A stretch of 64,000 nucleotides of DNA. It comes from Oceanicoccus sp. Its GTDB lineage: Bacteria > Pseudomonadota > Gammaproteobacteria > Pseudomonadales > Dasaniaceae. Shown in pieces: positions 1 to 64,000 of the stretch; positions within the stretch are counted from its first letter, which is position 1, and every line of letters begins with the position of its first letter. The DNA is taken from positions 62,455-126,454 of the forward strand of contig CBFIDJ010000013.1 of assembly GCA_965661375.1 (NCBI GenBank), written 5' to 3'. The position numbers were made by a program, and so were the translations under genes. The notes under the pieces were generated by a model, which was not told the origin of the DNA, did not search any database, and was given only the letters and a program-made list of their open reading frames with translations.

Positions 1-366
1 AATATCCGGGTCGCGATTGGCACCGGCTTCTGCTAGTTGGTCGAGGTAATCCTGCCACCAGGCTTGCTGGTTAGTGCAGAGCTGGTAAAAATAATCCCAG
101 GAATAAATGCCCGAGTCGTGGCCATCACTGAAAAACAGTTGCAGCGCGTAATTACCAACGGGATTAATATTGTCGATGGTGACGTTGATCTTGCCAGTTT
201 GCAGAACCTCCTGCCCAGGGCCGTGGCCACGCACTTCCGCTGACGGAGAATAGACGCGCAGATACTCACAACTCAGCTGATAGCTTTCATTGTCGGAATA
301 GCGTAGCTCCAGCGTTTTGGCGCGCTGGTGCAATTCAATGCTGGTTGGAACGGGAGGGTTGCTCAT
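1..366 (-). CDS. DUF971 / gamma-butyrobetaine hydroxylase-like N-terminal domain protein (3' end runs off the window)
   Basis: Manual translation from ATG at 366: MSNPPVPTSIELHQRAKTLELRY...SCEYLRVYSPSAEVRGHGPGQEVLQ...VGNYALQLFFSDGHDSGIYSWDY, typical DUF971 motifs; directly downstream of hslU. Absent from the ORF track because no stop lies within the window. Confidence 0.85.
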   Translation of the reverse strand, partial: MSNPPVPTSIELHQRAKTLELRYSDNESYQLSCEYLRVYSPSAEVRGHGPGQEVLQTGKINVTIDNINPVGNYALQLFFSDGHDSGIYSWDYFYQLCTNQQAWWQDYLDQLAEAGANRDPDI

Positions 367-418
367 CGTACTTCTCTTTAAAAAACGCTAAACCATCTTA
401 AACTGTAAAAAAACCGAA

Positions 419-1738
419 TTACAGGATAAAGCGGCTTAAATCTTCGTCTTTGATTAATTCCGACAGTTTGTCATTGACGTAGTTTTCGTCAATCGACAGG
501 GCGGTACCGCTATTATCGGTGGCGGTAAAAGACGCTTCATCCAGTAACCGTTCCATTACGGTGTGAAGGCGGCGAGCGCCGATATTCTCGGTGCGCTCGT
601 TCACTTCCCAGGCGGTTTCGGCAATGCGCCTAATGCCAGTGTCGGTGAAGGAAATATCCAGCCCCTCGGTTTTCAGCAAGGCGTGGTATTGTTCGGTCAG
701 TGAAGCATCCGGCTCAGTCAGTATGCGCTCGAAATCCTCCGGCGACAGGGCTTCCAGCTCAACCCTTAACGGCAGGCGGCCCTGTAATTCGGGAATTAAA
801 TCGGAAGGTTTAGAGAGATGGAAGGCACCCGATGCGATAAACAAAATATGGTCGGTTTTGATCATGCCATGCTTGGTGCTAACGGTGCAGCCTTCAATCA
901 ACGGTAGTAAATCGCGCTGCACGCCTTCACGGGATACGTCAGCGCCAGCACCTTCGGCGCGCTTGGCCACTTTGTCCAGTTCGTCGATAAACACGATGCC
1001 GTTTTGTTCCGCGGCATACACGGCGCTGGCTTTGAGTTCATCTTCATTGATCAGCTTGGCGGCTTCCTCTTCCTGAATTTTTTTCAGCGCCGCTTTCACG
1101 GTCATCTTGTTGGTTTTCTTTTTACCGCTACCCATGCTGGAGAACATGCTTTGTAATTGACTGGTCATATCTTCCATGCCGGGCGGTGCCATAATCTCCA
1201 CACCAATCGGCGCGGCGTTGACTTCAATTTCTATTTCCTTGTCGTCGAGCTCGCCTTCGCGTAATTTTTTACGAAATAACTGACGGGTGGTGTTTTCCTT
1301 TTCGTTGTCATCCTCACCACGAGCAGAGGGTAGTAGCACGTCCAGTACCCGCTCCTCGGCGGCATCGGCAGCACGGTGTTTAACTTTTTCGATTTCCTGT
1401 TCACGCAGCATTTTGATAGAGACATCCACCAGATCGCGCACAATGGATTCGACATCGCGGCCCACATAACCCACTTCGGTAAATTTGGTGGCTTCCACTT
1501 TAATAAAGGGCGCGTTGGCGAGCTTGGCCAAACGGCGGGCGATTTCGGTTTTACCGACACCGGTAGGACCAATCATCAGAATATTTTTCGGGGTAATTTC
1601 CGCGCGCAGATTTTCATCCAGCTGCATACGGCGCCAGCGATTACGCAGAGCAATAGCGACGGCGCGCTTGGCCTTTTCCTGACCGATGATATGTTTATCG
1701 AGTTCGTGAACGATTTCCCGGGGGGTCATTTGTGACAT
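419..1738 (-). CDS. hslU: ATP-dependent protease ATPase subunit HslU
   Basis: [17 protein letters not shown] start, Walker [32 protein letters not shown]. Confidence 0.99.
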
Positions 1739-1827
1739 GTGCTTGGTTACCTTTTTCCCCGCTGCCTGGGGAGCTGCATAAATTTTGAATTGAAATGAGC
1801 TGGTGTCGGAGTAGTTACTCGGCCAAT

Positions 1828-2373
1828 TTAGCCTTCGCAGTCCAGTTCTTCGATCCGTAAATTGTGGTTGGTATAGACGCAGATATCGCCGGCAATAGTC
1901 AGACCTTTTTCGACGATGTCGCGGGCACTTAATTCCGTGTTTTCCAGTAAGGCTTTGGCGGCAGACTGCGCAAAGGGGCCACCGGAACCAATGGCGATCA
2001 GGTTGTCTTCGGGTTCGATTACATCACCGTTACCGGTAATCACCAGTGAGGTGGTTTTGTCGGCCACGATCAGCAGGGCTTCAAGCTGTCGCAGTGAGCG
2101 CTCAGTACGCCACATTTTGGCCAACTCAACCGCCGCGCGAGTCAGATGGCCCTGGTATTTTTCCAGTTGAGCTTCAAATAATTCAAACAGGGTAAAGGCA
2201 TCGGCGGTGCCGCCTGCAAAACCGGCCAACACCTGCTCGTGGTAGAGGCGGCGTACCTTGCGGGCATTGCCTTTCATGACGGTATTGCCCATGGAGACCT
2301 GGCCATCGCCACCGACGACGACTTTGCCCTGACGGCGTACAGAGAGAATGGTGGTGCCTCGATATTGATCCAA
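1828..2373 (-). CDS. hslV: ATP-dependent protease peptidase subunit HslV
   Basis: TTILSVRR N-terminal Thr nucleophile, [19 protein letters not shown]; TTG start; adjacent to hslU. Confidence 0.98.
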
Positions 2374-2423
2374 ACCGAAAATCCTTAAAAACTGGAAGTT
2401 GTGAGCGAAACTATAATGGGGCT

Positions 2424-2451
2424 ATATGGGGGCTTTTAGGCTAAAAACAAG
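2424..2451 (-). promoter_or_regulatory. sigma32 (RpoH) heat-shock promoter of hslVU
   Basis: Minus strand CTTGTT-N14-CCCCATAT versus consensus CTTGAA-N13-17-CCCCATNT, about 50 nt upstream of the hslV start; hslVU is a known RpoH regulon member. Confidence 0.75.
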
Positions 2452-2508
2452 TATGCCGATGACAAGAGAGGCCGAAAACCTGTGCGCTGTAAACTGACTG
2501 CCGGTTAA

Positions 2509-3072
2509 TCAGGCATCTGCCTTGCGTTTCAACAGTAATGTATCAATCCCCTCATTGATCAGAATGCCGCGCGCTTTGGAAAGGCTGGAGCGCTCGTGGA
2601 AGGGACCAACCTGTACCCGGTGCCAGGTGCCATTGCCGGTAGCGACCTGCTCGACTCTGGCTTCCAGCCCCATCAGGATCAGTCGCGCGCGCAGCCGATC
2701 GGCATCCTCGGCCTGTTTGAAGGAGCCGGCCTGTAGTATGTAGATGATTTTTTCCCGTTGCGCGGCGGGAATATTTTCTTCCTCTGTGGGGACGATAACT
2801 TCACGTTCGGGCAGCAGGGTATAAAAATCAAACTTGGTGGTGATTGATTTTTTTGCTTCGGATTTGGCCTCTTCCACTTTGGCCTTTAGCTGCTCGGGGG
2901 CCGGCTCGGGGGTGACTCCGGCCAGATGGGCCAGAAAACTGATAAACAGGCCCGTGACAATACCAGTAAACAGCCATACCCAGCCGGGTACCTGGCTTTT
3001 CGGTGCGGCCTTTTTATTGCTGGTGCTTGGTTTTTTTTTAGGCTGTTGTTTTTTAGCGAAATCGTGGGTCAT
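2509..3072 (-). CDS. SPOR-domain cell division protein (FtsN-like)
   Basis: Basic N-terminus, one TM helix, FDFYTLLP motif, C-terminal SPOR domain (LQAGSF...WHRVQVGPF); argS-SPOR-hslVU gene order. Confidence 0.9.
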   Translation of the reverse strand: MTHDFAKKQQPKKKPSTSNKKAAPKSQVPGWVWLFTGIVTGLFISFLAHLAGVTPEPAPEQLKAKVEEAKSEAKKSITTKFDFYTLLPEREVIVPTEEENIPAAQREKIIYILQAGSFKQAEDADRLRARLILMGLEARVEQVATGNGTWHRVQVGPFHERSSLSKARGILINEGIDTLLLKRKADA

Positions 3073-3131
3073 AGTGAACTCAATTGCACGGGCGGAGTAT
3101 GGCTGGGCTGCCGAGCTTAACAGCTACAGTG

Positions 3132-4874
3132 TTACATCTCTGTCGGTGCCGATACCCCCAGCAAGTCTAGTCCATTTTCAATCACTTGCCGTACGGCTTC
3201 GCTCAACGATAGGCGGGCATTACGCAGCGCCTGATCGTCGATCAGCATTTTGTGGGCGTTATAGTAGCTATGGAAATCACCGGCCAATTCGCGCAGATAG
3301 TTGGCGATACTGTGCGGTTCACAATTCTCTGCGGCGGTTTTAATCAGCTCGGGATAGGCGGCCAGACGGTTAAGCAGGGCTTTCTCGCTATCCTCGGTCA
3401 ACAGCTCCAGAGTGTTGCTTTCGCTCTCCGCTGACCAGCTCCAGCCATGATCGGCCAATTTACGCAGCATGCTACAAACCCGGGCATGAGCGTATTGAAT
3501 ATAGTAGACCGGGTTGTCATTGGTTTGAGAAATGGCCAGATCAATATCAAAGGTCAATTGTGAAGTCGCTGCGCGCGCCGCGAGGAAATAGCGAGTGGCA
3601 TCACGGCCCACTTCGTCGATCAGGTCGCGCAGGGTGACGTAGCTGCCGGCGCGTTTGGAAATTTTTACCTCTTCACCACCGCGCATTACCATTACCATCT
3701 GGTGCAGCACATACTCCGGCCAATCGGCGGGAATGGATAAATCCCGGCTCTGGCTTACCGCCTGAACACCGGCCCGTACACGGGTAATAGTGCTGTGATG
3801 ATCCGCGCCCTGTTCGTTGACGACGCGCTCAAAACCGCGCTGCCATTTGTTCAGGTGGTAGGCGACATCGGGTACAAAGTAGGTGTAGCCGCCTTCTCTC
3901 TTTATGGTGGTTCCTGACACAGGGTCAAGCTCTTCTGTGTCAGATTTTCTCATCACCCGGTCTTTATCATCACCGAAGTCGGTAGTCTTCAGCCACAGAG
4001 CGCCGTCTTTTTCGTAGGTGTGGCCACTGGCAATCAATTGCTCGACGGTTTGCTCAACGTCGCCATCGTCATATAACGATGACTCCAGATAATAGACATC
4101 AAAATCGACCCCAAAGGCCTTCAGATCCAGATCCTGTTCGCGACGTAAATAGGCTACGGCAAAGTCGCGAATGGCATCGAGGTTATCCGCATCGCCAGCG
4201 CCGGTGACGTTTTTATCCTCGGCGGTAATGGTGTCTTTAGCCATATAGGATTTGGCCACATCGACAATATATTCACCGCGATAACCATCCTCCGGCCAGC
4301 TGTTGTCCTCGGGGCCAAGGCCCTTACAGCGCGCCTGCACCGAGTTGGCGAGGTTGTTGATCTGTTGGCCGGCGTCGTTGTAGTAGAACTCGGCGGTGAC
4401 ATTCCAGCCGGCGGCTTCCAGTAAGCGACATAGCGTGTCGCCAACAGCGGCGCCGCGCCCGTGACCTACATGCAGCGGGCCCGTAGGGTTAGCGGAGACA
4501 AATTCCACCTGTACTTTGCGGCCTTTGCCATCGTCGCAGCGACCAAAGCTTTTGCCCTGGTTGAGAATATCCTTGACCACCGCGCTTGCGGCAGCTTCGT
4601 TAAGGAAGAAGTTGATAAAACCGGGGCCAGCAATTTCCGCTTTGGCGACTTTGTCCGAGGCGGGCAGGCTATCAATAATCAACTGAGCGACATCACGCGG
4701 TGGCTTTTTCGCGGCCTTGGCCAACGTTAAGGCAATATTGCTGGCGAGGTCACCATGATTTTTGTCTTTGGTTCGATCAATCGATACTTGCGGCTGGATA
4801 TCGGCGGGCAGGCTGCCCTTTTCAACCAGTGTGTTAAGGGCTTCGGTGATCAGTTGCGCGATATGATTTTTCAT
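3132..4874 (-). CDS. argS: Arginine--tRNA ligase
   Basis: [18 protein letters not shown] (HIGH), ISKRAG (KMSK-like), YIQYAHAR. Confidence 0.99.
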
Positions 4875-5023
4875 TCGAGTTTATGGCTATCTGGCCTGGT
4901 CGGTGAAGGAAAACAAAAAGGGCGCGTATTATCCTGATTTTTGCCCCTGTCGGCTAGGCGTCTGGTGGACTTAAGGTTGTTGGCATTGACAATAACAGGC
5001 TTGGCCCTGGACTGAGCAGTCTG

Positions 5024-5797
5024 TTAGGGCACAAACTTTAACAGCAGTTCCGGGGTGTCGGTAAAATCTCTGGCATTGCTACCCACGCGTTTGGCGGTTG
5101 TGATAATGCCCGGAGAGTAGGTGTAACAGACGCCTTGCATGGCTGCTGAGTCCTGAGCCGGGGTATCGGCCATTTGGGCAATATCGTATTTGCGAGCCTG
5201 GGCAACAAAATAACCCTTCTGTAAGGCCAGTGCGGCATCCAGCTCGTTGGCGCCCAGCGTCTGTTTGGCCCAGCGTGAAAACCCTTTATAAATAGACTGG
5301 CCGTGGAATTCTGAGGGTGTCTTGATAAGCCAGTCCTGTATTTGCCAGTCGAGCACAACTCGGCCATCCAGTTCCACTTTACAGGAGCTTGGTCCATTTT
5401 CAGGCTCGTCATCGACGGCTATATCCAGCTGTCGAATGGTTTCACCGCGCAGGGCGTGGTGCATCGCCAATACACTGAGGTCGTAGAGGTGGGTACAGTT
5501 TTGCTTGGGGTCGACCTGTTGGTACAGCTCAGCTGTTGCTGTGTTGAGTGGAATGCCAGCCAGAGCTTTAAGTTGCGTCACTGCGCCGCTGCAGACATTG
5601 AAGGGCGTGCGCAGGGCCTCGGCGTCTACGGCAGTTATCCGTTGGTCGTCGTGATGCAGGCGTACTCGAAAGCCGTGGTAGCTGTCTTCCAGTTCGCCAA
5701 TCACTTTGCCGGGCAGGCCCGTTAAGCGAATACGACGGCGGAAAACACCCTGTCCATAGTTTGGGTTGGGAAGCAGGTCAGCAGCAAGTTCGGGCAT
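5024..5797 (-). CDS. DUF2889 domain-containing protein
   Basis: LEDSYHGF, P-x-x-x-C and NCTHLYDL motifs recalled for DUF2889. Confidence 0.7.
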   Translation of the reverse strand: MPELAADLLPNPNYGQGVFRRRIRLTGLPGKVIGELEDSYHGFRVRLHHDDQRITAVDAEALRTPFNVCSGAVTQLKALAGIPLNTATAELYQQVDPKQNCTHLYDLSVLAMHHALRGETIRQLDIAVDDEPENGPSSCKVELDGRVVLDWQIQDWLIKTPSEFHGQSIYKGFSRWAKQTLGANELDAALALQKGYFVAQARKYDIAQMADTPAQDSAAMQGVCYTYSPGIITTAKRVGSNARDFTDTPELLLKFVP

Positions 5798-5904
5798 GAT
5801 GAGGTGTCACCACAGCAGTTGCATAAGTTCAGGATATTCCCTCTATGCTGCCAGCCTTGAGCGTAAATCACAATCCGGGCGAAAAAAAACCAGAGAAAAA
5901 ATGC

Positions 5905-8196
5905 TTAGAAGATTTCGATAGGGTCTACGTCGATCGACCAGCGAAGTTTGCTGGCAGAGGGTTGTTGTTCTGCCAACACAATCAATTGCTGCAAAATAAA
6001 GTGCAGATTTTTGCGCTGCTCGGCCCGCAATAGCAGATGCACTCGATAGCGCCCGGCCTTGCGTGTCATCGGTGCGGGTAAAGGGCCGAATAAAGCAACG
6101 CCGTATTGCAGGGCAGAGGTTTGTAACTGGTCGCGCAGGTTATGCAGAAAGGTCTCGGGCTGTGGCAGATTTCCGGCTTCGGCGCGAACCAGTGCCAGTT
6201 GCGAAAACGGCGGCAGGCCGAGGGTGTGGCGCTCGTTCAATAATTGGCGAGCAAAGTGGTGATAGCCGCGGTCAAGCAGGCAATTCAGTAGGGGGTGTTC
6301 GGGTTGGTGAGTCTGGATAATCACGGTGCCAGGTTTACTCTCGCGGCCGGCGCGGCCGGCCACCTGGGTTAATAATTGCCCGGTTTTTTCCAACCCGCGA
6401 AAATCAGCACTGAACAATCCACCGTCGGCATCCAGGATCGCTACCAATGTGACATCGGCAAAGTGGTGGCCCTTGGCCAGCATCTGGGTACCCACCAGAA
6501 TACAGGGGTCACCGCGATTGATATCGTCGGTTAATTGTTGCATGGCAGCCTTGCGCGAGGTGGTATCGCGATCAATCCGAATAACTTCGGTGTCAGGGAA
6601 TAATCGGTTTAGAGCCTGCTCACTGCGTTCAGTGCCTGAGCCGTGAAAATCGATCTGCCGGCTGTGACAGTTTGGGCACTGTTTGGGTAGTGGGGTTTGC
6701 TGTTCACAGTGGTGGCAGCGCAGCATTTGCTGGCGATAGTGAACGGTCATGCGGGCATCGCAGTGGCTGCACTGGGCGATATAGCCGCAGTCGTGACACA
6801 TCAATACCGGGGCAAAACCGCGCCGATTGATGAACACCAGTACCTGATTACCGAGTTTGATTTCGCGGTGAATTGCCTGCAGCAACAGGGGGCTAAAACC
6901 CTCTTCCAATGGCGCGTGGCGAATATCCATTAATTCAAAACGGGGAGCGGCTGCACCGGTGGCACGGTGCTTAAGGGTAAGGTGTCGATAACGCCCCTGC
7001 AGCGCATTGTGCAGGGTTTCCAGGCTGGGGGTGGCAGAACCCAGCACGATAGGGCAATGCTCGCTGGCTGCACGCTTGATGGCGACATCGCGGGCGGAAT
7101 AGCGAAAGCCCTCCTGCTGCTTGAAGGAACTGTCGTGTTCCTCGTCGATAATGATCAGTCCGGGCTTTGCCAGCGGACTGAACACCGCCGAGCGGGTACC
7201 GATGACGATACCCGCTTCGCCACTGGTGGCCTGCTGCCAGGACAGTAGTCGTTCCCGATCCGTCAGACCCGAATGATAGGCGGCCACCGGACAGTTAAAG
7301 CGTTGTTGAAAGCGGCTCAGGGTTTGCGGCGTGAGGCCAATCTCGGGGATTAACACCAGCGCCTGCCGTCCCAGTTGCAGGCAGCGTTCAATTAGTTGCA
7401 GATAGACTTCGGTTTTGCCACTGCCGGTGACACCTTCCAACAGATAACACTGAAAGCTGGATTGCTGCGCTAACTGGCTCTCATTGATGGCATCAACCGC
7501 CGTTTGTTGCTCGCTGTTTAATGCCAGTGATGGGGTGCGTAGCAGCTGTTGCGGGGGAGGGTCTATGGCGGCAGGTGCTTCTGCTTCTGCCTCAAAGGCC
7601 ACCGCCAGTCCCTTATTGACCAGTGCTTTGGCGATAGCCCGGCTGATCCCGGCCTGTTCCAGCTCGCTGGCACTGACATGGTCCTGCTGTTGTAGTCGTT
7701 CCAATAGCAAAGCCTGTTTAGTGGAACGCTTCAACGCGCCAATGGGCAGGCCCTTGCCTTCAGTGCTCAGACGCCAGTGACGCTCGGTGTGCTGGATCAG
7801 AGGCTCGCCTTTGCGCAACAACCCTGGAATGCTATTGGCTAGCGCATCACCTCCCGGGTGTTGATAGTAAGTGCTTGCCCACTGGCAGAGTGACAGTAGT
7901 CTGGGGGGGAGAATGGGTTTGTCATCCAATAGCTCGCAAACGGCCTTTAGCTTGTTGGGATCAAGCTCGGTTTGCTCCTTGATGGCCAGCAGTATGCCCA
8001 CTACCTGGCGGTTGCCAAAGGGAGCTTTGACACGAATACCGGGCTGTAGCTGTTTAAGCGTAGCCTCGTCGATGCCCGCAGGCGGTAAATAGTCGAAACT
8101 TCGCCGCAGGGGTGTGGGTATAGCGAGACTGAGAATAAGCATGCAAGGCGTTTTATCGTTAGTGTCTGTAAGAACTCGGGCTTTAGGGGACAGCAT
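5905..8196 (-). CDS. priA: Primosomal protein N' (replication restart helicase)
   Basis: GVTGSGKTEVY, DEEHD, SATPSLE, Cys-rich CHDC/CSHC/CHHC/CPNC cluster; divergent from rpmE. Exact start uncertain. Confidence 0.98.
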   Translation of the reverse strand: MLSPKARVLTDTNDKTPCMLILSLAIPTPLRRSFDYLPPAGIDEATLKQLQPGIRVKAPFGNRQVVGILLAIKEQTELDPNKLKAVCELLDDKPILPPRLLSLCQWASTYYQHPGGDALANSIPGLLRKGEPLIQHTERHWRLSTEGKGLPIGALKRSTKQALLLERLQQQDHVSASELEQAGISRAIAKALVNKGLAVAFEAEAEAPAAIDPPPQQLLRTPSLALNSEQQTAVDAINESQLAQQSSFQCYLLEGVTGSGKTEVYLQLIERCLQLGRQALVLIPEIGLTPQTLSRFQQRFNCPVAAYHSGLTDRERLLSWQQATSGEAGIVIGTRSAVFSPLAKPGLIIIDEEHDSSFKQQEGFRYSARDVAIKRAASEHCPIVLGSATPSLETLHNALQGRYRHLTLKHRATGAAAPRFELMDIRHAPLEEGFSPLLLQAIHREIKLGNQVLVFINRRGFAPVLMCHDCGYIAQCSHCDARMTVHYRQQMLRCHHCEQQTPLPKQCPNCHSRQIDFHGSGTERSEQALNRLFPDTEVIRIDRDTTSRKAAMQQLTDDINRGDPCILVGTQMLAKGHHFADVTLVAILDADGGLFSADFRGLEKTGQLLTQVAGRAGRESKPGTVIIQTHQPEHPLLNCLLDRGYHHFARQLLNERHTLGLPPFSQLALVRAEAGNLPQPETFLHNLRDQLQTSALQYGVALFGPLPAPMTRKAGRYRVHLLLRAEQRKNLHFILQQLIVLAEQQPSASKLRWSIDVDPIEIF

Positions 8197-8496
8197 CGAC
8201 GCTGTCAGTCAAGGCAGGCAGTGTAGCAAAAGGAGTGGGGGAGGATGCCAGTTTTGTCGTGCAGTCACGTCTGAAGGTATTAACGGCGAAGATTGATTGC
8301 ATTTGGTCCTTGCTCTGGTATTATGCATCGCCTGATTTTTCACCAGTTCTGCGCAAGGCATTGAAGGCCAGGCAGAGCTGATTTCAGTACCGTGCAAGGC
8401 CTGTCGGTTCCAGGGAGGAGCCTGTTAGTTGACTCGCTCAATAGTTAGCTAAAAGATCGGACCCTGTGGCGGTGCACTACTTGATAGGAAATAACC

Positions 8497-8721
8497 ATGA
8501 AAGCTGATATTCATCCCAAATACGCGTCGATCACCGCTACCTGCTCTTGCGGAAATCAAATCACTACTCGTTCAACCGTGGGTAAAGATCTCCATCTGGA
8601 CGTCTGCTCTGCCTGCCACCCGTTCTATACAGGCAAGCAGAAAATGGCTGATGCCGGTGGTCGTGTTGATCGCTTTAACAAGCGTTTCGGCAACCGTTCT
8701 ACAAAGGGTTCTGCCGCATAA
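8497..8721 (+). CDS. rpmE: 50S ribosomal protein L31 (zinc-binding type A)
   Basis: [13 protein letters not shown] and [23 protein letters not shown]. Confidence 0.99.
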
Positions 8722-8725
8722 GGTG

Positions 8726-9607
8726 ATGGCTATAGCCAAATCCTTCCGAGCGCCCAGTCAATTTTGGCTGGGCGTTTTTGTATGCGTCGTTTATGTCGGT
8801 GTAGTGCATGTAGGGCTGCTATTTGGCGCTGGTCAGCTCCATGCCGAGTCGGTGGCATCGACGTTGGAGCAAGGGGGCGGTTGCCCGGCCCAGGGCGAGC
8901 TGCAGTGGGCTAGAATAGCGAAGGTGGTTGATGGCGATACGCTGCGGCTGGTGGATGGGCGCAAATTGCGGCTGATTGCGGTGAACGCTCCGGAAACTGC
9001 AAGGAAGAATCAGCCGGCCCAGCCCTTTGCCTCTCAAGCTAAGGCAGCGGTGGAACAGTTTTTTAACCGTGATCCGCGTATTGCCCTGCAAATTGGCCTG
9101 CAGCCAAATGATAAATACGGTCGTGTGCTGGCGCATGTGTTTAATCGCTCGGGCGAGAGCCTGGCGGCAACTCTGTTGGCACAGGGTTTGGCCTGGCATA
9201 TCACGGTCCCGCCAAATATTGTCTATAGCGATTGTCTGAGGAGTGTGGAGCGGGTCGCCAGAAAGCAGCGCCGAGGGATATGGGCTGATGGTGATCAGCC
9301 ATTGGATGCTGCCAGACTACAACTGACGGATACAGGTTTTCAGCGGGTTCGTGGACAGTTACTGAGTGTTGAGCGCAGTCGTGATGGCTGGTGGTTGCAA
9401 CTTGGTCAATTAGCGGTCCGGCTCAGCGAGCGTGATTTGCCCTATTTTGGCCAGATTGATCCCAAAGATTGGCTGGGACAAACAGTTACTATTCGTGGCT
9501 GGGTTATTGATAGAAGTCTGCGGCAAACGCCGGAGCAGCACCAACGCTATTCAGCCTTAATGGTCCAGCTCAGGCATCCCGTGATGATTGAGTTTGATCG
9601 GTCATAG
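8726..9607 (+). CDS. Thermonuclease (SNase-like) family protein, probably exported
   Basis: VVDGDTL, RLIAVNAPE, DKYGRVLAHV motifs; hydrophobic N-terminus. In-frame ATG at 8726 preferred to the track start 8651, which overlaps rpmE. Confidence 0.88.
   Translation: MAIAKSFRAPSQFWLGVFVCVVYVGVVHVGLLFGAGQLHAESVASTLEQGGGCPAQGELQWARIAKVVDGDTLRLVDGRKLRLIAVNAPETARKNQPAQPFASQAKAAVEQFFNRDPRIALQIGLQPNDKYGRVLAHVFNRSGESLAATLLAQGLAWHITVPPNIVYSDCLRSVERVARKQRRGIWADGDQPLDAARLQLTDTGFQRVRGQLLSVERSRDGWWLQLGQLAVRLSERDLPYFGQIDPKDWLGQTVTIRGWVIDRSLRQTPEQHQRYSALMVQLRHPVMIEFDRS
8750..8779 (+). terminator. Intrinsic terminator after rpmE, overlapping the nuclease N-terminal codons
   Basis: GCGCCCAGTCA-ATTT-TGGCTGGGCGT followed by TTTT. 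Confidence 0.7.
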
Positions 9608-10045
9608 TTTATCGACCGTATTGGTGTGGTGATAGATCTGGGTAGTTGCGGGCGTATCAGTTGCCATCAATATGAAAGTCCTGCACAGGCAGGTCGTCGC
9701 CCAAAAGAAACTTGTGAGAAAATTCGCTTTTCTATATTCTTCGCGGTGCAGTTTCTCAGTGAAAACGCCACCATCTAATGTTAGCTTGCGAAAAATCTTA
9801 TAGTGACAGTGTCACTGAAGAATCACTGAAAAAGAGTGTCAGGCTAAGGCAGGGTGCAAAAAACTACAAATTACAAATATAGTCTACAAACACAATCTAC
9901 ATATAAAAGTACAAGTCATATCTGTGACGGCAAAGCGATCAATGTTGAGGTTGGCGGTTGTTGCTCGCGCCGCATCATGCTCAGGTCTTTGCACCGGTTT
10001 TAAGTGATTGAACGTTTACAGCAAAAATTCTAACGGGATGAAATT

Positions 10046-11311
10046 ATGTCTAACGATGTTAAACAACGGGCTCTTGATTATCATGCCAAGCCCCGGCCGG
10101 GTAAAATCTCCGTCGAGCTAAGCACAGCCGCCGAGACTCAGGCAGATCTGGCGCTGGCCTATAGCCCCGGCGTGGCTGAGCCTGTTAAAGCCATCGCGGC
10201 CAATCCCGATGATGCCTACAAATACACGATCAAAGGCAATCTGGTCGCGGTGATTTCAAACGGTACCGCGATTTTAGGTTTAGGCAACCTGGGACCGCTT
10301 GCGAGTAAGCCGGTTATGGAAGGTAAGGCGCTGTTGTTCAAGCGTTTTGCCGGAATCGATTCCATCGATATCGAGGTGGATACTGAAGAGCCGAGAGAAT
10401 TTATCGAAACCGTGGTGCGCATAGCCAATACCTTTGGTGGGATTAATCTGGAAGACATTAAAGCACCCGAGTGTTTTGAGATTGAAAATGAATTGATTGA
10501 TCGCTGTGAAGTCCCTGTATTCCATGATGATCAGCACGGTACGGCCATTGTTACTGCAGCGGGTATGCTGAATGCGCTGGAGATTCAGGGCAAAACACTG
10601 GAGACGGCCAAAATTGTCTGCCTTGGTGCCGGTTCTGCCGCTATCGCCTGTATGCGTTTGTTGCTGCGTCTGGGGGCTGACAACAATAACCTCACCATGA
10701 TTGATCGGCTGGGCGTGATCTATAAAGGTCGCGAGGGCGTTACTGAAATCAAAGCCCCTTTTGCCCATGAAACCACTGATCGTACCTTGGCCGATGCGAT
10801 TAACGGTGCCGATGTGTTTGTGGGTTTGTCGGGGGCGGATTTATTAGGCCCCGATTTACTCAAGACCATGGCGCCCAAGCCCATCGTGTTTGCCTGTTCC
10901 AACCCTGACCCTGAGATTGATCCGGCGCTGGCCAGAGCAATCCGTGATGACTTGATTATAGCCACCGGCCGCAGTGATTATCCTAATCAGGTGAATAATG
11001 TACTGGGCTTTCCTTTTATCTTCCGCGGTGCGCTGGATGTGCGCTCAAAGATGATTAACGAAGAAATGAAAATTGCGGCGGTTAACGCCATTCGCGAGAT
11101 TGCCAAAAAGCCCGTCACCCAAGAGGTGTTAACGGCCTGCGGTATGGATAAGCTGGAATTCGGGCCGGACTATATTATTCCCAAGCCGATGGATAGCCGT
11201 TTGCTGGGCGATGTCTCGGCAGCAGTGGCACAGGCAGCGGTGGATACCGGTGTTGCTCAGTTGCCTTATCCTGCGCATTATCCGATTCAGAATGTGAAAC
11301 AGATTTTGTAA
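10046..11311 (+). CDS. maeB: NADP-dependent malic enzyme (short form, no PTA domain)
   Basis: SLAYSPGVAEP-like segment, NGTAILGLG, KPVMEGK, NLEDIKAPECF, FHDDQHGTA, ATGRSDYPNQVNN. Confidence 0.95.
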   Translation: MSNDVKQRALDYHAKPRPGKISVELSTAAETQADLALAYSPGVAEPVKAIAANPDDAYKYTIKGNLVAVISNGTAILGLGNLGPLASKPVMEGKALLFKRFAGIDSIDIEVDTEEPREFIETVVRIANTFGGINLEDIKAPECFEIENELIDRCEVPVFHDDQHGTAIVTAAGMLNALEIQGKTLETAKIVCLGAGSAAIACMRLLLRLGADNNNLTMIDRLGVIYKGREGVTEIKAPFAHETTDRTLADAINGADVFVGLSGADLLGPDLLKTMAPKPIVFACSNPDPEIDPALARAIRDDLIIATGRSDYPNQVNNVLGFPFIFRGALDVRSKMINEEMKIAAVNAIREIAKKPVTQEVLTACGMDKLEFGPDYIIPKPMDSRLLGDVSAAVAQAAVDTGVAQLPYPAHYPIQNVKQIL

Positions 11312-11333
11312 TTGAAAGTTTGCAACGACACAG

Positions 11334-11361
11334 AAAGGCCGCATTGATCGCGGCCTTTTTT
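11334..11361 (+). terminator. Rho-independent terminator of the malic enzyme gene
   Basis: AAAGGCCGC-ATTGATC-GCGGCC-TTTTTT. Confidence 0.85.
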
Positions 11362-11414
11362 GTGCTCGCAAATCAGGCTAATCTCCGATCGTAATAGCTT
11401 TTGGGACCATCCCC

Positions 11415-11906
11415 ATGAAAACTCTTCACCTGATACGCCATGCAAAGTCCAGTTGGGATGACCCCAAACTAGTCGATCACGAGCGGCCCTTAAATGCGCG
11501 TGGTGTAAAGGCTTGTCGTCAAATGGCGCAGCCAATATTTGATGCGGGTTGTGATTTCTCGCGGGTTTATTGCAGTACGGCGCAGCGAGCACAACTTACC
11601 ATTCAGCATATTCGTCGGGAGTTGACTGCCAGCTTTGATTGGGAGTTGAGCGATGACCTCTACACCTTTAATGGTCAGCATCTGTTGGAGTGGTGCCAGA
11701 ATCTGGATGAGGATGAAAGCAATATTGTCCTGGTCGGACATAACCCGGCATTAACCGAGTTTTGCCATTACCTTAGTGGTGGCGATATTCATAATATACC
11801 CACCTGCGGCTATGCTCAGTTGCGTTATGAGGACGGCGACTGGTGTGATTTGTCGGCCTGTTCAGCGGAGCTGGAGGTGTTTCTGTATCCCAAAATGTTT
11901 CGCTGA
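11415..11906 (+). CDS. SixA-like histidine phosphatase family protein
   Basis: LIRHAKSSW, DHERPLNARG, S-T-A-x-R-A, LVGHNP motifs. Confidence 0.9.
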   Translation: MKTLHLIRHAKSSWDDPKLVDHERPLNARGVKACRQMAQPIFDAGCDFSRVYCSTAQRAQLTIQHIRRELTASFDWELSDDLYTFNGQHLLEWCQNLDEDESNIVLVGHNPALTEFCHYLSGGDIHNIPTCGYAQLRYEDGDWCDLSACSAELEVFLYPKMFR

Positions 11907-11958
11907 ATAGAGGTTGATAAAGCCAGTCTCTATTCAGCGATAAGTGAGGCTAATAATA

Positions 11959-12420
11959 ATGAGTCAATCCCCCGAACAAGTGGTAAGAGCTTTTTGCGCC
12001 AACGTCAGCGATCGTGATTTATCTACCATAGAACCCCTGTTAGCCGATGATATTGAATTTATGAACGTCGGTCTGGAAATCTATCGCGGCAAACAGGCGG
12101 TGTTAGATCACTTTGCTGGGGTTGATGACTCTACTGGCGTTGATGACTCCGGCGGCGTATGGGATATGTTTCCCGATACCTTTGATTTTCGCATCCGAAA
12201 TCTGGGGGTGACAGAAAACCGTGTTTATACCGAACGTGTGGATGTGGTGGGTGTCAATGGAGTGGATGCGCACTTACCTTTACTGGGTATATTTGAGGTT
12301 GATGAGGGCAAAATCAAACACTGGCGCGATTATTCGGATATGGGCATGGTGCAGCGCTTGTTAAAGGGTGAAACTGTGACTGCAGAGGAAGGCTTTCCAC
12401 CTGGGACGCTTGACGTGTAG
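11959..12420 (+). CDS. Limonene-1,2-epoxide hydrolase / SnoaL-like (NTF2 fold) protein
   Basis: SPEQVVRAF, VYTERVD, GIFEVDEGKIKHWRDY motifs; ATG at 11959 after GAGG. Confidence 0.8.
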   Translation: MSQSPEQVVRAFCANVSDRDLSTIEPLLADDIEFMNVGLEIYRGKQAVLDHFAGVDDSTGVDDSGGVWDMFPDTFDFRIRNLGVTENRVYTERVDVVGVNGVDAHLPLLGIFEVDEGKIKHWRDYSDMGMVQRLLKGETVTAEEGFPPGTLDV

Positions 12421-12485
12421 GGCCTTAAATTAAGAAAGCTTTGTCTGTGGATATTTAAATATTAGGCGGGAAGGCACAAGAAAAG

Positions 12486-12857
12486 TTAGTGTCCCAGTGC
12501 GGCCAGTTCTCGCTCCAGCAGTTCTTCATCACCCAGGTTAAGCTCCACCAGCCGTCTAAGGTGAATAACGCTATCAATATCGATATGGTCGCACTCAAAT
12601 CCGATCTGGCCATTTTGGGTATGGCGCCAATTAAGCGTCATATCGATGGCGGTTTCATCGTCCAGTGCAATATGGGCATCAATATACTGAGTGATATCTG
12701 CATCCCAATTTGCCGGCTCCTCGACGAGTATGCCCTTGAGCGAAATATCTACCAGCGTGGCTTTCCAGCTGTTACCGCCCTGGGTCAGAGTGATATCGGC
12801 GTCAAAGGTGATGCGGCTGAAGGTTCGCCGTTCAGAGTCTGACTGTGTCATTGTCAC
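12486..12857 (-). CDS. Single-domain PilZ c-di-GMP receptor (PA4608/MapZ-like)
   Basis: RRTFSRI (RxxxR), DISLKG (DxSxxG); C-terminal HLRRLVELNLGDEELLERELA recalled from P. aeruginosa PA4608. Confidence 0.9.
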   Translation of the reverse strand: MTMTQSDSERRTFSRITFDADITLTQGGNSWKATLVDISLKGILVEEPANWDADITQYIDAHIALDDETAIDMTLNWRHTQNGQIGFECDHIDIDSVIHLRRLVELNLGDEELLERELAALGH

Positions 12858-12988
12858 TTCCTATATCCGTAGCTATTTATGGTATAGCGGCTGGTTTAAT
12901 CCCGACTATACCATTAATGCGGCCAAATTAATGGCTTGTTCATCGCTATCTGGCCGCTGTGCTAATGGTATAGATCGCTGTCAGCGAA

Positions 12989-14650
12989 TTATTTGAGTTT
13001 TTTGTAACGCACCCGCTGTGGCAGTGCGTTCTCCCCTTTGCGAGCCACAAAATCCTCATGATATTCGGTGTAGTTGCCTTCAAAAAACACCACTTCGCTA
13101 TCCCCTTCGTAGGCGAGGATATGGGTACAGATGCGGTCCAGAAACCAGCGATCATGTGAGATGATCATGGCGCAGCCGGGGAAACTGAGTAGGGCTTCTT
13201 CCAGTGCCCGCAGTGTCTCCACATCAAGATCGTTAGAGGGTTCATCTAACAGCAGTACATTACCGCCCTGTTTCAGGGTGCAGGCCAGCTGCAGTCGGCC
13301 GCGCTCACCACCGGAGAGTTCGCCAACGCGTTTTTGCTGGTCGGCGCCTTTGAAATTGAAGCGGCCAATATAGGCGCGGGAGGGAATTTCATAGCCGCCA
13401 ATCTGCAGAATGTCGTGACCGCCTGACACGGCTTCCCACACCGTTTGGGTGTCCACCAATTCATCGCGTAACTGTTCCACATAAACCAGATCGACAGTTT
13501 CGCCCAGCTCTACCGAGCCGCTGTCGGGCTGCTCCATGCCGGCAATAATTTTAAACAGGGTCGATTTACCCGCACCGTTACCGCCAATCACCCCGACAAT
13601 AGCGCCTTTGGGGACGCTAAAGCTGAGATTCTCGTACAGTACCTGATCGCCAAAGCTTTTGCTGACACCATTGACCTCGATGACCTTATCTCCCAGGCGC
13701 TGGCCTGGCGGTATATAAATTTCGTTAGTCTCGGCGCGGGATTGGAATTCCTGCGATTGCAGCTCTTCAAAGCGGGCGACACGGGCTTTGTTTTTCGCAC
13801 GGCGACCCTTGGGGTTTTGTCGTACCCATTCCAGCTCGGATTTAACGGTTTTCTGGTGAGAGGCTTCCTGTTTGGATTCCATCTCCAGCCGTTTTTCCTT
13901 TTGCTCCAGCCAATCGCTGTAATTGCCCTCGTAGGGAATACCGCGACCGCGATCGAGTTCCAGAATCCAGCCAGCAGCGTTATCCAGAAAATAGCGATCG
14001 TGGGTAATGGCGACGACGGTACCGGGGTAATCACAGAGAAACTGTTCCAACCAGTGAACTGACTCGGCATCCAAATGGTTAGTCGGCTCGTCGAGTAACA
14101 GCATGTCAGGGTTGGAAAGCAGCAAGCGACAGAGCGCTACCCGGCGACGTTCACCGCCGGAGAGTTTGGTGACATCGGCATCCCAGGGCGGCAGGCGCAA
14201 TGCATCGGCAGCGACCTCTAGTTTATGTTCCAGGTTGGTGGAGTCTGCGGCCTGAATAATGTTTTCCAGCTCCTGCTGGCGCTTGCCCAGCGCATCAAAG
14301 TCGGCATCGGGCTCGGCATAGGCGGCAAAAATTTCTTCCAGTTCCTTTTGTGCAGAGACCACATCGCCAAGGCCATCTTCGACATTGCCGCGCACATCTT
14401 TACTGGGGTCCAGCTCGGGTTCCTGAGACAGGTAGCCCACATTGATGCCGGCCTGTGGTCGAGCTTCGCCCTCAAATTCCGAGTCGATGCCGGCCATAAT
14501 GCGCAGCAGGGTGGATTTACCGGCACCGTTTAAACCCAGTACGCCAATTTTGGCACCGGGGAAAAAGGACAGAGAAATGTCTTTGAGAATTTGACGTTTA
14601 GGGGGGACGACTTTGCCCACCCCGCTCATGGTGTATACGTATTGCGCCAT
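12989..14650 (-). CDS. ettA: Energy-dependent translational throttle protein EttA (ABC-F)
   Basis: MAQYVYTM start, ILKDISLSFFPGAKIGVLGLNGAGKS, two ABC domains, WVRQNPKGRRAK linker. Confidence 0.98.
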   Translation of the reverse strand: MAQYVYTMSGVGKVVPPKRQILKDISLSFFPGAKIGVLGLNGAGKSTLLRIMAGIDSEFEGEARPQAGINVGYLSQEPELDPSKDVRGNVEDGLGDVVSAQKELEEIFAAYAEPDADFDALGKRQQELENIIQAADSTNLEHKLEVAADALRLPPWDADVTKLSGGERRRVALCRLLLSNPDMLLLDEPTNHLDAESVHWLEQFLCDYPGTVVAITHDRYFLDNAAGWILELDRGRGIPYEGNYSDWLEQKEKRLEMESKQEASHQKTVKSELEWVRQNPKGRRAKNKARVARFEELQSQEFQSRAETNEIYIPPGQRLGDKVIEVNGVSKSFGDQVLYENLSFSVPKGAIVGVIGGNGAGKSTLFKIIAGMEQPDSGSVELGETVDLVYVEQLRDELVDTQTVWEAVSGGHDILQIGGYEIPSRAYIGRFNFKGADQQKRVGELSGGERGRLQLACTLKQGGNVLLLDEPSNDLDVETLRALEEALLSFPGCAMIISHDRWFLDRICTHILAYEGDSEVVFFEGNYTEYHEDFVARKGENALPQRVRYKKLK

Positions 14651-14753
14651 TGCTGATTAATCCTGAATTTATAAAAGCTTGAGCTGGCAGCAAGTTACTC
14701 AATCTTGCTGTGTATATCAAGGAAAGTTGCTGGCGAAAAAGAGATGTCGGCGC

Positions 14754-15089
14754 TTAAGCGCGCACGTCTACCAGTTGTCCCTTGTCTCCACCGGGTTGGC
14801 GGCCACTCAGGGCTTCGAAGTTCTGTTCAAGACGTCGGTTTATCGATTCCAGCGTGGTTCTGGTTTGTAGTAATTCCGGTGCGGCCCTTTCTGAGGCTTT
14901 AACCGGTCGCGGTGGTTCCTGGTTGGCGAGGGATGTTTCGCTAGCACCCAGCGTAATTTCATCCTGTTCGACCTGCTTGGCCTGCTCGATTAAATCGGTG
15001 GCACGGGGATTACGGTTTTGCTGATTCTGGCTGAGTTGGTTTTGAATAAGTTGCTGGCTGAGGGCGGTATTGTTGGCAATGCTTGGCAT
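14754..15089 (-). CDS. Hypothetical Q/N-rich protein ending in KGQLVDVRA
   Basis: 111-aa ORF filling the ettA-glyA gap, low-complexity N-terminus, C-terminal G-x-x-(I/V)-D-x-x-A motif. Confidence 0.65.
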   Translation of the reverse strand: MPSIANNTALSQQLIQNQLSQNQQNRNPRATDLIEQAKQVEQDEITLGASETSLANQEPPRPVKASERAAPELLQTRTTLESINRRLEQNFEALSGRQPGGDKGQLVDVRA

Positions 15090-15553
15090 GGTCAGTGCGC
15101 TTCAACTATCAGTTATCAATTTAATCCTGAGTAATGTGCTTATCAATTTGCCCTGATTTACTGGGGCGTCAGGCATAAGAATCTGTGGTCAGCGCAGGGG
15201 CTGGCAGTGATTCGGCGTGACTATAAGTAAGCATTACTGCGAGTAAAAATATAAGGACTTCGCTTTACGGGTCGTCAGCGAGGCCGTCGACGGGGCTTAT
15301 ATTAGCCATTTGGCTTTTTGCGTCCAATAGCATTTTTTCCTGTTTTTGCGCACATCTATAGCTCCCGGTTTTAAGTCAGAATGTCTCTGGGCTGTGGCTG
15401 TATTAAGGCGTTGGAAATCACCAAAACAGGCTGCCTAATCTGAATCAATAATGTACAATGCGCCGCTTTCAGAAAGGCCGCAAAGCCGCACCGGAATTTA
15501 TCGACTCGGCATCAGAAATAGTTGATCGCCACGACAGACCAAAGGGGTTGCCA

Positions 15554-16816
15554 ATGTTTACCAAAGATATGCAGATTAAAGGCTACGACGATGAGTTGTT
15601 CGCGGCGTTAGAGGAAGAAAATCAGCGTCAGGAAGAGCATATTGAATTGATCGCTTCCGAGAACTACACCAGCCCCCGCGTGATGGAGGCACAGGGTGGC
15701 CTGCTGACCAATAAGTACGCTGAAGGCTATCCCGGTAAGCGCTATTACGGTGGTTGTGAGTATGTCGATAAGGTGGAGCAGCTGGCTATTGATCGTCTGA
15801 AAGCATTATTCGGTGCCGACTATGCCAATGTGCAGCCACACTCCGGTTCGCAGGCCAATGCGGCGGTATATCTGGCGCTGTTGTCTGCTGGCGATACGGT
15901 GTTAGGTATGAGTTTGGATGCCGGCGGTCACCTGACTCACGGTGCCAAGCCTAACTTTTCCGGTAAGGTGTATAACTCGGTGCAGTACGGCCTGAATGCC
16001 GAAACCGGTGAGATCGATTACGAACAGGTTGAAGCGCTGGCGCTGGAGCACAAGCCAAAAATGATCGTGGCGGGTTTCTCTGCCTATTCGGGTATTGTTG
16101 ACTGGGCGCGTTTTCGTGAAATTGCCGACAAGGTTGGCGCCTACCTGATGGTGGATATGGCCCACGTTGCGGGTCTGATTGCCGCGGGTCTTTATCCTAA
16201 CCCGGTACCCTTTGCCGATGTGGTGACCTCCACTACGCACAAAACCCTGCGTGGTCCTCGTGGCGGTATTATTCTGGCCAAGGCCAATGAAGAGCTGGAG
16301 AAAAAATTCAACTCGGCGATTTTCCCTGGCGGTCAGGGCGGTCCATTAATGCATGTGATTGCGGCCAAGGCGGTCAGCTTTAAAGAAGCCGCCACGGAAG
16401 AATTCAAAGCCTATCAACAGCGTGTGGTCGACAATGCCAAGGTGATGGCGGCGACCTTTATTGAACGCGGTATCAAAATCGTCTCGGGCGGCACTGAGAA
16501 TCACCTGATGCTGGTAGACCTGATTGGTAAGGAATACACCGGTAAAGATGCCGATGCGGCGCTGGGCGAAGCCTTTATTACCGTTAACAAAAATGCGGTA
16601 CCTAACGACCCGCGTTCGCCCTTTGTGACCTCGGGGCTGCGCGTTGGTACGCCTGCGATTACTACCCGTGGCTTCGGCGAAGCGGAAACTCGCGAGCTGA
16701 CTAACTGGATGTGTGATGTGCTGGATAGCCTGGAAAACGGCAACAGCGAATCAGTGATACCGGAAGTTAAAGCCAAGGTTAAGGAAATCTGCGCCCGCTT
16801 CCCGGTGTATAAATAA
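15554..16816 (+). CDS. glyA: Serine hydroxymethyltransferase
   Basis: [45 protein letters not shown]; ATG at 15554 after AGGGG. Confidence 0.99.
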
Positions 16817-16846
16817 GCTTGATCCGCTGCGCTGAGGGATTGATAT

Positions 16847-16887
16847 TTGCCCCTGACTTTGACCTTAAGAGAAAAAGTCAGGGGCAA
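16847..16887. terminator. Perfect 14-bp inverted repeat after glyA (probable terminator or stabilising hairpin)
   Basis: TTGCCCCTGACTTT-N13-AAAGTCAGGGGCAA; no clear U-tract. Confidence 0.5.
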
Positions 16888-16959
16888 TTGTGCAAATAAT
16901 GCGCCGGTTCGTAAAGCTGCTACAATAGCCCGCCTGTTTCCTGATCATAAGGCTGTCCA

Positions 16960-17463
16960 ATGCGCTGCCCTTTCTGTTCCTTTGAAGATACCAAAGTCAT
17001 CGATTCCCGCTTAGTTGCCGAGGGGGGGCAAGTACGTCGTCGCCGTGAGTGCGCTTCCTGTTCAGAGCGCTTCACCACCTATGAAAGTGCCGAGTTGATG
17101 ATGCCGCGGATTATCAAACAAAATGGTAATCGCGAACCCTACGATGAAAAGAAAATGCGCGCCGGTTTATTGCGTGCCTTGGAAAAGCGGCCTGTCAGCA
17201 TTGAAAAAATTGAAGCTGTGATCACCCAAATCGAGCACTCCCTGCAGGCCACTGGTGAGCGCGAAGTCGCTTCCATGGTGCTCGGGGAACTGGTGATGGA
17301 TCATCTAAAACAGTTAGATCAGGTGGCCTTTGTGCGTTTTGCCTCGGTCTACCGTGACTTTAAGGATTTGCAAGAGTTTCGGGAAGAAATTGATCGCTTG
17401 TCGGCAGAGCATGGCCCCCTGGCTGACGAGTCGCTTGTCGATAAAGCGCTTGGCGACCAATAA
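16960..17463 (+). CDS. nrdR: Transcriptional repressor NrdR
   Basis: [18 protein letters not shown]-cone, [10 protein letters not shown]. Confidence 0.98.
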
Positions 17464-17522
17464 CGGGTTGAACCAGGAGTAACGGCTTAAACTGGAAGTA
17501 ACGGTTAGAAGGGCGCCTTATC

Positions 17523-18653
17523 ATGCAAGATCAGCAAGCTATGGCTTTGGCGATAGAGTTGGCACAACAAGGCTTATATAGCACCTCCCCGAATCCCCGA
17601 GTGGGCTGTGTGATGGTGAGGGATGGAGAAATTATCGGTCGCGGCTTCCATCTTCGTGCTGGCGAAGGTCATGCTGAAGTGAATGCGATTGCGGATGCTG
17701 GCGGGGCTGGGGCCGTGAAAGGGGCCACTGCCTATGTCACGCTCGAGCCCTGTAGCCATACTGGTCGGACGGCGCCTTGCTGTGAAGCTTTAATTGCGGC
17801 AGGTATCCGCCGGGTCGTGGTGGCAATGGAAGATCCCAATCCGCTGGTGGCGGGACAGGGCATAGCCAGATTGCAACAGACCGGTATCTCTGTTGAGACA
17901 GGGCTGTTGGAAGCGGAGGCAAGGGCACTCAATCCGGGTTTTATCAAGCGGATGGAAACCGGTTTGCCCTGGGTGCGGGTTAAGTTGGCCATGAGTGTGG
18001 ATGGCCGGACGGCGATGGCCTCCGGAGAGAGTCAATGGATTACCGGACCTGCCGCGCGAGGCGATGTGCAGTGCCTGCGGGCAAGAAGTTGTGCGATTAT
18101 CTCCGGGGTGGAAACGGTTATCCTCGATAATGCAGCGTTGACAGTACGTCCTGCGGAAATGCCCGAGAAAGAGCGGCAGTCAATAATGGCTGCGGGCGTA
18201 CGGCAGCCGTTAAGAGTGGTGTTGGACTCTGCTATGAGGTTGTCGGCCAGCGCTAAAATTTTCAGTGAGTCGGGTGACGTTTGGATCGTTGCCGCAAAGG
18301 AAAACCTCAGGGTTCAGGCCGAGCTGGAACGGGCCGGGGCTAAGGTGCTGGTGTTGCCGAATAGTGAAGGCCGAGTGGATTTGACGTTGTTGCTGGCAAA
18401 GTTATCTGAAGCGGGCTGTAATGAAGTGATGGTGGAGGCTGGCGCAACCCTGGCGGGTGCCTTTGCTCAGGCCGGTCTGGTAGATGAATATCATATTTAT
18501 ATGGCACCCGTGCTGATGGGAAGTGAAGGGCGACCGCTGCTGCACTGGCCGCTCGAACTCATGGCGGAAAGACAGCACTTACATATAGACAATATCAGTA
18601 AGGTGGGCGACGACTGGCGCATTGATGCGCGCCCCGCTAAGTCTCCGATCTAG
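17523..18653 (+). CDS. ribD: Bifunctional pyrimidine deaminase/reductase RibD
   Basis: PNPRVGCV, HAE, LEPCSH...PC zinc motif, KLAMSVDG, VEAG. Confidence 0.97.
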   Translation: MQDQQAMALAIELAQQGLYSTSPNPRVGCVMVRDGEIIGRGFHLRAGEGHAEVNAIADAGGAGAVKGATAYVTLEPCSHTGRTAPCCEALIAAGIRRVVVAMEDPNPLVAGQGIARLQQTGISVETGLLEAEARALNPGFIKRMETGLPWVRVKLAMSVDGRTAMASGESQWITGPAARGDVQCLRARSCAIISGVETVILDNAALTVRPAEMPEKERQSIMAAGVRQPLRVVLDSAMRLSASAKIFSESGDVWIVAAKENLRVQAELERAGAKVLVLPNSEGRVDLTLLLAKLSEAGCNEVMVEAGATLAGAFAQAGLVDEYHIYMAPVLMGSEGRPLLHWPLELMAERQHLHIDNISKVGDDWRIDARPAKSPI

Positions 18654-18698
18654 TGGTCATTCAGTCTTAGTCACCCTCCGTATTAATTGGAACCTAAT

Positions 18699-19178
18699 AT
18701 GAAAGGTATAGAAACACCCCATTACGACGCGGCTATTTTGGCTGGGAAAAAAATTGCCATTGTCGCCACCCGCTGGAACACGTTTATTGTTGATCGACTG
18801 TTGGCCGGTGCCAAGCAGCACCTGCTTGAAAACGGTATTCGCGAAGACCATATTGACCTAATTATGTGTCCCGGCGCTTATGAAATCCCATTAACCTGCA
18901 AGCACGTCGCTGAAAGCAAAAAGTACGATGCTATTATTACGCTGGGAGCTGTAATTCGTGGTGGTACGCCACACTTTGAATATGTGGCGGGGGAGTGTTC
19001 CAGCGGTGTGATGCGGGTTGGTTTGGATACGGGAATGCCAGTCGCCTTTGGCGTGCTAACCGTCGATAATGAACAGCAGGCGCTGGAGCGTTGTGGTGTT
19101 GGCGAAAATTCCGAAAACAAGGGCGAAGAATCCGCCGCCTGTGTATTGGAAATGCTCTGTGTGATCGGTAGTCTTTGA
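18699..19178 (+). CDS. ribH: 6,7-dimethyl-8-ribityllumazine synthase
   Basis: RWN, PGAYEIP, LGAVIRGGTPHFEYV, FGVLT, NKG; ATG at 18699. Confidence 0.96.
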   Translation: MKGIETPHYDAAILAGKKIAIVATRWNTFIVDRLLAGAKQHLLENGIREDHIDLIMCPGAYEIPLTCKHVAESKKYDAIITLGAVIRGGTPHFEYVAGECSSGVMRVGLDTGMPVAFGVLTVDNEQQALERCGVGENSENKGEESAACVLEMLCVIGSL

Positions 19179-19322
19179 AGCGAGTTTAATTCGATCAACC
19201 ACACTTTGGAACGTTTAACCCAATAGAGTTTTATCGCCCTGAAATCGGCCTAAAGCTCTATTGATTCAATTCAAAACGGCGAAGCTGGCCTTCGTCAGTG
19301 TTCTTTTCAAGCAGTTATTATT

Positions 19323-19793
19323 ATGAATACAGCAGCAAGTAATAAACAGGAATTCAATCCCGCAGCTCGACGCAAAGCGCGTCATTACGGTATGCAGGCG
19401 CTTTACCAATGGCAGATGACCAAAGACCCGCTGAGGGAAATAGAGTTACAGTTTTTAAGTGACTATGACTTTACTCGTGTTGATGTCGAATATTTCCACG
19501 ACATTATTCATCAGGTACCCGGTAATCTTGAAGAGCTGGAAACGGCTTTTAAACCCCACCTGGATAGGGATATTTCTGAACTGGATCCTATCGAACTCGC
19601 GCTGTTACGACTCGGTAGTTACGAGCTGATCAAGCGCATAGATATCCCCTACAAAGTAGCCATTAACGAAGCCGTAGCGCTGGCGAAAAAATTTGGCGCG
19701 ACCGATGGCCATAAATATATCAACGGCGTGCTCGACAAGCTGGCACAGGATACGCGAGCGATTGAAATTCAAGCGGCTAAAGCCCGTCAATAA
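19323..19793 (+). CDS. nusB: Transcription antitermination factor NusB
   Basis: RRKARHYGMQALYQW, INEAVALAKKFG, KYINGVLD. Confidence 0.98.
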   Translation: MNTAASNKQEFNPAARRKARHYGMQALYQWQMTKDPLREIELQFLSDYDFTRVDVEYFHDIIHQVPGNLEELETAFKPHLDRDISELDPIELALLRLGSYELIKRIDIPYKVAINEAVALAKKFGATDGHKYINGVLDKLAQDTRAIEIQAAKARQ

Positions 19794-19854
19794 ACTGCTT
19801 ATAAATTGCCAAAGCTCGGCGATAGCTCTTAATAAACAGGTAAAACTCAGGATA

Positions 19855-20826
19855 ATGACACAGCCTACAATCGGTGAGTTTGATCTTATTCGGCAGTACT
19901 TTTCCGATATTGGCCCTCGCTCAGATGCGGTGCCTTTATCCGTTGGTGATGACTGTGCACTGTTGTCAGTCCCCGCAGGCCAGCGGTTGGCGATTTCTAT
20001 TGATAGCTTAATTACGGGTCGGCATTTTCCCGAAGGTGCTAACCCCAAGGATATTGCGACGCGCGCGCTGGCGGTCGCGATCAGCGACCTGGCGGCCATG
20101 GGCGCCACGCCGCTGGCCTTTACTCTTGCCATTGCATTGCCAGAGGCAAACAGCGATTGGCTGGGTTTGTTTTCCGAGGGACTGGCGGAGGCCGCGGACT
20201 TTTATCAAATTCCTCTTGTGGGTGGTGATACCACCAAGGGGCCTCTAACCGTTACTGTTCAGGTGCATGGCTCGGTTGCGGGCAACGGCTTACAGCGCTC
20301 TGCTGCGCAGGCTGGCGATAGTATTTTTGTAACAGGATTTCTGGGTGATGGTGCTGCGGCACTGGCCCTTATCCAGCAGCAAATCAAAGCTGATCCGCAA
20401 CAGGGGGAGTATCTGTTAAGCCGTTTTTACCGTCCCCAAGCCCGGGTGGTGCTGGGACAGCAGTTACTGGGTGTCGCCAATGCGGCGATCGATATTTCCG
20501 ATGGACTGGTGGCTGATCTTGGCCATATAACCAGGGCCTCCTCACTGGCGGCAGAAATACAAGTGGATGCCTTACCGCTGTCAGCCGTATTAAAAGCAGT
20601 GGCTAGCGAATCGCAGGCCCGCCACTATGCGTTAGCCGGCGGTGATGACTATGAGTTGTGCTTGACGGTGTCACAAAATAACAAACAACAGCTGTTAGCA
20701 TGCTGTCGCGCGGCCGGTGTGGAAATCACAGAGATTGGTACTATAAAAGCCGGTGCTGGTGTGAGCTGTATTGACCGTGATGGAAAACCGCTGGAACTGG
20801 TGCGCACCGGATATCAGCATTTTTAA
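19855..20826 (+). CDS. thiL: Thiamine-monophosphate kinase
   Basis: GEFDLIRQYF, GDDCA, SDLAAMGA, GGDTT, IDISDGL, GGDDYEL; ATG at 19855. Confidence 0.97.
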   Translation: MTQPTIGEFDLIRQYFSDIGPRSDAVPLSVGDDCALLSVPAGQRLAISIDSLITGRHFPEGANPKDIATRALAVAISDLAAMGATPLAFTLAIALPEANSDWLGLFSEGLAEAADFYQIPLVGGDTTKGPLTVTVQVHGSVAGNGLQRSAAQAGDSIFVTGFLGDGAAALALIQQQIKADPQQGEYLLSRFYRPQARVVLGQQLLGVANAAIDISDGLVADLGHITRASSLAAEIQVDALPLSAVLKAVASESQARHYALAGGDDYELCLTVSQNNKQQLLACCRAAGVEITEIGTIKAGAGVSCIDRDGKPLELVRTGYQHF

Positions 20827-20858
20827 GGTATATTAGACCTACCGTTAGAAGAATTCGT

Positions 20859-21332
20859 ATGCCGATCAATAATAAGAAAATAATCCTCAATCCGATTCAT
20901 TGTCTGGCCTTTGGCTTTGGTAGCGGCCTGGCACCTAAGGCGCCGGGTACCTTTGGCACGTTGATGGCTATCCCGTTATATCTCGCCTTAAACCAGTTGC
21001 CGCTTGTCGCCTATGCGGTAGTGTTAGTGCTGGCCTTTGTGTTGGGGGTCTATCTCTGTGGCAAAACCGCCGAGGATTTAGGCGTGCATGATCATCCGGG
21101 TATTGTCTGGGATGAATTTGTTGGTTTCTGGCTGACGATGTTTGCGGCGCCGGCAGGCTGGTTATGGATATTGCTGGGCTTTGCGCTGTTTCGTCTGTTT
21201 GATATCTGGAAACCCTGGCCGATCAAAATCTTCGACAAAAATATGGAGAGCGGGCTGGGTATTATGATTGATGATGTGCTGGCCGGTATTTATGCCTTAA
21301 TTGTTTTGCAGCTGCTGGCGGCTGTGATCTAG
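20859..21332 (+). CDS. pgpA: Phosphatidylglycerophosphatase A
   Basis: GSGLAPKAPGTFGT, HDHPGIVWDE, FRLFDIWKPWP, GIMIDD. Confidence 0.97.
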   Translation: MPINNKKIILNPIHCLAFGFGSGLAPKAPGTFGTLMAIPLYLALNQLPLVAYAVVLVLAFVLGVYLCGKTAEDLGVHDHPGIVWDEFVGFWLTMFAAPAGWLWILLGFALFRLFDIWKPWPIKIFDKNMESGLGIMIDDVLAGIYALIVLQLLAAVI

Positions 21333-21414
21333 ACTTATAGTATCCGCTCAAATTAACGGTTAGAAGGCGAAGCGCTAACCGCAATAGTAATATTCATTTT
21401 TATCAGGGGTTGAT

Positions 21415-22269
21415 GTGAGTAATATTTATCGAAGCAGTACACCAGTGGTTTGGACTATAGGTCACTCCGACTCCTGTGCGGGTACGGGGGTGCAGGCTGA
21501 TCTGCATACCTTCCATGACTTTGAACTCTATGGTTGTAATGTGATTACGGCGCTGGTTGCACAAAACTCCTTTGCCCGTGGTTATAGCGTGCCAACGGAG
21601 CGTAAAAGTATTGTTGCGCAAATTAATGCCCTGGATAGCGATATGCCTGCCAAGGTTATCAAGGTGGGTGCGCTGCCTAATCTGGACGCATTGGAGCCAG
21701 TCGCTAAATATCTTGCTGATTACGATGGTTATGTCATTTACGATCTGGAACTGGAGAGTTGTGAAGAGTTGGTCGCTACAGAAGGCAAGCGGATACGCGA
21801 TGAGTTTCTGCCGCGGGTTGATCTGTTTGTCGCTAATACCAATGAAGTGGCTGCGATTATTGATGTGAAGGTTGAAGGGCGTGAGGATATGCTGGCCGCT
21901 GCTGAAAGGCTGCTGGTTGCCGGAGCGCGTTCGGTGTTGATAACCGGAGCACAGTTCCCGGAATTTGCTGGTAAACGGATTGATTACTGGAGCGATGGCG
22001 TGCAGTCTTTTTGGGCGATAATTGAGGCCGTCAGCTCGGTCAACAACCGGGGTGGTGGCAGTACGCTATCAGCGGCGCTGACGGCGACTATTGCCCGAGG
22101 GCATGAGATACGTGAAGCCATGTCAATTGCCAAAGCCTATGTCACTCGTGGCATTATTGAAGGTAATCAGGTGGGTAGTGGCCCAGGGTCCGTGGCTCAT
22201 CTCGGAATGCCGAACGAAGACGATACCGGATTGCCATTGATTTATACTGAGTTGCCGGAAAACCTTTAA
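21415..22269 (+). CDS. ThiD/PfkB-family HMP kinase-like protein with degenerate active-site motifs
   Basis: SDSCAGTGVQADLHTF and TLSAA...AKAYV...GPG motifs match ThiD; canonical HGTGC appears as RGGGS. Confidence 0.8.
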   Translation: MSNIYRSSTPVVWTIGHSDSCAGTGVQADLHTFHDFELYGCNVITALVAQNSFARGYSVPTERKSIVAQINALDSDMPAKVIKVGALPNLDALEPVAKYLADYDGYVIYDLELESCEELVATEGKRIRDEFLPRVDLFVANTNEVAAIIDVKVEGREDMLAAAERLLVAGARSVLITGAQFPEFAGKRIDYWSDGVQSFWAIIEAVSSVNNRGGGSTLSAALTATIARGHEIREAMSIAKAYVTRGIIEGNQVGSGPGSVAHLGMPNEDDTGLPLIYTELPENL

Positions 22270-22292
22270 CGCATAGACCGAGGGACAGGGAA

Positions 22293-22970
22293 TTGTCAGC
22301 AACGATTGTCAAAACCAGTTTGAGAAAAAGTACGTTACATTGGATCGCGGCAGGGCTAGTGATTGCTATGTTTAGCGGCTGGGCGGAGGCCGTGGATATC
22401 CAGGCTAAGGCGCTATTAAAAGGCGCGGCTATGCTGGAGATTGATGGCCAGAGACGCATGCTGCGAGTCGGTCAAAATAGCCCTGAGGGGGTAACGTTGA
22501 TCTCAGCAACACCCAGGCAAGCGGTTATCGAGCTTGATGGGCAGCGCAGCACGCTTGGCCTCAGCACCCGAATCAGCAGCCATTACACTAAACCCGAGCT
22601 GCGTCAGATTGCCATTCCCCGCGACCAGCGCAACCAATACATTACCAATGCCACCATTAACGGCCGGCGTTTGCAGGTATTAGTCGATACCGGTGCTAAT
22701 GTGGTGGCAATTAGTGGGCGGCAGGCCAGCCAGCTGGGGATTGATTACCAGTCGGGGACACCCTCGCGGGTGATAACTGCTAGTGGCGAGGCGCTGGCCT
22801 ATAGGGTGGTTCTGGATTCCGTCTCAGTTGGGGGAATAAAGGTGTCTCGCGTGCAAGCTTCAGTAGTGGAGGGCAGCTATCCGGAAATGGTGCTGCTGGG
22901 GATGAGCTTTCTGCAGCACGTAGAGATGAAAGAACAGAGCGGCAGCCTGATACTGCAAGCGAAGTTTTGA
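22293..22970 (+). CDS. Retropepsin-like clan AA aspartic protease (TIGR02281-like)
   Basis: VLVDTGA catalytic motif, LLGMSFL, N-terminal signal/TM segment. Confidence 0.9.
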   Translation: MSATIVKTSLRKSTLHWIAAGLVIAMFSGWAEAVDIQAKALLKGAAMLEIDGQRRMLRVGQNSPEGVTLISATPRQAVIELDGQRSTLGLSTRISSHYTKPELRQIAIPRDQRNQYITNATINGRRLQVLVDTGANVVAISGRQASQLGIDYQSGTPSRVITASGEALAYRVVLDSVSVGGIKVSRVQASVVEGSYPEMVLLGMSFLQHVEMKEQSGSLILQAKF

Positions 22971-23136
22971 GGTGATTGCTTAATAGCCTGTTCCTGCGAG
23001 CGAGTGTCCCACGCTCCCGGATTCTTACCCCCCGTTTTCTTAATAGCCACCCCGTCTATCTACTGGTAGAATGTGCGCCCGCTCTGGGGCAGCTAGCTCT
23101 GAATAACCCCATATTGATACCCGGTTGGAGAAGTCC

Positions 23137-23730
23137 GTGTCCATACGTTTTATCGAATCAGCCAAGTTGCCTACCCCTTGGGCAGTTTTTGATATGCATG
23201 GATTTGAAGACGCTGCGACCGACAAGGAACACGTTGTATTAAGTCTGGGTGATGTCGGTGATGGCGAGCCAGTACTGGCTCGTATTCATTCCGAATGCCT
23301 GACTGGCGATGCCCTGTTCAGTATGCGTTGTGACTGTGGTGCCCAACTGCAATCGGCCCTGCAAAAAATTGCTGAAGAGGGGCGTGGTGTAATCCTTTAT
23401 CTCCGACAGGAAGGTCGGGGCATCGGCTTGCTCAACAAGATTAAAGCCTACCATTTGCAAGATGAAGGTGCCGATACTGTTGAGGCCAATGAGCGCTTGG
23501 GCTTTGGTGCGGATATGCGGGATTACAGCATCTGCAATGTGATGCTGGAGCACCTGAATATCAAGCAGGTACGTTTGATGACCAATAACCCGCGCAAGGT
23601 CAAAGCGCTGACCGATCAGGGTATTGATGTGGTTGAGCGCATTCCGCTGCAGACCGGGCAAAACCCGCATAATGCCAAGTATCTGGCGACCAAGGCTGGC
23701 AAGCTGGGTCATCTGATGGGCGGTGAGTAA
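23137..23730 (+). CDS. ribA: GTP cyclohydrolase II
   Basis: [33 protein letters not shown]; GTG at 23137 after GGAG. Confidence 0.98.
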
Positions 23731-23858
23731 TCTTTGCTATCGGTTCATTCTGATTGGTATTCTGGCCAGCATTAATGCCTCGGTTGGCAACCCGTTTGAT
23801 TAAAGCGGCGCTGCCTGGAAAAATCTGTTAATAAAGACCTGTTTTGGGAGGTCTTTAT

Positions 23859-25787
23859 TTAGAACGTCTCGATCACTTTGGCTGCGTGTGGCTGGTCGCC
23901 TTGTAAGAGTTTCAAGCGCTGTTCGATAGCGGCCTGAATGCCGTGACTGTCGAGTCCACAGGTCGCCAACATATCCTTGTGCTTTCCATGTTCGACAAAG
24001 ATGTCAGGCAGCCCCAGTTGTAATACGGGGATGACAATGCCCTGAGTATTTAAATGCTCGATGACTGCACTGCCCGCACCACCCGCTATCGCATTCTCTT
24101 CCAGCGTCACCAGCAACTCATGGCTGGCAGCCAGCTCTTCTATCAAAGCGACATCCAGCGGTTTGACAAAGCGCATATCAGCCACGGTAGCGTTGAGCGC
24201 GTCAGCGGCTGGCAGGGCATTGCCGAGCAGGGTGCCGAAATTGAGAATAGCGACGCCGGTGCCTGGTCTACGTATGAGGCCCTTACCGATCGGCAAGGCT
24301 GTCATGGTTTTTTCTATGGCGGTACCGGGGCCGGTGCCGCGAGGATAGCGCACCGCCGCCGGGCCCTGATGGACATAGCCTGTATACAGTAGCTGGCGGG
24401 TTTCGTTCTCATCGGAGGGTGCCATTACCACCATATTGGGGATGCAGCGCAAATAGCTCAGGTCGAAACTACCGGCATGTGAAGGGCCGTCTTCGCCTAC
24501 CAGACCAGCGCGGTCGATTCCAAACAGCACATCCAGATCCTGTAGTGCAACATCGTGAATCAGTTGGTCGTAGGCGCGCTGTAAAAAGGTGGAATAAATA
24601 GCCACCACCGGTTTCAGCCCATCGCAGGCCATACCGGCAGCCAGAGTGACGGCGTGTTGCTCGGCGATGGCAACATCGTGATAGCGATCGGCAAAGCGTT
24701 CCGAAAATTCGATCATGCCAGAGCCTTCGCCCATGGCCGGAGTGATACCGATTAAGCGCTCATCCTGGGCCGCCATATCGCAGAGCCATTCGCCAAATAT
24801 CGCTTGGTACTTAGGGCCAGCTTTTTTGGTGGGTGTGGATATCGCAGGTGTTGGTTTAGGATCAATCTTATTGATAGCGTGATAGCCAACCGGGTCTGCC
24901 TCTGCGGGGGCGAAGCCCTTACCTTTTTGAGTAATAATATGCAGTAGTTGCGGGCCGGGCAGGTCGCGCATATTGCCAATGGTGGTCAGTAGAGTTGGCA
25001 AGTCGTGGCCGTCGATCGGACCGATATAATTAAAGCCGAGTTCTTCAAATAGGGTGCCAGGAGCCACCATTCCTTTCATGTGCTCTTCTACCCGGCGAGC
25101 AAAATCCCAGGCAGGAGGTATTTTTGAAAGTACTTTTTTGCTGCCTTCGCGAAGGGCGGTATAGGTTTTGCTGGCCCAGATTTTGGAGAAATAAGTATTG
25201 AGGCCTCCGGTATTGCGTGAGATTGACATCTGGTTGTCGTTGAGGATGACCAGCATATCCACATCGACATGAGCCGCGTGGTTAAGGGCCTCAAAGGCCA
25301 TACCTGCGGTCATGGCGCCGTCACCTATAACGGCAACGGTTTTACGATCAATGCCCTGCTGCCGGGCGGCGATGGCCATGCCCAATGCTGCGCTGATGCT
25401 GGTACTTGAATGCCCGACACCAAAGGTATCGTAGGGACTTTCACTGCGCTTGGGAAAGCCGGCCAACCCACCCTGTTGCCGCATGGTCTGCATTTGCTCG
25501 CGACGACCGGTGATAATTTTATGGGGGTAGCCCTGATGACCGACATCCCAGACGATTCTGTCATCCGGAGTATTAAAGAGGTAGTGCAGGGCGACGGTCA
25601 GTTCCACCACCCCCAGCCCGGCACCGAAATGACCTCCTGTTTGGCCTACGGTGTACAGTAAATACTCGCGCAGCTCATTGATCAGCTGAGGTAATTGCTC
25701 TTCATCCAGCTGTCGGAGATGAGCTGTTTCGTCGATGCTATCCAGTATCGGAGTGACTGGGCGATTGCGCGGTATTTCGTTAAGCAT
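23859..25787 (-). CDS. dxs: 1-deoxy-D-xylulose-5-phosphate synthase
   Basis: [43 protein letters not shown]; ATG at 25787 preferred. Confidence 0.98.
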
Positions 25788-25967
25788 GCAGTGGCTTTGC
25801 TGATTCAATAATCTGTCGTCTGGGTTGATTGGCCGCCACAATTTCTGTGCGACCATTAATTGCAGAATTGTAACGCAAAGTGATTGATTTGACTTGTTTA
25901 ATATACCAAGGCCACACCGTCCTTGGCCCGGGGCGCTTATTAAAACTGGATTGTCGTCTGCTTTAAT

Positions 25968-26912
25968 TTAGTGAGAGCGGTTAATGATATAGTGAGACAG
26001 GGCCCTCAGCTGTTCGGCGCTGTCACCTAACCCTGCCAGTGCTGACAGGGCGGTCTGATGCAGCTCGTCGGCCTTGGCTTTGGCGCCTTCCAGCCCCAGC
26101 AGCGAGGGATAGGTGGGTTTGTTTAAAGCCTGATCGGCACCTTGGGTTTTGCCCAGTGTTGCGGTGTCGCTTTCAATATCGAGAATGTCATCCTTTACCT
26201 GAAAGGCCAGGCCAATGCTCTCGGCATAACTATCCAGTAACTTGCAGGTAGTTTCATCAGCCAGTGCGATAGTGGCACCCATTTGTACCGCTGCCCTTAT
26301 TAAAGCCCCGGTTTTCAATCGGTGAATGGTCTCCAGATGTTCCAGTGCAATCTGTTGGTCAACGGCATTCAGGTCGATTACTTGCCCGCCTACCATGCCT
26401 CTTTGGCCCGCAGCCTGAGCCAGTAGGCGAACCAGCTGCAGCCGAGCTTCAGCGTCGCTTTGTTCCAGCTCAGTCAATAATTCGAAGGCACGGGTTTGCA
26501 GGGCGTCCCCCGCGAGAATAGCTGTGGCTTCATCAAAGGCGCGGTGGCAGGTGGGTTGGCCACGGCGCAGGTCATCGTCGTCCATGGCGGGTAAATCGTC
26601 ATGGATTAAGGAATAGGCGTGAATCATTTCGAGCGCTGCGGCGGCCCGATCCAGATCCTGGTCAATCGCGGGGAGCAGGTCTGGGTTCACTGCCTGGGCG
26701 GCGGCATACACCAGTACCGGTCGAACGCGTTTGCCGCCATTAATCAGGCTGTAATGCATCGATTGTTGCAGGCGGGCGAGGGGTTGCTCGCTGTTAGTTG
26801 GGCTGAAGGGAGACTGGAAGCTGCCAAGGTGTGTTGCCAGTGCTAAATTGATGCGTTCCTGACTGGCGCTTAAAAACGCAATAAAATCGCTGCTGGTTTC
26901 TAGGTTGCTCAT
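25968..26912 (-). CDS. ispA: Farnesyl diphosphate synthase
   Basis: [40 protein letters not shown]. Confidence 0.97.
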
Positions 26913-27163
26913 TCCTCAATAGCGTCCTCGTCATCCAGCTCAACGGTTTTGAGCTTACCGTTTTCCTCAATCAGCATCTGCACTTTTTGTTCTGCCTGAG
27001 TGAGTGCCGATTGGCAGTCACGGGTTAACTTGATGCCCTGCTCAAAGGCTTTGAGCGATTCTTCCAGGGTCAGGTCTCCGGTTTCCATTTCTTCTACCAG
27101 TTCTTCAAGCTGGTCGAGGGCTTCCTCAAAGTCGATGGTTTTCTTACTACCAGCTTTGGCCAT
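26909..27163 (-). CDS. xseB: Exodeoxyribonuclease VII small subunit
   Basis: [16 protein letters not shown]...[11 protein letters not shown]...AEQKV; xseB-ispA-dxs order; 4-bp overlap with ispA. Confidence 0.96.
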
Positions 27164-27306
27164 AACGAGAGCTCCGGGTTGAGGGTGCAGTAGTGACAGA
27201 TGTGGGTATTCAGGCGGAGGCAAAGGTAACTGAGGGGCGGGTGCTGGTCAATGCTTTGCGGTTGAAATTGATGGCGATGTAGTGATTGGAGGGCGTGTAT
27301 CTGTGC

Positions 27307-27333
27307 TAAAGTCCGTGGCTTTCAGGCCGTTAT
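27307..27333 (+). promoter_or_regulatory. sigma28 (FliA) promoter upstream of pomA
   Basis: TAAA-N15-GCCGTTAT versus consensus TAAA-N15-GCCGATAA, about 205 nt upstream of the pomA GTG. Confidence 0.75.
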
Positions 27334-27538
27334 ATTGGGGGATCTCTGCACCTCCTTCAGATCTATTTATTGATTAGTAGGATGGTGTCGATTGGAGGTT
27401 AAACCCCCTTTTACTGAGTTGCTGGGCTGTACTAGTCACAGATAAGGTCTAGACTGTAAGTGACGGAAAAACGGAGCTTTTTTCGTTCTTCAAAGAATAA
27501 TTCAGGGCAGGTCAATTTAAATTGATGGGAGTCAGTTA

Positions 27539-28297
27539 GTGGATTTAGCAACCTTAATTGGCATGATTGGTGCCATGGCCATCATCTTAACATCCATGGT
27601 GCTCAGTGGTGGCATCGGCATGTTTGTGGATGTGCCTTCGGTCCTGATTGTTATTGTGGGCAGTCTATTTGTTGTGATGTCGAAGTTTGGCCTGGGGCAG
27701 TTTCTCGGTGCGGGGAAAGTGGCAGCCAAAGCGTTCATGTTTAAGGCTGAAGACCCCGCTGAATTGATCGAAGAAATTGTAGGATTAGCCGATGAGGCGC
27801 GCAAGGGTGGGCTGCTGGCGTTGGAGGGTAAAGAGCTGAGCAGCGATTTCCTGCAGGGGGGGATTCAGTTGCTGGTTGATGGTCATGATCCTGAGGTAGT
27901 GAAAACTCTGCTCTCCAAAGATAAAAACAAAACCGTCGAACGGCATGAATTAGGTGCGAAAATATTCAGTGCGCTGGGTGATGTAGCGCCAGCGATGGGT
28001 ATGATTGGTACCCTGGTGGGGCTGGTGGCCATGCTGTCCAATATGGATGATCCCAAATCCATCGGTCCGGCGATGGCGGTGGCGTTGTTAACCACGCTTT
28101 ACGGTGCGATGCTGGCTAATATGGTGGCTATCCCGATCTCCGATAAATTATCCCTGCGCCGCGGCGAGGAGGATATGAACAAAAGCCTGATTATTGATGC
28201 GCTGCTGGCCATTCAAGGCGGCCAAAACCCTCGTGTTATAGATTCCATGTTGCGTAACTATCTACCCTCCAGTCAACGTAGTAAAGAGGACGAGTAG
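27539..28297 (+). CDS. pomA: Flagellar stator A subunit, PomA type
   Basis: MDLATLIG, EARKGGLLALE, APAMGMIGTLVGLV, GPAMAVALLTTLYG. Confidence 0.93.
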   Translation: MDLATLIGMIGAMAIILTSMVLSGGIGMFVDVPSVLIVIVGSLFVVMSKFGLGQFLGAGKVAAKAFMFKAEDPAELIEEIVGLADEARKGGLLALEGKELSSDFLQGGIQLLVDGHDPEVVKTLLSKDKNKTVERHELGAKIFSALGDVAPAMGMIGTLVGLVAMLSNMDDPKSIGPAMAVALLTTLYGAMLANMVAIPISDKLSLRRGEEDMNKSLIIDALLAIQGGQNPRVIDSMLRNYLPSSQRSKEDE

Positions 28298-28336
28298 TTT
28301 ACCTGAAGGTGAGCTAGGGTCTTAGCGGATAAATCT

Positions 28337-29359
28337 ATGAGTGATCAAGAAGAATGTCCCAAATGTCCCCCGCCTGGTGCGCCAGGTTGGATGGGTACCT
28401 TTGCGGACTTAATGTCACTGTTGATGTGTTTTTTCGTTTTGTTGCTGTCTTTCTCTGAAATGGATGCGATGAAATTCAAGCGTCTGGCCGGTTCTATGGC
28501 GCAGGCTTTTGGGGTACAGAATAAACTCGATGTTAAAGATGTGCCAAAGGGTACCAGCATTATTGCGCAGGAATTTAGCCCCGGTCGTCCCGAGCCAACA
28601 CCGATTAATGAAATTTACCAGCGCACTGACGATTTGACTGAGCTGTCACTCGAAGTGAAGGATGCCGAGGAGTACGATATTGAAGCTGGCATCGAGGGTG
28701 AAGAAGGTGGTGCACCTGAGGATGCCAAATCGACGGAAGTCAGCGAAGAGGCGGTGCTGGAAAAAATTGAGGAAATGATCAAGGAAACCCAGCAGGATGC
28801 GCGTGATATTGCTGCCGCTTTACAGGAGCAAATTGCAAAGGGTGAAGTCGAAATAGAAACACAGGGGCGACAGATAACCGTGCGCATTCGCGAAAAGGGA
28901 TCTTTTGCCTCCGGTTCGGCGGAGTTGGCCGGCAATTATCTTCCCCTGTTACAGGAAATGCGTGATGTACTTGCTACCAAAGAAGGTTCCATTTCTATTC
29001 AGGGGCATACCGATAATATCCCGATAAAAACCAGTCGGTTTCGCTCGAATTGGGAGTTATCAACCAGTCGGGCCGTATCGGTAGCTCATGCAATTTTTGA
29101 TGGCAATATTCTCAACCCCAATCGAGTAGAGGTTAGCGGCTTTGCTGAAACACGCCCACTTGCCAGCAACGAAACTGCTGAGGGGCGAGCGAAAAACCGG
29201 CGGGTTGAGATTGTTATTCAACAAGGACTGGGTGGTGAAACGATGAAAAAAGGTTTGCAGCAACTGAAACGCTCCGACCCGGCACGTTATGAATCGCTGG
29301 AACTGGAAACCGAACAGAATAAAGAAGTGTTTGAGTTGGATCGTTCAGAAATTTTCTGA
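28337..29359 (+). CDS. pomB: Flagellar stator B subunit, PomB type
   Basis: WMGTFADLMSLLMCFFVLLLSFSEMD (Vibrio PomB-like TM with the essential Asp); OmpA-like domain GHTD...NWELS...NRRVEI. Confidence 0.92.
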   Translation: MSDQEECPKCPPPGAPGWMGTFADLMSLLMCFFVLLLSFSEMDAMKFKRLAGSMAQAFGVQNKLDVKDVPKGTSIIAQEFSPGRPEPTPINEIYQRTDDLTELSLEVKDAEEYDIEAGIEGEEGGAPEDAKSTEVSEEAVLEKIEEMIKETQQDARDIAAALQEQIAKGEVEIETQGRQITVRIREKGSFASGSAELAGNYLPLLQEMRDVLATKEGSISIQGHTDNIPIKTSRFRSNWELSTSRAVSVAHAIFDGNILNPNRVEVSGFAETRPLASNETAEGRAKNRRVEIVIQQGLGGETMKKGLQQLKRSDPARYESLELETEQNKEVFELDRSEIF

Positions 29360-29453
29360 GTGTGTTTTATTTATTATCGAGGCTGGAGTTAATTAAGATG
29401 TCTCTCTACAAGTGTCTGCACAAAGCCTCTAATTACTAAGTCAACGGAACCGT

Positions 29454-30029
29454 ATGTCAGAAGAACGCCGTCGTTATTTTCGTATCACTGATTCCATGGG
29501 TATTTCCTACCGTCCCTTGGGCGAGGAGGAAGCCAGAGCATTTGCTCGTCAAGCGAAGGAGTCGGGTGGTCAGTTTGATTATGCGGCGAATTTTGATAAC
29601 CGAATTCAGACCTTGCTGGATGCTTGCAAGATTCAGGCGCCGATCGCTGCAGAATTACTCGATCTAATGAATAAGAAATTAAATTTTGTGATTCAGCAAA
29701 TGGATGTCGATGCGGAATTGGTACACCGGATTGCCTATTCTACCCGAGAGGTCAACGTCAGTGCCTGCGGCATGGCCTTTGCCAATGAAGAAGCGCTGGC
29801 AAAAGGGCAGCAATTGCAGCTGGATATTTTATTGCACCCGTCGGAGTTACATGTGGTTGCTCTGGCGGAGGTGGTCGACTGTGAAGCTTTTTCTACCGAT
29901 GGAGAAGATGGCGGGTATTTTATTCGGTTGGACTTTATCGAAATCAATAGTAACGATCAGGAGCTATTGATTCAGCATATTGTAAAACGTCAGTCCGTGA
30001 TGCTGAAGCAACGGCGTCACATCAATTAA
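29454..30029 (+). CDS. PilZ domain protein with helical insertion
   Basis: ERRRYFRI (RxxxR) at the N-terminus, NVSACG ((D/N)xSxxG). Confidence 0.85.
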   Translation: MSEERRRYFRITDSMGISYRPLGEEEARAFARQAKESGGQFDYAANFDNRIQTLLDACKIQAPIAAELLDLMNKKLNFVIQQMDVDAELVHRIAYSTREVNVSACGMAFANEEALAKGQQLQLDILLHPSELHVVALAEVVDCEAFSTDGEDGGYFIRLDFIEINSNDQELLIQHIVKRQSVMLKQRRHIN

Positions 30030-30266
30030 TGCCGCTTTTGGGCAATCAATGCTATGCTTAATGCTAATGATGTAACGGGTTTGTTATAGCTTGTCATAAT
30101 AGTTTCATTTGAATTGTTTTAAATCCAACTAGGTTTCAGGCTAGGTTTATAATAAGCCGGGATACCTGAATAGCTGCTGGATGATTACGCAGGATAGAGA
30201 ATAGACCAACCGTGTAAAAATGACTGGCTTGCCCAATAAGGCGGTGAGCAGATCAAGGAGCGGAGT

Positions 30267-30836
30267 GTGCAGATTCTGAGACTGAATAAGGCGGGACAAC
30301 CCATAGCCTGGCTGGATTGGCAGGAAGCTGTTTGCCTTTACTCTCGGGATTTAGTCTGCTGGACTCTGGGCGATATCATCTTTCGTATTCGAGGCGGTTA
30401 TAATCGCTGCGCTAATCAACAAACTATCGTAGAGCTGCCCAGTATTATTGCCTGCGGTGGTGACCAACTGGGACGACCTCGTGAGAGACCTTCCTTGACT
30501 AATCGGGCTCTATTTGAACGCGATAATTACCAGTGTTTATATTGCGGCAACTATTTTGAAGGCGGGCAGTTAACCCGTGATCATATCATGCCCAGTTCGC
30601 GTGGCGGCTCTGATGTCTGGAAAAACGTAGTGGCCGCCTGTCGTCGTTGTAATCAGCACAAGGGCAACCGAACCCTCAGCGAAGCCAATATGGAATTATT
30701 GGCCTTGCCCTATCAGCCGAACCCTGCAGAATACCTTGCATTGGTTAACAGCCGCAGAATCTTGCCGGATCAGGCTGATTTTCTCAGCAAACAATTTTCT
30801 GCCAATTGCCGCTGGCAAATGCCGGCAATCGCCTAG
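30267..30836 (+). CDS. HNH endonuclease family protein
   Basis: RDNYQCLYCG, TRDHIMP, NVVAACRRCNQHK. Confidence 0.9.
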   Translation: MQILRLNKAGQPIAWLDWQEAVCLYSRDLVCWTLGDIIFRIRGGYNRCANQQTIVELPSIIACGGDQLGRPRERPSLTNRALFERDNYQCLYCGNYFEGGQLTRDHIMPSSRGGSDVWKNVVAACRRCNQHKGNRTLSEANMELLALPYQPNPAEYLALVNSRRILPDQADFLSKQFSANCRWQMPAIA

Positions 30837-30877
30837 GGCGTGTTAACATCAAGAGCCTAATCTAATAGAGACTTATT

Positions 30878-31135
30878 ATGTGGCCTGCTTTTGTTATTGC
30901 TCTTTTTGCTGGATTTTTAGTCGGATATTTATTTCGAAAAGTCTTTATACGGGACGGGGCGGCCGATGTGCCCAGACTGGAGGCGGAGATAGAGTCTCTG
31001 CAACACGAGGTGGAGCAGGCCAAATCAACCCAAAAGTTATTGGAGCAGGAAGTCGCCGATTTAACTTACAAACTGGGTGAGGAGCAAAAAGCTCGAGCCT
31101 ATGCCGAGCAGCGCTCCGGGTCAGCATCAGAATAA
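30878..31135 (+). CDS. Small membrane-anchored coiled-coil protein
   Basis: GAGA RBS, N-terminal TM helix then a heptad-rich charged segment. Confidence 0.75.
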   Translation: MWPAFVIALFAGFLVGYLFRKVFIRDGAADVPRLEAEIESLQHEVEQAKSTQKLLEQEVADLTYKLGEEQKARAYAEQRSGSASE

Positions 31136-31171
31136 GCAACCACCAGTGTAACGTCTTACTTAAGAGAGGCC

Positions 31172-32137
31172 CTATTGATGATAGTTAAGACAGGCCTTCA
31201 CTTCATTGGCTGCACCGAGAATCACTGGTACGCGCTGATGAATATGTTCAGGTTGAATGTCCAGAATAGGACCCGTATCGGTGTAGGCCGACCCTCCGGC
31301 CTGTTCTACTAAAAGCCCCATGGGGTTGGCCTCATACATCAGGCGTAATTTGCCCGGTTTGTCGGGATCGCGTTGATCCCAGGGGTAAGAGAATATTCCG
31401 CCGCGGCAGAGGATACGATGCACATCGGCAACCATGGCGGCCACCCAGCGCATATTGAAGTTCTTTCCACGCGGACCTTCGGTGCCCGCTAACAAATCTG
31501 TGATATACCGTTGCATGGGCTCTGCCCAGAAACGCTGGTTGGACATATTAATGGCAAACTCTTGGGTTTCGGTGGGGATACTGACCTGCTCCACGGTCAG
31601 CACGAACTCGCCGATGCGCTGGTCAAGGGTGTACATTTGCACACCTTCTCCTGTGGTTAGCACCAGCATGACCGATGGTCCATAGAGTACGTAGCCTGCA
31701 GCGACTTGATTTCGGCCCGGTTGGAGAAAGTCCTGGGCGGACACCTCGCTGGAAGCAGGTGCTTCAAACACAGAAAAGATAGTGCCAACCATGCTGTTAA
31801 TATCAATATTGGATGAACCGTCCAAAGGGTCAAAGGCAACCAAATAATTTCCCGATGGACAGCAACTCACGATATCTTCCTCCTCTTCAGAGGCGAGGGC
31901 CTTAACGGTACCTGATCGCTGCAGGTAATCCTTTAACAGGTCGTTGGAGATAACGTCCAGTTTCTTCTGGGTTTCGCCCTGCACATTTTCTTCACCTGCT
32001 GAACCCAGTATCCCGGACATCGCGCCCTGTTGCAGCCGGCAGGCTATATCCTTACAGGCGATGGCTATGGTATCAATCAGGTTGATTAGGTCGAAGGAGG
32101 TGTGGTTGGCCTGAAGCTGTTGGCTGAGTCGCTGCAT
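31172..32137 (-). CDS. fbp: Fructose-1,6-bisphosphatase class 1
   Basis: [46 protein letters not shown]. Confidence 0.97.
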
Positions 32138-32554
32138 GGTCGGTGTCTCAAAGTTGGAGATGGTCCGTAGAATAATGTCTTAGGGCTATGTGTATCGCTA
32201 CGTCTATAGCTACTAGTAACGCATCATTATGCCAACTCCTCAGGGTGCTGTCAGCTATCACGGCCCTGGCTTTAAGTGACAAAAAACGATGCATCTGTAG
32301 CAGAGGGCTTCTGCTTGCTGGAAGTGGATCACAAAAAAGCGGGAATAATTTAGACTAATTCCTAATGACTCTTTGAACAAGTGATGTCGCCAGTTATTAA
32401 AAACCGCCGGAAAAGTGGTGCCGGAAAATTGGCCGCCATAAACATTTGCTCAACTAGGCTAGTTAAGGTATTGATTTGCTTGCTGAGAGGGGGCGGGTAT
32501 TGAGTTGATCCCAGTTGTTTTATTGTTATTTATGATCGAAGTCTCATCGGATTT

Positions 32555-32570
32555 TGTGATATTTGTCACG
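32555..32570. promoter_or_regulatory. CRP/Vfr-like binding site
   Basis: TGTGA-TATTTG-TCACG (consensus TGTGA-N6-TCACA) with T-rich flanks, in an 840-bp intergenic region. Confidence 0.5.
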
Positions 32571-33025
32571 ACTTTTGCGTGAATGGATCTCGCACAAATA
32601 AAAACCGCCGTCATTTTTTTGTTGTCTGTACTTAAACGCGAACAAGCTGCGCTTATAAACACTGTTTTCATGGCGCTTTATCCCTATGTATTTATACCTA
32701 TCATGATAAGTGACAAAAAAACCACGTCGGAAAAATGGCTAATCAGGTGGCTGCCTGTATTTGGGAAAAGTCCGGCTACTTTTGTATAGCGATGATAAAA
32801 AGACGGAATTATTTCACACTTGCTGAACAGAAAATGCTCATCTAATCTCAGCGTGAACTTGAGGTAAAGCACTGCTATGACAAGGCACAGCTATGACAAA
32901 ACACGGCTATGAAGAGTTGTTAGGTGAAGTGCTGAACCAGTCTCGACGATTTCAGGCGTCATTATTGAAGTTGTTCATTGGAAGTAAAACGGATTAAACA
33001 TTGGCAAAACGCTGAGGATTTAAAA

Positions 33026-33538
33026 ATGAAAATTGCAAAGCTAACAATGTTCGCATTTTTTATCTCTTCAATGGCCCATGCTGTAGATTCACAAGAACTG
33101 GCTGCAAAGAATCTGGACTATTGCAAAGTAAGTTATACGGATAATTATGATGGCACCGCAGGCACCTATCGCGGACAGTGCATGGGTGAAGTACCCCATG
33201 GCAGCGGTCAGGTAAATTTTTACAACGGAGATAAGCTAACAGGCACTTTTGAGCGCGGTGAGTTGGTTGGTGAAGTGACCATTACTTCTTCCGACGGCAA
33301 CGTGTACCAGGGTACCTACCAAGACGGCAAACGACATGGTAGCGGTACTTTTACCTGGGCGAGAGGGAGCCGTTATGAGGGTGAATGGATTGATGACAAG
33401 CGGCATGGAAAAGGTGTGTTTACCTGGGCCAATGGTAATCGCTTTGAAGGTGAGTTTCGCGATAACAAACAGTACAACGGCAAATACTTCACCAGTAATG
33501 GTCATATCTATAAATGTCGACTAGGTCAGTGCAAGTAG
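33026..33538 (+). CDS. Secreted MORN-repeat protein
   Basis: Signal peptide (AHA), repeated Y-x-G-x-(W/F/Y)-x-x-G/D-K-R-H-G-x-G motifs with 23-aa period. Confidence 0.85.
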   Translation: MKIAKLTMFAFFISSMAHAVDSQELAAKNLDYCKVSYTDNYDGTAGTYRGQCMGEVPHGSGQVNFYNGDKLTGTFERGELVGEVTITSSDGNVYQGTYQDGKRHGSGTFTWARGSRYEGEWIDDKRHGKGVFTWANGNRFEGEFRDNKQYNGKYFTSNGHIYKCRLGQCK

Positions 33539-33785
33539 TCGTCGCCTTGAATCAATAGTTACTAACGCAGGAAATAAAAACTGCGCCAGTAACAGGTCGT
33601 TATTGATAGTTGCGAACAGAGTTGCTGACTTTTCTCTATAGCCTCTCTCTGACTTTAATCAATAGAAGTCTGTAGTAGGGAGAGGCATTCTTGGAGTTTC
33701 ATCCCACGTCATACGACCAGTGTTTTTAGCATTGATCCTATGACGTGCTTTTTCCCTAAACAAAGTGACGTTGTTAAGCCGTTGT

Positions 33786-35723
33786 TTAACGGTTCAAGCG
33801 ATGCTCAATTAATTCATCGACCACTGATGGGTCGGCAAGCGTTGACGTGTCTCCCATATTATCCAGCTCGTTGGCGGCGATCTTCCGCAGAATGCGACGC
33901 ATAATTTTTGCTGAACGGGTTTTGGGTAAGCCTGGCGCCCACTGGATTAGGTCTGGTTTAGCAATCGGGCCAATTTCTTTAACGCAGATGGCAACCAGTT
34001 CAGTTTTTAATGCCTCCGAGGGTTCGAGTCCATTCATCAGCGTGACATAGGCATAGATACCCTGGCCTTTTATGTCATGCGGGAAACCCACCACAGCAGC
34101 TTCGGCGATAGCATCGTGTAGTACCAGCGCGCTTTCAATTTCCGCCGTGCCCATTCTGTGACCAGAAATATTCAGTACGTCATCTACCCTCCCGGTAATC
34201 CAGTAATAGCCGTCTTTATCTCGGCGGCAGCCATCACCGGTAAAGTAATAGCCCGGATAGGTACTGAAATAGGTGTCGATCATACGTTGGTGATCGCCAA
34301 ACACAGACCTGATCTGGCTGGGCCAGGAGGCTTTGATCACTAAATTGCCTTCGCCAGGCCCTTCAATTTCTTGACCCTCGGCATCAAGCAAAGCAGGCTG
34401 TACGCCGAACATGGGTTGGCAGGCCGAGCCGGGCTTTAAGGGCGTCGCACCGGGCAGTGGTGTTAACATCTGAGCGCCGGTTTCGGTTTGCCACCAGGTA
34501 TCGACAATGGGTAGCCGTGATTCGCCCACGACACGGTAGTACCATTCCCAGGCTTCCGGATTGATGGGTTCGCCTACAGTGCCAAGAAGTTTGATCGAAC
34601 CGCGGGAGCTGTTAGTGACAAACTTGTCTCCGGCCGCCATCAGGGAGCGAATAGCCGTGGGCGCGGTGTAGAAAATATTGACCTGGTGCTTGTCACAGAC
34701 TTGCCAGAAGCGGGAGGCGTCGGGATAGGTGGGTACCCCTTCAAACAGCAGCGTGATACCGCCATTAGCCAGTGGCCCGTACACGCAATAGCTGTGGCCG
34801 GTAATCCAGCCGACATCGGCGGTACACCAGAACACATCGCCCTCGTGATAATCGAAGGTGTATTTAAAGGTCATGGCCGCCTGTAATAAATAACCTGCAG
34901 TGGTATGCAGCACGCCTTTGGGCTTGCCGGTGGAACCGGAGGTATACAGAATGAATAAGGGATCTTCGCTATCCATCACTGCGGGCTCGCAATCAGCGGG
35001 CACCGTGGCAATCGCTTCGTGATGCCAGATATCCCGCCCCTCGGTCCAGTCAATATCCCCGCCGGTGCGTTGAATGACCACGCAGCTATGCACATTGGGG
35101 CAGTTGGCTAAGGCTTTATCCGCATTGGCTTTCAGGGGAATTTTTTTACCGCTGCGAACACCCTCGTCGGCAGTAATCAGAGTCTGGCAGTCTGAGTCCA
35201 GAATTCTGTCCTTCAGCGCATCGGGCGAGAAGCCGCCAAAGACCACGGAGTGAATAGCGCCAATCCGCGCACAGGCCAGCATCGCGTAGGCGGCTTCAAC
35301 CACCATGGGCATATAGATGCAGACGCGGTCGCCTTTTTTGACGCCACGGTCACGGAGCACATTGGCAAAGCGACAGACCTGCTGATACAGCTCCTGGTAA
35401 GTAATTGCTTTGGAATCACTGGGGTCGTCGCCCTCCCAGATAATCGCTGTTTGGTTGGCGCGTTCGGCCAGGTGGCGATCGATACAGTTGGTGGTGATAT
35501 TGAGTTTGGCGTCGATAAACCAGGCGGCATGGCCTCGTTTAAAATCGTATTCGCAGACCTTGCTCCAGGGTTTATCCCAATCAAGAAACTGTTCCGCCTG
35601 CTCTGCCCAGAATTGCTCTGGCTGCTCAATGGAGGCCTTGTACATGGATTGATATTGCTCGGCATTGATATGGGCCTGAGCTGCAAATGCTGCGGGTACC
35701 GGATAGGTTTTGACCTCGCTCAT
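33786..35723 (-). CDS. acs: Acetyl-coenzyme A synthetase
   Basis: [42 protein letters not shown]. Confidence 0.98.
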
Positions 35724-35914
35724 TGTCGTTCCCTCTACTATTTAACCGTTGTCTGGCGTTTGTTGACATTGCCTGTTGATAGCTGCAGAGGATAGCTGAA
35801 ATACAGCCTGATCGAAACCGGGTTTGTTGAGTGGGTTGCTCTATTAAGATGGAGTTGAGATAGAGAGGAGCCAGGAGGGAATGGCGCTTATTTCGGAGTT
35901 TTTCGTCATCATCC

Positions 35915-35988
35915 GCAAAGCGTGGCTGGGCATACCCTCATCGGTTGGAACCCCACGCCCTTTGAGGATATGCCCAGCCGCGCTTTGC
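35915..35988. repeat. Long imperfect inverted repeat (26-bp arms, 22-nt loop)
   Basis: Arms 35915-35940 and 35963-35988 are reverse complements at 24 of 26 positions. Confidence 0.9.
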
Positions 35989-36130
35989 TGGGTCGCAGAA
36001 TAGGCTAACTGTATTGAAATGCAGGGAAGAGCGAGTTGGAATAGTTAAAGGTGGCTTTCCCTGGCAGATAGTTTTTCAACCATCTGTCAGGGGGGGGCAG
36101 GTGTAGGAAGCGCCTGCTATTGGGCCGCTG

Positions 36131-37015
36131 CTAGTGCGTCGCCAGCATGCCCCAATCCTGGCTGGGATTGAGATTAAGGGTGACATTATCAATCAGGCGG
36201 GGCTTGCCCAGTTTGGCGGCGGCCAGAATGACAATCTGCTCGGTCTCATGGGTGACTTCGCGCAGGGTGTTGGCATCGCGAACGGAAAAATAATCAGGCT
36301 CGAAGCCGGCATTTTTCAGCGCGTCGGTACAGTATTGCTCTAGCTCCTGATAGCTGTCGAAGCCACAGGCGATGGCTTCGCGGCACTCAAGCAGCGTTTG
36401 ATGCAGGGCCGGGGCGATGCTGCGCTCTTCTTCAGTGAGGTAGCCGTTACGTGAGCTAAGGGCTAAGCCGTCCAGATCCCGTGCGGTTTCCTGACCGATT
36501 ATCTCGATAGGCATGCAGAGGTCTTTGACCATTTTTTCAATGATCGCCAGCTGCTGAAAGTCTTTTTTACCAAACACGGCAACATCAGGCTGCACGATTT
36601 GAAACAGTTTGGAAACTACCGTTGCCACGCCGGCAAAGTGGCCGGGACGGCTGGCACCACAGAGGGTTTCGGATAAGTCCGGCACGACTACCAGTGTTTG
36701 GCGGTCCATGCCGTCGGGGTAGATTTCTTCCACATTGGGATGAAACAAATAGTTTACCCCCTCGGCAAAGAGCTTTTCCTTGTCGGCTGCCAGTGTGCGC
36801 GGATAACTCTCAAGATCTTCGTTGACTCCAAATTGCAGGGGGTTAACAAAAATGCTGACGACCACAATATCGGCAACTTGCTGGGCTCGTCGCACCAGCT
36901 GAATATGGCCTTCGTGTAAGTTACCCATAGTGGGTACAAAAGCGATCCGTTTACCGCTAGCTTTTTCGCTGCTAACGGCATTTCGAATTTGTCTATTCGT
37001 GCTGAAAGTTCTCAT
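36131..37015 (-). CDS. panC: Pantoate--beta-alanine ligase
   Basis: [53 protein letters not shown]. Confidence 0.98.
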
Positions 37016-37376
37016 TTCACCCAACTTCCTACTATCTATCGAACTCAGGTGATTTACTTTTGATGGTTCATCATTGGTAGGTCACCGGAACTCTGCGCTG
37101 TCAATGTTGCGCTGCCTCGCCAGCATGCTGGCGTAAGGCTGCAGGTTGCTGCGTGTGCCTCTACTGGGGGGGAGGGGCACAGCCTGTTTCGCCTCTGTTG
37201 ATCAGTCAATATACTGAGTATTTACTGACCATTGCTACAGGGGCGGCAAAGTATGCCCCAATCGTTAGGGGGGATCAATCATTTCAAGGCAAATTTGCTA
37301 CAAAATTGTTACCAAAGGAATCATGTGCGAAAAGTAACAAATAAGTGGGGTGAAGGCTGTAATGCGTGAGTCTGGT

Positions 37377-38180
37377 TTAGTTGAAGCCGTGTTCTTGCGC
37401 CGGGAATGTCCCGGTTTTGACTGCTTCATTATAGGCTTTCAGCGCTTCCTGAACGGTGCTTTCAGAGGACATAAAATTGCGTACAAAGCGGGGTTGGTGG
37501 GCGGAAAGCCCCAGCATATCGTGTACCACAAGCACCTGTGCATCGGTGGCGGGGCCGGCTCCAATTCCGATCACGGGAATATTAAGTTCTTCAGTGATCT
37601 GCTCTGCGAGGTTTGTAGGTACACACTCCAGAACCAGCAAGTTGGCGCCAGCCTGCTCAATTCGCTTAGCATCTTCTAGTATCGTAGTGGCTTGTTTGGC
37701 GTCTCGCCCCTGAACTTTAAAACCGCCTAAAGTGTTGACTGACTGCGGAGTGAGGCCCAAATGGGCGCAGACCGGAATACCCCGCTCCACCAGCGCACTG
37801 ATACTGGCCTGCAGCCATTCGCCACCTTCCAGCTTTACCATATGGGCACCGGCCTTCATCAGGCAGGTGGCGCTATCAAGGGTTTGCTCCAGCGTGCTAT
37901 AGCTGCCAAAGGGCAGGTCAGCGATGATCATCGGGCTGGAACAGCCCCGGCTGACGCATTCTGTGTGATAGGCCATTTCTTCGAGGGTAGTGGGCAGGGT
38001 GCTGTCGTGCCCTTGCAGTACCATGCCCAGTGAATCACCGACGAGGATGACTTCGATACCCGCTTGTTCGACCAATCGGGCGAAGGTGGCATCGTAGGTG
38101 GTCAGCACTGCAAATTTTTCCCCTGCTGCTTTATGGGCCTGCAGGGTGGTAATGGTGACTTTACTTTTGGCTTGACTCAT
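37377..38180 (-). CDS. panB: 3-methyl-2-oxobutanoate hydroxymethyltransferase
   Basis: [38 protein letters not shown]. Confidence 0.98.
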
Positions 38181-38246
38181 AGCTGGTACCTCTAAAAGCG
38201 AAGCCCTATGATCTACTTATAATCAATGGCCTGGCTAGAAAAACGG

Positions 38247-38933
38247 CTAGAAAAAGGTGGGATTAAAGTAGTGGCGACCATTGCGGATATTTAGCAGATA
38301 GTCCACCAACTGCTCATAATCCCGCTGCCGAGTGACAATGTCCAACTCATCGGCATTCACAATGAGCAGCGGCGCATCGTCGTAATACAGGAAAAATTCA
38401 CTGTACGCTTCATTAATATGCTCCAGATACTGCCTGGAAATGCGCTGTTCAAACTCAATGCCCCGGCTTTCGATGCGAGAGAGTAGTACGTCTACCGAGG
38501 CCTGTAAATAGATAACCAGATCGGGTTTGGGGGCGTCGATGGTCAATTGCTGGTAGACCTTATCGTAGAGCAGGAATTCATCCTCGTCGAGATTGAGTTT
38601 GGCGAAGAGTCTATCCTTCTCAATTAAAAAATCGGAAACCTGCACCGGCTCAAAAATATCGCCCTGGCGTAAATCCTGAATTTGCTGGCTGCGCTGGAAC
38701 AGAAAAAACAATTGGGTGGCCAAGGCAGCATTTTTCTGGTTTTGATAGAAGCGTTCCAGAAAGGGATTCTCTTCTGCCTTTTCCAATAAGGTCTGGTAGT
38801 TGAATGTATCCGCCAGTTGTTTTGCGAGCGTAGTCTTGCCAACGCCGATGGCACCCTCTACTGCAATAAACAGCGGAGGGGTACGATTTTGTAAATCTAT
38901 CATGGGTTGGACCGCGTCCTGAATCACATCCAC
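38247..38933 (-). CDS. Deoxynucleoside kinase family protein
   Basis: IAVEGAIGVGKTT P-loop, ENPFLERFY, PDLVIYLQA; folK-dNK-panB order. Confidence 0.92.
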   Translation of the reverse strand: MDVIQDAVQPMIDLQNRTPPLFIAVEGAIGVGKTTLAKQLADTFNYQTLLEKAEENPFLERFYQNQKNAALATQLFFLFQRSQQIQDLRQGDIFEPVQVSDFLIEKDRLFAKLNLDEDEFLLYDKVYQQLTIDAPKPDLVIYLQASVDVLLSRIESRGIEFEQRISRQYLEHINEAYSEFFLYYDDAPLLIVNADELDIVTRQRDYEQLVDYLLNIRNGRHYFNPTFF

Positions 38934-38977
38934 TCTCCGGTTGATTGTCGCCCTGAGCGAAAGTTACTGAAGGCGAA

Positions 38978-39487
38978 TTACTGTGGGCGTATTGTAGGGG
39001 AAGACTCTGGATCAACCAACTGTAAGTCTGGCATCGCCGAGTCGATAATCTGTTGCCGCACAGTTTTACCGTTATGAAGACTGAGCTCGGGGGCAAGATC
39101 TAATAAGGGGATAAGGACGAAGTTTCTTTCCAACAGGCGTGGGTGAGGTACGGTCAGTCTTTCGTTGTTAATGGTTTGCTCGCCATAATAGAGCAAATCC
39201 AAATCCAGTGTTCTGGCTCCCCAGCGTTGCTCTCTTTTTCGCTGATGTTGATTTTCGATGTGTTGCAGTTGATTGAGCAAATCTAACGGGTTTAGTGAGG
39301 TGTTAAGTTCAGCCACGCCATTTACATAATCAGGTTGGTTACCTGGGCCGATGGCTGCACTCTGGTACCAGCGGGAAACGGCGTTGAGTGATGTGTCCGG
39401 TATAGTGTCGAGTTCTGTAACCGCCAGGCTAACTTGTTGTAAAGGTTGCTCCAGATTGCTGCCAATGGCGATAAAACAGCGTTCCAT
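38978..39487 (-). CDS. folK: 2-amino-4-hydroxy-6-hydroxymethyldihydropteridine pyrophosphokinase
   Basis: IAIGSNL, QPDYVNGV, WGARTLDLDLL, LTVPHP, RNFVL. Confidence 0.97.
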   Translation of the reverse strand: MERCFIAIGSNLEQPLQQVSLAVTELDTIPDTSLNAVSRWYQSAAIGPGNQPDYVNGVAELNTSLNPLDLLNQLQHIENQHQRKREQRWGARTLDLDLLYYGEQTINNERLTVPHPRLLERNFVLIPLLDLAPELSLHNGKTVRQQIIDSAMPDLQLVDPESSPTIRPQ

Positions 39488-39533
39488 AGTTGTATGACCC
39501 TATAGTTGTGTGACCCAATGAGTTGAAAAATCG

Positions 39534-40922
39534 TTAGTGATTATTGCTGTGTGGCTTGCGGCGTGAGCGGCGTTTTTTCGGGGGGTGATCTTGCACCGCC
39601 TTCGCCATAGCAAGTTGCTCATCCGGGCTGCGATTCTGGTAGTCGGTCCACCATTTGGTCAGCTCGCCAAGATCTTCACCAGCCTGTTCCCTTAACAGTA
39701 GAAAGTCGTAGGCCGCACGAAAGCGGCGATTTTCAAACAGTTGCTCGGCCTTGTGGCCACCGCGACGCGGGAGTCGTAATTGCAGATCCCAGATTTCCTT
39801 CATCGGTAGGCTAAAGCGTTTAGGAATAGCCGTCGATTTTTGCTGTTCGGTAACGGCTTCCTGGGCGGCCTGATGCATGGCGGCGATTTCATTCTGTCCT
39901 TCATTACACAATTGTTGCTTACGGCGATGCACCACTGGCCATAACATGACAGCAAAGATAAAAGCCGGTGTTACAGGTTTACCCTGTCGGATTCGGATGT
40001 CAGTATTTCTCAGTCCTTGCACAATCAACTCTTCCGCCAGAGGTTCGTTAAGGTCACGATAAGTTTGTGGAAATAAGGGTTGGAATAATTGATATTTCAG
40101 TAGTAGCTCATAGACGGCTACCCCGTATCCGGACATAAGCAGTTTTAAAACCTCATCAAACATACGCGCGGCGGGAATGTCCCGCAGTGAGGCGGCGAGA
40201 CGGATGATCGGTTCTGCGGTTTTTTCATCAATCGTGAAATCCAGTTTGCCAGCAAAGCGCATTACCCGCAGCATGCGAACCGGGTCTTCCTTATAGCGGG
40301 TTTCCGGATCGCCGATAATGCGGATGACACGGTTGTGTAAATCCTGCAGTCCATTAGTGTAATCGTACACAGAAAAGTCGGCATTGGAGTAATACAGCGC
40401 GTTGATGGTTAAGTCACGCCGGATAGCGTCTTCTTCCACGGTGCCAAACACATTATCCCGTAACAGACGACCGTCTTTGGACAGTGCAGACTGTTGGTTC
40501 TTTGGGCGCTTACCTCTGGTGCTCTGCTCGGGCGACTCGTGACTGCCACGAAAGGTGGTAACTTCAATGACCTCGCGGCCAAAGCGCACATGGACAATTT
40601 TGAAGCGGCGGCCAATGATGCGAGCACTGCGAAATAGATTACGCACCTGCTCGGGAGTTGCGTTGGTGGCGATATCAAAATCTTTAGGCCTGCTGCCCAG
40701 CAACAGGTCTCGCACGCCGCCGCCTACTAGAAATCCAGCGAAGCCAGCCTGATGCAGCGTCGTCATCACCTTTAAGGCCGCGTCACTGATATGTTTGCGA
40801 GAAATACGGTGCTGGTCGCGGGGGATAATATGTGGGTCAAGATTTCTGGGGTCGAGTTTTGATACGTCGTTCCCGAGCGCTGATTTAACGCGCTTGATAG
40901 CCTGGGAAAATAGGTTGGTCAT
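39534..40922 (-). CDS. pcnB: Poly(A) polymerase I
   Basis: LVGGGVRDLLLG, PKDFDIAT, IIGRRFKIVH, RRDLTINALYY, EDPVRMLR, FRAAYDFL; ATG at 40922. Confidence 0.97.
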   Translation of the reverse strand: MTNLFSQAIKRVKSALGNDVSKLDPRNLDPHIIPRDQHRISRKHISDAALKVMTTLHQAGFAGFLVGGGVRDLLLGSRPKDFDIATNATPEQVRNLFRSARIIGRRFKIVHVRFGREVIEVTTFRGSHESPEQSTRGKRPKNQQSALSKDGRLLRDNVFGTVEEDAIRRDLTINALYYSNADFSVYDYTNGLQDLHNRVIRIIGDPETRYKEDPVRMLRVMRFAGKLDFTIDEKTAEPIIRLAASLRDIPAARMFDEVLKLLMSGYGVAVYELLLKYQLFQPLFPQTYRDLNEPLAEELIVQGLRNTDIRIRQGKPVTPAFIFAVMLWPVVHRRKQQLCNEGQNEIAAMHQAAQEAVTEQQKSTAIPKRFSLPMKEIWDLQLRLPRRGGHKAEQLFENRRFRAAYDFLLLREQAGEDLGELTKWWTDYQNRSPDEQLAMAKAVQDHPPKKRRSRRKPHSNNH

Positions 40923-41125
40923 AGAATCGCTGTGTCGATAAAGTTTAATAAAACAGTTAAATATTCCCTTCGCCAAATGCAGGCAGGTCAATGTCCGCGC
41001 GGATAGTAACACAGATACCAGCAAGCATAGCGCGATGGCACGTTTTTGATGGTAGTAGAGTGGTGTGGATATTCGATTGAGGGCGAGGTCTGTAAGATTA
41101 AAACAGGTGTCGGTTAAGTGAGGCG

Positions 41126-41222
41126 AAACGGAGGTGGTGTAACGATGAAGGGAAAACGGTTGTTTTCCCCCATCCAGGTCTCGGTTTATTGTTTTTATTA
41201 GGGCATTTTTTATTCTTATTGA
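41126..41222 (-). ncRNA. crcZ: Predicted short CrcZ-like sRNA, copy B (pcnB-proximal); boundaries approximate
   Basis: Starts about 12 nt after a sigma54 -12 element; AAUAAGAAUAAAAAA and AAUAAAAACAAUAAA motifs, 18-nt core shared with copy A, hairpin at 41144-41174, ACCUCC tail; sits at the crcZ position (cbrB-pcnB). Confidence 0.72.
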
Positions 41223-41232
41223 CAGAGATGTT

Positions 41233-41248
41233 AGCAATCGCTGTGCCA
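41233..41248 (-). promoter_or_regulatory. sigma54 -24/-12 promoter B
   Basis: TGGCACAGCGATTGCT on the minus strand, near-perfect TGGCAC-N5-TTGCW. Confidence 0.88.
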
Positions 41249-41266
41249 AAAAAAATAACTCTTTAA

Positions 41267-41279
41267 AATCAGTGGCTTA
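41267..41279. promoter_or_regulatory. IHF site B
   Basis: AATCAGTGGCTTA matches WATCAR-N4-TTR, 20 bp from the -24 GG, same distance as site A. Confidence 0.65.
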
Positions 41280-41320
41280 AGGTTTTTGGTGTCAGTGGGC
41301 GGACAGTTATTTGTGGCTTT

Positions 41321-41369
41321 TGTTACGCATTCACTCGCCATTGGTTACGTTGTTGATGAATTGGTAACA
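41321..41369. promoter_or_regulatory. CbrB-type enhancer B (three GTTAC subsites)
   Basis: TGTTAC(41321)-N16-GGTTAC(41343)-N15-GTAACA(41364); TGTTAC/GTAACA is the reported CbrB site at Pseudomonas crcZ. Confidence 0.75.
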
Positions 41370-41541
41370 ACCTGTTTCAAGCTTTTAGGGTTTTAACAAC
41401 TACTTGCAATCAACAAAAAAAATGATTGAAGCAATTGCTATATCGAAGAGTGTTTGCCCAGGAAGTGATGAGCATTAGAGGTGAGATCGAGAGCCAAGGA
41501 TCAACCCTATTGTATGGTGGATTTCCGAGGTTTGTTTTTTT

Positions 41542-41595
41542 GAGATTAAGAGATAGGGACTAACGAGATTGAGAGATAGGCTCTAACGGATTGAG
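41542..41595 (+). repeat. Imperfect 23-nt tandem repeat (2 copies plus a partial)
   Basis: GAGATTAAGAGATAGGGACTAAC / GAGATTGAGAGATAGGCTCTAAC / GGATTGAG. Confidence 0.8.
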
Positions 41596-41641
41596 CAGTC
41601 GTTGGGTGGAGATTAATCAGCTTGTCAGCTCAGGGGGAAGC

Positions 41642-41754
41642 AAATAGGAGGTTTAGCAGGGTAAATTGATGAGGGAAGATTTCTCTTCCCCATCCAGGTC
41701 TCGGTGTTTTTATTATTCTATGAATATTATTTTTATATAATTATTTTTATTATG
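41642..41754 (-). ncRNA. crcZ: Predicted short CrcZ-like sRNA, copy A (cbrB-proximal); 3' end uncertain
   Basis: Starts about 12 nt after a sigma54 -12 element; several AAUAAAAA/AAUAAUAA motifs, 18-nt shared core, GAAA-tetraloop hairpin at 41668-41694, ACCUCCU tail. Confidence 0.72.
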
Positions 41755-41764
41755 TAATTGTAAT

Positions 41765-41780
41765 AGCATGTCCCGTGCCA
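41765..41780 (-). promoter_or_regulatory. sigma54 -24/-12 promoter A
   Basis: TGGCACGGGACATGCT on the minus strand (GG-N10-GC). Confidence 0.85.
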
Positions 41781-41798
41781 ACTTTAAATTTCCTTTAA

Positions 41799-41811
41799 TA
41801 TCAATAAGTTA
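41799..41811. promoter_or_regulatory. IHF site A
   Basis: TATCAATAAGTTA is an exact match to WATCAA-N4-TTR within an AT-rich tract. Confidence 0.75.
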
Positions 41812-41852
41812 AAAAATTTTTAGTTAAAAAATACCAAAGTAGAAGCGTGTAT

Positions 41853-41901
41853 CGTTACCAATTAACTCGTCGACTGTTACGAAAAAGAAGGTTGGGTAAC
41901 G
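41853..41901. promoter_or_regulatory. CbrB-type enhancer A (three GTTAC subsites)
   Basis: CGTTAC(41853)-N16-TGTTAC(41875)-N15-GTAACG(41896). Confidence 0.75.
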
Positions 41902-42130
41902 TAAATGCAACGGAGCGTTAGCTATTATTGCGATTATGTTTTTGCCGGTTTGTTCTAATTCAAAATCGGTCAAAGCGATTGTGAATAGTCTGCTCAATAT
42001 TAGCTGGTTATGCTCGATTCTATTTCCTGGCCTCGTGGTTTTACTCAGCGTGACCAGAAACGGTGGTGGATGGGTGCTGCGGGAGGCTATTTAGGAGAGG
42101 GAGGCGAACTCGAAGGCCTGTTAACAGGCC

Positions 42131-43552
42131 CTAGGAACTGGCGGATTTGCTGCCTTTCTTTCTGGGGATGCCTAAACGCTGGCGGCGCTCCCAGAGGCAT
42201 TTCCGGCTGACCCCTAACTTGCGTGCTAATTCAGTCTCGCTCATGGAGTCCTGGTGTTCCAGAACAAAGCGCTGGAAGTAATCTTCGAGTGACAGGTCTT
42301 CAGTAGAGTCACCGCTATCCTCTTCAGCCATGGCGGGCATGGCTTGTTCAGAGGCAATGGTCCGTTTGGTGCGAATCTGGGTGACGTTGACCAGCTCCAG
42401 GTCGATATTGAGCAGGTCATTATCGATGCTGTCACTCTCAGAGAGAATCACCGCACGCTCAATGACATTTTCCATCTCGCGTACATTGCCGGGCCAGGTA
42501 TAGGTGGTAATCGCCTGAATTGCCTTTGGTGAGAAATGCATCAGAGCTTTGCCGAACTGAGCACAACGGCGCTCCAGAAGGGTTTCGGCCAGTTCCAGAA
42601 TGTCCTTGCCGCGCTCTCGCAATGCTGGCAGTTGTAACTGAATAACGTTGATTCGGTAATAGAGATCAGGGCGGAACTGGTGGTGATGGGCGAGGGATTT
42701 AAGGTTGCGATGGGTGGCGCAGATTAAACGCACATCGACCTTGCGCGATTCCACCGAGCCAATGCGGCGAATTTCATCCTCTTGAATAAAGCGCAGCAGG
42801 CGTGCCTGAGCCTCCAGAGGCAGTTCACCGATTTCGTCGAGGAACAGGGTGCCGCCATCGGCCGCTTCAATCAGCCCCATACGATTGGTATTCGCACCGG
42901 TAAAGGCACCACGTTCATAGCCGAATAGTTCAGACTCAATCAGTGTTTCTGGAATCGCGGCGCAGTTAACACTGATGAAAGGTTGCTCGGTGCGCTTGCT
43001 ATAGGCATGAACAGCCTTGGCTACCAGCTCTTTACCGGTGCCGGTTTCACCTTGAATCAGTACCGTGGTGTCCGTGGGGGCGACTTTAATCACATGATCG
43101 TAGAGTTGCATCATCGGTTGGCAGCTGCCGATCATTTCACCGAGGTGCGGGTGGCCGCGCTTGCCGGATTTACGGCGTTGTTCTTCAGGGATGTGCTGGG
43201 GCGAGTGGTTGGCGATGATGGTTGCTACCGATTCCAGCATCTCATCGTGGTCAAAGGGTTTGGCAATATAGTCTACGGCGCCGCTTTTCATGGAATCGAC
43301 GGCGGAGCGCAGGCTGGCATAGCTGGTCATAATCAGCACTGGTACATCACCTGCATGTTTGATCAGGTCAGTGCCCGGGGCACCCGGTAGTCGCAGGTCA
43401 CTGATGATCAGGTCAAAGCTGTTTAAGTCAAAATTGTCCTGGGCTTCCTGCACTGAGCCGGCTTCGCTAATCTTGTAATCGTGTCGTTCCAGCAGTTTGC
43501 GCAGGGCGCTGCGAATGACTGTTTCGTCCTCAACGATGAGAATGTGTTCCAT
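42131..43552 (-). CDS. cbrB: sigma54-dependent response regulator CbrB
   Basis: Receiver (DLRLPG), AAA+ GETGTGKE, ESELFG..RGAFTGA, DEIGE, WPGNVRE; C-terminal LSLEDYF...ETELARKLGVSRKCLWERRQRLGIPR typical of CbrB; cbrA-cbrB-pcnB order. Confidence 0.93.
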   Translation of the reverse strand: MEHILIVEDETVIRSALRKLLERHDYKISEAGSVQEAQDNFDLNSFDLIISDLRLPGAPGTDLIKHAGDVPVLIMTSYASLRSAVDSMKSGAVDYIAKPFDHDEMLESVATIIANHSPQHIPEEQRRKSGKRGHPHLGEMIGSCQPMMQLYDHVIKVAPTDTTVLIQGETGTGKELVAKAVHAYSKRTEQPFISVNCAAIPETLIESELFGYERGAFTGANTNRMGLIEAADGGTLFLDEIGELPLEAQARLLRFIQEDEIRRIGSVESRKVDVRLICATHRNLKSLAHHHQFRPDLYYRINVIQLQLPALRERGKDILELAETLLERRCAQFGKALMHFSPKAIQAITTYTWPGNVREMENVIERAVILSESDSIDNDLLNIDLELVNVTQIRTKRTIASEQAMPAMAEEDSGDSTEDLSLEDYFQRFVLEHQDSMSETELARKLGVSRKCLWERRQRLGIPRKKGSKSASS

Positions 43553-43679
43553 TACTAAACCTTTTGTGACACATAATGGGCGTTACCTGTGTATCAAGGT
43601 AACATAACGCTAATCACCTGCGATTGCCAGTACCCACACTGAGAATGTGTGTTGTTTTTGTGCAGCTTATTGATCGGGC

Positions 43680-46640
43680 TTAGCTGATCTGTTCAACGGG
43701 TGGTCTGCTGAGCTTGAGGGTGAACCGGGTACCCCCATAAGCCTCGTCGGCAGGGCTTTCCACGCCAATAATGCCGCCAAGATCTTCAACGATGCTGTAG
43801 ACCAGTGATAACCCTAGACCGGTACCTTCTCCGGCTTCCTTGGTGGTAAAGAAGGGGTCAAAGATCTGTTCCTGATGATCCTTGCTGATGCCGGTGCCCC
43901 GGTCGGTGATAGCAATGTGAATCTGGTCCTTCACCCGCTCGCAGTGGACGGTAACCGGGCTGTTTTCCGGGCTGGCATCGCGCGCATTGCTGAGAATATT
44001 GACGAAGACCTGTAACAGACGCTGGCTATCCCCTATGGCATAGAACTGATCGTTGCAGTGATTTTGAAAGTCGACCTGTTTGGCTTCTTTGTTCAGTCGC
44101 AGCAGGTGAATGGCTTCATCTACACAGGATTGAATATGAACTGGCCGCAATTCGTGTTTATCACCCTCCGCACCGGCATGGGCAAAGTTAACCAGTGTCT
44201 GGACGATTTTTGATACCCGGTCGGTCTGTTCCAGAATTTCTTTAGCGGTGTTGAGGCTCTCGGGGTTTTCCGTGTCGTAGCGCAGGTTCTGCGCCAGGCA
44301 GGCAATGCCGGTGATCGGGTTGCCAATTTCGTGGGCCACGCCAGCCGCCAGCCGGCCGATGGAGGCCAGCCGTTCACTGTGAAGTAGTTCATCCTCCAGT
44401 AATTGCACGTCGGTGGTATCTTCCAGCACGATGACCTGGCCGTCATTGGCCTCGCCATAGGCGTTGACCGTGGTTTTGTGCAGGTTAAACCAGCGGGTAC
44501 TGCCCTCAACTTCCAGCGGCTGTTTGTAAAGGTGTGACTCGGTCTGGTCGCTGAAAGCGCCTAACAGTTTGCCCCAGGGTTGTGGCAACTTGTGCAGGTT
44601 AGAGCCGATCACCTCAAAGGTGGTGATATTGGTGAGCTGGGCGATGGTGTCATTCCACATCAAAATTTCATCATCCTCCCCCAGTGAGCAAACACCTACA
44701 GGTAAATTCTGTAATGTCTGGCGATGGTAGCGCCGCAGGTTGTCGAGATCGGCGGCAAGGCCTGTCAGGTGAACTTTATAGTTTTCCAGCTGGCCCTCAA
44801 TCATATTGATGTCTTCACTCTGGCTGTCATCCTGGCCGGCCTTATAGGGCAGTAGCTGGTTCACCATGTCATTGGCAACGGAGGGGCCAAGCAGGCCGGA
44901 TAAATTAGCTTCCAGCCGATAGCGTAGGCGGCGCAAGGCAAAGGGCCGGGTTTCATCGGCGGGTATTTTTAATTCGTAGAGGGCGCGGTCGACTTCGCGC
45001 TGGGCGGTGCGCATGCCCAATGCTGTGGCCAGTTGCTCCTTCATTTGCTCCGGGTTTTTAACACTGAGCAGGCGTCGGGTAGGCCGGCTGAGGTCATCGG
45101 TGGCGCAAACTTCGGCGGCGGCCTGTTCCTCCTCCGAGGTGGTAGTGAGTGCGGAGACAATGCCAAACACCAACAGGTTCAGGCCTAGCGCCGTCATAGC
45201 AGCAGTGCTCCACAGGTCGCCATAGGTCTGATCCAGATAGATTTTGCTGAACACGTCGGGTTTAAAGTCGCTGATAATCGGGAGTAGTAGTGTTACAAAC
45301 CAAACGCTGAAACCGGTGATCAGCCCGGCAATAAATCCCTTGCGATTGGCGCCCTGCCAATAGATGGCAGCCAGCGTTCCTGGCAGAAACTGCAGGGTGG
45401 CGATAAAGGCGGCCAGACCCAGGTTGGACAAGGCTTCACGGCCGGCAATGAAGCGGTAAAACACATAGCCCATGAGGATAATAAAAATAATCAGCACGCG
45501 GCGAATCCACAGCAGCCAGCGATAAATATCGCGGTCGCCACTGGGTCGATAAATAGGCAGAATCAAATGTTTGAGGCACATGGAGGCCAATGCCAGTGTG
45601 GTCACGATGACGGCGCTACTGGCTGCGGATAACCCCCCCACATAGACCATAACGGCGAGTAGTGGCGAATCCAGTTCCACCCCTAGAGCCAGGGTGAAGT
45701 ATTCCGGTGGCAGCGTGGTATCCAGCTTAAAGCCTGCCCACAGGATGGGCAGTACCGGCAGGCTCATCAGTAGCAGAAACAGCGGCAGTCCCCAGATGGA
45801 CCGTTGAATGGCTTCGTTGTTCGGGTTCTCGGCAAAAATCATATGGAACAAGTGCGGCATGGCGACGGCGGCGGAGAAGAAGATCAGCAGCAGTGCTCGT
45901 GCCGAGTCGTCCCGCATTGGTGAATTCAATAGCGAGAGAATTTCCGGGTGCTCGCCTAACCACTGGTCCAGTCCACCGAAGCCGCCAAACACACCAAACA
46001 CGGCGACACCGCCAGCAATCAGCATGGCGAGAAGTTTGACAATGGATTCAAAGGCAATGGCAACGACCAGACCATTGTGCCGCTCGTGGGCGGTGAGGTG
46101 GCGCGAGCCAAAGGAGATGGTAAACAGGCAGATAGCCACACAAAAAATAAAGGCCAGCTTATTTTGGTGGGTGTCACTGGTGAAGTAATTGCCGTCATTC
46201 ACCGTCAGGATATGCAGGCTATCGGCCACTGCTTGAATCTGTAGCGCGAGCAGCGGCCAAACCGCCAGCACCATAAATATGGTTATCAGCGAGCCGGCCC
46301 ACTGGCTGCGAAACCGAAAGGTGAGGATATCCGCCAGTGAGCTGTGTAAGTAGGCGCGGCTGATACGCCAGATCGGTAACAGCAGTAACGGCGCCAAAAG
46401 AAAAGTCGCCGCAACGCCCAGGTAATAGGACAAAAAACCGTAGCCGTATTCATGGGCCAGGCCGACCACACCGTAGATAGCCCAGGCACTGGCGAATACA
46501 CCCAGGGAGAGCACGTAAGTAAGGGGGTGGCGGATAATTTGTTCGGGGATGCGCCGGCGATCCGCGAGGTGAGCAATACCAAACAGGATCAGTAGGTAGG
46601 CAATACCGATGGCAAACAGCTGGGATAATTCAAAGCCCAT
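43680..46640 (-). CDS. cbrA: SLC5 (Na+/solute symporter)-PAS-histidine kinase CbrA
   Basis: About 13 TM segments of symporter type, then a linker/STAC region, PAS-like region, H-box AGVAHEIGNP, FDPFFTTK, GTGLGL; ATG at 46640. Confidence 0.93.
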   Translation of the reverse strand: MGFELSQLFAIGIAYLLILFGIAHLADRRRIPEQIIRHPLTYVLSLGVFASAWAIYGVVGLAHEYGYGFLSYYLGVAATFLLAPLLLLPIWRISRAYLHSSLADILTFRFRSQWAGSLITIFMVLAVWPLLALQIQAVADSLHILTVNDGNYFTSDTHQNKLAFIFCVAICLFTISFGSRHLTAHERHNGLVVAIAFESIVKLLAMLIAGGVAVFGVFGGFGGLDQWLGEHPEILSLLNSPMRDDSARALLLIFFSAAVAMPHLFHMIFAENPNNEAIQRSIWGLPLFLLLMSLPVLPILWAGFKLDTTLPPEYFTLALGVELDSPLLAVMVYVGGLSAASSAVIVTTLALASMCLKHLILPIYRPSGDRDIYRWLLWIRRVLIIFIILMGYVFYRFIAGREALSNLGLAAFIATLQFLPGTLAAIYWQGANRKGFIAGLITGFSVWFVTLLLPIISDFKPDVFSKIYLDQTYGDLWSTAAMTALGLNLLVFGIVSALTTTSEEEQAAAEVCATDDLSRPTRRLLSVKNPEQMKEQLATALGMRTAQREVDRALYELKIPADETRPFALRRLRYRLEANLSGLLGPSVANDMVNQLLPYKAGQDDSQSEDINMIEGQLENYKVHLTGLAADLDNLRRYHRQTLQNLPVGVCSLGEDDEILMWNDTIAQLTNITTFEVIGSNLHKLPQPWGKLLGAFSDQTESHLYKQPLEVEGSTRWFNLHKTTVNAYGEANDGQVIVLEDTTDVQLLEDELLHSERLASIGRLAAGVAHEIGNPITGIACLAQNLRYDTENPESLNTAKEILEQTDRVSKIVQTLVNFAHAGAEGDKHELRPVHIQSCVDEAIHLLRLNKEAKQVDFQNHCNDQFYAIGDSQRLLQVFVNILSNARDASPENSPVTVHCERVKDQIHIAITDRGTGISKDHQEQIFDPFFTTKEAGEGTGLGLSLVYSIVEDLGGIIGVESPADEAYGGTRFTLKLSRPPVEQIS

Positions 46641-46851
46641 TCTTGTGCTTTTCCTGTTCCGTGAGTACACGCTGACGGTGCTCACTGCTGTGGATACTCC
46701 ACCAGACCAAAATAATGGCACCAAGCCACAGGATATAGGGGCGATACCAGGCGGTGCCACCCTGTGTCACCCACTCCTGAATAGATGGCGTAAACACAAA
46801 GGTTACCAACATTAGCAATAACAGAGTGGGATTGATGTTCATCGTTGGCAC
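46630..46851 (-). CDS. cbrX: Small membrane protein CbrX, overlapping the cbrA start
   Basis: Two hydrophobic helices with a WYRPYILW motif recalled from Pseudomonas CbrX; 11-bp overlap with cbrA, consistent with translational coupling. Confidence 0.8.
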   Translation of the reverse strand: MPTMNINPTLLLLMLVTFVFTPSIQEWVTQGGTAWYRPYILWLGAIILVWWSIHSSEHRQRVLTEQEKHKNGL

Positions 46852-46974
46852 TATCGCCTTTTGGATAGCAGGCGCTCTATGGAGAATGGGCGGATGGTAC
46901 GCAAGCCGCTGAAAATATGCAAAAACCTTCTCTGCGAATCAGGGAAAATTATCTGAGTCAGAACTTGAGTTCGC

Positions 46975-47865
46975 TTAGGCCTGCACGATTTGTAACTGTG
47001 CAGGAATACGGCTCAGAGACCAATGTTGCACTGCCCATGCAAGAATCTGCTCGGGCTGCTGCTGTAACTCCTTTGCTGGCAGTGGCTGTTGCAGGAAGCT
47101 GAGAGCAGTGATCAGATTGCTGCAAGCCTGTTTAGCCTGTAACGCAGGTGCGAAGGTCTGCTTGCTCAGTTTCTGCCCCAGCGCATTGGCGATCACGGGG
47201 AAATGGGCGTAGCGTGGTTGTGGTAAGTTCAAGCAATGTTGTAGGTATATCTGTCTTGGAGTTGAATCCAGCAGATCCGAGCCTCGTACGATATGGCTCA
47301 CTCCCTGCGCGGCATCATCAACCACCACGGCCAATTGATAGGCGAACAGGCCATCCTTGCGCTTGAGTACAAAGTCACCCAGCTCGCGCTCTAAATGCTG
47401 GGAAAAATGATGTTGAATCAGGTCGTCAAAAACGATTGTTTCCGCAGGAACTTGCAGCCGAATAGCATAGTCCTGGTCATAGCCCCGGTCGGTTGGAGGT
47501 GATAGCTGGCCCCGGCATTTTCCAATATAGATGCCGTTGTTATTTTTCAGCTCGCTGCGGGAGCACTGACAGAAAAACGCGTGGCCGGTCTCCAGTAATT
47601 GCTCGATGGCGGCTTGATAAACTTCATGTCGATCGCTCTGCCATAGCACCTCTCCATCCCAGAGCAGTCCGTGATCTTCCAGGCTTTGCAGGATCGAACT
47701 GGCAGCCCCCGGTACTTCCCGGGGTGGGTCGAGGTCTTCCATGCGCACCAGCCACTTGCCCTGATTGGCCTTTGCGTCCAGATAACTGGCCACGGCCCCT
47801 ATCAGGGAGCCGATATGCAGGTCCCCGGTGGGGGAGGGAGCGAAGCGACCGATATAGTCTGTCAT
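46975..47865 (-). CDS. gluQ: Glutamyl-Q tRNA(Asp) synthetase
   Basis: GRFAPSPTGDLHIGS, RMEDLD, CQCSR, YQLAVVVDD, RGSDL, KLSKQ; downstream of dksA. Confidence 0.96.
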   Translation of the reverse strand: MTDYIGRFAPSPTGDLHIGSLIGAVASYLDAKANQGKWLVRMEDLDPPREVPGAASSILQSLEDHGLLWDGEVLWQSDRHEVYQAAIEQLLETGHAFFCQCSRSELKNNNGIYIGKCRGQLSPPTDRGYDQDYAIRLQVPAETIVFDDLIQHHFSQHLERELGDFVLKRKDGLFAYQLAVVVDDAAQGVSHIVRGSDLLDSTPRQIYLQHCLNLPQPRYAHFPVIANALGQKLSKQTFAPALQAKQACSNLITALSFLQQPLPAKELQQQPEQILAWAVQHWSLSRIPAQLQIVQA

Positions 47866-47940
47866 GTTGATTTGATCGTTGTTGAGAGATACAGGCGTAA
47901 ACCCCTAACCTTATCGACAAAGTTGTGGATAGCTCAAATA

Positions 47941-47975
47941 AAAATGGGAGAGCCTGTCGTAGGTTCTCCCATTTT
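47941..47975 (-). terminator. Terminator/attenuator hairpin between dksA and gluQ
   Basis: AAAATGGGAGAGCCT-GTCGT-AGGTTCTCCCATTTT. Confidence 0.75.
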
Positions 47976-48001
47976 ATGCGTCCAGTTGTTACTTTCAGGT
48001 C

Positions 48002-48442
48002 TTAGCCCATTTGCTGTCTTTCTTTAATTTCATCGAGTGTTTTACAGTCGATGCACTGTGTTGCAGTAGGACGGGCTTCCAACCGTTGAATGCCGATTTC
48101 AACGCCACAGGCTTCACAGTAGCCATAGTCGTCGGCATCAATCAAATCGATAGTGCTGTCGATTTTCTTGATGAGTTTGCGCTCACGGTCACGGGTGCGA
48201 AGTTCCAGGCTGAATTCTTCCTCCTGAGTGGCGCGGTCGGCTGGATCAGGAAAGTTTGCCGCTTCGTCCTTCATATGGGTAACCGTGCGATCCACCTCTT
48301 CCATCAGTTCAGCTTTCCAGGACAGCAGGATCTTTCGAAAATGCTCTCGCTGGTTGTCGTTCATATACTCTTCACCCTTTTTGGCCTTATAGGGGGTAAA
48401 GTTATTAAAATTGCTTGCCTGAGCAGTTTTTTTCTTGGGCAT
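48002..48442 (-). CDS. dksA: RNA polymerase-binding transcription factor DksA
   Basis: [31 protein letters not shown]. Confidence 0.99.
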
Positions 48443-48800
48443 CGCTTAGTCTCACTTGTTGCTGACAGAGGCTTGCTATCTGTTTGTCGCACCGGTCTGT
48501 GAGTAATACAGCAGTACGCAGTCGGGGCCAGAGAGCAACTTTTCAAAAACGTCGAAACCTACCAGATTTATCGAGCCTGCGCCAGCTAATTATTCGGTTA
48601 AATGCGTTGTTTTCCGACTTATGTCGCCGGGCGTGATGGCTTGCCGGTTTAGCGCTACCAAAAGGGATTGCTGATAGAATGGCGGCCGGAACATCGGACG
48701 GCATACTGCGGGAGTGCAATTACCCAGTGATGTACGATGGCTCCCGCAAAATAATGGTCTTGTGAAATCAAATTTTAGAAAATCAGGAAGCTCAGTTTAG

Positions 48801-49979
48801 GTGTTTAATCCACAATTACCCAAACGGTCCTTTGCCCGGCGTTTAGAGGATATTGAGCCTTTTCGTGTGGTTGAAGTGCTCGATCGGGCTAAGCAACTGC
48901 AAGCCCAGGGCCGAAATATCGTCCATCTGGAAGTTGGCGAGCCAGACTTTTCAACCGCTGAGCCTATTATTCGCGCGGGTCAGGCGGCGCTGGAGAAGGG
49001 CTTGACCAGTTACAGTCAGGCCGCCGGTATCCCCGAACTGCGCCAAGCCCTGAGTGAGTTTTATCGGCAAGAATACCATCTGGAGGTCGACCCGGGGCGG
49101 ATTATGATTACGCCAGGCGCTTCGGGCGCCCTGTTGCTAGTGGCTGCTCTGTTGATGAATCCCGGCGACGGTATGTTGATGACCGACCCTGGCTATCCCT
49201 GCAATCGTCATTTTCTGCGTTTGGTGGAAGGTGAGGGCCAACTGGTTCCGGTAGGTCCGGAAGATCGTTATCAATTGACTGCGGAGCAGGCTGCGCAGTA
49301 CTGGCGGGACAATACCATCGGTGCCATGGTGGCTTCACCTGCTAATCCCAGCGGTGAGATTCTTTCCCTGCAGGCACTAACGGACTTATACCGGCTCTGT
49401 GAGCAGAAAAACGGCTTTCTGGTGGTGGATGAGATTTATCATGGTCTCAGTTACGACGAGCCGGCGCCCACCGTGTTGTCCGTGACGGATCAGGCCTTCG
49501 TGATCAACAGTTTTTCCAAATACTTTGGCATGACCGGCTGGCGTCTGGGCTGGCTGGTCGCACCCGAAGCTGCTGTTCCAGAGTTGGAAAAATTGGCACA
49601 GAATCTATTTATCTCCAGCTCAACCATTGCCCAACATGCGGCACTGGCTGCATTTACCCCCGAGTGCAGACACATTCTTGAACAGCGAAAAAGGGCGTTT
49701 GCCCACCGCCGTGATTATCTGTTGCCGGAGTTGCAGCGCATGGGTTTTGACATTCCACATTGTCCGGCAGGGGCGTTTTATCTATATGCGGGCATTCAAG
49801 CCTTCTCCAATGACAGTCAGCGGTTTTGCCTCAAACTGTTGGAAAAGCACGGGGTCGCGATTACGCCGGGTGCGGATTTTGGTCGGTATTTACCCGAGCA
49901 GCATGTGCGCTTTGCCTACACCACGGGTATGGATCAATTAGAGGAGGCTGTGGCCCGTCTTGATCGTATTTTTGCTTAA
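48801..49979 (+). CDS. PLP-dependent class I/II aminotransferase
   Basis: LEVGEPDF, ASPANPSG, VDEIYHG, NSFSKYFGMTGWRLGW, GAFY. Confidence 0.93.
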   Translation: MFNPQLPKRSFARRLEDIEPFRVVEVLDRAKQLQAQGRNIVHLEVGEPDFSTAEPIIRAGQAALEKGLTSYSQAAGIPELRQALSEFYRQEYHLEVDPGRIMITPGASGALLLVAALLMNPGDGMLMTDPGYPCNRHFLRLVEGEGQLVPVGPEDRYQLTAEQAAQYWRDNTIGAMVASPANPSGEILSLQALTDLYRLCEQKNGFLVVDEIYHGLSYDEPAPTVLSVTDQAFVINSFSKYFGMTGWRLGWLVAPEAAVPELEKLAQNLFISSSTIAQHAALAAFTPECRHILEQRKRAFAHRRDYLLPELQRMGFDIPHCPAGAFYLYAGIQAFSNDSQRFCLKLLEKHGVAITPGADFGRYLPEQHVRFAYTTGMDQLEEAVARLDRIFA

Positions 49980-50018
49980 TCTACGTTAATTCATCTAGTT
50001 TATGTAAGTGCCTGGTCT

Positions 50019-50738
50019 ATGCAATTTCCTCCTTTGAAAACAGCAACATTGATAAAGCGTTATAAGCGTTTTCTGGCCGACGTTAGTCTCAGTGATGGTC
50101 AGGAGATCACGATTTATTGCCCCAATACTGGCGCCATGACGGGCTGTGCTGAACCTGGCTCCAGAGTCTGGTTTTCTGTATCGGACAACAGTAAACGCAA
50201 ATATGCCCAAACCTGGGAATTAGTGGAAACCTCTGGTGGAGAGTTGGCCTGTATTCACTCTGCAAAAGCCAATGAGTTGGTCAAGGAAGCGATTGAGCGG
50301 GGTGTGGTGCAGGAGTTGTCGGGTTACGAAACAATAAAAGGTGAAGTGAAGTATGGTGACGAAAATAGCCGCATAGACTTTCTGTTAGAGCACAAAGTCG
50401 ATACAGCCATTGAACGCTGCTATGTTGAAGTGAAATCGGTGACACTGTTAACGGCTAATGGCTTGGGGGTGTTTCCCGATGCCGTCAGCCGGCGAGGACA
50501 GAAACATTTGCGTGAGTTGATTGCCATGGTCGCGCAGGGTTATCGGGCTGTGTTGTTTTTTTGTGTGCAACACACGGGCATAGAGCGGGTTGCTCCAGCT
50601 GATCTGATTGACAGGCAGTACGGCGAGGCTTTTCGTGAAGCGCTGGCGGCGGGTGTGGAAGTGATTGCCTATCGGGCGACAATCACTCCGCAGGAAATTC
50701 GGCTAACGACGTGCTTGCCTGTACTTAGCTGCTATTGA
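50019..50738 (+). CDS. sfsA: DNA/RNA nuclease SfsA
   Basis: [44 protein letters not shown]. Confidence 0.96.
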
Positions 50739-50792
50739 TAAAACCTGTTCGTTTGCTGTTAGCCAAGCGATTTGATATCTGGAGTTTAGTTA

Positions 50793-51215
50793 TTATTCCT
50801 GGAGGTTTTTTTCCAGTTTGTAAATTTTGTCGATATAGCATTTTTCTGTATCGGAAGAGTTCAGCAGATTGCCCATGTTATCGTGTTTCACAATAATGGC
50901 ATCAAAGCCCGCTTGCATGGAGCTGCCCGTTGAGGTGCTGGCTATAACTTCCTGGCCGCTAAGGTCAGGGCAGCGACGTTTAAGCGTTAACAGATAGTTC
51001 CTGCTGGGGCCACTATTGATGATCAGTGCCTGGGCGTTGATATAATTCCAGCCATCAATCTTGTAATTCATAATTTTATCGACGGGTTCCCCGAGCGTAT
51101 AGCCTTTCTGACTAGCCAGCTCGTCTGGGCTTGTCGGTGCTTTGGTGGGTGCCTGAGTACAGGCGGTTAGCATAACCAGGCTGCTGAGAGCCAAAATTTT
51201 CAAGCTGAAGGTCAT
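50793..51215 (-). CDS. Lipoprotein, DUF6491-like
   Basis: Lipobox LTAC; I.GW..I...LII....YLLTL...C pattern recalled for DUF6491. Confidence 0.7.
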   Translation of the reverse strand: MTFSLKILALSSLVMLTACTQAPTKAPTSPDELASQKGYTLGEPVDKIMNYKIDGWNYINAQALIINSGPSRNYLLTLKRRCPDLSGQEVIASTSTGSSMQAGFDAIIVKHDNMGNLLNSSDTEKCYIDKIYKLEKNLQE

Positions 51216-51381
51216 TACAGTATCTCCTAATTGATGCTGCTTTATCGGTGCTGCAATTAGATGTGGCGATTTTTAGCGACTATCGCAACACGCTTTCTTG
51301 CTTAGCCTATCAAGTTATCACAATTGGTTTGTGTGGGTGGGTTTGTTTTCTCCTTAGTCCTTCAGACTATTACCGCTGAGC

Positions 51382-51468
51382 AAAGTTCAGGCATGAAAGC
51401 TCAGGCATGAAAGCTCAGGCAAGAAAGTTCAGGCAAGAAAGTTCAGGCAAGAAAGTTCAGGCAAGAAA
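51382..51468 (+). repeat. Intergenic VNTR, 6 x 14 nt AAAG(T/C)TCAGGCA(T/A)G
   Basis: Six contiguous units from 51382 to 51465 plus AAA; no spacers. Confidence 0.97.
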
Positions 51469-51722
51469 TATGGTCAAAACTTGCTAACGCTTAAGTGAAT
51501 TATACTATTAGCTTTTAACGGCACCTATTTTTAAGAGCGCTTTCTGGAAGGAAGTAAATATTGCCGATTTTTCTATGAGACCTGTTTCTCGAATTTTTAT
51601 ACAATCATCGGTTGAATTAGAATAGTGTTACGGACAGCATAACCATCAGGATTAATGACGAGGGATAATAGCAATTTAGTAAATCTACAGTGCATTAGCG
51701 GTACTGAGGGGGAAGTAACTAG

Positions 51723-51983
51723 GTGAGTTCGATTTTTGAAGCTAGCGCGAGTATGACGCAATTGCCTGTAAACATTATTCAGCAGTTTAACTTTACTGAG
51801 GCGGAATCAAGGCTTTGTCTGGCCCTGGTGCAGGGCAAGTCACTGGATGATATCGCCGATGAATACCAGCAACCCCGTTCTAAGTTGCGCGGCCAGTTTG
51901 ATACTCTGCTTGATAAAACCGGTACCGATACTGAAGCCAAGCTCATCACCGTGGTGCTAGCCAAGACGGCTGCAAACACCTGA
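51723..51983 (+). CDS. Stand-alone LuxR-type helix-turn-helix protein
   Basis: FTEAESRLCLALVQGKSLDDIA...KTGT..EAKL, matching LTxAE-type LuxR C-terminal domains; no sensor domain. Confidence 0.7.
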   Translation: MSSIFEASASMTQLPVNIIQQFNFTEAESRLCLALVQGKSLDDIADEYQQPRSKLRGQFDTLLDKTGTDTEAKLITVVLAKTAANT

Positions 51984-52036
51984 CCTATTCCCAATAACTT
52001 CTATAATCCCCTATGCCTGACGAGTCAAAGAAAAGC

Positions 52037-52543
52037 CTACCCTGAAAGACCGGAGGTATTAGTCAGTTGCAACTGAAACCAGCGTTCATCGGCAGAACGC
52101 AGACGTCTGCTTACTTCCCGTGCCATATTCATTTGGATCAGTAAAAACTGCTCAGGGTCTTTTTCGTAAAGAGAATGCAGTGCGGAGGCGGGGATTTTGA
52201 TAGCGGTACATGGCGTTTCAGCTCTCACTGAGGCACTGCGGGGTGTCAGGTCAATTAAAGCGAGATCGCCAAAGCAGTCGCCATGGCTGATGTGGCGCAG
52301 ATTGTATTCCTGATCTTCCCACTCCTTAAAAATAGAGGCCCGTCCGTATTCCAGAATATACAGGGAGTCACCCTGATCGCCCTGCCGGAAAAAATATTCC
52401 CCCGCCTGAACTGACAATGTTTCTGATAGTTCCAATAGCAGGGCAACGCTGCTTTCTTTTATCGCACCGAAAAATGGCATGGCCTGAAGTAACTGAATGC
52501 GTTCGCTTAAAGTCATTCGGTTGTTCTCCGCGCTAGGGCTCAC
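52037..52543 (-). CDS. Stand-alone cyclic-nucleotide-binding domain protein
   Basis: FRQGDQGDSLYILEYG, FGDLALIDLTPRSASV phosphate-binding cassette; no HTH. Confidence 0.88.
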   Translation of the reverse strand: MSPSAENNRMTLSERIQLLQAMPFFGAIKESSVALLLELSETLSVQAGEYFFRQGDQGDSLYILEYGRASIFKEWEDQEYNLRHISHGDCFGDLALIDLTPRSASVRAETPCTAIKIPASALHSLYEKDPEQFLLIQMNMAREVSRRLRSADERWFQLQLTNTSGLSG

Positions 52544-52580
52544 ACTCTAGCAAAATACCACCTTACAAGACTGCTCTTAC

Positions 52581-53576
52581 TTATAATACAGCCGCTAATA
52601 AAGCCTGGTGTTTTTCGGCCACCAGTCTTGGACCGTAGTCGCTGACGACGGTTGCCGCCGCCAGACTGGCCAATTCACCAGCGGTTTTAAAGTTGTGGCC
52701 GTGAGTAATGGCATAGAGAAAGGCGCCGGCAAACATGTCCCCGGCACCATTGGTATCGACAGCTTTTACTTGGTTGGGCGCGATTTTAAATAACTGCTCG
52801 CCATCAAATACCAGAGCACCCTTTGAGCCCATAGTGATGGCGAAGGTGTCGGCTATTTGCTTGAGACTTTCGATGGCCTCTTCGAGGGTGTTGGATGCAG
52901 CCCAGCCATGAGCTTCGTCTTCATTACAAAACAGCAGATTGACCTTGTCGCCGATCATTTGTTGCAGGCCGTCTTTGAAAAACTGCACCATGCCCGGGTC
53001 AGACAGGCTCAGTGCAGTTTTGACACCATTGATCTCGGCAATTTCTCGGGCTTTGATGGCGGCTGCACGACCGCTGTCTGAGGTGACCAGATAGCCCTCA
53101 AGGTAAATATACTCAGAGGCGGCAATAGCGTCGGCATCGATTTGAGCTTCGGAGAGAGTCTCGCTAATACCGAGATGGGTGTTCATGCTGCGTTCTGCAT
53201 CGGGGCTGATCAGTACCAGGCATTTACCGGTCTGGCCCGGTTCGTTGTGATTTTGAGGAAAGCAATCAACCCCGGCGGCCTGCAAATCCCTTAGGAAAAA
53301 TTGTCCATTATCATCATCGGCAACTTTACAGGCGTAATAGGACTTGGCGCCAAAACAGCTGGCGGCAAAAATACTGTTACAGGCCGAACCGCCGCTGGCG
53401 AGTTTGGCGTGGACTAAATGCCCCTGTAATTGTGAAGTGATTTCCTGTTGCCGGATTTCATCCACCAGCGTCATCACGCCTTTTTCCACCCCTATTTCCT
53501 GCAGGTCCTGATCCGTGACTTCGATTTCAGTATCAACCAGTGCCGCACCGATGCCATAGAGGTGATATTTTTTCAT
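52581..53576 (-). CDS. PfkB-family (adenosine kinase-like) kinase
   Basis: GIGAALVD, GGSACN, FCNEDEA, VDTNGAGDMFAGAF with an intact anion hole. Confidence 0.92.
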   Translation of the reverse strand: MKKYHLYGIGAALVDTEIEVTDQDLQEIGVEKGVMTLVDEIRQQEITSQLQGHLVHAKLASGGSACNSIFAASCFGAKSYYACKVADDDNGQFFLRDLQAAGVDCFPQNHNEPGQTGKCLVLISPDAERSMNTHLGISETLSEAQIDADAIAASEYIYLEGYLVTSDSGRAAAIKAREIAEINGVKTALSLSDPGMVQFFKDGLQQMIGDKVNLLFCNEDEAHGWAASNTLEEAIESLKQIADTFAITMGSKGALVFDGEQLFKIAPNQVKAVDTNGAGDMFAGAFLYAITHGHNFKTAGELASLAAATVVSDYGPRLVAEKHQALLAAVL

Positions 53577-53736
53577 TTAACTGTCCCATTAGATTGAAAT
53601 GTCATAGTGTGGCGCCCATTATCCGGTTTGCCCCAATGAATGCAAAGGTCATTTTGTCTCTATGTGTTGCTGTTAATTGCACGAACAATTGCTGCAAAGT
53701 GATGTCTGACGTGGCTGAAATCAACTGAGTAATTTT

Positions 53737-56037
53737 GTGAGTCCCAAAAAAACTTCCTCTAGTTCCTCTTCAGGCTCCCCTAAGAAATCCGGTTTTCCCT
53801 GGGGGAAGCTGTTTTTAGTTCTGTCGCTGCTGGCTATTGGTGCGCTGGTTTACCTGGATGCCACGGTGCGTTACAACTTCAGTGAGCGCCAGTGGCAATT
53901 ACCTGCTCGAGTGTACGCCCGAGCCTTAAGCCTGCAACCGGGCCTTGCTCTGAACGCCGATGATCTGGTTGGTGAGCTGGCCCAGCTGGGGTATCGCGTC
54001 GATGACCGCTGGCGGCAGCCAGGTACTTATAGACGAGTGGGTAATCGTTTCTGGATAGTCACTCGCGGCAAAACAGCCACTCGTGGCCAGCAGCGAAACA
54101 ATTCATCCAATAACGCTTTGCGTTTTCAGCTCAGTATCGAACAGGGGCGGGTAGAAAGCTTGCAGGATGCCGGCTCAAGATCGCTGAGTCGTGTGGCGCT
54201 GGAACCGCTGGAAATCGGTAGTATTTATCCCAGTCATCGTGAAGACCGTATTTTAGTCAAATTGGAACAGGCCCCGCGTATTTTACGCGATATCGTTCTG
54301 CTCGTGGAAGACCGGGGGTTTTATGAGCATCACGGTATTTCCCCGCGCGCAATTGCTCGCGCTCTGTTGGTTAATGTTCGTGCAGGGGCAACGCTGCAGG
54401 GCGGCAGCACCATTACCCAGCAATTGGTAAAAAATGTTTTTCTGTCGGCAGATCGCAGTCTCTGGCGTAAAGGGGTTGAAGCGATTATGTCGCTGTTGCT
54501 GGAATTGCATTACAGCAAAGATGAAATCTTTGAAGCTTATATCAATGAGGTGTATTTAGGACAGGAGGGGCGACGCGCCATCCACGGTTTTGCATTGGCC
54601 AGTAAGCATTATTTTAACCGCCCACTGGAAGAGTTGAGTCCCGCGCAAATTGCCCTGTTAGTGGGAATGGTCAAAGGCCCTTCCTATTATGATCCCTGGC
54701 GACACCCGGACCGAGCAAAGACTCGACGCGATATCGTGTTGGATCTTATGGCACAGCAGGAGTTAGTGTTGCCGCAACAGTTGCAGACGCTCAAATCTCA
54801 ACCTCTGGGGCTGGCTAAAGCCAATGCGTTAGCTAATGTGTATCCGGCTTATCTTGACCTTGTTCGTAGACAATTGCGCCGGGATTACAGTCAGAAAAAC
54901 CTTCAGTCCGAAGGCATGCGGATTTATACCGCGTTTGACCCCATCGTGCAGCGACATGCTGAGGCCAGTTTGTCTTCAGTGTTATCGCGGTTGGATAAAC
55001 CTATCGAAGGCGCAATGGTAGTCACTGATGTACGCAGTGGAGATGTGGTGGCAGTGGTTGGCGGTCGACAAATGCGTTACGCCGGTTTTAACCGAGCACT
55101 GGATGCGGTGAGGCCCGTCGGCTCTCTGGTCAAACCGGCGGTTTATCTGGCGGCGTTAAAAGAGTCTCAGCGCTATACCCTTGCAACACCCATTAGCGAT
55201 GGACCGGTGGAAGTGGCAGGGCACGATGGCTCGATCTGGCGGCCGCGCAATTTTGATCGCGAAAGCCATGGCAATGTTTTGTTACATGAGGCGCTGGCGC
55301 ATTCCTATAACCAGGCTACGGCTCGTCTGGGCATGGAGTTGGGTTTGGCGCAGGTGGTTGATATGTTGCAGCGGCTGGGAGTAAAACGGCATTTGCCGGA
55401 GTTACCATCCTTACTGTTGGGTGCCGTCGGTCTCTCGCCACTGGAAGTGGCGGGTATGTATCAAACGATTGCTTCTTCGGGAAGCTATAGTCCGCTGCGT
55501 TCGATTACTGAGATTGCCGATCATCAGGGGCGAGCGCTGGCTCGCTATCCTGTACAGCAGGAAAGCGCTGTCGATAAGCCGCTCATGCATTTACTGCATT
55601 ACGCGATGCTGGAAGTGGTGCGTGAAGGTACCGGTAAAATGGTCTATCAGCGTTTACCGGAAGATTTTAAAGTAGCGGGAAAAACCGGCACTACGGATGA
55701 TTTAAGAGATTCCTGGTTTGCCGGTTTTTCCGGTGATTATCTCGCCGTGGTCTGGCTGGGGAGAGATGACAATAAAACCGCAGGACTGACCGGAAGTTTA
55801 GGTGCGTTGAAGGTATGGCGAGAGTTTATGTTTCGCGCCAGTAATAAATCATTAGATTTTTCTGTGCCGCCAGGTGTTGCCTACCATTGGATAGATAGCC
55901 GCAGCGGTTTACTGACCAGAGAGTATTGTGAGAATGCGCGCTATATGCCATTTTTACAGGGTACTGCGCCTTCGGCCAGAATGGATTGTAAGACGACTCT
56001 GCCGGGAGTTTTGCGCTGGTTTAAAAACCTGTTCTAA
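53737..56037 (+). CDS. mrcB: Penicillin-binding protein 1B
   Basis: TM, UB2H domain, EDRGFYEH, GGSTITQQL, GSLVKP (SxxK), SYN, KTGT. Confidence 0.96.
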   Translation: MSPKKTSSSSSSGSPKKSGFPWGKLFLVLSLLAIGALVYLDATVRYNFSERQWQLPARVYARALSLQPGLALNADDLVGELAQLGYRVDDRWRQPGTYRRVGNRFWIVTRGKTATRGQQRNNSSNNALRFQLSIEQGRVESLQDAGSRSLSRVALEPLEIGSIYPSHREDRILVKLEQAPRILRDIVLLVEDRGFYEHHGISPRAIARALLVNVRAGATLQGGSTITQQLVKNVFLSADRSLWRKGVEAIMSLLLELHYSKDEIFEAYINEVYLGQEGRRAIHGFALASKHYFNRPLEELSPAQIALLVGMVKGPSYYDPWRHPDRAKTRRDIVLDLMAQQELVLPQQLQTLKSQPLGLAKANALANVYPAYLDLVRRQLRRDYSQKNLQSEGMRIYTAFDPIVQRHAEASLSSVLSRLDKPIEGAMVVTDVRSGDVVAVVGGRQMRYAGFNRALDAVRPVGSLVKPAVYLAALKESQRYTLATPISDGPVEVAGHDGSIWRPRNFDRESHGNVLLHEALAHSYNQATARLGMELGLAQVVDMLQRLGVKRHLPELPSLLLGAVGLSPLEVAGMYQTIASSGSYSPLRSITEIADHQGRALARYPVQQESAVDKPLMHLLHYAMLEVVREGTGKMVYQRLPEDFKVAGKTGTTDDLRDSWFAGFSGDYLAVVWLGRDDNKTAGLTGSLGALKVWREFMFRASNKSLDFSVPPGVAYHWIDSRSGLLTREYCENARYMPFLQGTAPSARMDCKTTLPGVLRWFKNLF

Positions 56038-56051
56038 ACCTGTTTCGGCTT

Positions 56052-57524
56052 TCAATCTATTCGATTGGTATAACCACCTGCATCATGTGGTATAAGCAAC
56101 ATTTGCTGGTTAATACATTGCGGCATTTCATTGGCGCTATGACTAACATAGAGAATATGACAGTCGCTGTGTTCAGCAATTTTATCGATCAGTGCCAGAA
56201 TGAGTTGCCGGTGTTCTGCATCCAGCCCAATACAGGGCTCATCTAAAATTAAAATCAACGGCGATTTCACCATGGCTCTGGCCAGCATGGCGAGACGCTG
56301 CTGACCAAAGGACAGGCGATTGAAAAATTGCGTAGCGATGGCTTCCAGCCCCAGAACCTTTAACCAGTCCAGCGCAATCTTCTTATCCTTGCCGCTACAT
56401 TCTTTGTACAGGCCGACGCTGTCGTAAAGCCCTGAGGCGATGACTTCGGCGACTCGGGTGCGGCCAATATGGTTCAGCTGCAACTGTGTATTGACCACGC
56501 CAAATTTTTGTTTTAACTCCCAGATGCTCTCGCCACTACCACGTGCTTTGCCGAATAGCGTAATGTCCTGTCCGTAGGCTTTGTGGTTATCGCCACAAAT
56601 CAGACTCAGCAGCGTAGACTTACCTGCACCGTTAGGGCCGGTAATGCAGCAGTGCTGGCCCCAGTTAAAACGCCAGTTAATATCGGTGAGAATTTTTTGT
56701 TCGCCATAGCTTACATTAACCTGTTTGAGTTCCAGCAAGGGCTGCGACCTATCAACTATGTAGCCGCGTGCCTGTGGTGGTGGCAAGTCACCAATTTTAA
56801 TCCTGTGATCAAGCGAGCTAAGAGTTTTGAGAATGTCATCCCTGCGGCCGCAGCCTTTAATTTCACCTTGATCGAGATGCAGGATGTGAGTGATGTTTTC
56901 CGGAATTTCATCCAGTTGTTTGACCAGTAGCAGCAGTTTTAAATCACTTTGTAACAGCTGATTGACCAGTACCTGCAGCTCCGCCTGCGCAGCTTTGTCG
57001 AGCCCCTCAAAGGGGTTGTCGAGAATTAACAGCTTGGGCGGGTTTAACAGAGCGCGAGCTAGCAAGGTCTTGCGGCTTTCACCGGTGGATACAAATCGAA
57101 TACCGCGGTCCAGAATATGTTCGATATGACATTGCCGTACTACTTCCCAAAAACGCTCATCTTCTGAATGTTTCTGCAGAACAATTTGTTTGACGGTAGT
57201 ACCGACATCAAAGGCATCTTCACGCGATTCACTGTCATCAAAGCGAATATCGTGATCGATCAGCTTGCGTTGCATTTCAAAACTAAGGTGGAGTATGTCC
57301 TGTGCTGGATCGATCTGGCTCTCACGAAGAATCGAGCCACGCTGAGGTCGGAGCTGATCGGTGATCAGTTCGGCAATAGCACTTTTCCCTGCACCATTTC
57401 CGCCCAGAATGGCCCACTGTTGGCCCTGTTGCCAGTGCCAGTTGATATTTCTGAGCACGGGGTCGATACGGTATGCTGCCCAGATTTGCTGGAAGTGTAT
57501 AATGCCTGTCGATGATGATGTCAT
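56052..57524 (-). CDS. Dual-ATPase ABC protein, ModF-like
   Basis: Two Walker A motifs (GGNGAGKS, GPNGAGKS), LSFGQQR, LILDEP in NBD2, SIWELKQKFG; no TM domain. Confidence 0.85.
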   Translation of the reverse strand: MTSSSTGIIHFQQIWAAYRIDPVLRNINWHWQQGQQWAILGGNGAGKSAIAELITDQLRPQRGSILRESQIDPAQDILHLSFEMQRKLIDHDIRFDDSESREDAFDVGTTVKQIVLQKHSEDERFWEVVRQCHIEHILDRGIRFVSTGESRKTLLARALLNPPKLLILDNPFEGLDKAAQAELQVLVNQLLQSDLKLLLLVKQLDEIPENITHILHLDQGEIKGCGRRDDILKTLSSLDHRIKIGDLPPPQARGYIVDRSQPLLELKQVNVSYGEQKILTDINWRFNWGQHCCITGPNGAGKSTLLSLICGDNHKAYGQDITLFGKARGSGESIWELKQKFGVVNTQLQLNHIGRTRVAEVIASGLYDSVGLYKECSGKDKKIALDWLKVLGLEAIATQFFNRLSFGQQRLAMLARAMVKSPLILILDEPCIGLDAEHRQLILALIDKIAEHSDCHILYVSHSANEMPQCINQQMLLIPHDAGGYTNRID

Positions 57525-57698
57525 AGCGTTCGATAATACGGAATGTTAGCCCTAATATTAGCCCTATAGATGGCTGCGCATCTTACTATATTTGATGCAC
57601 TGTTGGGTTTTGTCGTGCGTACACGTTTTGATAGCTAATTTATTCGATAGCTAATTTCATTGGTTGTTAATTTGAGTAAGGTATAGGTTATTTCTTCC

Positions 57699-58283
57699 GT
57701 GGCGGTTAAAACATATCAGCAATTGTATGAGCGCCTGGATACATTCCGGCCTAAAAAAAAGTGGTATCGGCGGTTTTTTAATCGATCAGCAGTAGCTATT
57801 ATTCTGCGTGAAAGCGGCAACGGTCTAGAGGCGTTGATGATTAAGCGGGCAGAGCGAGAAGGTGATCGCTGGTCCGGTCATATGGCGTTTCCCGGTGGGC
57901 GTGTTGAGCAGGAAGACGAGCATATTCTGCATACGGCGCGCCGCGAAACCTGGGAAGAAATTGGTCTGGATACCGATCAATATACCCGCCACCACAGTCG
58001 TCTGTCGGATATTATGTCGCCGCCCAGCTGGGGACATAAGGCCATGTTAATTACACCGCATCTGTTTACGTTGGAGGAGCTGCCGGAATTGGCTTTGAAT
58101 TATGAAGTTGATGAGGTGGTATGGGTGCCGCTGGAATATTTATTCGATCAGAACAATCGCCAGCTGATTGAATCGCCACCGGAAATCGCCAAAAGAGGTC
58201 TGTTCTGTTATCTCTACGAAGGCCGGCAAATCTGGGGTTTATCGCTCAGAATGCTGGATGAGCTGATCGAAATTTTAAATTAG
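57699..58283 (+). CDS. NUDIX hydrolase, CoA pyrophosphatase-like
   Basis: SAVAII, HMAFPGG, RRETWEEIG Nudix box, IWGLS. Confidence 0.9.
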   Translation: MAVKTYQQLYERLDTFRPKKKWYRRFFNRSAVAIILRESGNGLEALMIKRAEREGDRWSGHMAFPGGRVEQEDEHILHTARRETWEEIGLDTDQYTRHHSRLSDIMSPPSWGHKAMLITPHLFTLEELPELALNYEVDEVVWVPLEYLFDQNNRQLIESPPEIAKRGLFCYLYEGRQIWGLSLRMLDELIEILN

Positions 58284-58306
58284 ACGCTCAGTTATTCAGT
58301 CTGTCT

Positions 58307-58969
58307 TTATTGTTGCTCAATAAAGCGTTTGGTCTGTTCCATCAGTTTTTTTGCTTCTGTCTGTGGTTTGGCCGCTTCAATCAGTGCCTGTTGTGGAATC
58401 ACGTTATTGACATAGGCTTGCACCAGTTCGAGTAATACCGGGTTCATCTCGTCGTTGGTCCACTCCCAGCGCCGTCCTTTAACCAGGTTGCCGGTCACAT
58501 AACCATCGTGCAGTTGTAGCCAGTTGGCTCCACACTTCGAGAGGTAATAATCATTCACTCGTCCGTAACTGATATTCGGTGTATTGGGGTTAAAACCGCC
58601 CTCTGGGATCCCGGTGATTTTCTTAAGACTAAACACCCATTTTGAATGTGGGGGAAATTCGCTGATGTCGGGCCTGCACTCCTGGCCATTGTCGCCCCAG
58701 ACCCTGATCACCGGGTTGAATTCTTTACGTGGTGTAGCGCGATCAAAGAGCGTGGTTTGGATATCAAAATCGAGGGAGTTGCCTTTACTGCTGATAACGG
58801 TGCCGCTGACGATTAAGTCTGCCTGCTGGTGGGCTTTGACGAAAGAACCCTGCCAAATACAGCTGCAATTACCGAAAGACTGGGGGCTGAGAAGTAAACT
58901 CAGGAATACTAAAACCAAAGAATAAATAGGTCTGTGAAAAAAGTCATTGCTGGTTAAACCGTTGATCAT
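58307..58969 (-). CDS. Exported hypothetical protein with a CSC N-terminus (TIMP/NTR-like)
   Basis: Signal peptide, then NCSCIW...ADLIVSGTV; four Cys residues. Confidence 0.7.
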   Translation of the reverse strand: MINGLTSNDFFHRPIYSLVLVFLSLLLSPQSFGNCSCIWQGSFVKAHQQADLIVSGTVISSKGNSLDFDIQTTLFDRATPRKEFNPVIRVWGDNGQECRPDISEFPPHSKWVFSLKKITGIPEGGFNPNTPNISYGRVNDYYLSKCGANWLQLHDGYVTGNLVKGRRWEWTNDEMNPVLLELVQAYVNNVIPQQALIEAAKPQTEAKKLMEQTKRFIEQQ

Positions 58970-59108
58970 GCTTACTGGTCACTGATGGTTAAAGTTGCGG
59001 TGGCTTGCGCCGGAAATAGTAAACTATTTGCACCCGCCGAAAAAAGCTTTCCTCTCCCATTGGGAGCCGGCTTTACCCCGCCAGCCTAAATTGTGCATAA
59101 ATCAAAAT

Positions 59109-59133
59109 AAAAAAAGGGAGCCCAAAGGCTCCC
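59109..59133 (-). terminator. Rho-independent terminator of the outer-membrane beta-barrel gene
   Basis: Minus strand GGGAGCC-TTTG-GGCTCCC followed by a T7 run. Confidence 0.85.
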
Positions 59134-59154
59134 TCAAATGACGTTAGTGAATAG

Positions 59155-59928
59155 TTAAAAGTGGTAGAACAGCCCTATATAGCTACCGTCAATAGTAATG
59201 TCCGCCTTTTCATTATCATCTTCGTATTCAATTTCAAAACTGCGGTAGCCCGCTTCAATGCCAAGGCCAATGCTGGTTTCATAACCCAGGTTGATACTGT
59301 AATCCATCACGCTGTCGCCGCTGTAAGAAATACCATTACCCTGGGCGCCTATATAAAGACCTGTCAGTGGCAATTCAAATTTTACCGCGGCATAGATCAT
59401 GGGCAGGGTTTCATCCAGCTCAAACTCCGATGACTCAGACATGCTGGATACTTCAAAGCCCTCACTGAAGATACGGGCGGTTAGCCCGAGATCCAGCGAA
59501 ACCCAGTTATCCAGAACTTCATAATAGAGGGTTAAGTCGGTATGACTGAGGTCGCTCACTGAGGTGATTGGCTCACTGACACCATAGGTGACGCCATCAA
59601 ATTCGATGTTGCGGTTGAAGGTAGTGTCTTCTCTAATTTCGACTTCAGTCTGTGCCAGACGTAGATTGGGAATAATCGGGATAGGATGTTCCAGCGCAAC
59701 ATAAAAGCTGGTGGCTGTTTCATCGTCATAGCCCAGATCATCCTGCAGGTCGACGGTGTTAAAGGTTTCCGAGTTGCTTGAGAGCACGGAACCTTCAAAA
59801 TCCTGCTGCCATGAGTTGGCGCCGACATAAAAGCCCAGCGTGTCGGCAGCGGCGCCCAGGGGTAGTGCCAGGGCGATGGCGCCAGTAAGAAGCGCTTTAT
59901 TGAAAAAGGTGGGGGTGGCTTGGTTCAT
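59155..59928 (-). CDS. Outer membrane beta-barrel protein (TIGR04219-like)
   Basis: Signal peptide, ALEHPIPIIPNLR, DLTLYYEVLDN motif, C-terminal GLFYHF. Confidence 0.85.
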   Translation of the reverse strand: MNQATPTFFNKALLTGAIALALPLGAAADTLGFYVGANSWQQDFEGSVLSSNSETFNTVDLQDDLGYDDETATSFYVALEHPIPIIPNLRLAQTEVEIREDTTFNRNIEFDGVTYGVSEPITSVSDLSHTDLTLYYEVLDNWVSLDLGLTARIFSEGFEVSSMSESSEFELDETLPMIYAAVKFELPLTGLYIGAQGNGISYSGDSVMDYSINLGYETSIGLGIEAGYRSFEIEYEDDNEKADITIDGSYIGLFYHF

Positions 59929-60011
59929 GTAAATCTCCCTGCAGCAGAGTCAGTCAAAAAGGGCTTTGAAAAGCTATTCACTGAGTCTAGCAGGGAACCG
60001 GGGAATGGCAC

Positions 60012-62358
<2,347 letters not shown>

Positions 62359-62464
62359 GAGATTGCTGCGTATTGTTAAAAAATGATTAAAAAGATTTGG
62401 CGGGGGATTATCGCGGGAATAAGCGTTAAATGCCAGTAATGGGAATTAGCCGGAAAGTTACCGG

Positions 62465-63250
62465 CTAGCGTTTACTCCAGTGCAGTCGGTCGGGAAGCAG
62501 GTCGCCCATGCCGATGCGCTTGGCTTTGTTGAGCGCTTGCCAAGTGAATTGCTGGGCCTGCTGAATGGATTCGGCCATGCTTAGCCCATGAGCAAGATAC
62601 GCGCTGATCGCCGCAACCAGTGTGTTAGATGAGCCCAGAAAACGCCCGGGCAGGCGTTCCCACTGGTACTGCTGGCTACTGCCGTGGCGGGAAAACCAGT
62701 GGTTGCAAATTCGATTGCCGTGGCCGTTGGTGTTGGTCACCAAAATATTATTGCAGCCCAGCTCCATCAATTCCTGCGAGCAGGCAGCGAGGGTATCGGC
62801 ACCAGGTGCAAGGGCCATGGCTTCATGTTTATTGGTGATGACGAGTTTGGCTTGGGGAATCAGTAGAGCGCGAATGGCATCACTCAGGCTGGACTTGTGG
62901 TCAACTACATCCAGCTTCAGGTATAAGACAAGCGGGATCCTGGGGTAGTCACTCAGAATGGTGTGAATGGCTTCAGCGTGACTGATTGAGGTAATGTTAT
63001 CGACGTAGAGCAGGTCAACACGGATATCTTCCAGAATGGCGCGAATCTGTTCGATCAGTAGGCTGCTATCGATGACTTCAGTGTTTTTTGGTGAGTGGGT
63101 GTCGCAGGCAGCGAGCCGACTAAGCACCGGTGTGCAGTGACAACCGAGGCTGGAGAGGGTTTCTACTGCCGCTGAAATCCCGCCGCCGCCACTGGGGTCG
63201 AGATCGGTAATGCTCATCACTACAGGTGTGTTCGTCATCAAATCCGACAT
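62465..63250 (-). CDS. ThiD-like HMP kinase homolog with degenerate active-site motifs
   Basis: DPSGGGG N-terminal motif, ERLPG..., QQFTWQAL...GMG..LPDRL C-terminus as in the hemL-linked ThiD of gamma/beta-proteobacteria; HGSGC appears as LGSSN. Confidence 0.8.
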   Translation of the reverse strand: MSDLMTNTPVVMSITDLDPSGGGGISAAVETLSSLGCHCTPVLSRLAACDTHSPKNTEVIDSSLLIEQIRAILEDIRVDLLYVDNITSISHAEAIHTILSDYPRIPLVLYLKLDVVDHKSSLSDAIRALLIPQAKLVITNKHEAMALAPGADTLAACSQELMELGCNNILVTNTNGHGNRICNHWFSRHGSSQQYQWERLPGRFLGSSNTLVAAISAYLAHGLSMAESIQQAQQFTWQALNKAKRIGMGDLLPDRLHWSKR

Positions 63251-63366
63251 GGCGGTTTTGTTTCCGAGTTTAGCTTTTGAGTGAGTTTAACGTTTGAATA
63301 AACCGACATTTCAAATCAGTTTGGCTTTCAAATAAAGTCCAGCTGATTTTGATCCCTTCGGAGGAC

Positions 63367-63789
63367 TTATGCAAAGGGTTTTACTACGACCAATATGACT
63401 ACTGCGAACAATATCAGTACCGGAAGTTCATTGAACCAGCGATAAAAAATATGGCCGTGTTTCATCTCATCCTGCTGCAGTTGTTTGATGTAGTGGCCAC
63501 AGAGAAAATGATAGCCAATCAGTGCTGCAACCAGAATGATTTTAATAAGGAACCAACTGGACTGCCAATAGTAGCTCCAATTAAAACTAGCCAGCCAGCC
63601 CCCAAAAAGCACCGTCAACACGGCGAATATGGACATAAACCGATACAGCTTATGCTCCATGATTTTCAGGTGGTTGCGGGTGTTCTGATCTTCCGCCATC
63701 GCATGGTAAACAAATAAGCGTGGCAGGTAAAAAATGCCAGCAAACCAGCAAACCACAGCGATAATATGAAAAGCCTTAATCCAAAGCAT
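63367..63789 (-). CDS. hemJ: Protoporphyrinogen oxidase HemJ
   Basis: WIKAFHIIAVVCWFAGIFYLPRLFVYHA, RWFNELP, VVVKPF. Confidence 0.95.
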   Translation of the reverse strand: MLWIKAFHIIAVVCWFAGIFYLPRLFVYHAMAEDQNTRNHLKIMEHKLYRFMSIFAVLTVLFGGWLASFNWSYYWQSSWFLIKIILVAALIGYHFLCGHYIKQLQQDEMKHGHIFYRWFNELPVLILFAVVILVVVKPFA

Positions 63790-63821
63790 AAATTCGTTTA
63801 GCCCTTACAATCAATCATTAC

Positions 63822-63998
63822 TCAGTGGTTAGTGAGCGTACTGTAGTAGCCAGTCACCGCAGCGCGAGTGACTATGCCGTGTTCGCCATTCTTGCCGCCT
63901 GAGCTGATATACACAGCATCGACGTGATGCCGGTTCATGGCATCCAGTGCCTCCCAAAGTGTGGCCTGAATATAAAGCTCGACCATCGGTTCCAATTC
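63822..63998 (-). CDS. C-terminal fragment of a CBS-like domain, probably of a ClC chloride channel (5' part outside the window)
   Basis: Manual translation ELEPMVELYIQATLWEALDAMNRHHVDAVYI...GIVTRAAVTGYY*; the QATL.EAL...GIVTR pattern is recalled from gammaproteobacterial ClC C-termini. Confidence 0.55.
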   Translation of the reverse strand, partial: ELEPMVELYIQATLWEALDAMNRHHVDAVYISSGGKNGEHGIVTRAAVTGYYSTLTNH

Positions 63999-64000
63999 AA

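Follow-up and report, generated by a model that had tools for sequence, protein, structure and literature searches.

The window, i.e. the whole 64-kb stretch of DNA analyzed, carries on its minus strand the gene order cbrA-cbrB-(RNA 1)(RNA 2)-pcnB-folK-panB, which corresponds to the synteny of the Pseudomonas crcZ locus (Table 1). The deduced CbrA was 54% identical to Pseudomonas CbrA over residues 4 to 1021; this alignment includes the N-terminal transporter-like part, despite the lack of a Pfam call for that domain. CbrB, encoded beside this kinase with its long N-terminal region, is a sigma54-dependent orthologue with 64–67% identity to Pseudomonas CbrB over the full length. Synteny and sequence identities bore out the orthology with the Pseudomonas cbrA-cbrB-crcZ-pcnB locus that an earlier note on this DNA had claimed. 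Both RNA modules are located 3' of cbrB and 5' of pcnB, the position of crcZ.

Also present in the genome are hfq, rpoN, ihfA, and an orthologue of crc. The search for the latter, suggested in the earlier note, identified a gene for a 270-aa protein between rph and pyrE (rph-crc-pyrE synteny). Its product had its best PDB matches to Crc (4F1R/4JG3, 237 bits), with a small margin over ExoIII-type chains (218 bits), and its best match in two Pseudomonas genomes was unique and located between pyrE and rph.

Promoter modules in the cbrB-pcnB gap

Two minus-strand modules with an offset of exactly 532 bp were recovered in the cbrB-pcnB gap where the earlier note had placed them. Each contains three CbrB-type GTTAC/GTAAC subsites, an IHF site, a TGGCAC-N5-TGCT sigma54 promoter, two to three unpaired (ARN)n tracts, an 18-mer, a hairpin, and a C-rich/G-poor tail, and the complete CbrB/IHF/sigma54 layout proposed for both modules was thus confirmed from the sequence. 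In either module, the first and second subsite spacers are N15 and N16, respectively. The subsites fit the published CbrB consensus TGTTAC-N12-14-GTAACA-N15-19-GTAACA, quoted in PMC8871633 for the experimentally defined crcZ/crcY layout, with the first spacer being one base above the range. The predicted IHF site of module 1 agrees exactly with the consensus WATCAANNNNTTR, being one of only six exact matches in the 64-kb window, and that of module 2 deviates from it at one position. Genome-wide, 40 sigma54-like promoters were detected, and GTTAC-N-GTAAC sites are located upstream of these two only. A simple promoter/terminator scan called no sigma70 promoter in the gap. The enhancer 1 subsites were invariant in nine same-genus genomes and present in all family members, the TTGAT core of the IHF site was conserved in relatives, and the same promoter layout was observed in aligned Pseudomonas loci.

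Table 1. Features of the cbrA-pcnB region (positions refer to the window; RNA ends and regulatory sites are predicted)
Feature	Position	Strand	Basis
cbrA orthologue, 1026-aa sensor kinase	43680..46760	-	PAS/HisKA/HATPase domains
cbrB orthologue, 473-aa sigma54-dependent response regulator	42131..43552	-	Response_reg and Sigma54_activat domains
Enhancer 1, predicted CbrB subsites cGTTAC-N15-GTAACA-N16-GTAACg	41853..41901	-	Sequence, consensus match
IHF site 1 (predicted), TATCAATAAGTTA, exact WATCAANNNNTTR	41799..41811	+	Consensus match
Sigma54 promoter 1 (predicted), TGGCACGGGACATGCT	41765..41780	-	Sequence; kept in all relatives
Mini-CrcZ RNA 1, ~92 nt, ends predicted	41663..41754	-	Fold; model R1, 69.9 bits
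RNA 1 ARN tracts	41751-41741, 41734-41726, 41718-41705	-	Sequence, predicted unpaired
RNA 1 box GAGACCTGGATGGGG	41702-41688	-	Sequence
RNA 1 hairpin	41694-41668	-	Fold
C-rich/G-poor tail 1, rut-like, contains ACCTCC	41600..41662	-	Composition conserved, sequence not
Enhancer 2, predicted CbrB subsites TGTTAC-N15-GTAACc-N16-GTAACA	41321..41369	-	Sequence, consensus match, conservation
IHF-like site 2 (predicted), AATCAGTGGCTTA, one mismatch to consensus	41267..41279	+	Same geometry as site 1, 532-bp offset
Sigma54 promoter 2 (predicted), TGGCACAGCGATTGCT	41233..41248	-	Sequence; conserved in relatives
Mini-CrcZ RNA 2, ~83 nt, ends predicted	41140..41222	-	Fold; model R1, 66 bits; Rfam CrcZ, 16.3 bits, E = 0.082
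RNA 2 ARN tracts	41220-41205, 41199-41185	-	Sequence, predicted unpaired
RNA 2 box	41182-41168	-	Sequence
RNA 2 hairpin	41174-41144	-	Fold
C-rich/G-poor tail 2, contains CACCACCTCC	41080..41139	-	Sequence, composition
Own extended -10 promoter element of pcnB (predicted), TGTGTTACTAT	41003..41013	-	Conserved block, 9-genome footprint
pcnB, poly(A) polymerase I	39534..40922	-	TIGR01942, 527.8 bits, above cut-off

Predicted properties of the mini-RNAs

From the predicted start to the hairpin end, the RNAs comprise approximately 92 and 83 nt, values that correct the earlier estimate of 100–110 nt; they do not reach the approximately 400 nt of CrcZ and have no counterpart of its middle part of approximately 250 nt. 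The 18-mer ACCGAGACCTGGATGGGG reported as identical in both modules was verified at 41705-41688 and 41185-41168; a search of the 4.32-Mb genome detected no further copy, even when two mismatches were allowed. The hairpins have calculated stabilities of -17.1 and -16.8 kcal/mol, and the A-rich 5' parts, carrying three (RNA 1) and two (RNA 2) AANAANAA (CA/ARN) tracts, were predicted to be unpaired. In RNA 2, the density of AANAANAA was up to 6 per 70 nt versus a genome mean of 0.58 per kb per strand. As the tracts are short (3–5 triplets), their affinity to Hfq is uncertain. Two other A-rich windows of the genome (C19:9669 and C9:144850) were rejected as sRNA loci, being devoid of promoter or sRNA features. 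Covariation in the hairpin was modest, with 93% of the cells paired and slid G/A-rich and C/U-rich arms also pairing fairly well; the case for the hairpin therefore rests on its stability and positional homology instead.

A canonical U-tract is absent from both hairpins, and neither was called as a terminator by the simple terminator scan; as a result, read-through is possible. The tails that follow the hairpins in relatives (n = 66) contained 31.5% C and 15.1% G, their composition being kept and their sequence not, and C was at least twice G in 61% of the tails versus 4.4% of random windows. Further downstream, TGTGCTAGAAT-like elements were found in Pseudomonas, Zhongshania, and other loci at a place equivalent to that of the predicted pcnB promoter element.

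Two or more AANAANAA motifs between -45 and +12 were counted in 32 genes, whereas control windows gave 6–9 genes and the complementary motif gave 5. Pfam matches of 17 of the 20 annotated candidate targets indicated functions in transport or of an oxidoreductase/catabolic type (TonB-dependent receptors, MFS transporters, SDRs, mono/dioxygenases, PQQ dehydrogenase, two SnoaL-like proteins); the other three comprised one sigma-70-family factor and two products without Pfam match. To some extent, this excess of A-rich tracts around start sites may be due to ribosome-binding regions being generally A-rich.

Conservation and distribution

The tandem arrangement is not peculiar to this organism. Two covariance-model matches in tandem were obtained in 17 of the 20 genomes of the host's GTDB family, identifying the pair as a family-wide trait, and the mini form was present in many families. 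The hairpin signature of copy 1, GGGGAAGAG..TCTTCC, was preserved in the family's copy-1 rows (one row reads GAGGAAGAG), and the copy-2 signature GGGGGAAAAC..GTTTTCCC was kept across the family. Since each copy has preserved its own signature, the duplication is old and both copies have been retained. In a footprint of nine same-genus genomes, only the subsites, the IHF core, the -24/-12 elements, the ARN tracts, and the box with the hairpin were conserved, and the spacer had diverged, which shows the selection on both copies for which the earlier note had argued. A metagenome scan yielded 15 ordinary DNA contigs with the copy-1 signature, 10 of which also contained copy 2, so that the tandem pair is documented in the environment as well; no transcript-like contigs were among the 15.

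The new covariance model, when run on relatives as had been proposed, detected the mini form in 80 of 401 order-level genomes. Of 20 loci inspected, 19 had it 3' of a sigma54 promoter, and most had GTTAC/GTAAC-type subsites upstream; its position was between cbrB and pcnB in 53 of 56 loci. Single or tandem mini-forms occupied the cbrB-pcnB gap in at least 13 families; a fourteenth family has a copy outside the gap. Common to the mini-forms across families is a nearly invariant box, GACCUGGRUGGGG, whose positions were 92–100% conserved with the exception of one A/G position (79 distinct sequences, representing 14 or more families). In the same set, the ARN tracts, the hairpin, and the loop were all variable.

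At the gathering threshold, no Rfam model matched anywhere in the 64-kb window (gathering score for CrcZ: 95 bits). The match to the CrcZ model (RF01675), a search proposed in the earlier note, did not exceed 16.3 bits (E = 0.082) under permissive filters; it concerned RNA 2 only and aligned only the first approximately 48 and the last 10 model positions. Other permissive matches, to snoRNA/miRNA models, were judged to be due to chance. The mini-RNA model aligned to the 3' end of Pseudomonas CrcZ (last ARN tract and terminator) with 13.5–25 bits; the resemblance to the CrcZ 3' module stated in the earlier note is weakly supported by these scores. As the mini-RNA family is absent from Rfam, its genes are currently unannotated.

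Proposed function and alternative readings

The cbrB-pcnB gap probably contains two independent CbrB/sigma54-activated genes for Hfq(/Crc)-titrating sRNAs that are short homologues of CrcZ; we infer transcription, RNA ends, CbrB dependence, Hfq/Crc binding, and phenotype from the sequence. In the mechanism proposed, activation of CbrA/CbrB, which in pseudomonads occurs on poor carbon sources, would bring phospho-CbrB to the three GTTAC/GTAAC subsites of each gene. With the DNA bent by IHF, CbrB would then activate sigma54-RNA polymerase at each TGGCAC-N5-TGCT, giving two RNAs of approximately 92 and 83 nt, each predicted to consist of an unstructured 5' part with two to three (ARN)n tracts of 3–5 triplets, the single-stranded box GAGACCUGGAUGGGG, and a 3' hairpin. 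The ARN tracts would bind to the distal face of Hfq with Crc as a cofactor, and Hfq would be drawn off A-rich sites at the translation starts of uptake/catabolic mRNAs, thereby relieving catabolite repression. Jointly, the two RNAs may provide about five sites for Hfq, a number close to that of a single 400-nt CrcZ from Pseudomonas. The hairpin, as the positional homologue of the CrcZ terminator, would set the mature 3' end, and the C-rich/G-poor tail probably serves as a Rho-loading back-up against read-through into the next module or pcnB.

The absence of a canonical U-tract from both hairpins would also be compatible with one long CrcZ-like RNA of approximately 610 nt, in which the transcript from promoter 1 passes the weak hairpin 1 and the spacer to reach hairpin 2, i.e. 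a dimeric RNA with an internal promoter. In loci L135–L138 from another family, no sigma54 promoter could be recognised before the second of two successive units, and two-unit transcripts may therefore exist elsewhere. For the locus studied here such an RNA is unlikely: enhancer, IHF site, and sigma54 promoter of module 2 are complete and conserved in every family member, the spacer is unconserved with box-to-box distances of 280–692 bp across the family, the C-rich/G-poor tails after each hairpin resemble Rho-loading sites, and the homologous hairpin concludes the gene at its 3' side both in relatives with a single copy and in CrcZ from Pseudomonas. One long RNA and two sRNAs can hold together.

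A pure Hfq-sponge model does not account for the nearly invariant box. The box GACCUGGRUGGGG may be recognized in a sequence-specific manner by a second partner, for instance by Crc, by a reader of the CsrA/RsmA type, or by a target RNA, a possibility that we advance tentatively. If true, the ancestral unit of approximately 90 nt would be more than an Hfq sponge, and the 400-nt CrcZ of Pseudomonas could be a derived expansion of it. Another reading would be that the RNAs work mainly or also via GAGACCUGGAUGGGG, serving as an mRNA-pairing seed or as a site for a second protein (Crc, CsrA/RsmA-type GGA reader), with the A-rich tracts only recruiting Hfq as a chaperone. The conservation of the box next to variable tracts, hairpin, and loop, the predicted single-stranded state of its 5' half GAGACCUG, and the agreement of CCUGGAUG with seven of the eight positions of the RsmA consensus CANGGAYG all point in this direction. 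However, the search for complementary targets gave none that was convincing: the best duplex (-24 kcal/mol) was within a signal-peptide coding region, and complementary 11-mers were few, scattered, and without pattern. Moreover, GGG replaces GGA in 20% of the sequences, and the 3' half of the box merely represents the base of the hairpin, which makes a function mainly or also via the box rather improbable.

That the modules are cis-acting leaders or promoters placing pcnB under CbrB/sigma54 control, rather than trans-acting RNAs, appears highly improbable. RNA 2 and pcnB do share a strand and are only approximately 220 nt apart, and the hairpin is not a canonical terminator, but here and in Pseudomonas a conserved extended -10 element that belongs to pcnB itself separates the RNA from the start codon, module 1 is more than 700 nt away from pcnB, conservation extends to the A-rich tracts and the box, as in CrcZ, and at least one sampled genome has a copy away from pcnB (L149). 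A small protein of approximately 20 residues starting at the box AUG/GUG, whose frame would cross the hairpin and end in the C-rich tail (22 and 19 codons are open from the box ATG, with the A/G variation at the first codon position leaving ATG or GTG in most sequences) was rejected as next to impossible because 1-nt indels in loop or stem break the frame within the first 10 codons among orthologues, and in addition peptide length and sequence are unconserved, distant members have ACG, ACT, AAG, or AGG at the start position, and the Shine-Dalgarno-like sequence is weak.

Implications and comparison with known systems

The CbrAB-CrcZ-Hfq/Crc circuit governs the order of carbon-source use in pseudomonads, and a 2022 review describes it as unique to Pseudomonadaceae (PMC8871633); the literature searched, outside subscription journals, contained no report of CrcZ beyond this family. 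All genes of the circuit (cbrA, cbrB, crc, hfq, and a predicted CbrB/sigma54-driven A-rich RNA in the crcZ slot) are found in a marine Oceanicoccus-type genome, and the RNA is encountered again, in its slot between cbrB and pcnB, in many related families of heterotrophs engaged in the processing of marine organic matter. The presence of the mini-RNA in many marine relatives argues that this carbon-choice circuit is not confined to pseudomonads, contrary to reviews. An RNA of approximately 85–90 nt with two to three putative Hfq tracts would represent a natural minimal sponge for structural and stoichiometric work on Hfq/Crc assemblies, and the family-wide tandem pair with an own enhancer per copy would be a clean system to study why sponges are so often duplicated.

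The two short sRNA genes proposed here share with CrcZ from P. aeruginosa, P. putida, and Azotobacter (RF01675) the slot between cbrB and pcnB, the three-subsite CbrB enhancer, IHF site, and sigma54 promoter (here read from sequence), the unpaired AANAANAA/(ARN)n tracts, and a 3' module composed of the last ARN tract, a conserved spacer, and a GGGG...CCCC hairpin followed by a C-rich region; the hosts of both have hfq and crc. They differ in having two tandem genes instead of one, in their size (approximately 83–92 nt and 2–3 tracts versus approximately 400 nt, 5–6 tracts, and a structured middle), in the pre-hairpin box (GAGACCUGGAUGGGG versus GAGCACGCAACUAC in most Pseudomonas), and in their host, which is of the marine Spongiibacteraceae/Cellvibrionales type, outside Pseudomonadaceae.

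CrcY/CrcX from Pseudomonas and Azotobacter, reported to be functionally redundant with CrcZ, are likewise extra copies of a CbrB/sigma54-dependent (here predicted) sponge RNA, and crcY is treated in published sources as a locus separate from crcZ. Those RNAs are full-length (approximately 370–400 nt), unlike the mini-RNAs. CrcY/CrcX lie elsewhere in the chromosome, whereas the paralogue described here shares one intergenic gap with its head-to-tail neighbour and has been kept throughout a whole family. Head-to-tail duplicated sRNA genes, each with the same regulated promoter, are represented by PrrF1/PrrF2 in P. aeruginosa and OmrA/OmrB in E. coli. These are base-pairing sRNAs under Fur or OmpR control, in contrast to the putative protein-titrating A-rich RNAs under sigma54 described here. 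The likeness to these tandem pairs suggests that dosage or a threshold is tuned, and a third RNA species could arise by read-through, as in the case of PrrH. Finally, the sponges RsmY/RsmZ/CsrB resemble the mini-RNAs in sequestering a global repressor of translation (here presumed) by means of short single-stranded motifs that are repeated, and they often occur in several redundant copies driven by one two-component system, as predicted here; there, however, GGA in hairpin loops binds CsrA/RsmA, whereas the (ARN)n tracts of the mini-RNAs are presumed to bind to the distal face of Hfq.

Twin putative promoter-RNA modules between cbrB and pcnB

The interval between cbrB and pcnB is best read as encoding two small RNAs, RNA 1 and RNA 2, that would be activated by CbrB, IHF, and sigma54 and would titrate Hfq (with Crc) through their ARN tracts, relieving catabolite repression. 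Inspection of the minus strand of 40700-42300 located every element listed in an earlier note, which had proposed twin short CrcZ-like sRNAs, at the coordinates it claimed. The two sigma54 boxes are 532 bp apart, and exact IHF-site matches number only six across the whole window. Upstream GTTAC-N-GTAAC sites were found for 2 of 40 sigma54-like promoters genome-wide, namely those of the two modules.

Downstream of each promoter, A-rich tracts are followed by the identical 18-mer ACCGAGACCTGGATGGGG, present in only two copies in the 4.32-Mb genome (one per module), and then by a hairpin. Fold prediction gave a hairpin stability of about -17 kcal/mol in each RNA and left the A-rich part unpaired. 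The estimated lengths of ~92 and ~83 nt are slightly below the 100-110 nt proposed earlier. Both hairpins lack a canonical U-tract; each is followed by a tail whose C-rich, G-poor composition recurs in relatives and which may act as a Rho-loading back-up terminator.

Coordinates of the features in and around the two modules
Feature	Sequence or motif	Position	Strand	Remark
Enhancer 1	cGTTAC-N15-GTAACA-N16-GTAACg	41901-41853	minus	three GTTAC/GTAAC subsites before promoter 1
IHF site 1		41799-41811		exact match
sigma54 box 1	TGGCACGGGACATGCT	41780-41765	minus	sequence
RNA 1		41663-41754	minus	predicted ends
23-nt repeat	GAGATTAAGAGATAGGGACTAAC / GAGATTGAGAGATAGGCTCTAAC	41542-41587	plus	tandem direct repeat, 87% identical
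23-nt repeat, third copy		41483-41505		weaker
Enhancer 2	TGTTAC-N15-GTAACc-N16-GTAACA	41369-41321	minus	three GTTAC/GTAAC subsites before promoter 2
IHF site 2		41267-41279		one mismatch; 532 bp from IHF site 1
sigma54 box 2	TGGCACAGCGATTGCT	41248-41233	minus	sequence
RNA 2		41140-41222	minus	predicted ends
-10-like element	TGTGTTACTAT	41003-41013	minus	extended; upstream of pcnB
folK-panB ORF		38247-38933	minus	228 aa

Partner genes

All on the same strand, the genes for a sensor kinase and then a response regulator precede the two modules, and pcnB, folK, a kinase-like ORF, and panB follow them. The 1026-aa sensor kinase shares 54% identity with Pseudomonas CbrA over residues 4-1021, and the 473-aa sigma54-dependent response regulator 64-67% full-length identity with Pseudomonas CbrB; at the sequence level the locus corresponds to the cbrA-cbrB-crcZ-pcnB order of Pseudomonas. 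Among named relatives, the nearest are Oceanicoccus, which NCBI taxonomy assigns to the Spongiibacteraceae (Cellvibrionales), and uncultured Cellvibrionales MAGs. The ORF between folK and panB showed weak similarity to dTMP kinases/P-loop kinases (38.6 bits, under the cut-off).

The genome encodes hfq, rpoN, and ihfA. A search for crc, suggested in the earlier note, yielded a candidate: a 270-aa exonuclease-III-fold protein encoded between rph and pyrE, whose top solved-structure matches are Crc and whose best, unique counterpart in two Pseudomonas genomes occupies the same slot. It is taken here as the putative crc orthologue.

Candidate targets and the conserved box

Two or more copies of AANAANAA between -45 and +12 were found in 32 genes, compared with 6-9 in control windows, and the same number of the complementary motif in 5 genes; in these raw counts, sense-strand A-rich tracts are commoner around translation starts. 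Of 20 genes annotated from this set of 32, 17 had Pfam matches indicative of transport or of oxidoreductase/catabolic-type roles, among them TonB-dependent receptors, MFS transporters, short-chain dehydrogenases, mono-/dioxygenases, a PQQ alcohol dehydrogenase, and two SnoaL-like proteins. The remaining three were one sigma-70-family factor and two proteins without a Pfam match. These candidates are suggestive of Hfq titration beyond homology, and A-richness at start sites has other causes too.

The most intriguing loose end is the box preceding the hairpin, GACCUGGRUGGGG. Among 79 distinct sequences each of its positions is 92-100% conserved except the A/G position, and the ARN tracts, loop, and upper stem are variable; hairpin pairing is 93%, with only modest covariation. 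The RNAs may, less probably, act through this invariant box, by pairing or via a second protein; start regions scanned for complementarity to the box yielded no convincing match.

Conservation of the two copies

A covariance model of the short forms (R1, built from 13 of them and calibrated short, so that its E-values are rough) matched 18 of 20 genomes of the window's GTDB family, with exactly two tandem matches in 17. A contig end cuts the locus in the sole single-match genome, and the two R1-negative genomes are 64% and 82% complete. Across the family the hairpin reads GGGGAAGAG..TCTTCC in copy 1 and GGGGGAAAAC..GTTTTCCC in copy 2 (single-base variants occur). Since each copy keeps its own signature family-wide, the duplication is older than the family, with both copies retained. 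In metagenomes, copy 2 was also present on 10 of 15 contigs bearing the copy-1 signature.

In a MAFFT alignment of nine same-genus genomes, only the CbrB subsites, IHF core, -24/-12 elements, ARN tracts, box with hairpin, and TGTGTTACTAT were conserved, in line with the earlier observation that the spacer has diverged while the elements of both modules are kept. The distance between the two boxes varies between 280 and 692 bp. One dimeric transcript reading through both modules is disfavoured, because the second promoter is complete and conserved and the spacer shows no conservation. The 23-nt spacer repeat likewise lacked conservation in this nine-genome footprint.

Pseudomonas, Zhongshania, and further families have counterparts of TGTGTTACTAT, such as TGTGCTAGAAT or TGTGTTAGACT, at the equivalent position, and the element is probably pcnB's own promoter, which disfavours a leader function of the modules for pcnB. 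A reading of the box AUG as the start of a small ORF was rejected, since indels among the orthologues break the frame.

Distribution among relatives

Among comparison loci fetched using CbrB, every Pseudomonas and Cellvibrionales-type relative inspected has the enhancer/IHF/sigma54 layout followed by an A-rich RNA just downstream of cbrB. The RNA is long in Pseudomonas, Microbulbifer, Pseudomaricurvus, and Exilibacterium; Zhongshania and Spongiibacter carry a single short form that ends in GAGACCTGGGTGGGG and a hairpin, and Oceanicoccus-type genomes carry two short forms. One of the fetched loci, L003 (contig CAZEVP010000079.1), comes from a MAG with the label 'uncultured Verrucomicrobiaceae bacterium'; its cbrB shares 74% identity with that of the window, and it also has a mini-CrcZ. 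The contig is probably gammaproteobacterial, i.e. mis-binned or mislabelled.

R1 matched 80 of 401 evenly drawn genomes of the GTDB order (26 genera, at least 14 families). A sigma54 promoter lies 60-170 nt upstream of the match in 19 of 20 extracted loci, most of these 19 with recognisable GTTAC/GTAAC subsites further upstream. The match falls between cbrB and pcnB in 53 of 56 loci, and contig ends cut two of the other three. Tandem pairs are also present in family f37 (L131-L134), where copy 1 has a greater length (about 150-170 nt) and an internal GC-rich hairpin between A-rich tracts. In family f53 (L135-L138) two mini units separated by about 200-260 bp share the cbrB-pcnB gap, and a recognisable sigma54 promoter precedes only the first; the second may be co-transcribed or driven by another promoter type. 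Some genomes of family f4 (G078, G022) have two or three matches on separate contigs, at least one outside the gap: L149 (G078), the sole such f4 locus extracted, has neither cbrB nor pcnB as a neighbour and possesses a sigma54 promoter and CbrB-type sites of its own, resembling dispersed paralogues of the CrcY/CrcX style.

Relation to CrcZ

The Rfam CrcZ model, whose use the earlier note had proposed, matched RNA 2 weakly (16.3 bits, the alignment covering the A-rich 5' start and the ten final positions) but did not admit it to the family. Conversely, R1 aligned at 13.5-25 bits to the 3' end of Pseudomonas CrcZ, comprising the last ARN tract, spacer, and GGGGAGC...GCUCCCC terminator, a module highly conserved among 57 Pseudomonas loci; this fits, at low scores, the likeness to the CrcZ 3' module suggested in that note. 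As only the ends align, the mini-RNAs look like CrcZ without its ~250-nt structured middle. The Pseudomonas CrcZ 3' module (L011-L080) bears a pre-terminator box of its own, GAGCACGCAACUACUUCU ahead of GGGGAGCUUCGGCUCCCC; it is strongly conserved and shares the position of the marine box but differs in sequence.

A review regards CbrAB and the cbrA-cbrB-crcZ synteny as unique to Pseudomonadaceae (PMC8871633), and for P. stutzeri, CrcZ and CrcY have been described as two distinct loci. A full-text literature search retrieved no account of a CrcZ-type RNA from Cellvibrionales or from any other marine family. Twin mini-CrcZ RNAs as a variant of the CrcZ system are solidly supported by sequence comparison: they appear homologous to CrcZ in locus, promoter, and end modules. 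Because they fail Rfam membership, they are nonetheless treated as a distinct, uncatalogued RNA family.

Follow-up and report, generated by a model that had tools for sequence, protein, structure and literature searches.

Our analyses support two predicted RNAs, RNA-1 and RNA-2, of an Oceanicoccus genome as a new form of the CrcZ-type Hfq decoy that bears a seed-like element. The window in which they lie is the whole stretch of DNA that was analysed, 64,000 nucleotides in length. We estimate at roughly one in two the probability that they represent a family of short sRNAs, specific to the clade and under the control of sigma-54 and CbrB, in which an ARN decoy, a seed-like core and a hairpin are combined and for which the hfq leader is the candidate target. 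A more ambitious version, in which the CbrAB-controlled Hfq decoy would also base-pair through its SD-like core with an anti-SD block of the hfq leader, giving a sponge-plus-seed feedback loop in several marine families, is put forward as a tentative extension.

In textbooks, 'reverse' carbon catabolite repression is explained by the CbrAB-CrcZ-Hfq/Crc cascade. In the main review of the subject the CbrAB/CrcZ cascade is described as exclusive to Pseudomonas and Azotobacter (PMC8871633), and the taxa bearing the element reported here fall outside that range. A covariance model of the element matched 52 of the 301 genomes and 18 of the 134 genera sampled in the order, with occurrences in Oceanicoccus, Dasania, Spongiibacteraceae, Halieaceae and allied families; about ten families have the element conserved. 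The finding of a syntenic, orthologous CbrAB module with a differently built RNA in ecologically important marine heterotrophs extends the range of the system, and an RNA of about 90 nt would provide a natural 'minimal CrcZ' for mechanistic work.

The gene order at the locus is gluQRS, cbrA-like, cbrB, RNA-1, RNA-2, pcnB, folK and panBC (Table 1), with both predicted RNAs between cbrB and pcnB, the position of crcZ in Pseudomonas. The cbrB product is 65.6% identical to a Pseudomonas-type CbrB encoded beside canonical crcZ, its reciprocal best hit (548 vs 285 bits), while the true start of the cbrA-like gene is probably an ATG 40 codons inside the listed open reading frame. Hfq is encoded in the Oceanicoccus genome, as is a Crc-like paralogue of ExoIII whose best PDB match was P. 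aeruginosa Crc (4jg3, 235.7 bits) and which scored 218.5 bits against the best ExoIII structure; because this margin is modest, the paralogue is referred to as a probable Crc.

Table 1. Genes, predicted RNAs and regulatory elements of the cbrB-pcnB region (positions in the window)
Feature	Positions	Strand	Remarks
cbrA-like sensor kinase	43680..46760	-	13 hydrophobic segments, then PAS-HisKA-HATPase
cbrB orthologue, sigma-54-dependent response regulator	42131..43552	-	65.6% identity, reciprocal best hit
CbrB-type enhancer of RNA-1	41853..41900	-	GTTAC 41900-41896, GTAACA 41880-41875, GTAACG 41858-41853
Sigma-54 promoter of RNA-1	41765..41780	-	TGGCACgggacATGCT; -24/-12 upstream of RNA-1 in all family genomes
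Predicted RNA-1, cbrB-proximal	41658..41754	-	~87-97 nt; three ARN blocks, core, hairpin, tail CAUCAAUUUAC
15-nt element of RNA-1	41688..41702	-	GAGACCUGGAUGGGG; unpaired GAGACCUG 41695-41702, hairpin 5' arm 41688-41694
Hairpin of RNA-1	41668..41694	-	GAUGGGGAAGA-GAAA-UCUUCCC(U)CAUC; fold and covariation
CbrB-type enhancer of RNA-2	41321..41369	-	TGTTAC 41369-41364, GTAACC 41348-41343, GTAACA 41326-41321
Sigma-54 promoter of RNA-2	41233..41248	-	TGGCACagcgaTTGCT; -24/-12 type
Predicted RNA-2, pcnB-proximal	41135..41222	-	~79-88 nt; two ARN blocks, core, hairpin, tail CAUCGUUAC
15-nt element of RNA-2	41168..41182	-	GAGACCUGGAUGGGG; unpaired 41175-41182, hairpin 5' arm 41168-41174
Hairpin of RNA-2	41144..41174	-	GAUGGGGGAAAAC-AACC-GUUUUCCCU(U)CAUC; fold and covariation
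pcnB, poly(A) polymerase	39534..40922	-	downstream neighbour, like Pseudomonas cbrB-crcZ-pcnB order

The sequence-only reading had proposed two RNAs in this region, and our results support both, as predicted minus-strand transcripts of about 80-100 nt, each with its own putative sigma-54 promoter and three-subsite CbrB-type enhancer. The CbrB subsite consensus that was applied, TGTTAC / GTAACA / GTAAC(g) with 12-16 nt spacing (PMC6296734), was found together with a -24/-12 promoter at both RNAs at the level of sequence, and the subsites are arranged like F1, R1 and R2 of CbrB in P. putida (PMC6296734). In either enhancer the distance from the last subsite to the -24 box downstream of it is 73 nt, and the enhancer of RNA-2 is kept across the genus. 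We infer the starts, 3' ends and expression of the two RNAs, the start of RNA-1 being placed from its promoter and its 3' limit from the end of conservation among 13 Oceanicoccus genomes. Both paralogues are present in 12 of the 12 high-quality genomes of the window's family and are orthologously distinct across the three genera that it comprises.

Each copy carries two or three (AAU/AAC)n blocks, 47-83 nt in total, which are unpaired in full-length folds. RNA-1 and RNA-2 thereby resemble CrcZ/CrcY/CrcX (RF01675) in their A-rich ARN ('CA') motifs, and they share with them the cbrA-cbrB-RNA-pcnB position, a sigma-54 promoter with CbrB F1/R1/R2-type subsites, a G-rich hairpin at the end, the presence of Hfq and Crc in the genome and the common occurrence of two paralogous RNAs. 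They differ from CrcZ in their predicted length (~80-100 nt vs ~400 nt), in the concentration of the ARN blocks towards the 5' end, in their arrangement as tandem copies at one locus, each with an enhancer, and in carrying the element RAGACCUGGRUGGGG, which was absent from the canonical CrcZ examined. No Rfam family reached its gathering threshold in the window, and permissive Rfam scans of the region returned chance-level matches only. The CrcZ model itself (RF01675, gathering threshold 95 bits) gave no match at that threshold in the window, the whole genome or any family genome; it scored 11.6 bits in the window (E 2.4, at 41667-41747), compared with 300-368 bits in the Pseudomonadaceae genomes of the order in an order-wide scan. 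In three genomes it co-located weakly with the module, end to end, at 22-25 bits, far below the cut-off. The position, the promoter and subsites, the ARN motifs and the presence of Hfq and a probable Crc place both RNAs in the functional class of CrcZ-type decoys, and by analogy they would be controlled by carbon starvation, bind and sequester Hfq and Crc and in this way relieve catabolite repression.

The claim of an exactly repeated 18-nt core was confirmed, as CCCCATCCAGGTCTCGGT occurs exactly twice in the window (41168-41185 and 41688-41705) and had no match in 100 shuffles, and no further site was found in the 4.3-Mb genome with up to two mismatches allowed. Relatives keep only 15 nt of it, RAGACCUGGRUGGGG, always downstream of A-rich (ARN) tracts, and the leading ACC varies freely among them; the 18-nt identity therefore consists of the 15-nt element plus 3 nt, the agreement of the two copies in the ACC being chance or local conversion. 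The identity of the copies might be taken as nothing more than the trace of a recent duplication or of gene conversion, devoid of functional information, as the extension of identity in the window genome 3 nt (ACC) past the conserved element could suggest, together with one genome (G013) in which the same G-to-A change in both paralogues hints at occasional conversion. This reading, hardly credible in our judgement, is effectively refuted by the conservation of the element across genomes, the paralogues being orthologously distinct across three genera and the element being kept in about ten families with the loop, the upper stem, the A-rich tract and the downstream spacer diverging freely around it.

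The 11 nt between the A-rich tract and the stem (ACCGAGACCUG) are unpaired in the folds of both window copies and had been described as perfectly conserved, which held for GAGACCUG (RAGRCCUG across families) but not for the leading ACC, variable in relatives. The core is also unpaired in full-length folds of RNA-1 and RNA-2, in which no pairing with their own 5' end or tail was found. The most conserved part of the module is the unpaired RAGACCUG, among up to 108 distinct copies, many of which were collected with the core itself, so that this estimate of conservation is biased by ascertainment; G18, C20, C21, U22 and G24 are 100% conserved in the 108 distinct copies, above the stem positions. 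The sequence-only reading had staked its claim on conservation of the core in other genomes, where the core is clearly conserved, and its argument that a pure Hfq sponge would not need such a stretch is likewise supported. Because the unpaired core is conserved beyond the needs of an A-rich Hfq decoy, a sequence-specific role is very likely.

Next to the core, both copies fold on the minus strand into the bulged hairpin that had been described, GAUG-GGGAAGA-[GAAA]-UCUUCCC-U-CAUC in the cbrB-proximal copy and GAUG-G-GGGAAAAC-[AACC]-GUUUUCCC-U-U-CAUC in the pcnB-proximal one, with energies of -15.1 and -15.2 kcal/mol (z about -2). Within the window the compensatory changes claimed for it amount to no more than one G-C to A-U exchange and one extra pair; real covariation emerges with homologs. 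In an alignment made via a covariance model, MAFFT having left the two hairpin types out of register, 97.3% of cells were paired and 8 of the 13 pairs showed double-sided changes, a strong signal that none of 500 shuffles matched. In the basal stem the 5' strand stays invariant, also in copies where the opposite strand no longer pairs with it.

Conservation among Oceanicoccus genomes ends about 10 nt past the hairpin and gives way to a spacer of about 220 nt, unconserved and variable in length; because conservation stops there, the hairpin is probably the 3' end of the RNA. A consensus terminator scan gave no call for the window tails (CAUCAAUUUAC and CAUCGUUACAC), and this part of the genome shows no enrichment of consensus terminators whatsoever. 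The hairpin is followed by U-poor tails in Oceanicoccus (2-6 U in 10 nt) and by U-rich ones in other families (e.g. CCCUUUUUACUUUCU and CCCUUAUUUUUCC), and the C-rich 'tails' that follow the hairpins are unconserved. At Halieaceae-type loci a second module lies 200-480 nt after the first without a sigma-54 promoter of its own, so the hairpin may not always terminate. The whole element could act solely as a signal for 3'-end formation or stability (as an intrinsic terminator homologous to the G-rich one of CrcZ, as a processing site that might free modules from a longer precursor, or as nuclease protection) with no role in trans, in keeping with the end of conservation about 10 nt past the hairpin and with the U-rich tails of several families. 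Canonical CrcZ likewise ends with its last ARN block, a conserved linker (AGCACGCA), a G-rich hairpin and an imperfect U tract, and the weak co-location of the CrcZ model with the module in three genomes (22-25 bits) points the same way. We nevertheless regard this explanation as unlikely, given that 100% conservation across families would be abnormal upstream of intrinsic terminators, that the stem tolerates many changes and the unpaired segment does not, and that the complementarity to the hfq leader would be left unexplained.

The invariance of the stem's 5' G-R-U-G despite lost pairing is what direct read-out predicts, and suggests that core and hairpin might constitute a protein-recognition module, with the hairpin on the Hfq proximal face and RAGACCUGGRUG read by the Hfq rim, by Crc or by some other RNA-binding protein, for instance CsrA/RsmA via the GGA, yielding a decoy of higher affinity or higher order. 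The CUGGAUG of the core presumably resembles CsrA/RsmA GGA sites, although each RNA holds a single GGA compared with the many of CsrA decoys. Halieaceae-type genomes have two ARN-core-hairpin units at each locus, which seem to belong to a single transcript, and the core is retained in families without an hfq-leader site. According to cryo-EM work, the proximal face of Hfq repeatedly engages hairpins that lie beside ARN tracts, and such hairpins influence the form of Hfq-Crc assemblies (PMC9890229). Such a module seems to us possible but doubtful: known preferences of Hfq and Crc are for ARN, U-tracts and UA-rich sequence, with none for a G/C-containing motif of this kind, canonical CrcZ works without the element, and neither the conserved hfq-leader block nor its lineage-matched variants would be explained.

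The same G-R-U-G, invariant on the RNA whether or not it is paired, would also be compatible with mimicry of a translation-initiation region, in which an SD-like tetramer, a 5-nt spacer and AUG/GUG follow the ARN tract, either copying mRNAs repressed by Hfq/Crc or recruiting a 30S subunit or a ribosome whose passage opens the hairpin. An AUG or GUG follows CCUGG in 113 of the 114 copies, and the preceding tetramer, whose sequence varies (GAGA, AAGG, UGGA, AAGA, GAGG), is always purine-rich. The RUG is, however, partly imposed by the way in which the sequences were collected, the open reading frame ranges from 4 to >50 codons with no conserved peptide, an invariant CCUGG spacer is unexpected for a ribosome-binding site and the AUG lies inside the stem, all of which makes this explanation quite improbable. 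A small protein gene starting at the AUG of the core was rejected as well, because its frame varies in length (4 to >50 codons) just as the alternative frames do and is shifted where loops differ in length, and because peptide conservation does not go further than the stem dictates.

In our preferred reading, that of a decoy joined to a seed-like core, the 15-nt RAGACCUGGRUGGGG element would define a clade-specific ARN-rich sRNA family at the crcZ position. The unstructured 5' tract, with its two or three (AAU/AAC)n blocks, would bind the Hfq distal face together with Crc and titrate it as CrcZ does, while the unpaired RAGACCUG would serve sequence-specific recognition, most likely as a seed for base-pairing. 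The remainder of the element supplies the 5' arm of the GGGG...CCC(C) hairpin, which would form the 3'-terminal structure, as terminator or protective end, and might dock on the Hfq proximal face. Decoy and base-pairing functions would thus be joined in one sRNA if the core is a seed.

Comparable architectures are known among Hfq-dependent sRNAs. Qrr1-5 of Vibrio depend on Hfq, and an invariant single-stranded stretch beside their terminator hairpin is the seed; like the window RNAs, they are several short paralogous sRNAs with a sigma-54 promoter and an activator of the NtrC family, and they differ in having no sequence or model similarity, in their activator (LuxO vs CbrB), in their physiology and in the absence of long ARN decoy tracts. 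Class II sRNAs of enterobacteria (ChiX, MgrR, CyaR), in which the ARN motif binds the Hfq distal face, are strong Hfq competitors, and their targets have U/A-rich rim-binding tracts beside the pairing site, a feature that the hfq leader considered below shows as well. They share an ARN motif, a single-stranded seed and a terminator with the window RNAs but no sequence relationship; the window RNAs have a far longer ARN tract (2-3 blocks of ~15 nt) and, in Oceanicoccus, a weak U tail.

A search for targets in the window genome with the core as seed, which the sequence-only reading had recommended, yielded none that stands out. Complementary 8-11-mers were not enriched genome-wide, with few sites near start codons, and when duplex energies were scanned over 3,679 initiation regions, shuffled versions of the seed did as well in 5-14% of cases, the top matches being unrelated housekeeping genes. 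The leaders of crc, cbrA, cbrB and pcnB held no notable complementarity to the core. The leaders of rpsA and etfB were rejected as conserved targets, their sites being confined to genome G000 or to 3 of the 9 family genomes.

Among candidate targets the best is a (U)UAGGUCUCAU block, conserved and situated some 55 nt 5' of the start codon of hfq. This conserved block, UUAGGUCUCAU, is complementary to the core in families f1, f37 and f39, where it was found in 18 of 19, 2 of 2 and 2 of 2 genomes, respectively. Lineage-specific sites occur in the hfq leaders of f3 (ACCCAG opposite CUGGGU) and f40 (UCUCGUC and UAG opposite GACGAGA and CUA), and within one genus G057 has GGUCUU as the counterpart of AAGACC, and G105 has GGUCUC as that of GAGACC. 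Reversed leaders and natural windows served as null models, shuffled leaders losing their U-runs and overstating significance; pairing energy averaged -13.6 kcal/mol for real vs -9.9 kcal/mol for reversed leaders, and the hfq leader ranked best of 135 natural windows in 8 genomes. The site is absent from control families with canonical CrcZ, and the control leaders rpsA and etfB showed no conserved complementary site. The seed reading is partly supported, by this candidate block, its variants and the negative controls, but not by the window's own genome, where the pairing (8 bp, -13.4 kcal/mol) is no better than chance (p 0.31 and 0.23), nor clearly by covariation. No variation occurs in the six central sRNA-leader pairs, and the flanks covary marginally (0.078 vs 0.066, a level that 40 of 500 shuffles attained) in an alignment for which the complementary block served as anchor. 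In families f7, f14, f30 and f53 the core is retained and no hfq site was detected, so that hfq does not account in general for the core being conserved, and pairing with hfq explains the invariant UGGRUG part only partly. The block could instead be conserved for promoter or 5'-end reasons, because a -10-like TATAAC lies just upstream.

A helix between this block and the Shine-Dalgarno sequence of hfq is predicted, and by pairing with the block in vivo the decoy RNAs would also modulate how much Hfq is made, either up or down. The predicted competition of the core with this intramolecular anti-SD:SD pairing resembles the activation of rpoS by DsrA and RprA. An sRNA acting on the hfq leader has a precedent in P. 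aeruginosa, where GssA has been proposed to pair with it in trans and to alter Hfq translation (PMC9973299); GssA differs from the present proposal in not being a CbrB-dependent decoy and in pairing at the RBS and not at an upstream block. If the hfq leader is the target, one signal would control Hfq availability at two levels, and the feedback loop, if true, would span several families of abundant marine Gammaproteobacteria beyond the one lineage that had been credited with CbrAB/CrcZ. The predicted pairing with the hfq leader is directly testable by compensatory mutations in a reporter system.

The 18-mer CCCCATCCAGGTCTCGGT, read as ACCGAGACCUGGAUGGGG on the minus strand, occurs in two exact copies where none is expected by chance, one in each of two tandem predicted sRNAs, RNA-1 (cbrB-proximal) and RNA-2 (pcnB-proximal). 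A search of the 4.3-Mb genome that allowed up to two mismatches gave no further copy. In both copies its final seven bases open a bulged hairpin (z about -2) and its first eleven bases are unpaired, also when the full predicted transcripts are folded; repeat and fold are thus as the sequence-only reading had described them. Of the compensatory changes it had also claimed, the window itself holds just one G-C to A-U exchange and one extra pair, but covariation among homologs is strong. In an alignment of 125 model matches, whose fitting to the model favours structure, the helix was 97.3% paired and 8 of 13 pairs had double-sided changes, values reached by none of 500 shuffles and collapsing in slid registers. 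Because the upper stems are too dissimilar from one family to another (GGGGAAAGAA/UUCUUUCCCC, GGGGUGGGC/GCUCCCCC, GGGGAAGC/GCUUCCC), this covariation is not an artefact of model fit, and the hairpin is very probably a real RNA structure.

Features of the twin-RNA locus, in window coordinates
Feature	Position	Strand	Sequence or remark
Start region of cbrA-like kinase	46640-46760		GTG and alternative ATG starts
Sigma-54 promoter of RNA-1	41780-41765	minus	TGGCACgggacATGCT
18-mer, RNA-1 copy	41688-41705		CCCCATCCAGGTCTCGGT
Bulged hairpin, RNA-1	41668-41694	minus	-15.1 kcal/mol
C-rich stretch, RNA-1 hairpin to RNA-2 enhancer	41440-41657	minus	G-poor; CCUCC-like 'anti-SD' motifs
AU-rich inverted repeat	41392-41444		GCAAUUGCUUCAAUCA-U8-GUUGAUUGCAAG; just upstream of RNA-2 enhancer
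Sigma-54 promoter of RNA-2	41248-41233	minus	TGGCACagcgaTTGCT
18-mer, RNA-2 copy	41168-41185		CCCCATCCAGGTCTCGGT
Bulged hairpin, RNA-2	41144-41174	minus	-15.2 kcal/mol

The gene order, all on the minus strand, is gluQRS, a kinase, an NtrC-type sigma-54 activator, the two RNAs, pcnB, folK, a deoxynucleoside kinase, panB and panC, which is the Pseudomonas cbrA-cbrB-crcZ-pcnB arrangement. The cbrA-like kinase (1026 aa) has 13 hydrophobic segments followed by PAS-HisKA-HATPase. Its longest ORF begins at a GTG and its first 40 residues look non-native; from an alternative ATG (MGFELSQLF...), a little ahead of the first hydrophobic segment, the protein would have about 986 aa, a size near that of Pseudomonas CbrA. 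The activator shares 65.6% identity with the CbrB adjoining canonical crcZ in a Pseudomonadaceae genome, and is the reciprocal best hit of that CbrB in the window's genome (548 bits vs 285 for the next paralogue). Promoter and enhancer are separate for each RNA, the enhancer with three upstream subsites, (T)GTTAC, GTAAC[A/C] and GTAAC[G/A], the last placed exactly 73 nt upstream of the -24 box in both; these triple subsites match those known as F1/R1/R2 for CbrB of P. putida (PMC6296734). The genome also encodes Hfq and a second ExoIII-like protein without the nuclease signature, which among solved structures matches P. aeruginosa Crc best (4jg3, full length, E 6e-69). Since a CbrB orthologue, Hfq and a Crc-like protein are all encoded, the protein side of the CbrAB/decoy RNA/Hfq-Crc circuit appears, by homology, to be complete in this genome. 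The two RNAs are highly likely to be CbrB/sigma-54-dependent Hfq-binding sRNAs.

The Rfam CrcZ model gave nothing at gathering in the window (11.6 bits) and no match in any genome of the window's family; in Pseudomonadaceae of the same order it scores 300-368 bits, and canonical CrcZ sequences lack the conserved element. According to the main review, CbrAB/CrcZ has been described solely in Pseudomonas and Azotobacter (PMC8871633), and we found no description in the literature of such RNAs in the carrier taxa (Oceanicoccus, Dasania, Spongiibacter, Haliea and relatives). The element characterises a clade-specific variant, not described before, of the CrcZ-type CbrAB-controlled decoy RNA; in Oceanicoccus this variant takes the form of two short tandem genes.

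A tandem pair of elements a few hundred bases apart was found in 18 of 20 genomes sampled from the window's family (three genera), including all 12 of high quality. Throughout the family the copies are orthologously distinct types, cbrB-proximal GAUGGGGAAGA-GNNA-UCUUCCC(U)CAUC and pcnB-proximal GAUGGGGGAAAAC-loop-GUUUUCCCU(U)CAUC, which excludes recent gene conversion as the main cause of their identity. Upstream of each lies a sigma-54 promoter followed by 47-83 nt of (AAU/AAC)n, the ARN tract. A covariance model built from one copy type located the module (ARN tract, core and hairpin) in 52 of 301 genomes, 18 of 134 genera and about ten families of the order, so that the core is kept in homologs well beyond the window's genome; carriers identified by scanning named genomes for the pattern are Oceanicoccus, Dasania, Spongiibacter, Zhongshania, Neomelitea, Haliea, Halioglobus, Parahaliea, Kineobactrum and relatives. 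Contigs with the full module (L116, L151, L154 and others) also sit in MAGs labelled Verrucomicrobiaceae, Bacteroidia and similar; one has the same length as a contig of a Pseudomonadales-order genome (G103), and such contigs are probably mis-binned or mislabelled. One Oceanicoccus genome (G013, locus L034) carries an identical G-to-A core change in both paralogues (GAGACCUAG), reflecting either concerted change through gene conversion or co-selection; this variant is also fixed in another family of the order (f40). A third perfect GAGACCUGGAUGGGG in a Dasania-type genome, at an unrelated locus (L003, G001:C1:587910-587927) with no ARN tract, sigma-54 promoter or model-type hairpin, represents a chance match, of which about 0.16 would be expected over 20 genomes, or else a remnant.

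Across 13 Oceanicoccus genomes the conserved span comprises promoter, ARN tract, core, hairpin and about ten more bases; conservation is then lost over a length-variable spacer of about 220 nt and resumes where the CbrB subsites of the following RNA lie. Given this endpoint and the clear U-run after the hairpin in several other families, we read the hairpin as the 3'-terminal structure, a fairly probable assignment that predicts RNAs of about 80-100 nt. It is limited by the U-poor tails of Oceanicoccus and by the absence of any enrichment of consensus terminators in the window's genome. The C-rich stretch between the RNAs is conserved neither in sequence nor in length among the 13 genomes (core-to-core distance 399-692 nt) and is probably a spacer or a non-functional read-through tail; the inverted repeat shows partial conservation within the genus and might serve as a weak terminator in both directions or as a site for an IHF-like protein. 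Halieaceae-type loci further limit the 3'-end reading: a sigma-54 promoter precedes the first module but not the second, which lies 200-480 nt further on, and therefore the hairpin may be internal there; the ARN-core-hairpin unit acts as a reiterated module. Four such loci (L061, L094, L113, L121), each with two modules and a single sigma-54 promoter, have UGGACCUGGAUGGGG as first core and GAGACCUGGAUGGGG as second, with sequence of ordinary composition between, and possibly each encode one RNA of ~450-550 nt, intermediate between canonical CrcZ and the twin short RNAs.

The sequence-only reading had held the 11 unpaired bases to be perfectly conserved, beyond the need of a purely A-rich decoy. 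They are identical in both window copies, but the leading ACC varies in relatives, and conservation in the family is limited to GAGACCUGGAUGGGG. Within that limit the excess was confirmed: over 108 distinct copies, conservation within the RNA peaks at the columns R-A-G-A-C-C-U-G-G, five of which reach 100%, percentages that are inflated by the gathering of part of the set with a core-containing pattern, and the less biased family-level and model-based collections show the same core conservation. The basal stem keeps its RNA-side G-R-U-G unchanged even without a pairing partner, which is lost at one position in 25 of 114 rows. We conclude that the unpaired core has a sequence-specific function (probability about 0.9); a role as pure terminator or processing signal would leave the 100% conservation of unpaired bases unexplained. 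Possibly the core is a non-coding mimic of a translation-initiation region, as 113 of 114 copies contain a variable purine tetramer, CCUGG and AUG/GUG, a pattern that is in part an ascertainment effect and leaves the invariant spacer unexplained. A conserved peptide from the core AUG was excluded. Core and hairpin would also be compatible with a protein-recognition module, by analogy with the docking of hairpins adjoining ARN tracts on the Hfq proximal face seen by cryo-EM (PMC9890229), a role that fits the modular reiteration in Halieaceae. For base pairing as the function of the core, we put the chances at even.

The proposal that the core is a base-pairing seed held in part: the window's own genome offers no outstanding target, but the hfq leader contains a conserved complementary block. 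Complementary 8-11-mers are not enriched in that genome, and in a duplex-energy scan of its 3,679 initiation regions 5-14% of shuffled seeds performed equally well. Among five regulatory leaders tried, hfq alone matched (UUAGGUCUCA at -56, 8 bp), the window's genome having the weakest hfq pairing (p 0.23-0.31); complementarity in the rpsA and etfB leaders was not conserved. Of 19 genomes from the window's family (f1), 18 have GGUCUCA(U/C) 51-62 nt before the hfq start; after it come a U/A-rich run, then a conserved GGCCCCAUUUGGGCU hairpin and the Shine-Dalgarno sequence (SD). The GGUCUC block recurs in families f37, f39 and one f3 genome. Within one genus, sRNA AAGACC faces leader GGUCUU in G057 (14-16 bp in all) and GAGACC faces GGUCUC in G105. 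The pairing extends as GU|GAGACC vs GGUCUC|AC in G103, AU|GAGACC vs GGUCUC|AU in the window's family and AUU|GAGACC vs GGUCUC|AAU in G016; f3 has the variant CUGGGU vs ACCCAG, and f40 has GACGAGA vs UCUCGUC and the variant CUA vs UAG. The hfq leader was the best of 135 natural same-genome windows in eight genomes and in the top 2-8% for most other f1, f3 and f40 genomes, with mean pairing energies of -13.6 kcal/mol for real vs -9.9 for reversed leaders; in canonical-CrcZ families it lacks the complementary site.

In a fixed-register alignment, anchored on the complementary block and drawn from phylogenetically non-independent genomes, no variation occurs at the six central intermolecular pairs. 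Covariation in the flanks is marginal (0.078 vs 0.066, with 40 of 500 shuffles as high), and double-sided cells number 11 vs 6.6 (11 of 500 shuffles as high). The (G)UCUC block is paired with the hfq SD when leader folds are predicted, so that the SD-like core could compete with this anti-SD element; GssA is a precedent for sRNA action on the hfq leader (PMC9973299). Because four families (f7, f14, f30, f53) keep the core with no detectable hfq-leader site, hfq cannot be the sole reason for its fixation. From complementarity, hfq is a credible, lineage-restricted candidate target; its inclusion among the targets of this lineage we tentatively rate as somewhat improbable.

The hfq gene is located 175 nt downstream of miaA. 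Its leader (contig C4, about 181,250-181,370, outside the window, and loci L199-L217) has a conserved architecture of -10-like TATAAC, GGUCUCAU, U/A-rich run, hairpin GGCCCCAUUUGGGCU and SD AAGGAG, of which hairpin and U-run are kept across several families independently of the GGUCUC block. In G013, the leader shows no compensation for the core G-to-A change. A second, divergent hfq paralogue, 64-71% identical to the main Hfq, is present in G005, G007, G009, G012, G013, G016, G017 and G018 of the same genus; the window's genome has a single hfq.
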